In this document: one piece after another, positions 1 through 39,743 of the stretch
How the letters are laid out: each line of letters opens with the position of its first letter
Numbering within the stretch: position 1 is the stretch's first letter
Assembly (NCBI GenBank): GCA_048938005.1
Contig: JBHLMQ010000029.1
Coordinates: 1 to 39,743, forward strand
Length of the DNA stretch: 39,743 nt
Reading direction: 5' to 3'
Origin: Promethearchaeota archaeon
GTDB lineage: Archaea > Asgardarchaeota > Lokiarchaeia > Sigyniarchaeales > SOKP01
Position numbers and translations under genes: made by a program
The notes under the pieces: generated by a model
The model's input: only the letters and a program-made list of their open reading frames with translations
Told to the model about the DNA's origin: nothing
Database searches by the model: none

Positions 1-643
1 TTTTAATCAAAATTTTTAAAAATTTAGATTTTTAATTTTTTTTGAAGTTATTAGTAAAGTTTCTTAGATAATATAATGTCTGAAGGTGTATTTAAATGTT
101 ATGGCAAATCAGAAGAATCTCAAGAGTTAAATAAAAAAAAAATCACGACAAAAAATTTTTGTTTTAAAAAATTATTCAAAATCTATGATCATTCAATGGT
201 TGATCATACTGAAAATATGAAATGTTTTTATTGGTATCACCCTTATTCAAATATTAATTTTGATAAATAGGCTTTTTATATTGGTTTCGCTATGATTCAA
301 TGGCGAATTAATAAAAATATGATTGAATAAAGTGATCCTCAACAAATGTCAATGTGATTAAATATCTGATCATATAATGGTCAACCATTCGAAAAAGATG
401 AGTTAATTTTTATAGAATCAAGATTGTTCAGATAGGCATATTGATTAAATTTTTATTAATATTTCTTTTGTTATGATTTAATGGAGAATTAAAAAATTTT
501 TAATTGAAAATAATAATCCTTATTGAATATGATATTATTAATTATTCGATCATATCAATTAAGACATAATCGACTTAAGAAGTAAAATTTAATTTCAAAT
601 TAGAGATCATATGAACAAATAAAATATTTAAAAATTATATATA

Positions 644-937
644 TTGAATGAGGATAAAAAACGTTTATTTTTAGAGGAAAAAGATAAAATTTTAGAATTT
701 AATCTTATTGATAGTAGTTTATTAACTATTAATGCCCCATATGATAGGGCAGGTATGGAAGATGCAACCTATGAATTCAATATTAAAGTTACGAGTTTCA
801 GTGATTTATTAGCAACCGATAGTGAGTCTGCAAGTATTACGATTAAAGCAACTCCAGAGGAGATCATATTATCAACCCAAAAGATAAAAATCAGTAATGT
901 CCTAAATGGTACGCAATTCTTGAGGAACCCTATTTGA
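644..937 (+). CDS. hypothetical protein or gene remnant
   Basis: 97-aa TTG-start ORF with no recognisable motif; a protein-like stretch in another frame (898-978) suggests decay. Confidence 0.25.
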   Translation: MNEDKKRLFLEEKDKILEFNLIDSSLLTINAPYDRAGMEDATYEFNIKVTSFSDLLATDSESASITIKATPEEIILSTQKIKISNVLNGTQFLRNPI

Positions 938-1059
938 AGGAACTCAGAGCTCTTGGAAAAGTCAATTATACGCAATGATACTTCTAATTTCAAACCATAA
1001 ATTTTAATTAAGTTCACCATTTTTATGTACTTAAATCAAATCATTTTATATAATAGAAA

Positions 1060-1677
1060 ATGTCTCAACAAATTATCGTTCCAGGAGCGGCATCTGCAGC
1101 AATAAAATGTAAGGATGGTGTGGTTTTAGGCAGTGATCGTAGAGCTACGTGGGGATATACAGTTATTAGTAAGTCAACTCAAAAAGTTTTTAAAATCACT
1201 GAATATATCGGTCTCGCTTGTTACGGGCTCGTTGGTGACTTCCAAATCTTAGTAAGAATCCTACGAGCGCAAGCTAACCTTTATGAATTAGAGACAGGTG
1301 AACGCATTTCTACAAAAAGTATGGCAAAATTAGTATCCAACTATTTATATTCACGTAAGATGATGCCCTTATACACTAATTTAGTAGTAGCTGGATTAGA
1401 TAAAGATGGTCCAAAATTGTTTACTTTAGATGCTCTAGGTTCATTAATGCCTGATGATTATGCAGCCGTTGGAACAGGAATGCTGTTATCTTATGGAATT
1501 TTAGAGGCAGAATATAAACCTGATATGACTATTGCGGCGGGTGAAAAATTAGTTGAAAAAGCAATTAGAAATTCAATCAAACGGGACGCAATGACAGGAA
1601 ATGGAATTGATCTGTTAACCATAACCGAAAAGGGAGCAGAAGAAAAATATTTTGAGATAAAAGAATTAGGAGAATAA
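1060..1677 (+). CDS. psmB: proteasome beta subunit, predicted non-catalytic
   Basis: IKCKDGVVLGSDRR, KVFKI, GxxGD, RDAMTGNG motifs of the Ntn fold; GAAS replaces GTTT. Confidence 0.95.
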   Translation: MSQQIIVPGAASAAIKCKDGVVLGSDRRATWGYTVISKSTQKVFKITEYIGLACYGLVGDFQILVRILRAQANLYELETGERISTKSMAKLVSNYLYSRKMMPLYTNLVVAGLDKDGPKLFTLDALGSLMPDDYAAVGTGMLLSYGILEAEYKPDMTIAAGEKLVEKAIRNSIKRDAMTGNGIDLLTITEKGAEEKYFEIKELGE

Positions 1678-1771
1678 TCTTTTAAAATACTTGTTCTTAA
1701 ATTTTAAAATGATGACTTCTTAACCAATAAAAATTTATTTTATAAAAGCCTTCTAACTATTAAAGATTTAT

Positions 1772-3838
1772 TTGGTAATAACAGGTCGAATCAAATTGAA
1801 CCTTTTAGATAATACCTTCGGTGAGACCAGAGAAATTCACGGTTTTACAAAAAATGAGATTTTAGAAATTAAAAATTCTCTCACGAAATTTAAATCAGAA
1901 AATACTGAAGAATCTGAAATATATAGTTATTTAAAATCAAAATTATACATTTCTCCTGAAGTATTTGATTTATATTCAAATTATTTAAAAGATCTGAAAG
2001 TTTTAGCAGAAATTCATTTATTACCTTTTAAAGATTCACATTATTTCTATTTAAGAAACGAGATTTTAGATGAATTAAATCTCATTTCAAATAATTTAAA
2101 GAATCTTGGTTCAAATACCAGGAACATTAAAAGATTAACAAAAAATAAAACAAAATTAAACGAGTTTTTGTTAATAATAGATAGTCTTCTTGAGGATTGT
2201 AATAATCTAACTTCTGAAATAAAGCGCTCTTTAAAAGAAATTGAAAACATTTATGATAATAATATATACCTTTGGATTGAAATAAATAGAATAAAGAATT
2301 TAAATTTTAAATTAAATGAAATTCCAAGTACTTTAGAAAATTGGGATGAAATAAAGGATCTCTTTATATTTATTAAAAGTTTAAATGAAGTTTTTTCAAG
2401 AAAACGAAAAAGAGAAAAAGATAAGTATTTAACATTTCATTTTGATGAAATCTATCAATATTTTTTATCTAAGGATGAGGGAAAAATTAAATACTATTTG
2501 GATTTGGTCCATCTTTTATATAATAATAAAATTTTTGAAGTGTATACAGGAGAAGAATTTATAAACATACTCGAAAGGAAAGAAGTTATACAAAATTTAA
2601 AAAATTTCATACGTCCATTACTTAAACAGTTAATTGAAGATAAATTACATGATATCTTAATTGAAATCGAGGATTTTAACTTAAAGGAAAATGATTTAAG
2701 TATTAATATAAAAACTCTAAAAGATCAAAAACTTAGTTTATATCTACCAAAGATAGTTGACTATTATATTATTGACTTGGAAAAGAGATTCCAAGAAAAG
2801 ATTCATGATGTTATTGAAGCAGATAAATTTGAAGAAATTGCAAATTTTTATTACCAAAAAATTGATGTTTTCTGGTCAAAAATTAATGAAATTGAAGATT
2901 GGGTATTAAATATAGAGAATTTCCTGAGTCCCTATGAAAGTATTACAATAGCTCTGAGAAAAATATTTTCAAATGTGTCTTCTGAAATCTATCGCAGAAA
3001 AAATGAGTATCTAGCATTTATCAAAACAGTTAAAGATGAAGAATATAGAGTTGAAATAAGAAAGTTTGTATCTGATAAAATCTCAGAAGTAAATGATCTA
3101 ATTAGAGTCTACGAGGATGAGGCATCATTAATAATTAAAGAAGAATTTCCACAACTGAAAAAGATTAAAGAAATTTTAAATGATTATAATAACAAAATTC
3201 AGAGTATTAAAGATGCTGTTTTTAAAAAATTAGACTCTGTGAAATCAAATGACGTAGATATTTATCAGGTAATAAAATTTTGGGAAGATAGCTTAAATCG
3301 TAAAAAGCAGCAATTAACTTTTCTCATATCCCTTCTACTAAATAAATTGTTTAAGACCTTTAAAGATTTAATTGATAAGGAAGGAATTTTATTCGCTACT
3401 ATTACTGAAATCACCGAACAAACAGAAAACTTTGAGGGACTGCCTCTCAATTTTGCGTTATCGTCATTTTTAGCAGAGAAATTAACAGAAGATGAATTAA
3501 AAGAAAGGATTTCAGAGATAAAGTCGAAAATTAACCAATTAAATAATTCATTAGGGCTTTATCAAGTAGAGGTATCAAAACTTGAGAAAATTTTAGCAAA
3601 TCGAGTAAAATTAAGAAAAGGAATTTCTGATTCAGAAGTCCAATGTACCGTCTGTCATAATTATATCAATTTTGCTAAAGATAAAGTAATTACTTGTCCT
3701 TTCTGTGCAAGTACTTACCATTATTTATGCGTTGCATTTTGGCTTTCAAAATATAATTCATGTCCAATGTGTCAAAACCATTTTCTTGAACCTCATTCAG
3801 AAATGTTTGAGAGTGAAGAAGATCAAGAATTAAGATGA
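1772..3838 (+). CDS. long helical/coiled-coil protein with C-terminal RING-type (C4HC3) zinc finger
   Basis: CTVC-x13-CPFC-x4-HYLC-x3-W-x6-CPMC at 3644-3772; remainder helical and E/K/I/L-rich; start uncertain. Confidence 0.8.
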   Translation: MVITGRIKLNLLDNTFGETREIHGFTKNEILEIKNSLTKFKSENTEESEIYSYLKSKLYISPEVFDLYSNYLKDLKVLAEIHLLPFKDSHYFYLRNEILDELNLISNNLKNLGSNTRNIKRLTKNKTKLNEFLLIIDSLLEDCNNLTSEIKRSLKEIENIYDNNIYLWIEINRIKNLNFKLNEIPSTLENWDEIKDLFIFIKSLNEVFSRKRKREKDKYLTFHFDEIYQYFLSKDEGKIKYYLDLVHLLYNNKIFEVYTGEEFINILERKEVIQNLKNFIRPLLKQLIEDKLHDILIEIEDFNLKENDLSINIKTLKDQKLSLYLPKIVDYYIIDLEKRFQEKIHDVIEADKFEEIANFYYQKIDVFWSKINEIEDWVLNIENFLSPYESITIALRKIFSNVSSEIYRRKNEYLAFIKTVKDEEYRVEIRKFVSDKISEVNDLIRVYEDEASLIIKEEFPQLKKIKEILNDYNNKIQSIKDAVFKKLDSVKSNDVDIYQVIKFWEDSLNRKKQQLTFLISLLLNKLFKTFKDLIDKEGILFATITEITEQTENFEGLPLNFALSSFLAEKLTEDELKERISEIKSKINQLNNSLGLYQVEVSKLEKILANRVKLRKGISDSEVQCTVCHNYINFAKDKVITCPFCASTYHYLCVAFWLSKYNSCPMCQNHFLEPHSEMFESEEDQELR

Positions 3839-3840
3839 TA

Positions 3841-4122
3841 TTAATAACTCATTTCTTGAGAATCAATTTTAATAAAATTTGAGATTTCATTTCCCCTAAC
3901 AGAGAAATCCTCATCTAAAAAAAGAGTTATGGCATGTAAAGGAGTATTATTATAGGCATGACAATGAGTGTATCTCAACGGCCAATGATTAATTTTTGAT
4001 ATATCTATTTTTAAAATATCAATATCTTTACCGTATATTCGTTTTTTACAAACGGGGCAAATTACTAGAAGTTTCCTTATCAAAAATATACGAGTTTTTG
4101 AATTTAATGAGATTTCTTCCAT
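3841..4122 (-). CDS. small putative Zn-binding protein
   Basis: CPVC followed by HCH and H; ATG start; convergent with the RING gene. Confidence 0.7.
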   Translation of the reverse strand: MEEISLNSKTRIFLIRKLLVICPVCKKRIYGKDIDILKIDISKINHWPLRYTHCHAYNNTPLHAITLFLDEDFSVRGNEISNFIKIDSQEMSY

Positions 4123-4205
4123 AAAAATCAGATAATTGTTTTTATTTTAGATTCTCAACTATTTTTTTAAGAACTATACACTAAAGTATCCAAATAATAT
4201 TTAGA

Positions 4206-4862
4206 TCATACACTAGGAGGGAAGAATGTTATATTAAAAACTAAATAAATGCCAAAGATTATCATAAAAGCTCCACAAACAATCAGAACGTACTTATAAA
4301 TCTTAGGATTTAAGGATTTACCTCCATAATAAATAAAAATAGAAATTGGGACATACCATACAAAATCGCCTAATTCATGTCCAAGAAAGAACACTAAAAG
4401 TCCTAATGGATTTTGAAATGAAACATTTAAATTGATCATTAAAGTTAAGCCTGTAACTGCCCACCAAAATTCCCAATAAGGATTAGTTATTGAATAAAAA
4501 ATACCTCCAATAAAACTATTCCCTTTAAAACCCTTCATTTTCTGTTCATTAAAATTAAATTCTAATTCATATCGCTTTTTGTATACATCTTTTATAGTAA
4601 AAAAACCAAATATCATTAAACAAATACTACCAATTATCCCTATCGTAATTAAGAATATTAGATTTTGAAAAAATAAAGAAGCACCTAACAATAATATAAT
4701 AATTAAAGAGAATTCTAAAAGCGCATGGCCCAACACAATAATTATACCTACAAATGGCGTTTTACTCTTAAGGGATTTATAAATTGTAAATGTTAATACT
4801 GGCCCAGGAGATAAAGCCCCTGTAAGAGCAACTATAAAGGATAAAGTAAAAATCTCAATCAT
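4206..4862 (-). CDS. LysE family translocator
   Basis: ALSPGP, GHALLE and TNPYWEFWW motifs; about 6 TM helices. Confidence 0.9.
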   Translation of the reverse strand: MIEIFTLSFIVALTGALSPGPVLTFTIYKSLKSKTPFVGIIIVLGHALLEFSLIIILLLGASLFFQNLIFLITIGIIGSICLMIFGFFTIKDVYKKRYELEFNFNEQKMKGFKGNSFIGGIFYSITNPYWEFWWAVTGLTLMINLNVSFQNPLGLLVFFLGHELGDFVWYVPISIFIYYGGKSLNPKIYKYVLIVCGAFMIIFGIYLVFNITFFPPSV

Positions 4863-5324
4863 TTAAATTCCTAACAGTCGAATAACTACAACTAATATTA
4901 CAATAATCGGAATTATTAACAGCAAACTCCATAGATAAACTCTAAGAAATCCTTTTCTAAGCGATTTAACTCCCTCTTTCCAATCTTGTTTTGTTTTTTC
5001 TTGCCAGTTTTTAAAATCTTGACTAATCTTGTTCTTATGAGCTTCCCATTGTTCTTTTGTTTCTAATCTCTTTTTCTCCATTTCTGCATTCCATTCTTTA
5101 ATCTTATTATCCCAATTCTGTCTGACATCCTTAAAGAAATTATTAATTTTTTCCTTATTTTCTTCCCATATCTCCTTATTTTTCTTAGATTGTTCTTCTA
5201 GAGATTTTTGAAATTTATCAAATCCATCCCTTATTCCATCAACAAAGTTTTTCCATCCCTTCTGAAAAGGTTTTTCTTGTATCTCTTCTTTGTCAGATTC
5301 TTTTAAATTATCTTCATTACTCAT
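4863..5324 (-). CDS. amphipathic-helix protein with C-terminal membrane anchor
   Basis: charged helices with periodic W/F; single hydrophobic segment at the C-terminus. Confidence 0.75.
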   Translation of the reverse strand: MSNEDNLKESDKEEIQEKPFQKGWKNFVDGIRDGFDKFQKSLEEQSKKNKEIWEENKEKINNFFKDVRQNWDNKIKEWNAEMEKKRLETKEQWEAHKNKISQDFKNWQEKTKQDWKEGVKSLRKGFLRVYLWSLLLIIPIIVILVVVIRLLGI

Positions 5325-5440
5325 AATTTTCTTTTAATTTATTTTAATATTTAAATTCAGTAAATAAATTTCAATTACGTTTCAAAATTATTTATTCATA
5401 GATAAAGTTCTTTATTATTTTAAAAAATGTTGTATTTATT

Positions 5441-6817
5441 ATGAAATTTAACATTATACAAAAAACACCATTATACAATGCCTTTTCAGAAATCGGAAAG
5501 AGAATTTTTCTTCCAGAGGGGATTTTTTATTGGTCTGGAAGGGCGAAAAGTGAGGCAGAAATAATTGGAACTATTGGTGCAGCTTATGGATTTGAAAAAG
5601 ATTTTATTGATGGAGGAGATTCCGATTGGTTACCTTGTTATTTAAAAGAAATAAGGGAATATTCTAGCCTATCTGTTAAACAAATAGTTCCATATGTATC
5701 CATTGGTGGATTACAAGAAACAAGAAAAATTTGGAAAAATTGGATAATTCATAAAGCATTATACAGTGAAAAGGAAGAGGCTCTATTATCGAGATTAGAT
5801 AAATATATAACAACTCCGGTAATAACAGGAGGAGTTACTAATGGAATTTTTCAAAGTTGTGCTCTGTTTTTAAATCCAAATGATTACATTATCATACCAA
5901 ATAAGAGATGGGGGAATTATGATAATATAATTAGTAAATTTATTGGAGCTAAAGTTAAAACTTTTGATTTTTTTAAAAAAAATGAAATAAATATTGAAGG
6001 ATTGAAAGTAGCAATGAATGAAATTGCCAAAATTCAAGAAAAAATTGTAATACTTTTGAATTTTCCAAATAATCCTACTGGATATTTTCCAACAGAAAAA
6101 GAGGGTCTTAATATTGTTGATATGCTGAAGGATTGGCAAACGAACCTCAAGAAACCTGTAATTATTTTAGTTGATGATGCATACGAGCCATATGTTTATG
6201 AAGAGAATGCTTTAAAAAGATCGATATTCTATGATCTTCACCAATTAGATGAAGATGTAATCCCTATTAAGTTAGATGGAATAACTAAAGAGCTCTTAAT
6301 ATATGGAGGAAGGATTGGTTTTCTCACTCTAGGTATAAAACCCTCTTGGATAAATAATGAGGAGGAATTAGAAGCTCTAAAGAATGAATTACATAATAAA
6401 TTTGAGGGTTTTAATCGCGCAACAATATCAAATTGTAATCATTTTTACCAAGCATTGACTCAAAAAATGTTTTTAGAGAAGGGAATAGAACAGATCATTC
6501 AATCTAGAGATGCTGTTAAAAATTTACTTAAAAAAAGATATGAATATATTAATTCTGAGTTAAGAGAGATAAATAATCCGAATATCTCGATTGACCCTAA
6601 TTCAGGTGGATTTTTTCTATTTGTAAATCTAAACCCCAACCAAATTAAAGCAACAGATTTCGCAGATCGTCTATTAAAAGAATATAAGGTAGGTATTATA
6701 CCAATTGAAAGATTAGACGAAAATGTCAATGGTATACGTATCGCTTATTGCTCTATAGATTTCAGTAAAATACCAGAATTGGTTAAAAGAATTAATTCAG
6801 CTCTAAACGATTATTAG
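5441..6817 (+). CDS. PLP-dependent aminotransferase class I/II
   Basis: NFPNNPTG, DDAY, DGITKELLIYGGRIG (PLP lysine) and IRIAY motifs. Confidence 0.92.
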   Translation: MKFNIIQKTPLYNAFSEIGKRIFLPEGIFYWSGRAKSEAEIIGTIGAAYGFEKDFIDGGDSDWLPCYLKEIREYSSLSVKQIVPYVSIGGLQETRKIWKNWIIHKALYSEKEEALLSRLDKYITTPVITGGVTNGIFQSCALFLNPNDYIIIPNKRWGNYDNIISKFIGAKVKTFDFFKKNEINIEGLKVAMNEIAKIQEKIVILLNFPNNPTGYFPTEKEGLNIVDMLKDWQTNLKKPVIILVDDAYEPYVYEENALKRSIFYDLHQLDEDVIPIKLDGITKELLIYGGRIGFLTLGIKPSWINNEEELEALKNELHNKFEGFNRATISNCNHFYQALTQKMFLEKGIEQIIQSRDAVKNLLKKRYEYINSELREINNPNISIDPNSGGFFLFVNLNPNQIKATDFADRLLKEYKVGIIPIERLDENVNGIRIAYCSIDFSKIPELVKRINSALNDY

Positions 6818-6953
6818 AGTCTTTATTTCATCTTGTCTAAAGATAATAATATAGTAATATTATCTAAGTTTTTATCAAAATTTTTATAAACTTATTTTTA
6901 TAATGTAATTAAAAAAAAATTTTAATAAAAAATTAAAAAAGTGAAAATTAAGC

Positions 6954-7961
6954 ATGAAACTTTTTCTAATTGAACAAGGAAATTTAAATGAAATCAATAA
7001 ACTCATCTTTTCTAGTGGAGACGTTTATCTCGTGGATGATGAGAAAACTATCTATGTTTGGATTGGTAATAAATGCTCTGTTGATGAGAAGACTGCTGGT
7101 GCCGCTCAAGCAAGAACACTCGACCAACAACGAGGTGGTGCTGCAAAAATCATTACAGTAGATCAAGGACAAGAGCCAAAAGAATTTATGAAAGCAATTA
7201 ATCCAATGGGAGCAATGAAAATTGTAGAAAAAAATTACGCTAAAACATTGCTTAAAGATGTAACTACAGGTGATTGGGCCGGGTTTACAGAGTGGAAGAA
7301 TGTATTATACCGTGTTTCCTCGGAAGAATTCGAGGACATCAATGCTATGAAAATGATTCAAGTTCCGTTTAAAAAAGAATCATTAGATTCGGAAGATTGT
7401 TTCGTTGCTGATTTAGGCAATAAAGTATACATATGGCAAGGAAATGCTAGTACTGTGAAAGAGCGTGTCAAAGCGGGTCAATGGGCTCGTGCTATAGATG
7501 CTGATAGGGCGGGATTACAACAAGAAACAATCTTTGAAGAAGGGGATGATATGGAATTTATGGCAGCTTTAGAGAGAGGTGAAGATTATAAAGAGTCTGA
7601 CGCCGTCCAATTAAAAGCTGAATCTGTGTTAGAAGGCGAAGATGCAGATGATAGAATAGCGAAAGCAATCCAACCTGAATTTAAATCTGAAGTTAAAGAG
7701 GTGTCTCCAGAAGAAGTAAAAGCTGATATTTCTGAAGTTAAAGCTTCAGGAGCGGCTCCTGGAATACCGGGTAAAACTGATGCCTCCATTCTAACTATTG
7801 AAAAAATAGAAGGTCGAAGAAAATGTCCAGAGTGTGGAACTGATGACCCTCATATGATTCATGAGAGTGTGGATAAGTCTAATATAATTTTAGACTATCC
7901 AAGAGTATATGGCAAAAAATACCTCTGTGGGTCGTGTGGGTGTAATTGGCGTGAAAAATAA
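6954..7961 (+). CDS. two-domain gelsolin/villin-family actin regulator with acidic linker and C-terminal Zn ribbon
   Basis: two gelsolin repeats (SGDVYLVD..IYVWIG..S.DEK..QGQEPKEF and LDSEDCFVAD..VYIWQG..S..ER..EGDD.EF); CPECG...CGSCG tail. Confidence 0.9.
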   Translation: MKLFLIEQGNLNEINKLIFSSGDVYLVDDEKTIYVWIGNKCSVDEKTAGAAQARTLDQQRGGAAKIITVDQGQEPKEFMKAINPMGAMKIVEKNYAKTLLKDVTTGDWAGFTEWKNVLYRVSSEEFEDINAMKMIQVPFKKESLDSEDCFVADLGNKVYIWQGNASTVKERVKAGQWARAIDADRAGLQQETIFEEGDDMEFMAALERGEDYKESDAVQLKAESVLEGEDADDRIAKAIQPEFKSEVKEVSPEEVKADISEVKASGAAPGIPGKTDASILTIEKIEGRRKCPECGTDDPHMIHESVDKSNIILDYPRVYGKKYLCGSCGCNWREK

Positions 7962-8023
7962 GTTATTTTTTAAATTTTATTTTTTCTCTTTTTTTAATAT
8001 TAAAAAAGATTAGATCTTTTAGT
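7962..8023. terminator. probable T-rich terminator region between convergent genes
   Basis: several oligo-T runs directly after the gelsolin stop and an A run serving the opposite strand. Confidence 0.45.
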
Positions 8024-9124
8024 TTATGATTTTTGGAGATCTCTTCGCATTAATTTAATTTTCTTCTTTAATTCAATTATTTCTTTATTTTTTTCCTCAA
8101 GATCCGATTCTAATTTTATTTTTTCATCTTTTACTTGTTGAATATCGTTTAAAATCTTTTCTTCTATTTGTTGTGATTCTTGTGTTTCACTCTGTAATTT
8201 TTTTAATTCTTCTTTTATGCTCATAATTTCATCATCTTTATTATCAAGTATGCTTCGCATATTAGCTAATTCCAGTTCAAATTTACCAGTGAGATTTCCA
8301 GATTTTTTATGGGCTTCTTCTAACTTTACTTCTAGGTGTTCTATTAATTCCTGGTTGGTGATATTTTTTTGTTTTAATTCTTCGAGTTCAACTACTAAAT
8401 CTTTATTTCTTTCTATTTTTTTCTCAAGATCCTTCTTAACTAAATTGAATGTTTCTAATTGTTGTTGAAGATCATGAATTTTTTGATTTGCAGTTTTTAA
8501 ATCATTCTCTATTTTAAAAATAGCTTTCTCTTTTTCAGTGATGATTTCATCTTTTTTCTCTAATAAGACCTCAAGTTTATCAAACTTAGATTTTTGGATT
8601 GAATCACTTTCAAGATATTGTAATTGTTCCTTTAATTCCTTAATCTTAATATCTTTTTCATTTAACTCATAAATTAAATCTTGATTTTTAGTTTGATCTG
8701 ATTGAGATTGCTCAATTTGAGAAGATAATTCTTTAATTTTTTCAATTTGGTCAGTGATTATTTGGTTTGATTTTGTAGATTGCTCCTCTAGAGCAGAGGT
8801 TAAATTTTCAATTTCATCGTTTTTATTCTCGATCGTTTCATATAATTTTTGAATAGCCTGGCTTTGATCAACTTTATCTTCTGCTTTCTGATATAATTCT
8901 TGAATATTTTCTTCTAAATTTTGTATTTTCTCATTTTTTTCATTGATCTCAGCTATTAATTTTTTATTCTCTTCCATAAAGAAGGTAAGTTTTTCTTTGA
9001 GATTATCATCAGTTTTTAAAGATTCCGATTCCTCTTCCTTTTCTTCTACCCAACCGAGTGTTGATAAAGCATCTACAATAGACTTATCGTTTTCTTCCTC
9101 ATGACCTTCACGTTCATCTGACAT
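8024..9124 (-). CDS. long coiled-coil protein
   Basis: about 320 aa of heptad-like E/K/Q/L/I sequence with no Pro. Confidence 0.85.
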   Translation of the reverse strand: MSDEREGHEEENDKSIVDALSTLGWVEEKEEESESLKTDDNLKEKLTFFMEENKKLIAEINEKNEKIQNLEENIQELYQKAEDKVDQSQAIQKLYETIENKNDEIENLTSALEEQSTKSNQIITDQIEKIKELSSQIEQSQSDQTKNQDLIYELNEKDIKIKELKEQLQYLESDSIQKSKFDKLEVLLEKKDEIITEKEKAIFKIENDLKTANQKIHDLQQQLETFNLVKKDLEKKIERNKDLVVELEELKQKNITNQELIEHLEVKLEEAHKKSGNLTGKFELELANMRSILDNKDDEIMSIKEELKKLQSETQESQQIEEKILNDIQQVKDEKIKLESDLEEKNKEIIELKKKIKLMRRDLQKS

Positions 9125-9199
9125 ATATTTAAGATCACCATTTGATCTATTAAATTTTTTTATAAATAACTATTATGATTAAAAACACTGTATCTTCTA

Positions 9200-9691
9200 T
9201 TAAATTTTTTTCAAAAATACATATTTCCTATCAAGAAAAAATTTTGTTAGATACCCAAAAGTAAGTGCGATAATAAAGCTAATCTCTAGTGGTGCATTAA
9301 GAAAATTTGTTAACAAAAATTGAATCCCAATATTTTCTATTGTAGTAAGTATTGCAAAACCGAAATATTTAACAAATTCTATTGAAGTTTCTTTTAATTC
9401 TGTTCCAGCTTTTTTAAAAACAATATATTTATCTAAGAAAAACTTAATGATATATGTAATACCAACAGCAAATATAGAACCAATTAGTTCTCGCATATTA
9501 AATGGCTCAATTGAACAATAAAATACATACAAAAATCCGCTTGTACCAACACTTTGACAAATAAAAGGTGCAAATACTAATTGGTTTAGTTTTTGAATTA
9601 AATAATTCAGCCCGATCATTGCTGCAGCAAATACTAAATAAAGTGTTAGTTGCCTTTTAATATCGTTATCTTCAACCATAGTTGAACACAT
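9200..9691 (-). CDS. GtrA family membrane protein
   Basis: 4 TM helices; internal repeat KFFLDKYIVF / KFFLDRKYVF. Confidence 0.8.
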   Translation of the reverse strand: MCSTMVEDNDIKRQLTLYLVFAAAMIGLNYLIQKLNQLVFAPFICQSVGTSGFLYVFYCSIEPFNMRELIGSIFAVGITYIIKFFLDKYIVFKKAGTELKETSIEFVKYFGFAILTTIENIGIQFLLTNFLNAPLEISFIIALTFGYLTKFFLDRKYVFLKKI

Positions 9692-9692
9692 C

Positions 9693-9986
9693 TTAATTGT
9701 TATTTAACTTTTCTCCACAATGATAGCAAAATTTCGCGATTTGTTTTGTAATTTCGCCTCCACAATTTTGGCAATATCTTATATTTGAATTCGTCGAATG
9801 ATTATATGATGTTTTCTCATTTGATATATTTTTAAAATTAATATCATTTTTATTACTGGTTCTAAAAGAGAAGGGTAAAAAGCAAATTATCGGGATAAAG
9901 AAAAAGAAATCAATCATGAATGATAAAACCAGAAAAACTATAAATAATATAATGAAAATAAGGTTTAAAACAAAATTTCGCTTCAT
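9693..9986 (-). CDS. membrane-anchored zinc-ribbon protein
   Basis: N-terminal hydrophobic segment; YCQNCG-x7-KFCYHCG. Confidence 0.85.
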   Translation of the reverse strand: MKRNFVLNLIFIILFIVFLVLSFMIDFFFFIPIICFLPFSFRTSNKNDINFKNISNEKTSYNHSTNSNIRYCQNCGGEITKQIAKFCYHCGEKLNNN

Positions 9987-10034
9987 TGTTACTTTAAATT
10001 ACAACCGATTATTAAAATAAAAAATTTGATTATT

Positions 10035-10652
10035 TCATTCTTCTATGCGGTCTTTCCAAGAATCTTTTCTTGGTTCAGCTGTATCATCACGATATTTAGT
10101 CGATTGATATTCTGTGCTGGAAGAAATCTGAAAAGGAGATCCAGTACTTTGTTGAGGAGGTGAGACTATCTCCATAATTTCTTTTAATTCACTTTGCGTC
10201 TTTGTTTCTTTCCCTGTAATTCTTTTATAAATCTTTTTTATCCCGTATATTAATAAAGAAAAACCTATTGAAAAAATAAGGTAAATAGCAACCCAACCAC
10301 TGCCAAAAATTAAAAGTGGAAAAGGTAACAACCCACTGCTATAATCTGCATAAATAAATCCGAGAACTATAAAAATACCAATGAAAATCAGACATCTTAC
10401 ACATAGAGGCACCATTTGCTTCTTCATTATCTGTTTCATGAACCGGACTGATTCTTGTTGTAGCTCTGCCATTAACTGAAAATCACCTAAAAGTTGAGCA
10501 TTTTTCATACGTTCTCGAAGATTAGATGCCTTTTTCCTCATATCTCTTAAATTTCCTTCTCTTAATCCTAAAAAATAATTAAGAGATATCCCTAGCATTA
10601 TCATACCAATGGTTATGATCATAATTAGAATAATTATAACTATGTTTGACAT
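10035..10652 (-). CDS. EMC3/TMCO1 (DUF106, Oxa1 superfamily) membrane protein
   Basis: TM1, M/Q/K-rich coiled coil, TM2, LPFP loop, then GW..Y TM3. Confidence 0.8.
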   Translation of the reverse strand: MSNIVIIILIMIITIGMIMLGISLNYFLGLREGNLRDMRKKASNLRERMKNAQLLGDFQLMAELQQESVRFMKQIMKKQMVPLCVRCLIFIGIFIVLGFIYADYSSGLLPFPLLIFGSGWVAIYLIFSIGFSLLIYGIKKIYKRITGKETKTQSELKEIMEIVSPPQQSTGSPFQISSSTEYQSTKYRDDTAEPRKDSWKDRIEE

Positions 10653-10769
10653 TTTACAATCACTATATTAGGAAAAACATATTTAAAATTAAATTTTTTG
10701 AATCAATGTTTTTCTTTAATTAAGGTATTTAACCTTTTTAAAAAATCTAAGCATAAATATTTAGTTTTA

Positions 10770-11855
10770 TTATCTCAAATTCCCTTCTATAAATCCTTTA
10801 ATATATTTAGCATAAACCGTTTTCCAACGAGTTGGGATTGATGATGCTATAGCGCAGCCTAAACGGCAATTTTGGCAGAAATTATAATTATCATGCATTT
10901 TCTTTATTTCTTTTACTTTATGAGAATTATAAATTGCCGATATGGGGAATTTTAGAGCATTATAACTTACTATTGGATGAATTTTACAAGGATAATTAAT
11001 AAATCCGTCATGACTGATGAATAAATAAGCTTCAGCAACATGGCAGCGTAAAATTTTTTGGTTGTATTGTGGATATCCACCAAAACCTCCTTTCTCAACA
11101 ACCTCGACACTGATGGGATCAGTTAAAATATTGCTATATTTTTTTCTTAATACTCGAATTAGATTTGCCCAAGCAGAGATGTCTGGTATTATTTCATTAA
11201 TATTTTGAATTTGAAAACTTCTATTCGGGAAATCTCTTATAATATCTTCACATGGATATAATTCAATAGAACAGCTAAGTTTTTCAGCTAATTGGCAAAT
11301 ATCATCCAAAAGGAGGAGATTATCTCTCATAACTACTGTACTGATAATTACTTTAATATCATGCTTATTAGCTAACTTAATAGATTCGATAACTTTATCA
11401 AATACTTTAATTCCTCGCATTTTATTATGTAATTTTGCTGTAGGATAATCAAGTGAGAGTAAAATATAATCCAAACCTTCAATTTTATACTCTTTAAATA
11501 ATTTAGGTAATAAATATCCATTAGTAGCAATACCATTCATAAAATCATGTATTATTCCGGTGTGATAAATTAATTCTGGTAAATCTTTTCTTAATGTAGG
11601 TTCGCCCCCCGTAAAAGAAAGAGCTAGTACACCTAAATCAGCTATTTGATCTATTAAATATTTTATTTGTTCTGTAGTCATATCGGTACCTAAAATGGAT
11701 TCAGGTAAAGAATGAATTGAACAGAATGGACATTTCCCGTTACAACGCAAAGTTAATTCTATCTGTGCGGAATATGGAATTTTCAGATTAGTAAAATTAT
11801 TTAATATAAAGTTTCTAATGTATTGAATCCATTTGTTTATTCTCTTTCGAGGAAT
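10770..11855 (-). CDS. radical SAM protein with SPASM/twitch-type C-terminus (5' end extended beyond the ORF track)
   Basis: CNGKCPFC, FTGGEP, TNG; C-terminal C..PC and CQNC..C; the frame is open up to 11855. Confidence 0.88.
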   Translation of the reverse strand: MPRKRINKWIQYIRNFILNNFTNLKIPYSAQIELTLRCNGKCPFCSIHSLPESILGTDMTTEQIKYLIDQIADLGVLALSFTGGEPTLRKDLPELIYHTGIIHDFMNGIATNGYLLPKLFKEYKIEGLDYILLSLDYPTAKLHNKMRGIKVFDKVIESIKLANKHDIKVIISTVVMRDNLLLLDDICQLAEKLSCSIELYPCEDIIRDFPNRSFQIQNINEIIPDISAWANLIRVLRKKYSNILTDPISVEVVEKGGFGGYPQYNQKILRCHVAEAYLFISHDGFINYPCKIHPIVSYNALKFPISAIYNSHKVKEIKKMHDNYNFCQNCRLGCAIASSIPTRWKTVYAKYIKGFIEGNLR

Positions 11856-12129
11856 TTATATCTACACCGCATTTGACTTAGTAAATTTCTAATTAAGAAT
11901 TTAAAGTATGTAGAAATTAAAAATATAACTTAAAGATTTAATAATTGGTTTTTTTTTATAAATATCATTAATTAAGGGATTAATGAATTATTACATAGCA
12001 AATGAAGCTTATAATAAAACAAACGTGCGTTTAAGATCTCTCAATTCTGCTAAGGAAATCGTTTATGATATATAAAGAATAAAAAAGGTTAATAAAATTA
12101 GTTTTTAATTTTCAATACCGCAGAAAAGA

Positions 12130-12513
12130 TCAATACTCATATCCACACTGTTTACAGATATATTTTTTTCTGCATGTAATATGTTAGATATTACATTTTG
12201 CATATATCTTTACACCGCCCATTTGATGCAAAACTTGGCTTTTATCTTCGTGCGTTGTAAATGCAGTACTCCCACATTCAGGGCAAATCCGACGACCTTC
12301 AACTACAGGTTTCTCCTTTAATCGTGCTTCTTCTTCTTGTTTTTCGACGATTGCCGAAGGTTTAATTGTTATTGCTTCGGGAGAAGGAGCAGCGGAAGGT
12401 GTTGGTGTAGATGGTACAGAAGCGGCTGTTGTTGGTTCAAGTTTTAACAATTTGTCAAGTTTATCATTAATAGTTTCAAGCAAATTCAATACTTTTTGTT
12501 CAAATTCTGACAA
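12130..12513 (-). CDS. coiled coil-linker-Zn ribbon protein interrupted by a 30-nt stop-containing insertion (intron-containing gene or pseudogene)
   Basis: GAGGAG RBS before TTG at 12513; EGRRICPECG..DKS..IYAK, TAA at 12186-12184, then in-frame KKYICKQCGYEY ending in TGA at 12132-12130. Confidence 0.75.
12168..12197 (-). other. candidate BHB/BHL-type intron (30-nt hairpin)
   Basis: ATGTAATAT-ctaac-ATATTACAT stem, 3-nt AAA bulge, TGC/GCA central helix, exon-exon helix AGATATA/TATATCT; removal gives YAKKYICKQCG. Confidence 0.5.
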
Positions 12514-12680
12514 AAAAATTCTCCTCAAAATTATTTTTTAATAAATTCAATCTTTTTTACAAATTTAATCTAAGTTCGATTTTAAATATTTTAGTAAAAT
12601 GAAAGTAGGCAAAAAATCAATTCATAATAAATTTACAAAATATTGCATCTTTAAAAAATAGAAAATTAACTTTTAACTGT

Positions 12681-13130
12681 TCAAAAAGCTCTTCTACGTT
12701 TTTCACACTTTTCAAGAAAATCTAGCACAGATTCCCTAATTTCAACTGCTGGAGATATAAATTTAGTTTTACTTATATAAGAAATAGCATCTTGCCAGCT
12801 CCAAGTGGGATTTTTCTTCAGCAACCATGCAACAATTATACCCCCCGATCTCGAGATCCCCATTGAGCAATGAACCAAGACTTTTCCGTTATTTTTTAAA
12901 TGTTTATCCAGAAATTTTAAGATTTCTTCTAGATAATCATGTGGGACGTAAAAATCATCTGGAAATCCTTTATGTAAATAAGCAAAACCTAAGTGTGTAG
13001 GGTTATAAAGATTATCTTCCATTAAATTTACGATTGCAGTAATTCCTATTTTCTTTAATTTTTCAAAATTTAGTCTTGGCCAATATGCTCCAATATATAA
13101 GTTTTTATGAACCTTGTATATTTGATCCAA
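12681..13130 (-). CDS. dual-specificity protein phosphatase
   Basis: VLVHCSMGISRS (CX5R), LYIG and GITAIVNL motifs. Confidence 0.93.
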   Translation of the reverse strand: MDQIYKVHKNLYIGAYWPRLNFEKLKKIGITAIVNLMEDNLYNPTHLGFAYLHKGFPDDFYVPHDYLEEILKFLDKHLKNNGKVLVHCSMGISRSGGIIVAWLLKKNPTWSWQDAISYISKTKFISPAVEIRESVLDFLEKCEKRRRAF

Positions 13131-13255
13131 CTCAGAAATTAAAATCTACCTTAAAGAGCTAAAAAAATATCAAAAATTACAAATTAAGTTAATTTAAAAG
13201 AGTGAAAGATGATATCTAAAAATTAGGAATTAAATATCTCTATTTTATTATTTGG

Positions 13256-13654
13256 CTATTCTTTTACTATTAAATCTCTACTTGCAATAATATTGATATC
13301 AAGTCCCAATACATTTTCAATTAATATGTCTCCCATTTTAATAGGAGCTTTAAGTTTATTGAGGGCAATTTCTTTTAAGGTATCCTCTAATCTATCTTTA
13401 GGAATAGGTTTATCTGATCTCACAGGGATCAGTGGTAAAAAACCGTTTTCTACACGCATTGTTGTAGTAAGTATTCTTTTTGGAGATATAAATTCTTCTC
13501 TTGCATATTCTTCTCCTCTTTTACATGAATGCCCTTCAATAATTAATTCCCCATCGACATTTTCAACATGTACAAGGCAACCAGTAGGACAAATGATGCA
13601 TCTTATATCTTTAAATCCTTCAGGAAGTTCACTTTCATTAGTTTGTGTTGACAA
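13256..13654 (-). CDS. DUF1667 family CxxC protein, small partner of the G3P-dehydrogenase-like cluster
   Basis: CIICPTGC, CKRGEEYA and PKRILTTT motifs. Confidence 0.88.
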   Translation of the reverse strand: MSTQTNESELPEGFKDIRCIICPTGCLVHVENVDGELIIEGHSCKRGEEYAREEFISPKRILTTTMRVENGFLPLIPVRSDKPIPKDRLEDTLKEIALNKLKAPIKMGDILIENVLGLDINIIASRDLIVKE

Positions 13655-13675
13655 CTCTCATCACCTTTTTATTGA

Positions 13676-14974
13676 TCATTCTTCCTCGATTAAAACCTCT
13701 GGTCGAGGAATTACTTCAACCTCCAAGTTTTGACATGTTGGATCTATTTGTTGTTCACTTAAATTTAATTTTAATTCAATCATTTCGCTGGGAATAACAT
13801 ATCTCCTCTTTCGTTTGAATATAATTTTATTATTTTCATCTTTAAATTGAATTAGAAGTCTCCGATCAGGTCGCTTAACTCTAAGAGTAAAAATTATATC
13901 TTTAGATAGATCAGCTCGGTTAATCAAATCGGGTTTTACATAATTAACGTTTTCACCTGGATTGCATGTTATTTGGTCTTTTTTTTCAGGCTTTTTACTG
14001 TATTTTTCCTTAACGTATTCAACAGCATTTAATCCCGCTCTTTTTGCCTCTGCTGTTACCAGATCTACTAAATCATGGACCTGCAAAACATTTCCACAGG
14101 CAAATACTCCCTTTATTGTAATTTCCAAATTATTATCAACAACAGGTCCTCCCATTTGCGAGATTTCCGCTCCTGCCTCCCTCGTTAATTCATTTTCAGG
14201 GATTAATCCAACTGATAATAATAGTGTATCACATTCAATAAATTTGTCAGATCCTATAACCCTATCAAAATTTCTATCTACTTTTGAAATGGTTACCCCC
14301 TTAACTCTCTCCTTACCATGGATTTTTGTTACTGTATAACTCGTTATTAACGGAATTCCATAATCTTCTAAGCATTGTACTTCGTTTCTTATTAATCCAC
14401 TTACATAAGGTTGAATTTCTACAACAGCCTTAACTTGGCAACCCTCCCAAGTTAAACGTCGTGCCATAATCATACCAATATCTCCACTTCCTAAAATAAC
14501 ATAAGTTCTACCAGGTAAGTATCCTTCAATATTGACGAACCTTTGAGCCTGTCCAGCAGTATATATTCCAGCAGGTCTGAAACCAGGAATATTAATTGCA
14601 CCTCGTGTTTTTTCTCGACATCCCATTGCTAGAATTATTGCTTTAGCTTTAATCTCAATAAGGCCTTCTTTTTTATTTACAGCGTATATTGTTTTGTCTG
14701 GTGTAAATTCAAAAACCATTGTATCTAATTTATAAGGAATTTTCAATTCTTTAGCTTGATTAATAAATCTCTGAACATATTCAGGACCAGTTAGTTCTTC
14801 TTTAAACTCATGAAGCCCAAATCCATTATGGATGCATTGGAGTGTAATTCCTCCTAATTCTTTATCCCTTTCTATTATTAAAACGTCTAACTCAGCTTTT
14901 TTAACAATAATAGCAGCAGCTAAACCCGCAGATCCTCCACCTATTACAGCAACATCAACTTCATATTTCTTCAT
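13676..14974 (-). CDS. NAD(P)/FAD-dependent pyridine nucleotide-disulfide oxidoreductase
   Basis: IGGGSAGL, QCIHNGFG, AMGCRE, GSGDIG and ACGNVL motifs; 4-nt overlap with the upstream gene. Confidence 0.92.
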   Translation of the reverse strand: MKKYEVDVAVIGGGSAGLAAAIIVKKAELDVLIIERDKELGGITLQCIHNGFGLHEFKEELTGPEYVQRFINQAKELKIPYKLDTMVFEFTPDKTIYAVNKKEGLIEIKAKAIILAMGCREKTRGAINIPGFRPAGIYTAGQAQRFVNIEGYLPGRTYVILGSGDIGMIMARRLTWEGCQVKAVVEIQPYVSGLIRNEVQCLEDYGIPLITSYTVTKIHGKERVKGVTISKVDRNFDRVIGSDKFIECDTLLLSVGLIPENELTREAGAEISQMGGPVVDNNLEITIKGVFACGNVLQVHDLVDLVTAEAKRAGLNAVEYVKEKYSKKPEKKDQITCNPGENVNYVKPDLINRADLSKDIIFTLRVKRPDRRLLIQFKDENNKIIFKRKRRYVIPSEMIELKLNLSEQQIDPTCQNLEVEVIPRPEVLIEEE

Positions 14975-16440
14975 TCACTAGCACCTCTCAAAACATCTTT
15001 TAAAATGAAATGTTTTGTTTTCCCAACTAAAATATTTGTATCTTCTCCCCTCTTCGTAATTTCTTCATAAGGTTTATTCAGTTCTCTTGAAAGAATCTCA
15101 ATAACGCGAGGACGGCAGAATCCACCCTGACATCTGCCCATTCCTGGGCGACAACGGAATTTAACTCCATCTATAGTGTTAGCTCCTACAGGGGCATGAA
15201 TCGCGTTGATTATTTCTTTTTCGGGAATAGTTTCACAACGACAAATAATTCTGCCCCAGGTTGGATCTTCTTGTATTTTTTTATCAAGTTCGTCTTTAGT
15301 GAAATCTTTAAATCGTTCTGGTTTAGGGCGTATAGGGTTATAATCTTCCTTTACTTTTAATTCTACACCTAATAATTCAAGAAATTCAACTACTTTTTCG
15401 GCGATTGCAAATGTTGCTGTCAAACCAGGGGATAAAATCCCTGCAACATTTATAAAACCATAAACATCCGTATTATCAATTATAAAATCATAAGTGTCAG
15501 GAACAGCTCTTAATCCAGCAAAATTTCTAATCGAGCTTCTTGCGGGAATATTTGGAACTAATTTCATCCCACCTTCTAAGATTTCTTTTAAACCCGCAGT
15601 TGTTGTTGATATATCTTCACGATCAGTAATATTTTGGGCATTAGGACCAACAAAAGTATTTCCATGCAATGTAGGGCAAACTAATATTCCTTTTGAAACT
15701 TTTGTAGGGATAGGGAATAAAATCTTATTTAATTGAATCGCATTTCGATCAAAGAGTATATATTCGCCCTTTCTTGGCATGATACTGAAATAATCTAAAC
15801 CTAACATTTTGGAGATTCTTGCAGCATAAAGCCCTGCGGCATTAATGAGATTTCTCCCTTGAAATTCACCTTGATATGTTCTTACTGTAAAAGTATAATC
15901 TTGATGTTTGATTTTTATAACTTCATGGTTTCTGAAAAATTTTACACCATTCATAGCAGCATTTTCAGCTAAAGCGAAGGTTAATTCATATGGACTAGCA
16001 AGTCCAGCGGAAGGAGCAGATAAAACCCCAACCACCTCATCAGTTAAGTTCGGTTCCATTTTTTTTATTTTCTTCTTATCTAATATTATCTCCAGTCCAG
16101 GGATGCCATCCTCAGTACCTCTCCTTCTATCATCTTCTAATTGTTTAATCTCACTATCGTCTAATGCTATTACAAAGGAACCAATTCGTTTGAAAGGAAA
16201 ATTTAACTCCTTTACTGCTTGAGTGTATAATTTATTTCCTGTAATACATAAATGTCGCTTAATATATTCTCTAGGAGAAGCATATCCTGCATGAATTACC
16301 CCAGAGTTAGCTTTGGTAGTACCAGAAGCAATTTCCGCTTCTTTTTCTAATAAGCAAATCTTTAAATCATATTTTGAAAGTGTACGAGCTATACAACAAC
16401 CAGTAACGCCGCCTCCGATTATAATAATGTCGTAAATCAA
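14971..16440 (-). CDS. FAD-dependent glycerol-3-phosphate dehydrogenase-like protein (GlpA/LhgO family) with BFD-like [2Fe-2S] domain
   Basis: IIGGGVTG, TKANSGVIHAG, SPGLT, ICRCE and GRCQGGFC; typical three-gene order. Confidence 0.88.
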   Translation of the reverse strand: MIYDIIIIGGGVTGCCIARTLSKYDLKICLLEKEAEIASGTTKANSGVIHAGYASPREYIKRHLCITGNKLYTQAVKELNFPFKRIGSFVIALDDSEIKQLEDDRRRGTEDGIPGLEIILDKKKIKKMEPNLTDEVVGVLSAPSAGLASPYELTFALAENAAMNGVKFFRNHEVIKIKHQDYTFTVRTYQGEFQGRNLINAAGLYAARISKMLGLDYFSIMPRKGEYILFDRNAIQLNKILFPIPTKVSKGILVCPTLHGNTFVGPNAQNITDREDISTTTAGLKEILEGGMKLVPNIPARSSIRNFAGLRAVPDTYDFIIDNTDVYGFINVAGILSPGLTATFAIAEKVVEFLELLGVELKVKEDYNPIRPKPERFKDFTKDELDKKIQEDPTWGRIICRCETIPEKEIINAIHAPVGANTIDGVKFRCRPGMGRCQGGFCRPRVIEILSRELNKPYEEITKRGEDTNILVGKTKHFILKDVLRGASE

Positions 16441-16617
16441 TTACTCACTAACCTTTTATCTAATATTTTTGTAAAAATAACTTTAATAAATATTAAAATT
16501 TATTCTTAAAAAATATAAATACCTTTTAAATTTGTTAAAGAGAAAACAAATTTATTTAACAGATATGAAACTTTTTTATCATTTCTCTGGTCTTTCAATT
16601 AGCTCATTGTTGTTATT

Positions 16618-16941
16618 CTAAAAAATAAAAACCAAGAGAAACCAGATAAGATAAAAAATAATAGATGAAATTATTAAAATCTTTGTTAGGGGATTAAGTA
16701 ATGTGTTCTTTAATGATTTAGTTATCTTTAATTTAAGTTCGCTATCGATTAGATTTTCAATTGAATTACTCCGAGGACTTAATTGCTCTTTCAGATGAAT
16801 TGATCCTAAGAATCGTGGATTTGATAAATTTTTAATAGCACTCTCTAAATTATTCGAAGAGAGTAGAGGAATTTTATTAATGGGTGGAGCTTCTTTAAAT
16901 TCTAACTTAGCAGGAGATTTATTATTATCAGTGTCCGTCAT
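16618..16941 (-). CDS. hypothetical tail-anchored protein
   Basis: 107-aa ATG ORF with one C-terminal hydrophobic segment. Confidence 0.6.
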   Translation of the reverse strand: MTDTDNNKSPAKLEFKEAPPINKIPLLSSNNLESAIKNLSNPRFLGSIHLKEQLSPRSNSIENLIDSELKLKITKSLKNTLLNPLTKILIISSIIFYLIWFLLVFIF

Positions 16942-17086
16942 ACTTTTTTCCTAGTAAAATTAAATAAATTTTCCTTTCAATATTAAAGAATCAAATTATT
17001 CTTAAATTTTTTTCGATTATAGACTAAAAAAGATATAAATTGAATTTAAAGAAGAAAAAATATTACTTTAAAGATGTTTGAAATTT

Positions 17087-17476
17087 TTAGTTTGTTTCTT
17101 CTAATGAATCAACAATATGTTGCCTAAAATCAGCAAAAACCTTAATATTAATATTCCAACTATTTATAACCTCTTCTGGATAAACATTAAAGAATTTTTT
17201 TGAGATAGTTTTTAATTCACTTAGAACTTTTTTAGCTTTAACTTCATTTGATGAATTCGCGACAAAAAGGAAATGATTCTGCTTCACAATTGTGAAACGA
17301 ATATTGCTCAGTTCAAAATTCGAAATACCTCCTTCTGAAAGTGTTTCTGCAAATGTATTTATCGCACTCATCAAGGCTCCAAAAATTTGTGGATTTACTC
17401 TGGAATCAATTACTCGATTAAATATGGTTAAGCCACTCTCAGCTAAAATCCATATATCTCTTAAAACTTTTGGCAA
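17087..17476 (-). CDS. longin-like domain protein
   Basis: IWILAESGLTIF, QIFGALMSAINTFA, three beta strands, L..I..KF and VF.DF pattern. Confidence 0.8.
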   Translation of the reverse strand: MPKVLRDIWILAESGLTIFNRVIDSRVNPQIFGALMSAINTFAETLSEGGISNFELSNIRFTIVKQNHFLFVANSSNEVKAKKVLSELKTISKKFFNVYPEEVINSWNINIKVFADFRQHIVDSLEETN

Positions 17477-17636
17477 GGATTTCCACAGTATAATATTTTT
17501 TCATTATTAACAACATAAGATTTTATGTTTATTAAAATTACGATGTTATTGAAATAATATTAATTTCCGAAAGCATAAAATATAACTAAAGTTATTGTTC
17601 AAAATATTATTAAGCTTTAATGGTAAAATTTTAAAT

Positions 17637-19382
17637 ATGGAGCCTTATTATAATAAAATCTCTGAAGTATTATTAAAAAAGTTTAAAATAATTGTCGGAA
17701 AAGATTATTTTTTTGATGATTATGAAATAAGATGGACCTACGCTTTTGGAGGAGGAATATTTAACAAAGAGTGGGTTCCAGATTTAATTTTGATTACTCA
17801 AAATGCTAAACAAATTTCTGAAGTTTTAAAATTAGCAAATAAGAATAGAATTCCAGTAACTCCTCGGGGGAGCGGAACAAGTTTATCTTCCGGTTCATTA
17901 ACCCCTTATGGGGGAATAATTTTAGATTTAAGCCAAATGAAGGATATTCTTACAATAGATATTGATAATAATTTTGTAGAAGTTGAGCCTGGAGTAATTT
18001 GTGATGAATTAAATGAAATATTAAAACCATATGGTTATTTTTTTCCTCCAGATCCAGGTTCAAGTTCTGTAGCTACAATAGGGGGAATGGTTGCTAGTAA
18101 TGCTGGTGGCATCCAAGCATTCAAATATGGGGTTACAAAAAATTATGTCATATATTTAGAAGTTGTATTACCAGATGGAAAAATTTTGAATCTTGGTTCT
18201 AAAGTTTTAAAATCAGTATCATCTTATAATATCAAGGATCTATTTATCGGTTCTGAAGGCACATTAGGAGTAATTACAAAAATTGGTTTACGAATTAGAC
18301 CTTTGCCAAAAACTAGAAAATTAGGTATATTTATTTTTGAAAATGTTGATGATTTACAAGATGCTGTGTTAGAGTTAAGACGAAGTGGGATTGTCCCAAA
18401 TTTATTAGAATTTATGGATAAGCTTATTTTGAAAGCCGTTACTGAATATCTAGGTGGTGAGTTCTTCGATTTTCCAAATGGTTATGTACTATTAGCTGAA
18501 GTGGATGGAAACTCTATAAGAGAGGTTGATGAATCATTTACTATAATGTTTGATATAATAATCCAGAAAAATCCAATATTTCATAAGGTAGCGATGAGTG
18601 AAGAGGAACGAGAAAGATTAATCCTTGCAAGGAAAGCTAATCTTCCCGCTCTTTCGAGAATTAGACCAAATACTTGTGTTGAGGATTGTACGATCCAGAT
18701 TTCAAAATTCGCTGATATTATTAAAAAAATTGAGGAAATTCCTGAAAAAGTTAATGCCAAAAACTTATTAGTAGCAATTATTTGTCATATGGAGGGAAAT
18801 TTGCATCCTACATTCTTATTTAATGAAAATGATGAACAAGATGTTAAAGATTTCGAAAAGGCAATAGATTATTTATATAGACAAATAATAATACCCGCAG
18901 GGGGAACGTTAACTGGTGAACATGGAATTGGAAAAATAAAGACACCATTTCTTGAATTAGAACATGATTCTGAGGTAGTTGATCTGATGGTAAAAATTAA
19001 GAAGTTCTTTGATCCGAACATGATCTTGAATCCTGGAATTGGGAAAGGTGATCCTCGATCTTTAAATACCAAAAATCATAGCCGTACCTTAATAAAACAA
19101 TCTGATAAGATTTTAGAATTAAAGTGTATGAGATGTGGATTTTGTATCTCATGTCCATCAAGAATTAATTATATTTTAGAGGCATATAGTCCCAGAGGAC
19201 GTTTAAGTCTCTTAAATGGCTTAGTACATGGTGAATTAGAATTAAATGATTTAATAATTGAAGTATTGCAGACTTGTACTTTATGTGGACTCTGTCAAAC
19301 AATGTGTCCTGCGGGTGTTAATACAACTGAAATTTTTGAAAAAGCTAGAGAGATAATTCATAGAAAACCTAAAAAACAATGA
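17637..19382 (+). CDS. FAD-linked oxidase (GlcD/D-lactate dehydrogenase family) fused to a 4Fe-4S dicluster
   Basis: PRGSGTSL, FPPDPGS, GSEGTLG, GNLH, GEHGIG; CMRCGFCISCP and CTLCGLCQTMCP; ATG 17637 preferred over TTG 17595. Confidence 0.9.
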   Translation: MEPYYNKISEVLLKKFKIIVGKDYFFDDYEIRWTYAFGGGIFNKEWVPDLILITQNAKQISEVLKLANKNRIPVTPRGSGTSLSSGSLTPYGGIILDLSQMKDILTIDIDNNFVEVEPGVICDELNEILKPYGYFFPPDPGSSSVATIGGMVASNAGGIQAFKYGVTKNYVIYLEVVLPDGKILNLGSKVLKSVSSYNIKDLFIGSEGTLGVITKIGLRIRPLPKTRKLGIFIFENVDDLQDAVLELRRSGIVPNLLEFMDKLILKAVTEYLGGEFFDFPNGYVLLAEVDGNSIREVDESFTIMFDIIIQKNPIFHKVAMSEEERERLILARKANLPALSRIRPNTCVEDCTIQISKFADIIKKIEEIPEKVNAKNLLVAIICHMEGNLHPTFLFNENDEQDVKDFEKAIDYLYRQIIIPAGGTLTGEHGIGKIKTPFLELEHDSEVVDLMVKIKKFFDPNMILNPGIGKGDPRSLNTKNHSRTLIKQSDKILELKCMRCGFCISCPSRINYILEAYSPRGRLSLLNGLVHGELELNDLIIEVLQTCTLCGLCQTMCPAGVNTTEIFEKAREIIHRKPKKQ

Positions 19383-20674
19383 AAATAGATTATGGTAAGA
19401 AAGGTCTAGAGATAAAACTTGATCCAAAGTGGAATGTTACTATACTCCATCCTAAAGTACAAAAAACGTTTGAGAATCCGATTGGAGAAATCAAAAGGGT
19501 GATTAAAAATCCAGTTGGATCTTTACCTCTTAAAGAAATTGTTAAAAGTAAAAAGATTTTGAAAACTGTCTGTATTATCGCAAACGATGCAACTCGACCA
19601 GTTCCTTCAAGTTTAATTCTTGAGGTTTTAATAGATGAATTAGGAAAGTATGGAATTAAAGATAATCAAATTAAGATCTTGATTGCTACAGGATTGCATC
19701 GTGCTTCTCGCGATGAAGAATTAGAAAGAATCCTTGGAAAGAATTTAAAAATGCGATTAAAAACAATTGATCATATTGCTACTGATAGGAAATCTTTATT
19801 CAACTTAGGAATAACAAAAGATAAAAATCCGATTTTTATAAACAAACATTATTGTGAAGCGGATTTAAAGATTTTAACTGGCTATGTTGAACCTCATTTT
19901 TTTTTTGGATTTTCTGGTGGTCGCAAATCTATAATTCCTGGAATTGCAGGTATAGAAACCATCCAAGCCAATCACTCTGCTGAAAATATTGCCTCTCCAT
20001 ATTCCAGATTTGGAATTTATAAAGAAAATCTATTGCATAAAAATGCAATGGAAATTACTAAAAGGGTGGGTGTAGATTTTATTATTAATGTTTGTATTAA
20101 TGAACTCCATGAAATTGTTGAAATAGCTGCTGGAGATATCGAGAAAGTTCATGAAAAATTGGTGGACTACCAATTAAAACATATTTTCAGGGAAATCAAT
20201 AAGCCTTGTGATATAATAATATGTGGAAATGGAGGATATCCCTTAGATCTTAATTTATATCAAGCTGTTAAGAGTATGGCTATAGGAGAAATGGCTGTAA
20301 AAAAGGGAGGAACAATAATTGCTGTAAATGAATGTGCTGATGGCATCGGAATAGGTCAAGATGAATTTAAAAAATTAATATTTTCTGGAATGGCGCCAGA
20401 GGAAATCCACAAGAAAATATTAAATAAGGAAATTGTCGTACCTGATCAATGGGAAATACAAATTTTAGCTAGAATTCTTATGAAAGCTGATATCTTCGTG
20501 ATATCTAGATTAAAAAAGAATGAATTAGGGAATATCGGTTTAAAATATGCTAAAACCGTTGAGGACGCTATTACAAACTGTTTAAATAAATATGGAGATG
20601 ATGCTTCAATACTGATTTTACCTAACGGCCCTCAAATACTCCCCTTATTGAAAGATCCTAATGAAAATTTATAA
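19379..20674 (+). CDS. larA: nickel-pincer lactate racemase family protein
   Basis: DATRP, ATGLHR, PHFFFGFSGGRKS, GYPLDLNLYQAVK and DQW motifs; ATGA overlap with the upstream gene. Confidence 0.92.
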   Translation: MKIDYGKKGLEIKLDPKWNVTILHPKVQKTFENPIGEIKRVIKNPVGSLPLKEIVKSKKILKTVCIIANDATRPVPSSLILEVLIDELGKYGIKDNQIKILIATGLHRASRDEELERILGKNLKMRLKTIDHIATDRKSLFNLGITKDKNPIFINKHYCEADLKILTGYVEPHFFFGFSGGRKSIIPGIAGIETIQANHSAENIASPYSRFGIYKENLLHKNAMEITKRVGVDFIINVCINELHEIVEIAAGDIEKVHEKLVDYQLKHIFREINKPCDIIICGNGGYPLDLNLYQAVKSMAIGEMAVKKGGTIIAVNECADGIGIGQDEFKKLIFSGMAPEEIHKKILNKEIVVPDQWEIQILARILMKADIFVISRLKKNELGNIGLKYAKTVEDAITNCLNKYGDDASILILPNGPQILPLLKDPNENL

Positions 20675-20949
20675 AATCTCATTAGATAAGGTTTGTAGAA
20701 AGCCCGCAAGATGAAAGTTTTCTGTTTATTTAATATTTATCATAATTAAATACGTGTTAATATTATACATAAAAATACGATGCGGAGAAGAATAGGATCG
20801 TAATATTGGATTAGATATTAACACCTGATATTCTCAGCTTTCGCTTTAAAATTTTTTTTTTTGTTTATATTTTTATATGAAAATTTTGATTAATATTATA
20901 GGTATAAACCTTGGTTCCTATATGAATCGTTAGGTATAAGAATAGGAAA

Positions 20950-22680
20950 ATGGAGATCGGGAAGTTCTGGTTAAAATTTTCACCGTTGAAAATAGCTAGC
21001 TATTCATCAATTATCTTGAATTCAATTTGTATTGTTTTAGGTATTATATATATATCAAATCCTAGTTATTCAATTTTATGGGATGTTTTTGGGATCATTC
21101 TATTAACTACACTATTTGGGAATCTTACACTTATTTTTATAAATTCAAGTAAAAATAATGAAAAGAATATTTTCAGAACTAAAATGACCTTATTCAGTTA
21201 CTTTTATTTAATATTTATCATTATTGCCATGGTTAGCTTGATGCTTGGTAATTTACTTATATCTGTAACCTATTCCAATCAATTACTTGATAATTTAGGC
21301 GCTTATACGTTAATTTATTTTTTCTATTTTGGAGTCTTAACTATTGGAATAAGTTATGCTATTTTTGGAATCAAAATGTTTAATAATTCAACATCATTAA
21401 CTCAAAATCAAAATTTCGAGAGTGGACCTTCAAGAAGATTTTTAAAATTCAAAAGAATCTTAAAAAAAGTTACTATAATCATCTCAAGAACCACCTTCAT
21501 TATAGGAATTATTTTTGGAATCGTTTCAATATTCGGATCTTTTGAAATTGTAACTACAATAATCGCAATAATTTCAGGTCAATTTGGTATATTTTTTTCA
21601 ATAATATTTTTCGCAAATACAATTTTGCTTTTGAAATTAAAACATCGTAACTGGAAATCTAAAAAATTTTATAGAACAACCACTATTGGAGTCTTGGTAT
21701 CTGGATTATTATTAGTTCCTCTATTTTTAACACAACACACCATTACAGATATTGAAAGAAATTTTTCAAACACTTTTGGTCCAAACTGGCGAGATAGGAT
21801 CCCCCCTGTGGCAAACCAATACTTCTTAGAAACTCCTTTTTCATTATCTGGTTACTTTTTAGGTATACCTCCCAAAGATTGTATAATTGAAACAAATACT
21901 CTGTTTTATAATGATGAAGGTATACAATTGTATTTTGATGCTTATATGCCTTTAAATAAAGGGGAAAACCTTCCAGGAGAGAATTCAACCCTTATAAGAA
22001 TCCATGGAGGGGGATGGGTTTCTGGTGATAAAGGGATGATGAATATGATGCAGATGAATAAATATTTCGCAGCCCAAGGGTATTCTGTCTTTGATATTCA
22101 ATATGGTATAGCTGATAATCCATTATTTTCATTAGATCCACTAACACCTAATTATAAGAAAGGAGATTTTAATATAGATGATATGATGCGCCATATTGGT
22201 ATATTTACTAGATATCTTGCTAACAATTCTATAAAATATAACGCAAATTTAGATTCTGTATTTATAAGTGGTGGATCGGCAGGAGGTCATCTTACATGTG
22301 CTGTAGCTTTAGCTATAGCAAGCGGAGATTACAATCATATTTTTAGTGGAAATTTAACAATTAAAGGATTAATTCCTTTCTATCCTGCAAATGGTCAAAT
22401 GGGCTTTTTTGGAATAAGTGGTAGTGATGAATTTAAAAACCCAGAAAAACTAATTGACACTGAGAGTCCTCCTTGTCTAATTTTTCAAGGAACTCACGAT
22501 ATTTTGAATTATTTTAGTATATCTAGAAATATCCAAAATACCTATTATGCTAAAGGTAATGAATATTGTGCTATTTTATGGATGCCCCTTGGTGGTCATG
22601 CATCAGACTTCTATTTTACAGGTAATTATAACCAAATATTTTTATATTATATGGAACGCTTCATGTATCTTTACCATTGA
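20950..22680 (+). CDS. multi-pass membrane protein with C-terminal alpha/beta hydrolase (HSL-like esterase/lipase)
   Basis: about 7 N-terminal TM helices; HGGGW, GGSAGGH, QGTHD and GGH catalytic motifs. Confidence 0.9.
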   Translation: MEIGKFWLKFSPLKIASYSSIILNSICIVLGIIYISNPSYSILWDVFGIILLTTLFGNLTLIFINSSKNNEKNIFRTKMTLFSYFYLIFIIIAMVSLMLGNLLISVTYSNQLLDNLGAYTLIYFFYFGVLTIGISYAIFGIKMFNNSTSLTQNQNFESGPSRRFLKFKRILKKVTIIISRTTFIIGIIFGIVSIFGSFEIVTTIIAIISGQFGIFFSIIFFANTILLLKLKHRNWKSKKFYRTTTIGVLVSGLLLVPLFLTQHTITDIERNFSNTFGPNWRDRIPPVANQYFLETPFSLSGYFLGIPPKDCIIETNTLFYNDEGIQLYFDAYMPLNKGENLPGENSTLIRIHGGGWVSGDKGMMNMMQMNKYFAAQGYSVFDIQYGIADNPLFSLDPLTPNYKKGDFNIDDMMRHIGIFTRYLANNSIKYNANLDSVFISGGSAGGHLTCAVALAIASGDYNHIFSGNLTIKGLIPFYPANGQMGFFGISGSDEFKNPEKLIDTESPPCLIFQGTHDILNYFSISRNIQNTYYAKGNEYCAILWMPLGGHASDFYFTGNYNQIFLYYMERFMYLYH

Positions 22681-23004
22681 CTTTTTCAATTAAATTGTAC
22701 ACAAAAAGAATTACTAATTTTCAAATATTTATAAAATATAATTTCCCACGAAATACCCATATTTCGTCTGTTCGTTAACATATAACAACTTTGAATAGTT
22801 AAATATATATATTATGAAGTAACTTAAATAGACATAGTCAATAAAAAAATGTTTTACAAAATTATAAAAATTATAATTTAAAACAATTAATTTTAATTAC
22901 ACAACTGATCATTATGATCACAGAAAAGCAAATTCGTTGATCAATATCACTATTGATTAATACTCTTACAGCTGAAAAAAAATAATAACAATAAGTGAAT
23001 AAGT

Positions 23005-23937
23005 ATGAGCTATAAAGATAGACTCCGTTCAAATAAAACCGGTTCAGAAGAAAATGCTAGGTGTAGTTCAGATGCTCTATGTTGCAATAACCCTTGTATC
23101 GAATCTCGAGATGGAGATAATGTATGTCTGAATTGTGGTATGGTTATTGAAAGAAATCTTGTGGGAAATGAACGAAGAGCGTACACAATAGAAGAAGTCA
23201 ATAAAAGACGCAGAACAGAACCTCGATGGAGAGAATTTGGACCCAGAACAATGCTTCCGAACACAAAAATCGACTCAAAAGGCCGTTTGATTAATGCAAG
23301 AGGTAAAACTCTATTTTCAAGATTATCCAAGATTCAGAATTCATTAATTTCAAGTATTGAAAGAAATTTCTGGGAAGCCAAGCCAAAATTGAAGATGCTT
23401 ACGTCTAAAATGAATATTCCAGAGTATATCAAGGAAACAGCATGGAAAATCTATAGTGTAGTAGCTAGAAAAAAATTAACAATGGGACGATCTATTGACG
23501 GATTTATAGCTGCCTCATTATATGCAGCAATTAGAGTACATGAGTTCCCAAGATTACTCGAAGAAGTATGTGAAGCTTCAATGACACCAAGAAGGACTGT
23601 ACACCGCTCTTTGGGTATGGTCGTTAAGGAGGTGCTTCCCGAATTGAATTTGAAATATAAACCGATTACAGCTGAACAATTGGTGTTCAGATTTGGAAAT
23701 GATTTAAATCTACCGATGAACATACAAAAGAATGCAGTTAATATGTTAGCAGAAGCATCTAAAAATGGATTATTGCGAACAGGTAAAGATCCAAAGGGAT
23801 TAGCCGCAAGTGTTATTTATATGGCAGCTAAAGCTGGAAACTATAGGAAAACTCAAGCCGAAGTTTCGGATATAGCTAAAGTTACGGAGGTAACCCTTAG
23901 ATCTCGCTCCAAACAGATAAAAAGCAAGCTCCAATAA
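23005..23937 (+). CDS. tfb: transcription initiation factor IIB
   Basis: Zn ribbon CC..VCLNCG; cyclin repeats GRS..AASLY and GKDPKGLAAS; TQAEV..VTEVTLR. Confidence 0.95.
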   Translation: MSYKDRLRSNKTGSEENARCSSDALCCNNPCIESRDGDNVCLNCGMVIERNLVGNERRAYTIEEVNKRRRTEPRWREFGPRTMLPNTKIDSKGRLINARGKTLFSRLSKIQNSLISSIERNFWEAKPKLKMLTSKMNIPEYIKETAWKIYSVVARKKLTMGRSIDGFIAASLYAAIRVHEFPRLLEEVCEASMTPRRTVHRSLGMVVKEVLPELNLKYKPITAEQLVFRFGNDLNLPMNIQKNAVNMLAEASKNGLLRTGKDPKGLAASVIYMAAKAGNYRKTQAEVSDIAKVTEVTLRSRSKQIKSKLQ

Positions 23938-23963
23938 AGAGATATCTTAGTTTTGAGCAAAGA

Positions 23964-24006
23964 AATTAATTATTTTTTATTTTTCTTTTTTTTAATTATT
24001 TTTTAT
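23964..24006 (+). terminator. oligo-T terminator region
   Basis: consecutive T runs just after the tfb stop. Confidence 0.45.
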
Positions 24007-24094
24007 TCATAATTAAAATACTTTTTTTAAAATCTAATTTAACTCATTTATTTCATTAATGAGCAATTTAAGCAATTTATGATTAATACCCTAC

Positions 24095-24111
24095 AAAAAA
24101 GTATTTATATA
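24095..24111 (+). promoter_or_regulatory. BRE/TATA-like promoter
   Basis: AAAAAAGTA-TTTATATA about 45 nt upstream of the ATG at 24156. Confidence 0.45.
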
Positions 24112-24155
24112 ACAAAATTTCAAGTATACTTGAGTATTAAAGTTCGTGAGAAATA

Positions 24156-25361
24156 ATGGATGGGATTGAAGTTTTATTAGGCATTTTAAGTATAATAATT
24201 GGTTACCTTTTAGGGTCAATTTTACCCGCTTATCTTTTCGGTAAATTAAAAGGGATCGATATTAGAGAGGAGGGTACTAAAAATGCCGGGACAGCAAATG
24301 CATTTCGAGTATTAGGACTTCCATATGCTATCCCAACAGCATTATATGATGCATTGAAGGGATTACTGGCCATTCTAATAGCTGCTTATATAGGTGCACC
24401 TTTTATTTTCATGCAAATTAGTGGATTAATTGCTATATATGGTCATGTTTTTCCCTTTTATTTAAGGTTTCGTGGTGGAGAAGGGAATGCAACTGCAACT
24501 GGATTACTAATTTTTTATCTTGTGAATTATATTATTGCTGGTTTTGAAATATTTTATGTTGTAATCTATATAGTTATACTTGTAGCATTATTTACCTATA
24601 TATCTAAATCAGGTTCAATTTTACCGGTTATAGTATTTCCTCTCCTTGGTTATTCTGTGTTTATACATTATCCAACAAGTCCTTTCAATATCTTTTTTTG
24701 TATAGTTCTTCTGCACATTGCCTCAATTGGAATGCATAAAGTAATTACACAGAAGAAGTTAGTAATTGATGATGAAGAATTTTTATCACGTTGGTGGAGA
24801 GTTGCTATAAGACCTGTTGCACTCTTGTTCTTGTTATTTTATTTTATATTTTCGCAAATTGTAGCACTTACCATAATAGGTATTGTAACCTTATGTTTTG
24901 TTGCCCTTGATTTGTCTCGTTTTCTTTCAAAACAAACTCAAGAATTATTGACAGTTAGAGTCAAATCAATTTTTAGAAAAGGTGAGGAAAAGAAATTATC
25001 GTCAATGACTATATTTTTAATCTCAACTTTTATTGTTGTATTATTATTGGAAAGAAATATTGCTGTAACTACTTTGGTTTTCCTCACATTTGGTGATATG
25101 TATAGTAAAATATTTGGATTAGCTTATGGTCGTCATAAATTATTTGATAAGACTATTGAGGGAACTCTTGCTTATGCTGGCGCTATAATGATTTTTGGTT
25201 ATGTTATTTATACTGCAATTGATATATCGTTATTAGTCCTAATAATAGGAGGAATTACAGCAACCATTTCTGAATTTTTACCACTGGGGATGAATGATAA
25301 TTTTACAGTACCAATTATAAGTGGCGCTGTAATGACAGTTGCGGTATTATTTGGATTATAA
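24156..25361 (+). CDS. plsY: PlsY-like glycerol-3-phosphate acyltransferase fused to a CTP-dependent lipid kinase domain (dolichol/phytol/Dgk1 type)
   Basis: GYLLGSI, DIREEGTKNAGTAN, DALKG, GHVFP..FRGG; C-terminal FGD..G..G, KTIEG, E..DNFTVP. Confidence 0.85.
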   Translation: MDGIEVLLGILSIIIGYLLGSILPAYLFGKLKGIDIREEGTKNAGTANAFRVLGLPYAIPTALYDALKGLLAILIAAYIGAPFIFMQISGLIAIYGHVFPFYLRFRGGEGNATATGLLIFYLVNYIIAGFEIFYVVIYIVILVALFTYISKSGSILPVIVFPLLGYSVFIHYPTSPFNIFFCIVLLHIASIGMHKVITQKKLVIDDEEFLSRWWRVAIRPVALLFLLFYFIFSQIVALTIIGIVTLCFVALDLSRFLSKQTQELLTVRVKSIFRKGEEKKLSSMTIFLISTFIVVLLLERNIAVTTLVFLTFGDMYSKIFGLAYGRHKLFDKTIEGTLAYAGAIMIFGYVIYTAIDISLLVLIIGGITATISEFLPLGMNDNFTVPIISGAVMTVAVLFGL

Positions 25362-25528
25362 TAATTTGAAATTGTTTTTTTTTTGACAATTGATTAGATT
25401 CAAAAAAATAATAAGAGATTCTTAGGAAAAAAAGAAGAAAAATTTTAAATAAATTCCAATTATATTATTTCTCTTAAAAACTCTAATAATATTTTCACCT
25501 GAGATCAGATAAAAGGATTGAAATTAAT

Positions 25529-26146
25529 TTGAAAAAATGGCCTATAACTTGTATAACGGGTATTTTGATTATTATTATTTCTTGGGGTGGAGTAATTATA
25601 TCAGTTTTATTAGCTCCGCCCCCTTTCAGCCCTTTAACTAATTATCTGAGCAGTTTAGGCAATTCTATATATAATCCTAATGGAGCCATTATTTATAATA
25701 GCTCAGTGATCATATCTGGGATTTTGTTTTTAATTTTCTTTATAGGATTTAATCAGTGGTATACTAATGTAAAATTGGATAAAATTATATTATCAGCAAT
25801 TCAAATAATAGGATGCTTTTTATCAATTATAATTGTTTTAACAGGATTATTTTCTGAAGACTTTTATATGGAACAACATGTACTTCTGTCAATTATAGCA
25901 GGAATTTTAGGTTTTTTAGTTCAGGTTTCTATAACTTTTTATTTAATTAAACAAGAAGAATCTATTAAAAGAATCTCTTATTCTATTTTTGGATTAATGG
26001 TACTTTATATTGTGCTCCTATTCATATTATCTCCTCAACATGTTATAACTGAATGGGTTGTTAGGTCGATTGGTGATATTACTTTGATATTAATGATTTA
26101 TAATCTTAATTATATATATCAAGTAAGAAATAAGACTAATTCCTAA
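25529..26146 (+). CDS. DUF998-like membrane protein
   Basis: FSPLTNYLSSLG, N..A.IYN, GLFSED..H and EW motifs; multiple TMs. Confidence 0.75.
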   Translation: MKKWPITCITGILIIIISWGGVIISVLLAPPPFSPLTNYLSSLGNSIYNPNGAIIYNSSVIISGILFLIFFIGFNQWYTNVKLDKIILSAIQIIGCFLSIIIVLTGLFSEDFYMEQHVLLSIIAGILGFLVQVSITFYLIKQEESIKRISYSIFGLMVLYIVLLFILSPQHVITEWVVRSIGDITLILMIYNLNYIYQVRNKTNS

Positions 26147-26168
26147 ATTCTAACTTCAATTAGAGCAT

Positions 26169-26801
26169 TTATTTTGCTAAACGATATAGCTTAATCGACA
26201 TAATAAATATCCAAGAAATCGGAACAAAAAGTCCTAGTCGTTGTACTAATCCATTCACTAAGGAGAGATCAATATATATCGCAATAGGCGAATAAATGAG
26301 TAAAAAAATTCCAACTAGCACTAAAAAGAGCCACCAATATTTTCGCCAGTTATTATCTTTCCATACTGGGTATAATGAAAGAAGAATTGCAATAGGTATG
26401 GCATACGTGGGAAATTGTATAAGTACATTATGACCTATCCCTGTAAAAGTAACATTTCTACAACCTGCATCACACGGGAACATTGAAAGCGCAAAAATGC
26501 AGATACCAGAAAGGATAAAGAGAATCATACTAATTGTTGTTAATAGATGTTTTTTAACGCCTATGTAAAGACCAATCCCAAAAAAAATCAAATAAAGGCC
26601 AAATACAACAAAACCTAAGATATTCATAACTGTATTGTATGGAGCTTCTGGTGTGGCGAGCTCACTAATGAATTGACTAATTGGGTTATAGCCAGGATAA
26701 AGAAATCCTAAAACTGTAAATACAATAGCATTAGTTATTGGTCCTATAATGCCAAAGATGGCTGATGTTTTCTGAAGTCGGCTAATGTGAATTAAATCCA
26801 T
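26169..26801 (-). CDS. DUF998 family membrane protein
   Basis: PGYNPISQFISEL, FPCDAGC, H and GLVQR motifs. Confidence 0.85.
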   Translation of the reverse strand: MDLIHISRLQKTSAIFGIIGPITNAIVFTVLGFLYPGYNPISQFISELATPEAPYNTVMNILGFVVFGLYLIFFGIGLYIGVKKHLLTTISMILFILSGICIFALSMFPCDAGCRNVTFTGIGHNVLIQFPTYAIPIAILLSLYPVWKDNNWRKYWWLFLVLVGIFLLIYSPIAIYIDLSLVNGLVQRLGLFVPISWIFIMSIKLYRLAK

Positions 26802-27046
26802 ATCCCCTAACCTGTTAATTTATTAAAACCGTGAACTGAATAAATACTTTTCTAAATCTCTCTATTACTAATAAAACTTATATTATAAATAATTTTGCAT
26901 ATGATAAACTTCAAATAGAGGTCAATGATACTGACAAAAATTTTTACTTTGAATTTAAAAACTCCATTCTATTAGTATTGAATTTTCTCTTTTTTAATAA
27001 TAAAAATAATGTTATATATGTATATTATTATCTTTTCTATATACTG

Positions 27047-27793
27047 ATGAGCTATATAGAAAAAAAATATAATCGTAAGATCAATGAAATTTTTGAAGAT
27101 TTACCAAGTTTAGAAAGTTATTTAATTAAATTATTGAATAGAAATTCTGTTAAAGTTATTGATGAAATAGCTAGTGTATGTGCAAAATTTAATAGAAATA
27201 TTAATCTAATTCTTAAGAAGTATTATCCTGAAATAAAAGAAATGAACGATAAACTGGAAATAAAATCAACCTTAAAATTCTATTACGATCTAATCGATAA
27301 ATTGACAGATTTAGTAAGAAATATTGAAAATTTTAGGAAAATTGATCCAGAATATTATAATAAATTAATCGAGTTCATAGATAATAAAGAAAATTTAATT
27401 AACGGAAAATATAGAGCTATTTGTACACAGGAATTAACTGCTTTTTATGACCCAATCTCACGGGAAAATTTAGAAAAAATTCTATTAGAAAAATTTGAAA
27501 AAAAGAGTAAGCAATACTTCACATTTGGATCCTTGGAAGAAGAAATCAAAAAAATAGCAAAAATTGCTGGTGCTGATTTTATCTTGATAAGTCGAGCAGA
27601 TAATTCGGCGTTAGTGGAATTACAATCAGCAATGTCACTTATTGATTTTGGAGTTTCTAATGATGTGGAAAAAGAAAATTTAAATAATATAGGAAATGAA
27701 ATAAAAAATTTTTTAGAATCGAAAAACTTTCAAGTAATATCTAAACCAGGGTTGATTATTACCAATGCAAAATTAGTTCCTGATGATGATTAA
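27047..27793 (+). CDS. hypothetical helical protein
   Basis: long ORF; ATG 27047 (MSYIEK) preferred because the upstream extension is low-complexity promoter-like DNA. Confidence 0.8.
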   Translation: MSYIEKKYNRKINEIFEDLPSLESYLIKLLNRNSVKVIDEIASVCAKFNRNINLILKKYYPEIKEMNDKLEIKSTLKFYYDLIDKLTDLVRNIENFRKIDPEYYNKLIEFIDNKENLINGKYRAICTQELTAFYDPISRENLEKILLEKFEKKSKQYFTFGSLEEEIKKIAKIAGADFILISRADNSALVELQSAMSLIDFGVSNDVEKENLNNIGNEIKNFLESKNFQVISKPGLIITNAKLVPDDD

Positions 27794-27950
27794 TCAATCA
27801 GTCCAATATCAAGCTTTAGTATGATAAAACTTATTTGACAATATTGTTTTAAAGGGACTGATGAATAAATATTGTAAATTACTAAAAGGAGTTAATCTCA
27901 TAATCTCATAAAATATATAATTTTTGAACCATTATCATTGATGATTTTCT

Positions 27951-29426
27951 ATGGCAAAAAAGAAAAAAGAAGCTCCAATAACTGGGATAACCGTTTCAAA
28001 AGAAGAAGATTTTTCTGCTTGGTATACAGAATTAATCAATAAAGCAGAATTAGCAGATATTAGATATAATGTTAAAGGATTTATTGTGTATCGTGAATGG
28101 GCGACTATCACGATTAATAAAATGTATAGAAAATATGAGGCGTTATTAGAGAAAAAAGGACATTTACCACTTACTATGCCTTCATTAATCCCTGAGTCAA
28201 ATTTCTTACTTGAGGCCCAGCATGTTGAAGGTTTTGCTCCAGAAGTATTTTGGGTTACTGAAGCAGGAAGTTCTGGTAAATTAGCAGAACGTTTAGCATT
28301 ACGTCCTACAAGTGAAACTGCTTTATATAAAATGTATCCTTTGTGGATAAGAAGTTATAAAGATTTACCGTTTAAGAGGTATTTATCATGCCAAGTTTGG
28401 AGATATGAGACAAAAATGACTAGACCTTTTTTTAGAGGTAGAGAATTTCATTGGATCGAATCTCATAATGTATTTGCAACTGAAAAAGATGCAATGGCAC
28501 AAGTAAAAGAGGATATGGAAATAACTTATCAGATGCTTCAAGATGAATTCGGGATACCGATCATATTTTTCCAAAGACCTCAATGGGATAAATTCGCTGG
28601 AGCAGTAAATACTTACGCTGCTGATGCGCTCATGGGTTCTGGGAAAGTTCTTCAATTACCCTCTACACATTACTTGGGGCAGAATTTTTCAAAAGTTTTT
28701 GATGTGAAATTTATTGATAAAGATGGGAAAGAGAAATACGGATATCAAACTTGTTATGGTCCAGCTCAAAGCAGGATATATGGAGCTATGATTGCCTACC
28801 TTGGCGATGATAAAGGCTTAGTTTTACCTTTTGACCTTGCTCCAATCCAGATAGTTATTATCCCCATAATTTATAAGGGTAAAGAGAGAGAAATTTTAGA
28901 AAAAGCAAGTTCTATTTATCAAAAATTCAAAGATACATATATTGTCAGACTTGATGATTCAGATGAATCTGTTGGTGTTAAATTCTACTATTGGGAGTTG
29001 AAAGGAGTACCAATTAGAATTGAAGTAGGACCTAAGGATATTGAAAAGAATCAGGTAATAGTAGTAAAAAGGCACGATGGTGTTAGATATAATGTAAAAG
29101 AGATTAATTTAGAGAAAAAGATTGATGAAATTGCTCAAAACTATACAAAAGAGATCAAAGAAAAATCATTAATCGATTTTGAATCTCAAATCGACGTTAC
29201 TTATGAAAAGGATGCAGCAATTGAAGCAATTAATAATGGAAAAATCGTCTGTTGTGGATTTTGTTCAATTGATATGGACGCATATCACTGTGCTGAAGTA
29301 GTTGAAAAAGAAATTGGTGGATTTGTTCGTGGTATACGAGTTGATGAGGAAATACATGAGTTTGCAACTTGTCTAATATGTGGTAAACCTGCGGGATGTA
29401 CTGTGTACATCGCTAAGAGTTATTAA
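27951..29426 (+). CDS. proS: proline--tRNA ligase, archaeal/eukaryotic type
   Basis: FSAWY, HVEGFAPE, LRPTSE, RxRE motif 2, C-terminal Zn domain ending AKSY. Confidence 0.97.
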   Translation: MAKKKKEAPITGITVSKEEDFSAWYTELINKAELADIRYNVKGFIVYREWATITINKMYRKYEALLEKKGHLPLTMPSLIPESNFLLEAQHVEGFAPEVFWVTEAGSSGKLAERLALRPTSETALYKMYPLWIRSYKDLPFKRYLSCQVWRYETKMTRPFFRGREFHWIESHNVFATEKDAMAQVKEDMEITYQMLQDEFGIPIIFFQRPQWDKFAGAVNTYAADALMGSGKVLQLPSTHYLGQNFSKVFDVKFIDKDGKEKYGYQTCYGPAQSRIYGAMIAYLGDDKGLVLPFDLAPIQIVIIPIIYKGKEREILEKASSIYQKFKDTYIVRLDDSDESVGVKFYYWELKGVPIRIEVGPKDIEKNQVIVVKRHDGVRYNVKEINLEKKIDEIAQNYTKEIKEKSLIDFESQIDVTYEKDAAIEAINNGKIVCCGFCSIDMDAYHCAEVVEKEIGGFVRGIRVDEEIHEFATCLICGKPAGCTVYIAKSY

Positions 29427-29524
29427 ATAAAAAAATGAAAATCTCTTTTCATCTATAAATCTTTTTATATTTGATAAAAATAAATAATTTAATATAGAAT
29501 TCACATTTTTATCTGTGATATATT

Positions 29525-29701
29525 ATGGTAGCTAAAGAAAAAGTTTTGGATGTATTTAAAAGTACAGATAAACCTTTACGGCCTAGTGAAATTGCTGAGC
29601 AAACTGGTATTGAATCTAAGGAAGTATCTAAAATAATTAAAGTATTACGTGAAGAAGGAAAAGTTTTTTCCCCTAAACGTTGTTATTATGCGTTAAAATA
29701 A
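29525..29701 (+). CDS. small winged helix-turn-helix protein (58 aa, not in the ORF track)
   Basis: MVAKEKVLDVFKSTDKPLRPSEIAEQTGIESKEVSKIIKVLREEGKVFSPKRCYYALK. Confidence 0.85.
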   Translation: MVAKEKVLDVFKSTDKPLRPSEIAEQTGIESKEVSKIIKVLREEGKVFSPKRCYYALK

Positions 29702-29821
29702 TTACTAATAACTAATTAACTTAGTTTTAAATCTAATCTTTTTTTTAATAAGATGATTTTTTAAATTAAAGATTGTGAGACATACTTTAAATTGAGGAAA
29801 AAAAAAGAAAGTATAGAAGCT

Positions 29822-29986
29822 TCAATGTGTATAATGAAGTGGTGTGGATTTCTGCTGGTTTTCTTTTATAAATTTTATCTCATAATTCATATATCCACAA
29901 TTTAAACACTTTACTGTCTTTGGAGGGAAATAATTTACGACTTTAGGCATTTTCATTGAAGCACAATTAGGACAATAATAATACAT
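29822..29986 (-). CDS. small zinc-ribbon protein (54 aa, not in the ORF track)
   Basis: MYYYCPNC-x18-CLNCGY. Confidence 0.75.
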   Translation of the reverse strand: MYYYCPNCASMKMPKVVNYFPPKTVKCLNCGYMNYEIKFIKENQQKSTPLHYTH

Positions 29987-30192
29987 TTTCTATAACTCTT
30001 CGATTCAAATTATTATTACCATAAGTTAATGTATTTAAATATCATTAAAAAGTCCTATAATTTAGAATTAAAAGGAAATATAGAAGAAGATCTACTTTTT
30101 TGATTAATTCTACACAAAAAAAACCATGAAACTAAAAATTTAAGTGATTGAAAATCTTTTACTTTTTAAACCGTTTAAAATGAGGTTTTTAA

Positions 30193-31098
30193 ATGGACGA
30201 TTTTGTTAAGCCCCTCTCTGATGAATTTAATAATATATTTTTTATAGAAGGGGAAGAAAGTGCGAGATATCCTTATTCTCATTCTATTTTAATAAAAGAT
30301 TACTTAATTGATACAGGCATTTCACATAACCGGCTAATAAAGATAAAGAAATTATTTCCAATTAAAAATATTATCTTAAGTCACTGGCATGAGGACCATA
30401 TTTCAGGTAATAGTTTATTTAAAAATTGTAAATTTTACTGTCATTTACAAGATAAACCTGTTATTGAAGACATTGAAAAAATGGTTCCTTATTATAATGT
30501 TAAGAACACTCCAGTTGGAGAGGAATTAAAAAGTTTAATAGAAATGTTGCGAATTAAAAATACTAAAATTGATTATATTATAGAAGATAATCAAATAATA
30601 AATATTGGAGATCAGTTAAAATTGAAAATTCTTCATACTCCCGGGCACACAGCAGGACATTGTGCTTTTTATGAAAAAAATTCCAAAATAGCTTTTTTTG
30701 GAGATATTGACTTAACAAAATATCCATATTACGGAAATATTGATGCTGATTTGATTGAGTTCGAAAAATCAATTGAAAGACTTATTACTATGGAAATCGA
30801 AACCGCAATTACAGGGCATAGAGATGTTATTATTGGAAGTAAAAGAATTAAAGAAGAACTCGAAAAATTTAAATCAATATTACGAGAAAGGGATGAAAGG
30901 ATACTTACACATTTTTCGGAAACAAAAAACCCAATTAGACCAATAGATTTAAAAAATAAAAACCTTATATATAGAAAGTACACAATTTTCAAAGATTTTG
31001 AACTAATCGCTGAAGTTTTAATGATAGAAAAACATTTCGAAAAATTTCATAGAAATAAATTAATTACTACTAAAGATAATGGATATATTTTAAATTAA
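30193..31098 (+). CDS. MBL-fold metallo-hydrolase
   Basis: IDTG, SHWHEDH, TPGHTAGH, GD and TGH motifs; GAGGT RBS. Confidence 0.93.
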   Translation: MDDFVKPLSDEFNNIFFIEGEESARYPYSHSILIKDYLIDTGISHNRLIKIKKLFPIKNIILSHWHEDHISGNSLFKNCKFYCHLQDKPVIEDIEKMVPYYNVKNTPVGEELKSLIEMLRIKNTKIDYIIEDNQIINIGDQLKLKILHTPGHTAGHCAFYEKNSKIAFFGDIDLTKYPYYGNIDADLIEFEKSIERLITMEIETAITGHRDVIIGSKRIKEELEKFKSILRERDERILTHFSETKNPIRPIDLKNKNLIYRKYTIFKDFELIAEVLMIEKHFEKFHRNKLITTKDNGYILN

Positions 31099-31179
31099 TT
31101 ATAAAAAAAATTGTTTATTATTCATTTTAATGTGTTTCTTTCTTAAGATTAGTTGTAAATGAAATTGATGTGATTATAT

Positions 31180-31950
31180 ACGCAGGATATAGTTTTATAC
31201 GAAAAAGAAGGGGATATTGGCAAGATTACTTTAAATAAACCAGAACAAAGAAATACATTAGATCTAAAAACTTTAAAAAAGTTAATAGAAGCTTTTAAGA
31301 TAAGTGCTAATAATGGGGATGTATGTGTTATTTATAGCGCTAACGGTAAACATTTTACTGTTGGTGCAGATTTGAAATATGGATTTGAGCTCCTCACGGA
31401 TAATAGTCGAATGGCTGAAGCTGTTGAATTCCTAGAAGCCTTTCAAAATTTAACAAGAGCAATGATATCCCATTCGGGAATTATTATTGCTGGGCTTCAT
31501 GGATGGGTTATTGGAGGGGGATTTGAACAGTTATTATATTGTGACTTAAGAATTGCTGCTAATGATACTCGGATAATGCTTCCAGAATTAGGAGTAGGAC
31601 TCTTCTTCTCAAATGCTTCAACTAAACTTTTGCCCAGAATTATCGGTGAAGGACGGGCAAAACAATTAATGTATTTAGGATCAGAAATTAGTGCCAAAGA
31701 AGCCCTCAATATAGGATTAGTTAATCAAGTCTGTAAACCTGAAGGATTAAGAAGGATTATTAGACGTACAGCAAACACTATCGTGCAAAAAGATCATATA
31801 ACTCTTAAATGGGCAAAAAAAATGATAAATGAGAATCAAGATGCTTCTATTGAATCAGTGTTAGCTAAAGAATTACGGATTATGATTTTAATGGGACAAT
31901 CTGAAGAACTTAAGAAAAGACTTGAAAAGTTCGTGAAAGATAAGCATTAG
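31180..31950 (+). CDS. enoyl-CoA hydratase/isomerase (5' end extended beyond the ORF track)
   Basis: in-frame upstream ITLNKPEQRN and FTVGADL; GGGFE, CDLRIA, PE and GLVN motifs. Confidence 0.9.
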   Translation, partial: TQDIVLYEKEGDIGKITLNKPEQRNTLDLKTLKKLIEAFKISANNGDVCVIYSANGKHFTVGADLKYGFELLTDNSRMAEAVEFLEAFQNLTRAMISHSGIIIAGLHGWVIGGGFEQLLYCDLRIAANDTRIMLPELGVGLFFSNASTKLLPRIIGEGRAKQLMYLGSEISAKEALNIGLVNQVCKPEGLRRIIRRTANTIVQKDHITLKWAKKMINENQDASIESVLAKELRIMILMGQSEELKKRLEKFVKDKH

Positions 31951-32036
31951 AGGTATTTTAAATCTTTCTTTTATGTAAAATTTTCATTTTATTTCCTGAT
32001 ATAAATATTTTTTATTAATTTATTATTCTAATTAAT

Positions 32037-33335
32037 ATGGAGCGAACAGGTCCACTCTTATTCAAAGAGTATCCCCTTCTGAAGGAAAAAGTACCATGGA
32101 TACCTTTGCTTATAAATGCCCCTACATCTGTAGAAAGATTACATGAATTAGAAAAGCATCTTAATTTGGATAAGGGTCAGATATTTATTAAAAGAGATGA
32201 TATAAATCATCAAATTTATGGAGGAAATAAGCTAAGAAAGTTTGAATTTATCTTTGGAAACGCTATTTTAAAGAAAAAGAAAAAAGCTATTGTAACTTAT
32301 GGAGGTATTGGTACACATCATGGCTTAGCTTCCGCAATACTTTGTAATAAATTACATCCGCCTCTAAAATGTGATTTATTTCTCTATAATCAGCCTCTTA
32401 CTTGGCATGTCCAACGTTCATTATTATTATATGATTATTTTAAAGCAAAATTGCATCTTGGGAAAACGGATATAAGTACATTTATTAAAGCCTTATTCTT
32501 TTGGATTTTCCATCGTAAATACGAATTCATACTTCCTGGAGGAAGCCTTTTGTTTGGTAGAGGAACTCCTTTAGGAGTGGTGGGTTTTATAGAAGCAACT
32601 TTTGAACTAAATGAACAAATTAAAAAGGGGCAAATTCCCGAACCTGATTTAATCTTTTTAGCAAATGGTACTACAGGAACAGCAGCAGGATTAGTAGCAG
32701 GATGTAAATTATTAGGATTAAAATCTAAAGTCTATGCTGTAGCAGTGTACAAAGAATTCATTGCCAATACTTCTAATTTAGCCAGAAATGCAAATAAGGC
32801 TCTTAAATATTTGCATAAAAGAGATAAGAATTTTCCAAAAATAAAAATTTCACGAGATGATTTTGAATTAGTAAAAGGATACTTAGGTTCTGGATATGGT
32901 GTTAAAACAATAAAAGGTCAAAATGCAGTAGATACTATATTTGATTTAGAAGGGAAATCAAAAGGATTTAACTTAGAAACTACATATACGGGAAAAGCAA
33001 TGGCTGCTATGTTTGATTTCCTTAAGAAGGAAGAAAATAAAAATAAAACTATACTATTTTGGAACACTTATAATTCAAATGATCTGGATAAATATATAAG
33101 AAATACTAATTTTGATTATAAAAAACTTCCAAAAAAGTTCTATAAGTTTTTTGAAAAGACATATTTTCAATGTTGGCAAATTACTGATTGTCCCAAGGAG
33201 ATAAGAGAAAACTGTCCGGCTTACTTAAACCATGAATACAGATTTTGGAAAATTACAGATTGCAAGCTTGATCAAAAAAAACAAAGGAAAGCTTTGGGAA
33301 TATTAAAAAATGTAATTAAATTAGAGAATGCCTAA
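32037..33335 (+). CDS. PLP enzyme of the D-cysteine desulfhydrase/ACC deaminase family with Cys-rich C-terminal extension
   Basis: IKRDD, GGNKLRK, GTTGT.AG, GYG, LETTYTGKA and FWNT motifs. Confidence 0.9.
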   Translation: MERTGPLLFKEYPLLKEKVPWIPLLINAPTSVERLHELEKHLNLDKGQIFIKRDDINHQIYGGNKLRKFEFIFGNAILKKKKKAIVTYGGIGTHHGLASAILCNKLHPPLKCDLFLYNQPLTWHVQRSLLLYDYFKAKLHLGKTDISTFIKALFFWIFHRKYEFILPGGSLLFGRGTPLGVVGFIEATFELNEQIKKGQIPEPDLIFLANGTTGTAAGLVAGCKLLGLKSKVYAVAVYKEFIANTSNLARNANKALKYLHKRDKNFPKIKISRDDFELVKGYLGSGYGVKTIKGQNAVDTIFDLEGKSKGFNLETTYTGKAMAAMFDFLKKEENKNKTILFWNTYNSNDLDKYIRNTNFDYKKLPKKFYKFFEKTYFQCWQITDCPKEIRENCPAYLNHEYRFWKITDCKLDQKKQRKALGILKNVIKLENA

Positions 33336-33520
33336 AGATGACTTTCAAATATTTAAAGTTTTTCCCCCATATAAGTGAAACTAATATAGAAATATCTCCA
33401 TTTTTTTGTTCAAATTTAATATTTTAATTTATTAAATTATACATTAAAAAAAGTAAATTAATTAGGCGTTTTTTAAGTTATGGATGAATTGAATTAGGTT
33501 TGAAGGTACTATGGAATTGA

Positions 33521-33658
33521 TTAGTAAAAATCTTCTTGAAAGTCTTCAAAATCTTCCCAATCTTCATCCCAGTCCTCATTATCATCATATTCTACGTCTT
33601 CATCCCAATCCTCTTCTTCCACGAATTTTTTCTTTTCAGAATTTTGTTTTGTATTCAT
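33521..33658 (-). CDS. acidic-aromatic micro-protein (45 aa, not in the ORF track)
   Basis: GAGGT RBS; MNTKQNSEKKKFVEEEDWDEDVEYDDNEDWDEDWEDFEDFQEDFY. Confidence 0.8.
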   Translation of the reverse strand: MNTKQNSEKKKFVEEEDWDEDVEYDDNEDWDEDWEDFEDFQEDFY

Positions 33659-34489
33659 GTTTTTAACCTCTTTTTCTATTATTTATAATAGATTAGAATT
33701 ATGATAAATTTTCAATTACGTCATAAAACTTATTAAATATTTAAATGTTTTCAATTTTAATAATAATAACTATAATAAAGAAAATTAATTGCGAGTATCT
33801 AGGATTCAGAGAGCATCATAGGTACTCTTACTATTTATAACAGTTAAATCTTATTATATGTAAAATAATATTGTTTACTTTAATTAAAAACTCAGTTTAA
33901 ACCTTGTATAAGTTCTAAAAATTTAATATTTTGTTAGAATCTATAATAAAACTGAGCACTTTTTTATTATATTCTATAAATTGTAAATTTAAAATGATCT
34001 CTTATACCGAACAATTATTTTTGGAAACAAATATTAAATTATAATCAGAAATCACTTAATATTCCAAATTGCTTATATAAAGAGGAAAAAATAATAAATT
34101 AAGCTCACATTTATCTAATTAGATTAAGATTAGACCTTATTTATAAAATTAAAGTAATATATTATAATTTCCAAGAGATTTAATCTTATTAAAATTTGTC
34201 TTACATGGTAAAAATATAAAAGAAAAGTTTTTAAATCAATTAATTTATATATAATTTCAAATATAAAATTTTAATAGAATGAAGTAAAGTTAAATCTAAA
34301 TAACATTTAAAGGGTAATCGATTAATTAATAAATGATACATAATATTACAATCGAAATATTAAGAAGAATTATTCTCTATGCGAAAATTTTTTGTGATAA
34401 AGAGAAGTTCTTAAATACTTCATTCAGGTTAAAAAGCCTTCATTTTCTTCAGAATTTATCAAATTCAAGATTTTTAAGATAAAAAAGCA

Positions 34490-36424
34490 ATGACAACTCA
34501 AACAGATAGTATAAATAATAAAAAAAGAACTTTTGAGAGTAAAGGAAAAAGTATATCCATTTGCTTAGGTCCTGTTCTTAACCCAGAAGAATATGTTAAA
34601 AAAGATTGGTGGAAACGGATATTTAACGCTTATTATTTAAAAACAGATGGAGATGTAGTAGAAGATCAAAAAATTACTGAATATGAAGTAAATTATTTTT
34701 CAAACGTTATGCAATTTCATCAAGAACATCAGATTCTCGATCTCTGTTGTGGTCAAGGAAGACATTCCATTGAGTTAGCTAATAAAGGCTTTAAAAATGT
34801 ATTTGGATTAGATCGGTCAAGATATTTAATTCAGAAAGCTAAAACTAACGCGAAAAAATGTGGAGTTTTATGCAAATTTCATGAAGGAGATGCGAGAAAA
34901 CTACCATATAATCCAGATAAATTTGATTTTGTTTTGATTTTAGGTAATAGTTTTGGATATTTTGAATCAATGAATGATGATTTTCTGGTATTAAAAGAAG
35001 CTTTCCGTGTTTTAAAGCCTTGGGGAAAAATATTAATAGATATAACTGATGGAGAATTTCTTAGAGAAAATTTTCAATCACGTTCATGGGAGTGGATTGA
35101 TAAGAATCTTTTCGTTTGTCGAGAAAGAACTTTATCTTTGGATAAACAAAAATTGATTTCAAGGGAAGTAATAACACATGTTAATAAAGGAGTATTAGTG
35201 GATCAGTTTTATGCAGAAAGATTATACTCAAAAATAGTTATTTCAGAGTTGTTAGAAAAAGTAGGTTTTAGTGAAGTAATTTTCCATGGCTCGATTACTC
35301 CTGAGTCTCAACGTAACCAAGATTTAGGAATGATGGAAAAAAGAATTATTGTCAGCGCTATTGTTAAAAAAGAATGGACACCGATTAAAAAGAAAGAAAA
35401 AAGAGTTGAAAAAAATACAATTGTTATTTTCGGAGACCCTAATAAACCCGATGTACTTAAACCCTTCCAAAAGTTCGATGATGATGATTTCTTTACAATA
35501 AATCAATTAAAAGCTGCACTAAAGGAGCTTAATGAATATAATTTTTCATATTTAGATAATCACAACACTCTTATTCAGGATTTACAAAATTTAAATGGCA
35601 AAATTGATTTTGTTTTTAATTTGTGCGATGAAGGTTATTACAACGAAGCTAGAAAAGAATTACATATACCCGCTTTATTAGATATTCTCAAAATTCCATA
35701 TACAGGATCTGGACCTCAGTGTCTAGCCTTTTGTTATGATAAATCATTAGTAAGAGGTATTGCAAAAGAATTAGAGATTCCTGTCCCTGAAGCTATATAT
35801 ATTAAACCTGAAGATAAAATTATTGATTTACCTTTATATTTTCCTGCTATTGTAAAACCTAATTTCGGAGATTCTAGTTTTGGGATTACTCAAAGAAGTG
35901 TGGTTAAAAATGGAGAGGAACTGCTGAGTGCAATTTCAGAAATACGTGAAAAATTTGGTTATGATAAACCAATTTTAGTTGAACAATTTCTTCCTGGTAA
36001 GGATCTCAGTGTTGGAATTATTGGAAATCTCCCAGATAATTTTCTAATCCTTCCAATAATCGAAGAAGATTATTCAAATTTACCTCCAGAATTACCAAAA
36101 ATATGTGGTTATGAGGCAAAGTGGATACCAGATTCTCCCTATTGGAATATTAAATCTATTCCAGCAAATCTCTCACAAGATGTCATTGAAATTATTGAAA
36201 ATTCTTCACTCAAATTATTTGAACGATTGGAATGTCAAGATTATGCTCGATTTGATTGGCGATTGGATGCTAATGGAAATCCTAAGCTCTTAGAAATAAA
36301 TCCTAATCCCGGTTGGTGTTGGGATGGTCATTTAGCAAAAATGTGTAATATTGCAAATATCCCATATAAGGAAATGTTAAATAAAATTTTAGAAGCCGCA
36401 GTAAAAAGAATTGGATTAACATAA
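34490..36424 (+). CDS. class I SAM methyltransferase fused to a D-Ala-D-Ala-ligase-like ATP-grasp domain
   Basis: LDLCCGQGRH, GDAR; IPYTGSG, DK, VKPNFGDSSFGI, VEQFLPG, RFDWR, LEINPNPG. Confidence 0.9.
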   Translation: MTTQTDSINNKKRTFESKGKSISICLGPVLNPEEYVKKDWWKRIFNAYYLKTDGDVVEDQKITEYEVNYFSNVMQFHQEHQILDLCCGQGRHSIELANKGFKNVFGLDRSRYLIQKAKTNAKKCGVLCKFHEGDARKLPYNPDKFDFVLILGNSFGYFESMNDDFLVLKEAFRVLKPWGKILIDITDGEFLRENFQSRSWEWIDKNLFVCRERTLSLDKQKLISREVITHVNKGVLVDQFYAERLYSKIVISELLEKVGFSEVIFHGSITPESQRNQDLGMMEKRIIVSAIVKKEWTPIKKKEKRVEKNTIVIFGDPNKPDVLKPFQKFDDDDFFTINQLKAALKELNEYNFSYLDNHNTLIQDLQNLNGKIDFVFNLCDEGYYNEARKELHIPALLDILKIPYTGSGPQCLAFCYDKSLVRGIAKELEIPVPEAIYIKPEDKIIDLPLYFPAIVKPNFGDSSFGITQRSVVKNGEELLSAISEIREKFGYDKPILVEQFLPGKDLSVGIIGNLPDNFLILPIIEEDYSNLPPELPKICGYEAKWIPDSPYWNIKSIPANLSQDVIEIIENSSLKLFERLECQDYARFDWRLDANGNPKLLEINPNPGWCWDGHLAKMCNIANIPYKEMLNKILEAAVKRIGLT

Positions 36425-36456
36425 TTTCAATTATAATATTAAATCCCTATAATAAA

Positions 36457-37668
36457 ATGACAGCTACAGAAATTGAAAATAATAAAAAAGATCCAGACAA
36501 TATTGAGAAAGTTTCTTCATATGTACGCCATCTTGAGAAAAAAGTAAAGGAATATGAAATTGACGTAAATTTATTAAGAAATAGTATAACAAAGGTGGAA
36601 TTTGAAGTAAACAGTTTACGATCAGAAATTGAGCGATTAAGTGATCTTCCCTTATTATCAGGATATATAATTGATATTCTAGATGATATGAATGACCGTG
36701 CTATTGTAGATATGCCACCTAACTCTAGTTTTGTTGTTAGAATTAGTAATAGACTGCAAAAAGAGAAGATTGTACCAGGATTACATGTAGCTTTAAATCA
36801 ACGAAATTATGCGGTAATGGAAATATTACCCTCCAAATTTACCCCATTTGTGAGAGGTATGGAAATAATTGATAGACCTATTGATATTTCATATGATGAT
36901 ATTGGAGGTTTAGAAAATCAAATCCAAGAAGTTAAAGAGATTATAGAATTACCATTGAAAAAACCAGAATTATTTAAAAAAATTGGGATCGAACCACCTA
37001 AAGGGGTTCTTTTTTATGGTCTACCTGGAACGGGAAAAACTTTATTAGCTAAAGCAGTTGCTCATGAATCAAATGCAACCTTTATTAAAGTAGTTGCTAC
37101 AGAATTGGTGCAAAAATTTATTGGTGAGGGTTCTCAATATGTAAGAGAAATATTTAGTTTAGCAAGACAGAAAGCACCTACTATTTTGTTTATAGATGAA
37201 ATAGATGCAATTGGTGCCATCAGAATGCAAGATGATACTTCAGGTGATAGAGAAGTAAATAGAACATTAATGCAATTATTAAGTGAATTAGATGGTTTTG
37301 ATCAAAGAGGAAATATTAAATTTATTGCTGCAACAAATAGAGAAGACATATTAGATCCAGCTCTATTAAGACCAGGTCGATTTGATCGCATAGTAGAATT
37401 CCCTATTCCTAATGAAAAAGCTAGAGAAGCAATTTTTAGAGTTCATATGAGAAATCTAAATTTTGAAGAAGACATTGAAATAAAAATTTTAACTATCCTT
37501 ACTAAAGGTGCAACGGGTTCAGATATTAAAGGAATTTGCACAGAAGCAGGTATGTATGCTATTAGAAAAAATTCTGAAATTATTTCCCATGAAGATTTTA
37601 TTAAGGCTATAGATAAAATCATGTCTAAAAAAAAAGAGGATTTTCCTACATCCGATATTTTCTTGTGA
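36457..37668 (+). CDS. pan: proteasome-activating nucleotidase (AAA+)
   Basis: N-terminal coiled coil and OB region, GLPGTGKT, KFIGEG, FIDEID, LDPALLRPGRFDR. Confidence 0.93.
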   Translation: MTATEIENNKKDPDNIEKVSSYVRHLEKKVKEYEIDVNLLRNSITKVEFEVNSLRSEIERLSDLPLLSGYIIDILDDMNDRAIVDMPPNSSFVVRISNRLQKEKIVPGLHVALNQRNYAVMEILPSKFTPFVRGMEIIDRPIDISYDDIGGLENQIQEVKEIIELPLKKPELFKKIGIEPPKGVLFYGLPGTGKTLLAKAVAHESNATFIKVVATELVQKFIGEGSQYVREIFSLARQKAPTILFIDEIDAIGAIRMQDDTSGDREVNRTLMQLLSELDGFDQRGNIKFIAATNREDILDPALLRPGRFDRIVEFPIPNEKAREAIFRVHMRNLNFEEDIEIKILTILTKGATGSDIKGICTEAGMYAIRKNSEIISHEDFIKAIDKIMSKKKEDFPTSDIFL

Positions 37669-37780
37669 GCTGAGCCATAAATAAAGACTATTAAGAGAAA
37701 AAAATTTAAAACACTATTATTAAAATATTAGAGAAAGCTACAGAAAAATATTTCTTGATAGTTTAAATAACTAAAGTAAA

Positions 37781-38770
37781 CTAAATAATTTTTAACCGTT
37801 GCAATAAACCTGTAATTAAAATAGGCAAAGCGATTGTAGCTTCACACCAAACACTTACATGTTTTGACTCCAAAGAATATTTGCCCCAAGATTTTGCCTC
37901 TGAAAAAGTACTTCCTGAAAGCCCCCCATCATACTCCATAGCTGTGTGAACACGAACTGAGTAATTGTAACCCATTTTCTCAATCTTATCAAATTGGTCT
38001 AACATAGGAAAGATTTGTTGAGCCCAATTACGCGGAACACCACCACCTATGATAATAGTTCCATATTCTTTATAATTTTTAACAATTTCTCCAAATTTTT
38101 TCACATCCCCTAAGATATCAAACTGAAAATCATATCCCTCATATAGATCGTACTTAATAAGTTTTAAAGCTAGTTCTGAGTCTGAAAAGGCTGGTATAAA
38201 TATGGGGATGTTATTTTTAGCTGCCATTGAAAGGATATTATTTCCTGATAGTTTAGTACCAATCTTTTTTAGAAACTCTGAGGGTTTAATTTGAATGTTT
38301 TTCATGTCAAATGAAGATTGAATTATTTCTAATAATTTTAAGTCTGCTCTATCATAGTTTTCTTCAGGAAGGAAGATATCATAAATCCTATTAATCCGAT
38401 GTTTGAATAATTCATCATCATCTACATTGGGACTTCCCAGATAATGTCCTATATTACTTGCAGCATCTACTAAATCGTGTATTATATTAGCACCAGTACT
38501 AATTAATACATCAATTAATTTATATTCCATTAATACCGATATTAGTTCTCCCATCCCCGCAGGAACCAACGCCCCACTTAGAGTTAACACAGTGAGGCAA
38601 TTTTTATCAGAAACCATTTTTTCTAAGATATCAAGAGCTAAACCAAGATTTCTTCCTTGGAAACCACAATCTTTTAAAGCGGTAATAAGATCATTTACAT
38701 TTGTTACTATTTTTGGATTAAAAGGTTTAACTTTTTTTATCAAATAATCTTCTTTTTGATGGGTTTTCAT
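37781..38770 (-). CDS. dys: deoxyhypusine synthase family protein
   Basis: STGANIIHD, PAFSDSE, GGGVPRN, DGGLSG and EAKSWGK (active-site lysine). Confidence 0.92.
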   Translation of the reverse strand: MKTHQKEDYLIKKVKPFNPKIVTNVNDLITALKDCGFQGRNLGLALDILEKMVSDKNCLTVLTLSGALVPAGMGELISVLMEYKLIDVLISTGANIIHDLVDAASNIGHYLGSPNVDDDELFKHRINRIYDIFLPEENYDRADLKLLEIIQSSFDMKNIQIKPSEFLKKIGTKLSGNNILSMAAKNNIPIFIPAFSDSELALKLIKYDLYEGYDFQFDILGDVKKFGEIVKNYKEYGTIIIGGGVPRNWAQQIFPMLDQFDKIEKMGYNYSVRVHTAMEYDGGLSGSTFSEAKSWGKYSLESKHVSVWCEATIALPILITGLLQRLKII

Positions 38771-39103
38771 AAATAAAATTAAATGTGTTAATGATTTTAA
38801 AATGATCTATTTGTATTTTTTTAAAATATCTTGAAATTATATCACTTTATTTGAAACCCCGCTCTGATTTGTATTTAATTAGGACAAAATTTAATGAAAT
38901 TTTTCACCTCATGATTTTAATCCTTTACAATATCCAATTTTATTATGATGCAAAATTTTTCTATTCTTATTATGAATTAGGTATAATATATTCAATTTAA
39001 ATGCCATAAATTTTAATATATTATTTGAGCTTAAAATAAGTTTAAATATTACTTTTAATATTAAAATCTTAATTGTAAATTATAGAGAAAGAATGATAAA
39101 GTA

Positions 39104-39652
39104 ATGTCTTTAGTCCCAAAAAAGGTATTCTTTGTCAAAGGTAAAGGATATCATAAATCCAAGCTAGCTGCTTTCGAAGAAGCTCTCAGAGATGCTGGAA
39201 TTGAAAAATATAATATCGTGAATGTTTCTTCTATTTTACCTCCATATTGTATTGAAATAAATAAAGAAGATGGACTAAGACAACTCCGTTCAGGTCAAAT
39301 CGTTTTTGCTGTGTTAGCTAGAAGTGAGTCAAATGAATATAATCGATTGATCTGTGCTTCTATTGGCGTTGCGAAACCTGCTGATAAGGGGCAATATGGA
39401 TATTTAAGTGAACATCATTCTTTTGGTGTTAAACCGGATAAAGTAGGGGATTTTGCTGAAGATTTAGCAGCAGAAATGTTAGCTACAACTCTAGGTATTC
39501 CTTTTGATCCCAATTTAAACTATGATGAAAAAAGAGAAGTATTTAAAATGGGAGGAAAAATAGTTGAAACTAAAAATATTACGGCTCATGCTACAGTAAG
39601 AGAAGAAAACGAATGGGCTGCTGTAGTTGTTGCGGCGATTTTTATCATTTAA
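39104..39652 (+). CDS. pdaD: pyruvoyl-dependent arginine decarboxylase
   Basis: FEEALRDAGI, NIVNVSSILP (Ser-Ser self-cleavage site) and GYLSEH motifs. Confidence 0.93.
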   Translation: MSLVPKKVFFVKGKGYHKSKLAAFEEALRDAGIEKYNIVNVSSILPPYCIEINKEDGLRQLRSGQIVFAVLARSESNEYNRLICASIGVAKPADKGQYGYLSEHHSFGVKPDKVGDFAEDLAAEMLATTLGIPFDPNLNYDEKREVFKMGGKIVETKNITAHATVREENEWAAVVVAAIFII

Positions 39653-39743
39653 TTTTTCTAAAATAATTTATATTTATATCTTTAAAACAAGAATCTATTG
39701 ATTCAACTTCTTCTAATTCTCTGATAGAAATACGATTTTTATC

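What the first reader, a model, noticed from the sequence alone, without database searches (positions are those of the whole stretch)
12130..12215. Candidate tRNA-type (bulge-helix-bulge) intron inside a protein-coding gene
Seen: the ORF stops at ..IYAK-CNI*, but the same frame continues HITCR-KKYICKQCGYEY*, which supplies the second CxxC of the Zn ribbon. The paralogous domain on the gelsolin in this window reads VYGKKYLCGSCG with no gap, so 30 nt are extra. The minus strand reads AGATATA-TGCA-AAA-TGTAATAT-ctaac-ATATTACA-TGCA-GAAAAAAA-TATATCT: an exon-exon helix, a short central helix, a 3-nt bulge 3' of it, and a perfect inner stem with the TAA in its loop. Established: this is the geometry cut by archaeal splicing endonuclease EndA after the 2nd nt of each bulge, and mRNA examples are rare (crenarchaeal cbf5). 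Inference: in the register with a 9-bp inner stem and an ATGC/GCAG central helix (3 bp plus A-G), canonical cuts remove 12197-12168 (30 nt) and give YAKKYICKQCG. Caveats: the alternative TGCA/TGCA register removes 28 nt (out of frame), and the second bulge is a relaxed loop. If real, splicing could switch the Zn ribbon on or off.
Basis: partly seen in the sequence, partly recalled or inferred. Interest (0 to 1): 0.92.

Follow-up and report, generated by a model that had tools for sequence, protein, structure and literature searches.

The report
Mini-intron in an Asgard protein gene
A 30-base hairpin carrying a stop codon interrupts a small zinc-ribbon gene of a Loki-type Asgard archaeon, and comparison with related species indicates it is a tRNA-type intron cut out of the mRNA, a kind of intron known so far from only a couple of archaeal protein genes.

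Summary
On the minus strand, 30 nt (12197-12168) with a TAA in a hairpin loop interrupt a roughly 117-codon zinc-ribbon gene. Contigs from three independent studies carry the insert unchanged, so it is not an assembly artefact.

The intron reading is strongly supported by comparison, though no RNA data were available. Of 49 orthologous loci in 54 genomes of the genus, 10 carry 29-32-nt stop-containing inserts at two sites 15 nt apart. A paralogue carries a third. The other orthologues lack them precisely.

In all 11 inserts, one rule restores the frame and the second CxxC. Four exon bases pair with four intron bases, a 3-nt bulge follows, an inner stem stacks on that helix, and the cuts fall after the second bulge base on each side. 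This holds for the 29- and 32-nt inserts too. Helix pairs covary. Codons downstream of the stop change almost only synonymously (6:0, 5:1, 3:0, 3:0).

The genome encodes a catalytic and a probable non-catalytic EndA subunit, RtcB, and many interrupted tRNA genes.

Caveat: in this window the in-frame register has an A.G mismatch and the 3' bulge is a 7-A run. I found no other case in this genome. Prolyl-tRNA synthetase (ProRS), used as a control gene, has no inserts in the genus.

The parts
12130..12513 (-). Interrupted gene for a small protein: an N-terminal helix, a Pro/Thr/Ser-rich linker and a C-terminal 4-Cys zinc ribbon. It spans 384 nt including the intron, and 354 nt (117 codons plus stop) after excision.
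   Evidence: The start at the TTG 12513-12511 is inferred from orthologues that have a stop codon immediately before it. Orthologues were found in 48 of 54 genomes of the genus.
12521..12526 (-). GAGGAG, a likely ribosome-binding site 7 nt upstream of the TTG start.
   Evidence: Read from the sequence. The same GAGGAG-spacer-TTG arrangement is present in L031 and L032.
12198..12513 (-). Exon 1. It ends with the first base of a Lys codon and encodes everything up to ..GGVKIYA, including the first CxxC (CPECG).
12168..12197 (-). Proposed 30-nt BHB mini-intron. Equivalent boundaries start anywhere from 12199 to 12195 because of the A run.
   Evidence: It is absent from 39 of 49 orthologues and from 6 own-genome paralogues at exactly this place. 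The rule-positive junction is i=31, n=30.
12200..12203 (-). Exon strand of the central helix (ATGC in the in-frame register; TGCA at 12202-12199 in the alternative register).
   Evidence: H1 is A.G, and H2-H4 are paired.
12197..12199 (-). 5' bulge AAA, with the predicted cut between 12198 and 12197.
   Evidence: All 11 inserts in the genus have AA^A or AA^T here.
12174..12196 (-). Inner hairpin: a 9-bp stem (12196-12188 with 12182-12174) and the loop CTAAC (12187-12183), which holds the in-frame TAA at 12186-12184.
12170..12173 (-). Intron strand of the central helix (GCAG).
12163..12169 (-). A7 run that forms the relaxed 3' bulge, with the predicted cut between 12168 and 12167.
   Evidence: The position of the 3' cut is inferred from frame restoration and from the orthologues, not observed.
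12130..12167 (-). Exon 2: the last two bases of the split Lys codon, then KYICKQCGYEY and the TGA stop. It supplies the second CxxC.
   Evidence: Synonymous versus non-synonymous codon changes against intron-bearing relatives are 6:0, 5:1 and 7:1.
12156..12209 (-). The whole BHB-like fold, including the outer exon-exon helix AGATATA/TATATCT (12209-12203 with 12162-12156).
   Evidence: Minimum-energy fold.
7794..7958 (+). Uninterrupted paralogous zinc-ribbon domain at the C-terminus of the 335-aa two-domain gelsolin (gene 6954-7961).
   Evidence: Pfam Gelsolin E=6.6e-28. The domain profile matches PDB 7whg_G, 'Lokiarchaeota gelsolin (2DGel)', residues 284-333, with E=6.3e-18. It aligns across the insert site without a gap.

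Best explanation
The 30 nt at 12197-12168 (minus strand) are a bulge-helix-bulge mini-intron in a protein-coding gene.

Proposed mechanism:
1. In the pre-mRNA, four exon bases just upstream of the 5' splice site pair with four bases near the 3' end of the intron.
2. A 3-nt bulge (AA^A) separates this central helix from a 9-bp intron hairpin on the 5' strand.
3. An A-rich bulge follows the central helix on the 3' strand.
4. The host's two-subunit splicing endonuclease (EndA) cuts after the second base of each bulge.
5. RtcB joins the exons, and probably circularises the intron.

The spliced mRNA encodes a 117-aa protein with a complete four-Cys zinc ribbon (..IYAKKYICKQCGYEY). The unspliced mRNA stops at the TAA in the hairpin loop and would give a product lacking the second CxxC.

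Shown here: the insert is real DNA; the geometry; homologous and non-homologous inserts of the same architecture at three sites in relatives; frame restoration by one cut rule; covariation; selection on exon 2; and the presence of the enzymes.

Inferred: actual cleavage and ligation, the exact 3' cut in this window, and any regulatory use.
For: (1) The insert is real DNA. Three contigs from three studies bridge it with 0 differences.

(2) Distribution in the genus.
- 10 of 49 orthologous loci carry inserts with stops.
- Site A (after GCx AA) has six: G000, G005 and G064 at 30 nt, G022 at 32 nt, G007 and G072 at 29 nt.
- Site B lies 15 nt downstream (after TGY AA) and has four, all 30 nt: G006, G015, G014 and G023.
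- A coiled-coil paralogue in G014 has a 30-nt insert at a third site.
- The other 39 loci lack the inserts precisely.

(3) One cut rule fits them all. Exon bases -6..-3 pair with intron bases -6..-3, and the cuts fall after bulge base 2 on both sides. This gives the uninterrupted C-terminus CxxCGxxx-stop in 10 of 10 orthologues and in the paralogue. It includes inserts whose length is not a multiple of three.

(4) Test against background. Under a fixed rule, 10 of 11 have a rule-positive junction among their 1-5 sequence-equivalent restoring junctions. The background is 0.25% of 400,000 random genome positions and 0.44% within the same sequences.

(5) The junction is pinned in G072. There the first intron base is T, so the unspliced frame reads YAN-stop while the spliced codon is AA+A = Lys.

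(6) Pairing across the 11 inserts.
- H2-H4 are paired in 11/11, I1-I2 in 11/11, and I3-I9 in 9-11/11, with 2-6 pair types per position.
- The exon strand covaries with the intron strand between sites: TGCT/AGCA, TGCT/GGCA, TTGT/GCAA, TTGC/GTGA and TTCC/GGAA.
- Compensatory double changes occur in the inner stem: I7 A-T to T-A between G000 and G005; I8 A-T to G-C and I9 G-C to A-T between G006 and G023.

(7) Exon 2, downstream of the stops, evolves under purifying selection. Synonymous:non-synonymous codon changes are 6:0 (G000 vs G064), 5:1 (G000 vs G005), 3:0 (G007 vs G072), 3:0 (G006 vs G015) and 7:1 (G000 vs G007). The stop codon stays at the same place in all.

(8) Precise presence/absence between close relatives on the gene tree. 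B-site G006 is sister to intronless G009 (100/99). A-site G072 is sister to intronless G011 (100/98). A-site G022 is sister to intronless G010 (98/80).

(9) Machinery.
- There are two PF01974 genes.
- The 198-aa one is closest to chains 3p1z_B, 3ajv_B and 2zyz_B. I recall these as catalytic subunits of crenarchaeal heterotetramers; the search output names all its hits only 'tRNA-splicing endonuclease'. It carries Tyr/His/Lys at the positions that I recall, from the M. jannaschii enzyme, as the catalytic triad.
- The 205-aa one has no His there.
- RtcB is present.
- Passages of PMC5829648 state that Asgard archaea have (alpha-beta)2 EndA with the L1 loop, which confers broad specificity.
- About 14 of the 25 detectable tRNA genes are 93-124 nt long. 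A rough scan of those 14 places candidate inserts at canonical and non-canonical positions in 7.
Against: - No RNA evidence. No RNA run holding this sequence was available, so neither a spliced junction nor a circular intron has been seen.
- In this window, and in its two closest intron-bearing relatives G005 and G064, the best-paired register (TGCA/TGCA, 4 bp) predicts a 28-nt out-of-frame excision.
- The in-frame register has only 3 bp plus an A.G mismatch.
- The 3' bulge is a 7-8-nt A-rich loop rather than 3 nt. A 33-nt excision, cutting one base before the outer helix, would also be in frame.
- The outer exon-exon helix is weak or absent in several relatives.
- The fold of the window's own element is only modestly better than shuffles (z = -2.41).
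- The paralogue insert fails the fixed rule because its inner stem has an internal loop.
- The 11 inserts fall into about six related groups, so they are not 11 independent observations.
- No second mRNA intron was found in this genome.
- The ProRS control gene shows none in 49 places. A general mRNA-intron habit is therefore not shown, and the concentration in one gene is unexplained.
Confidence: 0.8

Rival explanations
1. Pseudogene or tolerated truncation. The insert is a mutational hairpin insertion, for example from template switching. The gene now makes only the truncated protein, and exon 2 is decaying or only recently cut off.
For: The unspliced frame ends at a TAA. The insert is unique in the genome (blastn). 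The in-frame BHB register in this window is imperfect. No RNA data are available.
Against: - Ten orthologues and one paralogue carry such inserts at three sites, all with intact downstream codons and the stop at the orthologous place.
- Exon 2 changes are almost all synonymous between intron-bearing lineages (6:0, 5:1, 3:0, 3:0).
- The inserts have a bulge plus exon-intron pairing that a template switch would not create, and that pairing covaries between sites.
- Close relatives lack the insert precisely.
Confidence: 0.07
2. Programmed translational bypass, as in phage T4 gene 60 or the yeast mitochondrial 'byps'. The ribosome takes off at the Lys codon before the hairpin and lands on a matching Lys codon after it.
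For: At site A the codon before the insert (AAA) matches an AAA just before the resumption point. A hairpin with a stop lies in between, and the gap size (29-32 nt) is in the range known for such elements (sequence; the comparison with gene 60 is recalled).
Against: At site B the codon before the insert is TGY (Cys) and the codon before the resumption point is CAA or AAA. At site C it is CCA versus AAA. Take-off and landing codons therefore do not match at either site. The exon-intron 4-bp pairing and its covariation have no role in bypassing. Bypassing has not, to my knowledge, been described in archaea (recalled, not searched).
Confidence: 0.03
3. A tiny DNA-level mobile element (MITE-like palindrome), or an RNA element removed by some enzyme other than EndA, such as another structure-specific RNase plus a ligase.
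For: - Patchy presence/absence among close species.
- The inserts are palindromic.
- Both cut sites follow AA or AG, which could be read as a 2-bp target duplication.
- The A- and B-site inserts begin alike (ATGTAAT.. and ATGTTAT..).
Against: - There is no second copy of the insert anywhere in the 3.72-Mb genome.
- 28-30 bp is far below usual MITE sizes (recalled).
- A DNA element alone does not explain the conserved exon 2 behind stop codons and frameshifts.
- Complementarity between the element's end and the non-element exon at three different targets is exactly what EndA substrates need and is not a transposon feature.
Confidence: 0.06

Closest known systems
BHB intron in the cbf5 pre-mRNA of Crenarchaeota (Desulfurococcales, Sulfolobales)
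   Same: - A protein-coding gene interrupted by a short intron that forms a relaxed bulge-helix-bulge.
- The hosts have the two-subunit (alpha-beta)2 EndA.
- The intron is present in some lineages and absent in others, implying gain and loss.
Sources: PMC2738675 (title, abstract and passages seen) and PMC10485636 (passages seen).
   Different: - A different gene (a zinc-ribbon protein of unknown function) and a different phylum (Asgard, Loki-type).
- Three insertion sites within about 30 nt of one domain, rather than one site.
- Presence in only 10 of 49 species of one genus.
- All sites lie within the last 20 codons.
- Splicing is not yet shown at the RNA level here, whereas cbf5 splicing was shown experimentally.
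HVO_1309 mRNA of Haloferax volcanii, cut by EndA
   Same: An archaeal mRNA that is an EndA substrate, with spliced product seen in RNA-seq according to the 2023 review (PMC10485636, passages seen).
   Different: That host has a homodimeric EndA. I did not read the primary paper, so position and structure cannot be compared in detail.
Non-canonical tRNA introns of Asgard archaea and Thermoproteales
   Same: The same motif, similar size range and the same enzymes. In this genome, rough calls place tRNA inserts of 22-45 nt at positions near 20, 37-39, 55, 59 and 63. Repeated gain at sites able to form a BHB is described for Asgard tRNA genes in the preprint 10.64898/2026.10.13.758758 (abstract and passages seen).
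   Different: The host RNA here is an mRNA, so the reading frame adds a constraint. The preprint does not contain the word 'mRNA', and its one use of 'protein-coding' refers only to neighbouring genes.
Unconventional cytoplasmic splicing of HAC1/XBP1 mRNA in eukaryotes
   Same: A very short intron, defined by RNA hairpins rather than by a spliceosome, is removed from a mature-looking mRNA. The exons are joined by a tRNA ligase (RtcB in animals), and the C-terminus of the protein changes as a result (recalled; PMC2965688 seen only in a search listing).
   Different: The nuclease there is IRE1, not the tRNA endonuclease, and that splicing is stress-regulated. No regulation is shown here.

Membership tests
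Archaeal bulge-helix-bulge intron (EndA/RtcB-spliced) | Two bulges on opposite strands separated by a 4-bp helix. The 5' bulge lies between the central and inner helices, and the 3' bulge lies between the central and outer helices. | tested here: met
   The orientation is that of pre-tRNA introns. The central helix has 4 of 4 pairs in 8 of 11 inserts. In the window itself (and in G005 and G064) the in-frame register has 3 bp plus A.G. The 4-bp register is out of frame.
Archaeal bulge-helix-bulge intron (EndA/RtcB-spliced) | Bulges of 3 nt (strict hBHBh') or one canonical bulge plus helix (relaxed HBh' or hBH). | tested here: inconclusive
   The 5' bulge is 3 nt in 11 of 11 (AA^A or AA^T). The 3' side is an A-rich stretch of 3-8 nt, with a weak or absent outer helix in several relatives. 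This is a relaxed form, of the kind that published work says (alpha-beta)2 enzymes accept (PMC5829648 passages).
Archaeal bulge-helix-bulge intron (EndA/RtcB-spliced) | Cleavage after the second base of each bulge yields a functional mature RNA. | tested here: met
   The predicted excisions of 29, 30 and 32 nt restore the frame and the CxxCG C-terminus in 11 of 11. Under a fixed rule, 10 of 11 are positive against a 0.25-0.44% background.
Archaeal bulge-helix-bulge intron (EndA/RtcB-spliced) | Structure conserved through compensatory change. | tested here: met
   The junction-anchored pair table shows 2-6 pair types per position and double changes at I7, I8 and I9. The exon and intron strands of the central helix covary between sites. 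The groups are related, so the counts overstate independence.
Archaeal bulge-helix-bulge intron (EndA/RtcB-spliced) | The host encodes a splicing endonuclease of broad specificity and an RNA 3'-phosphate ligase. | tested here: met
   Two PF01974 genes (104.7 and 73.8 bits) and RtcB (568 bits). One subunit is closest to 3p1z_B, 3ajv_B and 2zyz_B, and the other lacks the catalytic His. The identity of those chains and the triad positions are recalled. I did not check for the L1 loop itself.
Archaeal bulge-helix-bulge intron (EndA/RtcB-spliced) | Spliced RNA and excised (circular) intron observed, or cleavage by EndA in vitro. | not testable with these tools
   No RNA run was listed for this sequence.
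Programmed translational bypass element | Matching take-off and landing codons flanking the gap. | tested here: not met
   Matched (AAA/AAA) at site A only. Not matched at site B (TGY vs CAA/AAA) or at site C (CCA vs AAA).
MITE-like DNA element | Multiple copies in the genome. | tested here: not met
   blastn-short of the 86-nt region against the 3.72-Mb genome finds only itself. The next best hit is a 19-nt match to exon sequence.
Four-Cys zinc ribbon of the Loki 2DGel C-terminal type | Two CxxC knuckles about 25-30 residues apart, and profile similarity to the 2DGel C-terminal domain. | tested here: met
   The A1 profile matches 7whg_G residues 284-333 with E=6.3e-18. C10, C13, C45 and C48 are invariant in the alignment. 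In the window's gene the second pair is only reached after excision.

The most novel reading that the evidence does not exclude
These are members of a still-active family of BHB mini-introns that are gained and lost in protein-coding genes of Asgard archaea. The mechanism could be reverse splicing or copying into mRNA or DNA sites of the form TGY-(W)-AA|A that can pair with the intron's 3' end. Splicing of the last roughly 12 codons would then work as a post-transcriptional switch that decides whether the zinc ribbon is completed. That would be an archaeal counterpart of HAC1/XBP1-type unconventional splicing, in the closest prokaryotic relatives of eukaryotes.
Probability: 0.25. Interest if true: 0.92.

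Novelty: new member of a known kind. Interest (0 to 1): 0.8.

Why it matters
Introns in archaeal protein-coding genes are extremely rare. A 2023 review counts two genes, cbf5 and HVO_1309, and expects more (PMC10485636, passages seen). My three literature searches and a fourth found no report of one in Asgard archaea.

Asgard archaea are the closest known relatives of eukaryotes, so any intron dynamics in their protein genes bear on how interrupted genes could arise and be tolerated before spliceosomes existed.

This case offers unusually clean material:
- A 354-nt gene with three insertion sites.
- Presence/absence between sister species.
- Inserts of 29, 30 and 32 nt, which make the splice-site prediction testable base by base.
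- A host with many interrupted tRNA genes.

It also matters for annotation. Gene callers will report this protein as a truncated 109- to 114-aa product lacking half of its metal site, or as a pseudogene.

Tried and rejected
RNA evidence. The look-up of sequencing runs listed 20 holders in 7 studies, and none is on record as RNA ('no RNA holder listed'). Expression and splicing therefore could not be examined. Read laying used contigs only.

Repeat element. blastn-short of the element against the genome found no second copy.

Genome-wide search for other mRNA introns in G000.
- Strict BHB scan (4-bp helix, at least 5-bp inner stem, at most 2 G.U pairs, n = 18-100) gave 96,916 candidates. This scan had no minimum loop length, so some are impossible hairpins.
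- ORF-rescue test. Of 7,059 candidates behind an open frame of at least 80 codons and with a stop in or just after the insert, in-frame continuation of at least 30 codons occurred in 808. Frame-shifted controls gave 745 and 721. For n of 45 or less and an inner stem of at least 7, continuation of at least 60 codons occurred in 11 versus 5 and 5. This is at best a weak excess.
- Paralogue-supported junction test on the strict set (1,461 peptides) and on a relaxed scan (564,000 candidates, giving 20,646 junction peptides).
  - The window's own intron was recovered with 4 paralogue hits.
  - I hand-checked 10 candidates from the strict set. They are adjacent genes with their own start signals (for example C40:33734-33764) or natural C-termini.
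  - For the other 42 loci of the relaxed test I saw only the top hit of each. They read as Hdr-like gene clusters or chance extensions with 4-7 identities.
  - None was accepted.
  - This test can only find introns in genes that have a paralogue in the same genome.

Covariance model. The MAFFT alignment of the 11 elements (A2) put the 3' halves of the groups in different columns, so I did not build a model.

Wider sampling.
- The metagenome scan gave 24 loci. 23 hold the C-terminal region, and 0 of 23 have an insert.
- Outside the genus, 24 genomes of the order and class showed no stops in their matches to this gene, but those matches are distant.

Stops that are not inserts. The stops reported inside the matches of G021 and G013 lie just upstream of the real start codon.

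Rejected readings.
- Stop-codon readthrough or a variant genetic code is rejected. TAA, TAG and TGA all occur in the inserts, and two insert lengths break the frame.
- Group I or II introns are rejected on size (recalled).

Supplements of the papers were closed and not consulted. The supplementary tables of the preprint on Asgard tRNA introns might list this genus.
Full report
WHAT IS THERE

On the minus strand of the window a small gene runs from a TTG at 12513 to a TGA at 12132-12130. The TTG sits behind GAGGAG at 12526-12521. The longer ORF listed from 12528 is probably too long, because two orthologues have a stop directly before this TTG.

The frame is broken by a TAA at 12186-12184 and then continues in the same frame through KKYICKQCGYEY. 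The TAA sits in the 5-nt loop of a perfect hairpin.

The energy is -17 kcal/mol, z = -2.41, and 4 of 200 shuffles fold as well.

The protein has an N-terminal helix, a Pro/Thr/Ser-rich linker and a C-terminal CPxCG...CxxCG module. Pfam gives only sub-threshold zinc-ribbon hits. A profile of the module from ten uninterrupted copies (A1) matches the C-terminal 50 residues of the solved 'Lokiarchaeota gelsolin (2DGel)', PDB 7whg_G, with E=6.3e-18.

The window also holds a 335-aa gelsolin with this module, a RING-finger protein and an EMC3/TMCO1-like protein. The genome is 3.72 Mb in 101 contigs at 29.8% G+C. I read it as a Loki-type Asgard archaeon.

THE 30 NT ARE EXTRA AND REAL

A tblastn of the domain against the own genome finds eight paralogous copies. 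Six show a clean 10-residue gap exactly at the insert.

Contigs from three public runs of three different studies bridge the insert with no difference and no gap. One of them may be the source sample. Contigs of related organisms without the insert are present in the same samples, seen as loose ends at 12202/12203. No RNA run was listed.

THE RELATIVES DECIDE THE CASE

The gene was found in 48 of the 54 genomes of the genus held, at 49 places. I read the C-terminal region in all 49.

- 39 are uninterrupted.
- Ten carry stop-containing inserts.
  - Six are at the window's site (site A): G000, G005 and G064 with 30 nt, G022 with 32 nt, G007 and G072 with 29 nt.
  - Four are at a second site 15 nt downstream, after the first Cys codon of the second CxxC (site B): G006, G015, G014 and G023, each 30 nt.
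- A coiled-coil paralogue in G014 has a 30-nt insert at a third site, four codons upstream of site A.

After removal of the inserts, all ten orthologues end in the same ..IYAKK/RY(I/V)Cxx CGxxx-stop as the uninterrupted genes. The 29- and 32-nt inserts shift the frame. Read-through, a variant code, or an inserted peptide therefore cannot explain the conserved downstream codons.

ONE RULE FITS ALL ELEVEN

I anchored each insert at its two junctions. The four exon bases at -6..-3 from the 5' junction pair with the four intron bases at -6..-3 from the 3' junction. Three unpaired bases follow on the 5' strand (AA^A or AA^T). An inner stem starts at intron base 2 and ends directly against the central helix on the 3' strand. 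The intron ends with AA or AG.

This is the arrangement of an archaeal pre-tRNA intron, with cuts after the second base of each bulge (established knowledge of EndA substrates, recalled).

- Central-helix pairs H2-H4 are formed in 11 of 11, and H1 in 8 of 11.
- Inner pairs I1-I2 are formed in 11 of 11, and I3-I9 in 9-11 of 11.
- The exon strand differs between sites and the intron strand follows it: TGCT/AGCA, TGCT/GGCA, TTGT/GCAA, TTGC/GTGA and TTCC/GGAA.
- The inner stem shows double compensatory changes.

Under a fixed rule (at least 3 of 4 central pairs; I1 and I2 paired; at least 6 of the first 7 inner pairs), 10 of 11 have a rule-positive junction among their 1-5 sequence-equivalent frame-restoring junctions. 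The rule is met at 0.25% of 400,000 random genome positions and at 0.44% of all positions in the same sequences. The paralogue fails this rule only because its inner stem has an internal loop. Its central helix is perfect.

In G072 the first intron base is T. The unspliced frame reads Asn-stop there, while the spliced codon AA+A is the conserved Lys. That pins the 5' junction to the predicted bond.

The eleven inserts fall into about six groups of common descent, so they are not eleven independent trials.

SELECTION BEHIND THE STOP

Between intron-bearing lineages, exon 2 changes almost only synonymously:

| Comparison | Synonymous : non-synonymous codons |
|---|---|
| G000 vs G064 | 6:0 |
| G000 vs G005 | 5:1 (Ile/Val) |
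| G007 vs G072 | 3:0 |
| G006 vs G015 | 3:0 |
| G000 vs G007 | 7:1 |

The stop codon changes identity (TGA, TAA, TAG) but not position. These codons are therefore translated in frame, in genomes where a stop or frameshift lies upstream of them.

GAIN AND LOSS

On a maximum-likelihood tree of the 49 genes with inserts removed, intron-bearing rows are scattered.

- B-site G006 is sister to intronless G009 (support 100/99).
- A-site G072 is sister to intronless G011 (100/98).
- A-site G022 sits in a distant clade next to intronless G010 (98/80).

The gene is short and many forks are open, so I do not count events. Several precise gains or losses are needed either way.

Inserts within a group are clearly homologous. 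The A- and B-site inserts begin alike and end with a similar GCA-containing strand, so movement between the two sites is possible but not shown.

THE MACHINERY IS THERE

The genome has two genes with the tRNA-intron endonuclease domain.

- The 198-aa protein is closest to chains 3p1z_B, 3ajv_B and 2zyz_B. I recall these as catalytic subunits of crenarchaeal heterotetramers. It has Tyr, His and Lys where I recall the catalytic triad to be.
- The 205-aa protein has no His there.
- RtcB is present.

Passages of PMC5829648 state that Asgard archaea have the (alpha-beta)2 enzyme with the L1 loop. [quoted passage not shown]

Of the 25 tRNA genes that the Rfam model finds, about 14 are 93-124 nt long. 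ARAGORN finds only 16 tRNAs, 12 of them with introns. A rough scan of those 14 long genes places 22-45-nt inserts at canonical and non-canonical positions in 7 of them. A 2026 preprint describes heavy, repeatedly gained tRNA introns at BHB-competent sites in other Asgard families (10.64898/2026.10.13.758758, abstract and passages seen). It does not deal with mRNAs.

WHAT REMAINS OPEN FOR THIS WINDOW

- In G000, G005 and G064 the best-paired register (TGCA/TGCA) predicts a 28-nt excision, which is out of frame.
- The 30-nt excision needs the register ATGC/GCAG with an A.G mismatch. Equivalently, it needs a 3' cut four bases into the 8-nt loop.
- A 33-nt excision, one base before the outer helix, would also be in frame and would lose one Lys.
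- The synonymous-only evolution of exon 2 in exactly these three genomes shows that an in-frame product is made. The orthologues favour 30 nt, but the exact bond is inferred.

IS IT GENERAL?

Apparently not.

- ProRS (491 aa) has no internal stop in any of 49 places in the genus.
- In ten genomes, 100 listed matches of the zinc-ribbon profile contain inserts only in the nine orthologues and the one paralogue.
- In G000, two BHB scans combined with an ORF-rescue control and a paralogue-supported junction test recovered the known intron and nothing else convincing.
- 23 metagenome loci holding the region have no insert.

Why this one small gene collects introns near its 3' end is unexplained. 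Both A and B sites have the form TGY-(W)-AA|A next to an A run, which may simply be where a BHB can form.

COMPARISON AND VERDICT

It works like the cbf5 pre-mRNA intron of Crenarchaeota: a relaxed BHB, a two-subunit EndA, and a patchy distribution (PMC2738675 abstract and passages; PMC10485636 passages). I file it as a new member of that kind, in a new phylum and a new gene. Its unusual features are three sites in one domain and species-level presence/absence.

Four literature searches found no report of such an intron in an Asgard protein gene. Subscription journals are not covered by those searches.

Confidence that this is an EndA/RtcB-spliced intron is 0.8. The missing piece is RNA.

Noticed in passing
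window 6954-7961 (+): A 335-aa two-domain gelsolin with the same C-terminal zinc ribbon. It has the same length as the solved Lokiarchaeota 2DGel (PDB 7whg_G), whose residues 284-333 the domain profile matches.
   Followed up: partly
G000 and all 54 genomes of the genus: The zinc-ribbon module occurs 4-13 times per genome. It is fused to coiled-coil proteins, Pro-rich proteins and gelsolin, or stands nearly alone at about 65-90 aa. It looks like a lineage-wide C-terminal adaptor domain of unknown function.
   Followed up: partly
G000 whole genome: ARAGORN finds only 16 tRNA genes, 12 of them with introns. The Rfam tRNA model finds 25, of which about 14 are 93-124 nt long. The genome is 95% complete, so many tRNA genes are probably too interrupted to be detected.
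   Followed up: partly
window 1772-3838 (+), 10035-10652 (-), 12681-13130 (-): Eukaryote-like proteins sit around the gene: a 688-aa protein with a weak RING-finger match, an EMC3/TMCO1-like membrane protein and a dual-specificity phosphatase.
   Followed up: no
L080 (metagenome locus), C-terminal region: One environmental orthologue has TTT (Phe) in place of the first Cys codon of the second CxxC (..KKYVFKKCG..). This may be a decaying copy or a sequencing error.
   Followed up: no
G000 C65:94510-94527 (-): An ABC-ATPase-like ORF and the next, membrane-protein ORF lie in the same frame, separated by a single TGA. I saw no in-frame ATG, GTG or TTG between them. The 18-nt 'intron' candidate there is an artefact of my scan, because its loop is 1 nt. 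How the second ORF starts was not examined.
   Followed up: no
G000 C55:24238-24263 (-): An FAD-oxidase-like ORF and an Fe-S (CxxCxxC) ORF are separated by a stop inside a 26-nt BHB-like candidate. The window's paralogue (17595-19382) has the two domains fused. The stretch contains GGGGTGA followed by TTG codons, so the two are more likely adjacent genes. There was no paralogue-supported junction.
   Followed up: partly
L001-L030 and the ProRS places: The locus is syntenic across the genus. ProRS lies 11-19 kb from the zinc-ribbon gene on the same contig in at least twelve genomes, including G000, G005, G006, G009, G011, G014, G022 and G028. This supports orthology.
   Followed up: partly

What the first reader, a model, noticed from the sequence alone, without database searches (positions are those of the whole stretch)
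33521..39652. Possible peptide-modification system: acidic micro-protein, methyltransferase-ATP-grasp fusion and polyamine enzymes
Seen: an RBS-preceded 45-aa peptide with a basic N-terminus and a repetitive acidic core is divergent from a SAM methyltransferase/ATP-grasp fusion. PAN follows 32 nt after the fusion, then a divergent DHS/arginine decarboxylase pair. Established: ATP-grasp enzymes activate carboxylates for ligation to amines, PdaD makes agmatine, and DHS-family enzymes transfer aminobutyl groups. Archaea have no need for a peptidoglycan D-Ala-D-Ala ligase. Inference: the fusion may attach agmatine or a polyamine to, and methylate, Asp/Glu residues of the peptide (RiPP-like or a tag), or build a methylated amine conjugate. 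PAN could link this to degradation. The 830-nt gap to the peptide weakens the link.
Basis: partly seen in the sequence, partly recalled or inferred. Interest (0 to 1): 0.75.

Follow-up and report, generated by a model that had tools for sequence, protein, structure and literature searches.

The report
Acidic micro-protein with orphan amide ligase
In one family of Asgard archaea, a tiny, extremely acidic tryptophan-repeat protein is repeatedly encoded next to an unstudied two-part enzyme (methyl-adding plus ATP-driven bond-forming) and next to a spare copy of a polyamine enzyme, so the three probably work together on polyamine-like molecules, though what they make is unknown.

Summary
The MTase/Ddl-like fusion is an orphan enzyme. 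The scan met it before on other DNA (5 earlier notes). It is 55-69% identical from Asgard archaea to many bacterial phyla and usually stands alone. A homology search for the 45-aa ORF found 1 of 40 related loci. A composition scan found it directly upstream of the fusion in 19 of 40 (19 of 27 in the window's own family). In the window's genome only 2 of 22,955 small ORFs are that acidic. The DHS here is an accessory paralogue paired with PdaD; a universal second DHS sits behind an agmatinase elsewhere. Acidic micro-genes lie within 3 kb of the DHS paralogue in 9 further genomes, three of them without the fusion. Independent echoes: a LysW-like acidic-tail protein upstream of the fusion in two Chloroflexi, an agmatinase-SpeY-fusion operon in one spirochaete, and an exported-looking acidic neighbour in another. 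PAN looks like a bystander. Best reading (0.38): a polyamine-centred module in which the ligase joins an agmatine- or polyamine-type amine to a carboxylate of the acidic peptide and methylates it. Near-equal rival (0.30): a free small-molecule product, with the peptide only binding polycations. Nothing biochemical is shown.

The parts
33521..33658 (-). 45-aa hyper-acidic Trp-repeat micro-protein gene: basic N-terminus with KKK, repeated E-D-W-D-E-type units, C-terminal F-Y
   Evidence: ORF; GAGG 9-12 nt upstream; 1 of only 2 such ORFs among 22,955 small ORFs in the genome; same design upstream of the fusion in 19 of 40 loci; alignment A2 has two nearly invariant Trp; no Pfam or NCBIfam hit
33659..34489 (.). 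831-nt, 18% G+C spacer between the divergent micro-ORF and the fusion
   Evidence: Length 824-841 nt in 12 loci of two genera (807 in a 13th), while sequence identity to the window falls to about 51%; no Rfam family, tRNA or meaningful repeat. Function unknown
34490..36424 (+). 644-aa bifunctional enzyme: N-terminal class I SAM methyltransferase (folded aa 31-292, about 34580-35365), linker, C-terminal complete Ddl-fold ATP-grasp ligase (aa 308-644, about 35411-36421)
   Evidence: Pfam and NCBIfam; PDB sequence matches to Ddl/VanA and to 9ri2_A methyltransferase, E 4e-20; AlphaFold2 model, mean pLDDT 84.8; Foldseek TM 0.80-0.83 to whole Ddl chains; single copy in the genome
36457..37668 (+). 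Proteasome-activating nucleotidase (PAN), one of two paralogues; probably a bystander
   Evidence: NF003069 524 bits > 500; second PAN on C57 at 61% identity; adjacent to the fusion in 10 of 40 loci, own family only
37781..38770 (-). Accessory deoxyhypusine-synthase-family paralogue ('D1')
   Evidence: PF01916 3e-86 but below every NCBIfam equivalog cut-off; found in 51 of 71 family genomes, whereas a 36-41% identical DHS is in 71 of 71; the universal copy in this genome follows an agmatinase on C24
39104..39652 (+). Pyruvoyl-dependent arginine decarboxylase PdaD (makes agmatine), divergent from the DHS paralogue; the only copy in the genome
   Evidence: PF01862 1.4e-56; TIGR00286 above cut-off; single match in the own genome; the PdaD/D1 pair recurs

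Best explanation
The region holds a functionally linked, polyamine-centred gene set, not a PAN-linked tag system. SHOWN: (1) the 45-aa ORF belongs to a real family of hyper-acidic Trp-repeat micro-proteins; (2) in this Promethearchaeota-type family such a gene is a persistent neighbour of the orphan methyltransferase/Ddl-fold ligase and, separately, of an accessory DHS paralogue paired with PdaD; (3) both enzyme halves keep their cofactor and catalytic motifs. INFERRED mechanism: PdaD makes agmatine, and the DHS paralogue elaborates it by aminobutyl or guanidinobutyl transfer, as SpeY does. The ATP-grasp half activates a carboxylate as an acyl phosphate and joins it to such an amine. The amine-type methyltransferase half N-methylates the conjugate. 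The carboxylate is supplied by the acidic micro-protein, which would act like the LysW amino-group carrier or the acidic tails used by RimK and TTLL enzymes: a side-chain or C-terminal carboxyl within or next to its E-D-W-type units. PAN is a neighbour only.
For: Adjacency: an acidic micro-ORF lies directly upstream of the fusion in 19 of 40 loci (19 of 27 in the family). It is divergent at about 830 nt in two genera and co-directional at 87-490 nt in three others, and the other flanking genes differ. In the 71-genome family sample a pattern hit lies within 3 kb of the fusion in 20 of 42 fusion-bearing genomes, plus 5 copies that the pattern missed but one search showed. About 0.3 would be expected in 585 kb from the own-genome rate. 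The micro-gene follows the fusion and not the MobA-like neighbour: 8 MobA-like loci in 5 fusion-less congeners have no acidic ORF. Independent lineage: in two Chloroflexi the fusion is preceded, 190-230 nt upstream and co-directional, by a protein with the LysW zinc-ribbon domain (PF21344, 42.6 and 48.3 bits, cut-off 27). It aligns to LysW 3wwl_A (E 4.6e-10), and its tail runs 13 acidic/Tyr residues past the point where LysW ends in E-D-W plus 2 residues. The fusion is otherwise rare in that phylum (1 of 251). Polyamine link: acidic micro-genes lie within 3 kb of the DHS paralogue in 9 genomes of 3 genera. The fusion lies within 10 kb of it in 6 genomes of 3 genera. One spirochaete has agmatinase-like, then SpeY (NF002699 574 > 500), then the fusion. 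SpeY chemistry is described in PMC13625781 (abstract and passages). Enzyme competence: SAM motifs and the Ddl ATP/Mg/acyl-phosphate positions align with 3r23 and are invariant or nearly so in 31 homologues; the whole Ddl fold is present. The closest methyltransferase relatives act on amines (9ri2_A; glycine/sarcosine N-MTs). NmbA is N-directed per preprint 10.1101/2025.07.06.663066 (abstract and passages).
Against: The enzyme mostly lives without such a peptide: there was no acidic neighbour in 13 of 13 loci of other Asgard families or in 77 of 80 non-Asgard loci. Three tested genomes of fusion-bearing families f5 and f21 gave no pattern hit at all. At 55-69% identity across domains one would expect one common substrate. 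Acidic micro-genes also sit beside PdaD/DHS in genomes without the fusion (G210, G305, G319). W/acidic repeats occur in 173 of 301 Asgard genomes, including families without the fused enzyme. The ATP-grasp half is itself acidic (pI 4.9, net -13), which suits a cationic substrate better than docking a highly acidic peptide. The window peptide has no LysW zinc ribbon and ends in F-Y, not Glu. The ligase is Ddl-type, not LysX/RimK-type. Other recurrent neighbours point to small molecules: AstE/AspA deacylases (4 loci), GGACT (2), CitMHS transporters (9). One acidic neighbour (L199) looks exported. Within genus g1 the co-occurrence (16 of 16 against 0 of 7) is what a single block gain or loss would give. 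Close orthologues show no third-position bias in substitutions.
Confidence: 0.38

Rival explanations
1. The fusion is a self-contained two-step enzyme that makes a free small molecule: an N-methylated amide between an acidic amino acid or similar carboxylate and an agmatine- or polyamine-type amine, or an N-methyl dipeptide-like solute. The micro-protein is not modified. It is a polycation-binding, buffering or regulatory peptide (acidic plus aromatic residues, as in polyamine-binding sites; recalled), kept nearby because both serve polyamine or cation balance.
For: The gene stands alone with variable neighbours in most lineages and is very highly conserved across domains. Small-molecule-type neighbours recur: AstE/AspA deacylase in 4 loci, GGACT in 2, amidohydrolase in 2, CitMHS in 9, LysE in 1, CorA or MgtC in 3, compatible-solute genes. 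The ATP-grasp half is acidic. Micro-genes sit with PdaD/DHS in fusion-less genomes. L199's acidic neighbour looks exported.
Against: A LysW-domain protein, whose known role is covalent carrier, travels with the fusion in Chloroflexi. Adjacency persists through rearrangements in 6 genera. No specific small-molecule pathway partner is conserved.
Confidence: 0.3
2. There is no functional link. The adjacency is inherited gene order, or hitch-hiking of a small gene with a mobile block, within one archaeal family. Acidic Trp-repeat proteins are generic Asgard disordered proteins with other roles.
For: All 19 adjacent cases are in one family. The genus-level co-occurrence fits one block indel. The pattern is common in families without the fusion. 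Other paralogues sit beside unrelated genes: HEAT-repeat protein, M20 peptidase, DUF255, OYE.
Against: Flanking genes, orientation and spacing change while the pair stays together. About 1 pattern locus per genome, yet 20 + 9 of 74 lie within 3 kb of two particular genes. Acidic partners arose independently in Chloroflexi and a spirochaete.
Confidence: 0.12
3. The micro-ORF is a cis-acting sensor. Translation of long D/E runs is fragile and depends on Mg2+, polyamines or modified aIF5A (recalled from work on acidic nascent chains and eIF5A-dependent motifs; not checked here), so its translation would report polycation status and tune neighbouring genes.
For: In many loci it lies 90-490 nt upstream of a gene and co-directional with it: MobA-like in g1/g4 and on C11, the fusion in g2, g6 and g7. 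It is linked to PdaD/DHS genes.
Against: In the window it is convergent with the PALP gene and has no downstream gene. In g4 it lies downstream of the CofE-like gene. There is no consistent leader position.
Confidence: 0.05
4. It is a RiPP or graspetide-like natural product, or a PAN-directed degradation tag.
For: A small peptide beside an ATP-grasp and a methyltransferase; PAN 32 nt downstream.
Against: The acidic core has no Ser or Thr, and Lys occurs only at the N-terminus. The ligase is Ddl-type. No protease, exporter or immunity gene is conserved. PAN adjacency is 10 of 40 and confined to the family.
Confidence: 0.05

Closest known systems
D-alanine--D-alanine ligase / VanA family (Ddl, EC 6.3.2.4)
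   Same: The C-terminal half has the complete Ddl fold (TM 0.80-0.83 to whole chains). It keeps the aligned ATP, Mg and acyl-phosphate positions, so it should form an amide through an acyl phosphate.
   Different: Scores lie far below all Ddl family cut-offs (131.9 against 243). The Ddl N-domain signature PF01820 is not detected. The omega-loop Tyr position is Trp. It is fused to a methyltransferase, and the host has no peptidoglycan. Not a Ddl.
LysW / LysX (ArgX) amino-group carrier protein system
   Same: An ATP-grasp ligase next to a very small, very acidic protein with E-D-W motifs. In Chloroflexi the neighbour really carries the LysW domain. The idea of an amine tethered to a carrier carboxyl comes from this system.
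   Different: The window peptide has no zinc ribbon; its motif is repeated internally, and it ends in F-Y. The ligase is Ddl-type, not RimK/LysX-type. No LysZ/Y/J/K-like genes are nearby. Most fusion genes have no such partner.
Amine-directed class I methyltransferases (NmbA, glycine/sarcosine N-methyltransferases)
   Same: These are the best solved relatives of the N-terminal half (9ri2_A E 4.2e-20; 5h02/5gwx about 3e-10). NmbA methylates the cysteine amine of bacillithiol (preprint abstract).
   Different: The GSMT equivalog score is 56.8 against a cut-off of 350. The preprint states that archaea lack bshA-C (passage).
SpeY / DHS family with arginine decarboxylase (agmatine-dependent homospermidine route)
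   Same: A DHS-family gene paired with an arginine decarboxylase, as in bacterial SpeY clusters (PMC13625781). A true SpeY sits directly upstream of the fusion in one spirochaete.
   Different: The window's DHS paralogue scores 208 against the SpeY cut-off of 500 and 257-278 against DHS cut-offs of 304-434, so its substrate is open. No ureohydrolase lies beside it; the agmatinase sits with the other DHS on C24, an arrangement tied to aIF5A modification in PMC5178350.
RimK-S6, TTL/TTLL-tubulin, glutathionylspermidine synthetase, Ngg (recalled, not tested)
   Same: These are ATP-grasp-type enzymes that act on acidic protein tails, or that join a carboxylate to a polyamine, or that are fused to an N-capping domain to make a dipeptide solute.
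   Different: They belong to other ATP-grasp subfamilies, and no sequence relationship was tested here. They serve only as working analogies.

Membership tests
Ddl (D-Ala-D-Ala ligase) | Ddl-type ATP-grasp fold | tested here: met
   PF07478 E 1.2e-25; Foldseek TM to target 0.80-0.83 over about 340 columns with 3r5x, 8evx, 1iow and others
Ddl (D-Ala-D-Ala ligase) | Score above curated family cut-offs | tested here: not met
   Best NF002378 131.9 bits against 243; TIGR01205 126.1 against 245.65
Ddl (D-Ala-D-Ala ligase) | N-terminal domain signature that holds the first D-Ala (PF01820) | tested here: not met
   No PF01820 hit at E <= 0.01, while a true Ddl in L143 gave 131 bits in the same library. 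The NCBIfam alignments start at model position 23-31 or later
Ddl (D-Ala-D-Ala ligase) | ATP, Mg and acyl-phosphate residues | tested here: met
   The DK, VKP...SS, AK[Y->W], R.D and E.N motifs align with 3r23_A. K418, K456, K544, R587, D589, E602 and N604 are invariant or nearly so in 31 homologues. The role of each residue is recalled
LysW/LysX amino-group carrier system | Carrier carries the LysW zinc-ribbon domain (PF21344) | tested here: not met
   The window peptide has no Cys and no Pfam hit. The feature is met only by the Chloroflexi neighbours L111 and L113
LysW/LysX amino-group carrier system | Acidic C-terminal tail ending in E-D-W plus 2 residues | tested here: inconclusive
   LysW chains end '...EDW' plus 2 residues. 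The window peptide has three internal [DE]-D-W-[DE]-[DE] units but ends in F-Y
LysW/LysX amino-group carrier system | Ligase of the RimK/LysX ATP-grasp subfamily and LysZ/Y/J/K-type partners nearby | tested here: not met
   No PF08443 among the fusion's hits. No such families among the window's other ORFs
Graspetide-type RiPP | Core peptide with Ser, Thr or Lys partners for Asp/Glu side chains, and a dedicated graspetide ligase | tested here: not met
   The acidic core has no Ser or Thr, and Lys occurs only at the N-terminus. The ligase is Ddl-type
Deoxyhypusine synthase acting on aIF5A | DHS family domain and equivalog-level score; the universal copy in the lineage | tested here: inconclusive
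   PF01916 3e-86, but NF002006 278 < 434 and TIGR00321 256.7 < 304. A different DHS is the universal one (71 of 71 against 51 of 71)
[quoted passage not shown] | NF002699 equivalog cut-off | tested here: not met
   208.3 against 500; positive control L120 scores 574
PdaD pyruvoyl arginine decarboxylase | Curated family cut-off | tested here: met
   TIGR00286 129.3 > 106.95; NF009064 195.7 is just under 207
PAN proteasome-activating nucleotidase | Curated family cut-off and domain order | tested here: met
   NF003069 524 > 500; OB, AAA and lid domains
NmbA (bacillithiol N-methyltransferase) | Host makes bacillithiol (bshA-C present) | not tested
   Not searched here. The preprint states that no archaea hold BshA-C homologues (passage), so membership is unlikely

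The most novel reading that the evidence does not exclude
Asgard archaea use hyper-acidic Trp-repeat micro-proteins, in effect tandem copies of the LysW tail motif, as covalent carriers or targets. A Ddl-fold ligase amidates their carboxylates with agmatine- or polyamine-type amines, the fused methyltransferase N-methylates them, and an accessory DHS paralogue extends the tethered amine or modifies the peptide's KKK motif. This would be either a carrier-protein-dependent polyamine pathway or a new 'polyaminylation' of acidic tails, an archaeal counterpart of ATP-grasp modification of acidic tubulin tails in eukaryotes.
Probability: 0.15. Interest if true: 0.85.

Novelty: new variant of a known kind. 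Interest (0 to 1): 0.62.

Why it matters
The methyltransferase/Ddl-fold fusion is one of the better-conserved enzymes without a known function: 24,750 representative proteins match at E <= 0.001, and identity between archaea and bacteria is 55-69%. Until now there was no handle on its substrate. The recurrent acidic partner, a LysW-like partner in another phylum, and the links to PdaD, a spare DHS and SpeY narrow the search to amide conjugates of agmatine- or polyamine-type amines and give a short list of assays. The finding also shows that this archaeal family has two DHS paralogues, one with an agmatinase and one with an arginine decarboxylase. That bears directly on the question raised in PMC13625781 of whether archaea hold both agmatine- and spermidine-dependent DHS enzymes. 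Finally, it brings to light a widespread, undescribed family of hyper-acidic Trp-repeat micro-proteins in Asgard archaea.

Tried and rejected
1. tblastn with the 45-aa peptide at E 1e-5 found 1 of 40 loci. phmmer-type search of the own genome missed the C11 paralogue even at E <= 10. Homology search is unfit for this low-complexity peptide, and I nearly concluded 'no co-occurrence' from it.

2. Complex prediction, fusion (31-row alignment) plus micro-protein (19 rows): score 0.00, no verdict. This is no evidence either way.

3. The look-up of sequencing runs: no RNA holder listed; 18 DNA rows from 8 studies. Read laying was not used, so expression could not be addressed.

Source names of distant homologues came from the ESM Atlas and from record titles instead.

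5. Rfam and tRNA scans of the window found nothing. The repeat search in the spacer found only AT-rich matches and the codon repeats of the micro-ORF.

6. The idea that the micro-gene belongs to the MobA-like gene was rejected.

7. Charge comparison of fusions with and without an acidic partner showed no difference (median pI 5.75 against 5.6-6.0).

8. The codon-position test gave no third-position excess. Coding status therefore rests on frame and periodicity conservation, the SD-like site and recurrence.

9. Conservation of the LysW-like pairing in Chloroflexi and of the SpeY operon in Spirochaetota could not be tested. The fusion was found in only 1 of 251 and 13 of 201 sampled genomes respectively, and the SpeY operon only in the index genome.

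10. Literature: searches found no paper on this fusion architecture or on acidic Asgard micro-proteins. One search found nothing that links LysW-type carriers to such an enzyme.

Full report
OBSERVATION. Every element is at the stated coordinates. These are the 45-aa ORF 33521-33658(-), the 644-aa fusion 34490-36424(+), PAN 36457-37668(+) 32 nt downstream, and the divergent pair DHS 37781-38770(-) and PdaD 39104-39652(+). The fusion carries class I SAM methyltransferase families at aa 70-200 and the Ddl C-domain PF07478 at 448-635. PAN and PdaD reach curated cut-offs. The micro-ORF has GAGG 9-12 nt before its ATG. The window has no Rfam family and no tRNA. The closest homologues of the fusion bear Promethearchaeota and other Asgard MAG names. 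The rest of the window fits that origin, with a gelsolin-repeat protein, TFIIB, a proteasome subunit and ProRS.

THE ENZYME. The AlphaFold2 model (mean pLDDT 84.8) shows two folded halves, aa 31-292 and 308-644, joined by a low-confidence linker. The C-terminal half superposes on whole Ddl chains (TM to target 0.80-0.83). It keeps the aligned ATP, Mg and acyl-phosphate motifs. Its scores are nevertheless far below every Ddl cut-off. The Ddl N-domain signature is not detected, and the omega-loop Tyr position is Trp. The best solved relatives of the N-terminal half are amine-directed methyltransferases. NmbA is N-directed according to the preprint's abstract and passages, but I could not find the code 9RI2 in its text.

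The gene is single-copy in the window's genome. In the phylum sample, full-length copies occur in the own family f1 (45 of 68) and in four other families: f5 4 of 4, f6 2 of 2, f10 4 of 5, f21 6 of 6. By matching contig lengths these are Odin- and Jord-archaeal records. Seven of 22 same-genus genomes lack it. An exhaustive search gave 24,750 representatives at E <= 0.001. The search for related loci confirmed 580 stretches, and the best 80 are 55-85% identical. They come from Planctomycetota, Atribacterota, Chloroflexi, Desulfobacterota, Spirochaetales, Nitrososphaeria, Halobacteria, methanogens and others. The Atlas also lists chytrid and ascomycete clusters with this architecture. Five earlier notes of this scan describe the same orphan family on other DNA.

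THE TURN. By homology, PAN was adjacent in 10 of 40 related loci, DHS and PdaD lay within 7 kb in 4 of 40, and the peptide appeared in 1 of 40. Flanking genes differed by lineage with no shared theme. That looked like a refutation. In the own genome only 2 of 22,955 small ORFs reach 40% D+E: the window ORF and a paralogue on C11. In the 40 loci (585.5 kb), 19 hold an ORF of 33-87 aa with the same design, always just upstream of the fusion. The other 21 hold none in the fetched flanks. All 19 are in family f1 (19 of 27 loci, 6 genera). The arrangement is divergent with an 824-841-nt spacer in two genera, and co-directional at 87-490 nt in three others.

THE MICRO-PROTEIN FAMILY. The consensus is a short N-terminus with G-K-K-K, then two to five [DE]n-W-[DE]n units, mostly ending in Tyr or Phe; two Trp are nearly invariant. 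Frame and GAN periodicity are kept in 18 of 18 copies. Substitutions between close orthologues are not biased to third positions, so composition, not sequence, is conserved. A DNA pattern for W[DE][DE]-x(0-10)-[DE]W[DE][DE] hit 50 of 71 family genomes, against 5 hits in total for the reversed control. It hit 173 of 301 genomes of the phylum, including families without the fused enzyme (f9 64 of 76, f24 18 of 21). The family is therefore general in Asgard archaea and has several subtypes and paralogues.

WHICH GENE DOES IT FOLLOW? In most g1 and g4 loci the micro-gene lies between a MobA-like gene and the fusion. On C11 of the window's genome it sits beside the MobA-like gene with no fusion there. 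However, 8 MobA-like loci in 5 fusion-less congeners have no acidic ORF. In genus g1, 15 of 16 fusion-bearing genomes hit the pattern, and the 16th has the ORF by direct view. Of the 7 fusion-less genomes, 6 have no hit and one has a single atypical hit. Because the genes are adjacent, one block gain or loss explains this, so it adds little beyond adjacency.

THE DHS IS A SPARE COPY. Every one of 71 family genomes has a DHS only 36-41% identical to the window's. The window type ('D1') is in 51 of 71. In the window's genome the universal copy follows ArgRS and an agmatinase on C24. That is the arrangement linked to aIF5A modification in PMC5178350 (abstract and passages). PdaD is single-copy. 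Cross-tabulating coordinates gives the following. Pattern hits lie within 3 kb of the fusion in 20 genomes and within 3 kb of D1 in 9 others. Of those 9, 6 are in g4, where the micro-gene sits between D1 and a CofE-like ligase gene. The other 3 are in g6 and g72, in genomes without the fusion. The fusion lies within 10 kb of D1 in 6 genomes of 3 genera. With about one pattern locus per genome, 29 of 74 loci beside two particular genes is far beyond chance, although related genomes are not independent.

OUTSIDE ASGARD. Of the 80 loci from the search for related loci, 12 are Asgard and 68 are not. No neighbour is conserved across them. A CitMHS transporter recurs in 9, including Halobacteria and Methanosarcinales. 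I gave Pfam 109 of the 148 immediate neighbours, leaving out the Asgard loci and most ORFs under about 90 aa, plus 4 extra proteins. The hits included AstE/AspA deacylases (3, plus 1 by clustering), GGACT (2), amidohydrolase (2), RimK (1), CorA or MgtC (3) and compatible-solute genes.

Two Chloroflexi loci share a regulator, small-protein, fusion block. The small protein has the LysW zinc ribbon above cut-off and aligns to LysW 3wwl_A (E 4.6e-10). It then extends the E-D-W-type tail by 13 or more acidic and aromatic residues. The fusion was found in 1 of 251 sampled Chloroflexi, and that genome is the index genome itself. One spirochaete has agmatinase-like, then SpeY (574 > 500), then the fusion. 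Among 13 fusion-bearing genomes out of 201 sampled Spirochaetota this operon occurs only there. Another locus (L199) has a 103-aa hyper-acidic, exported-looking protein starting 15 nt after the fusion. In all, 3 of 80 non-Asgard loci (68 + 12) have an acidic mini-protein neighbour, from 2 independent events.

READING. Shown: the genes, the family of micro-proteins, the adjacency statistics, the two DHS paralogues, and the intact catalytic motifs. Inferred: that the ligase makes an amide between a carboxylate and an agmatine- or polyamine-type amine and the methyltransferase N-methylates it. I rank first (0.38) the version in which the acidic peptide supplies the carboxylate, LysW-like. The reasons are that a true LysW-domain protein travels with the enzyme elsewhere and that the pair survives rearrangement. 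Nearly level (0.30) is a free small-molecule product, with the peptide as a non-covalent polycation binder. This rival is favoured by four things: the enzyme's wide peptide-less distribution, small-molecule-type neighbours, its acidic ATP-grasp half (pI 4.9), and micro-genes in fusion-less genomes. Inherited synteny alone gets 0.12; a D/E-run translational sensor gets 0.05; a RiPP or PAN tag gets 0.05.

PAN. It is a bona fide PAN and one of two paralogues. It is adjacent to the fusion in 10 of 40 loci and 3 of 80, all in the family. I see no evidence for a functional tie.

LIMITS. All genomes are MAG-grade samples. Flanks were 4-7 kb. The pattern misses some true copies (at least 6 seen) and hits some large proteins. 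Kin are not independent. No expression data could be had. Supplements of the cited papers were not consulted.

Noticed in passing
window 33659-34489: The AT-rich (18% G+C) spacer between the micro-ORF and the fusion keeps its length (824-841 nt in 12 loci of two genera) while its sequence decays to about 51% identity. This suggests a constraint on length or on something not seen by sequence alignment.
   Followed up: partly
G000 contig C24:20731-22598 (locus L184:3069-4936): The genome's second, family-universal DHS overlaps the end of an agmatinase gene and follows ArgRS. This family thus has two DHS paralogues, one with an agmatinase and one with PdaD, which bears on the open question in PMC13625781.
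   Followed up: partly
L091, L095, L092, L186 (genus g4 genomes G071, G113, G083, G174): An accessory CofE-like F420-0:gamma-glutamyl-ligase-family gene is followed, 300-370 nt downstream and co-directional, by an acidic micro-protein gene next to the DHS paralogue. This is a second amide-ligase family beside these peptides.
   Followed up: partly
G000 contig C11:89752-89877: A 41-aa paralogue of the micro-protein lies between an aminotransferase gene and a MobA-like NTP-transferase gene. This is the locus that holds micro-ORF, fusion and PAN in most congeners, so in this genome the block seems to have been copied or moved to the window.
   Followed up: yes
L050 (G040:C49, about 4.8-8.9 kb of the locus): Two copies of the fusion gene lie in tandem, with an acidic micro-ORF upstream of the first.
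   Followed up: no
window 6954-7961 and 10035-10652: A gelsolin-repeat protein and an EMC3/TMCO1-like membrane protein, both eukaryote-like signature proteins typical of Asgard archaea.
   Followed up: no
window 31372-31950: The enoyl-CoA hydratase ORF matches only profile positions 68-241 of 251 and starts at TTG. It may be N-terminally truncated, or its start may be mis-set.
   Followed up: no
window 32037-33335: A PLP enzyme of the ACC-deaminase / D-cysteine-desulfhydrase family (below all equivalog cut-offs) carries a roughly 80-aa C-terminal extension with several Cys.
   Followed up: no
window 17595-20674: An FAD-linked oxidase with an Fe-S domain overlaps a LarA lactate-racemase gene by 4 nt. 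This is probably a lactate-utilisation pair.
   Followed up: no
L199:3453-3764 (spirochaete G577): A 103-aa protein with a signal- or lipoprotein-like N-terminus and a hyper-acidic tail ending in G-E-D-Y starts 15 nt after the fusion gene.
   Followed up: partly
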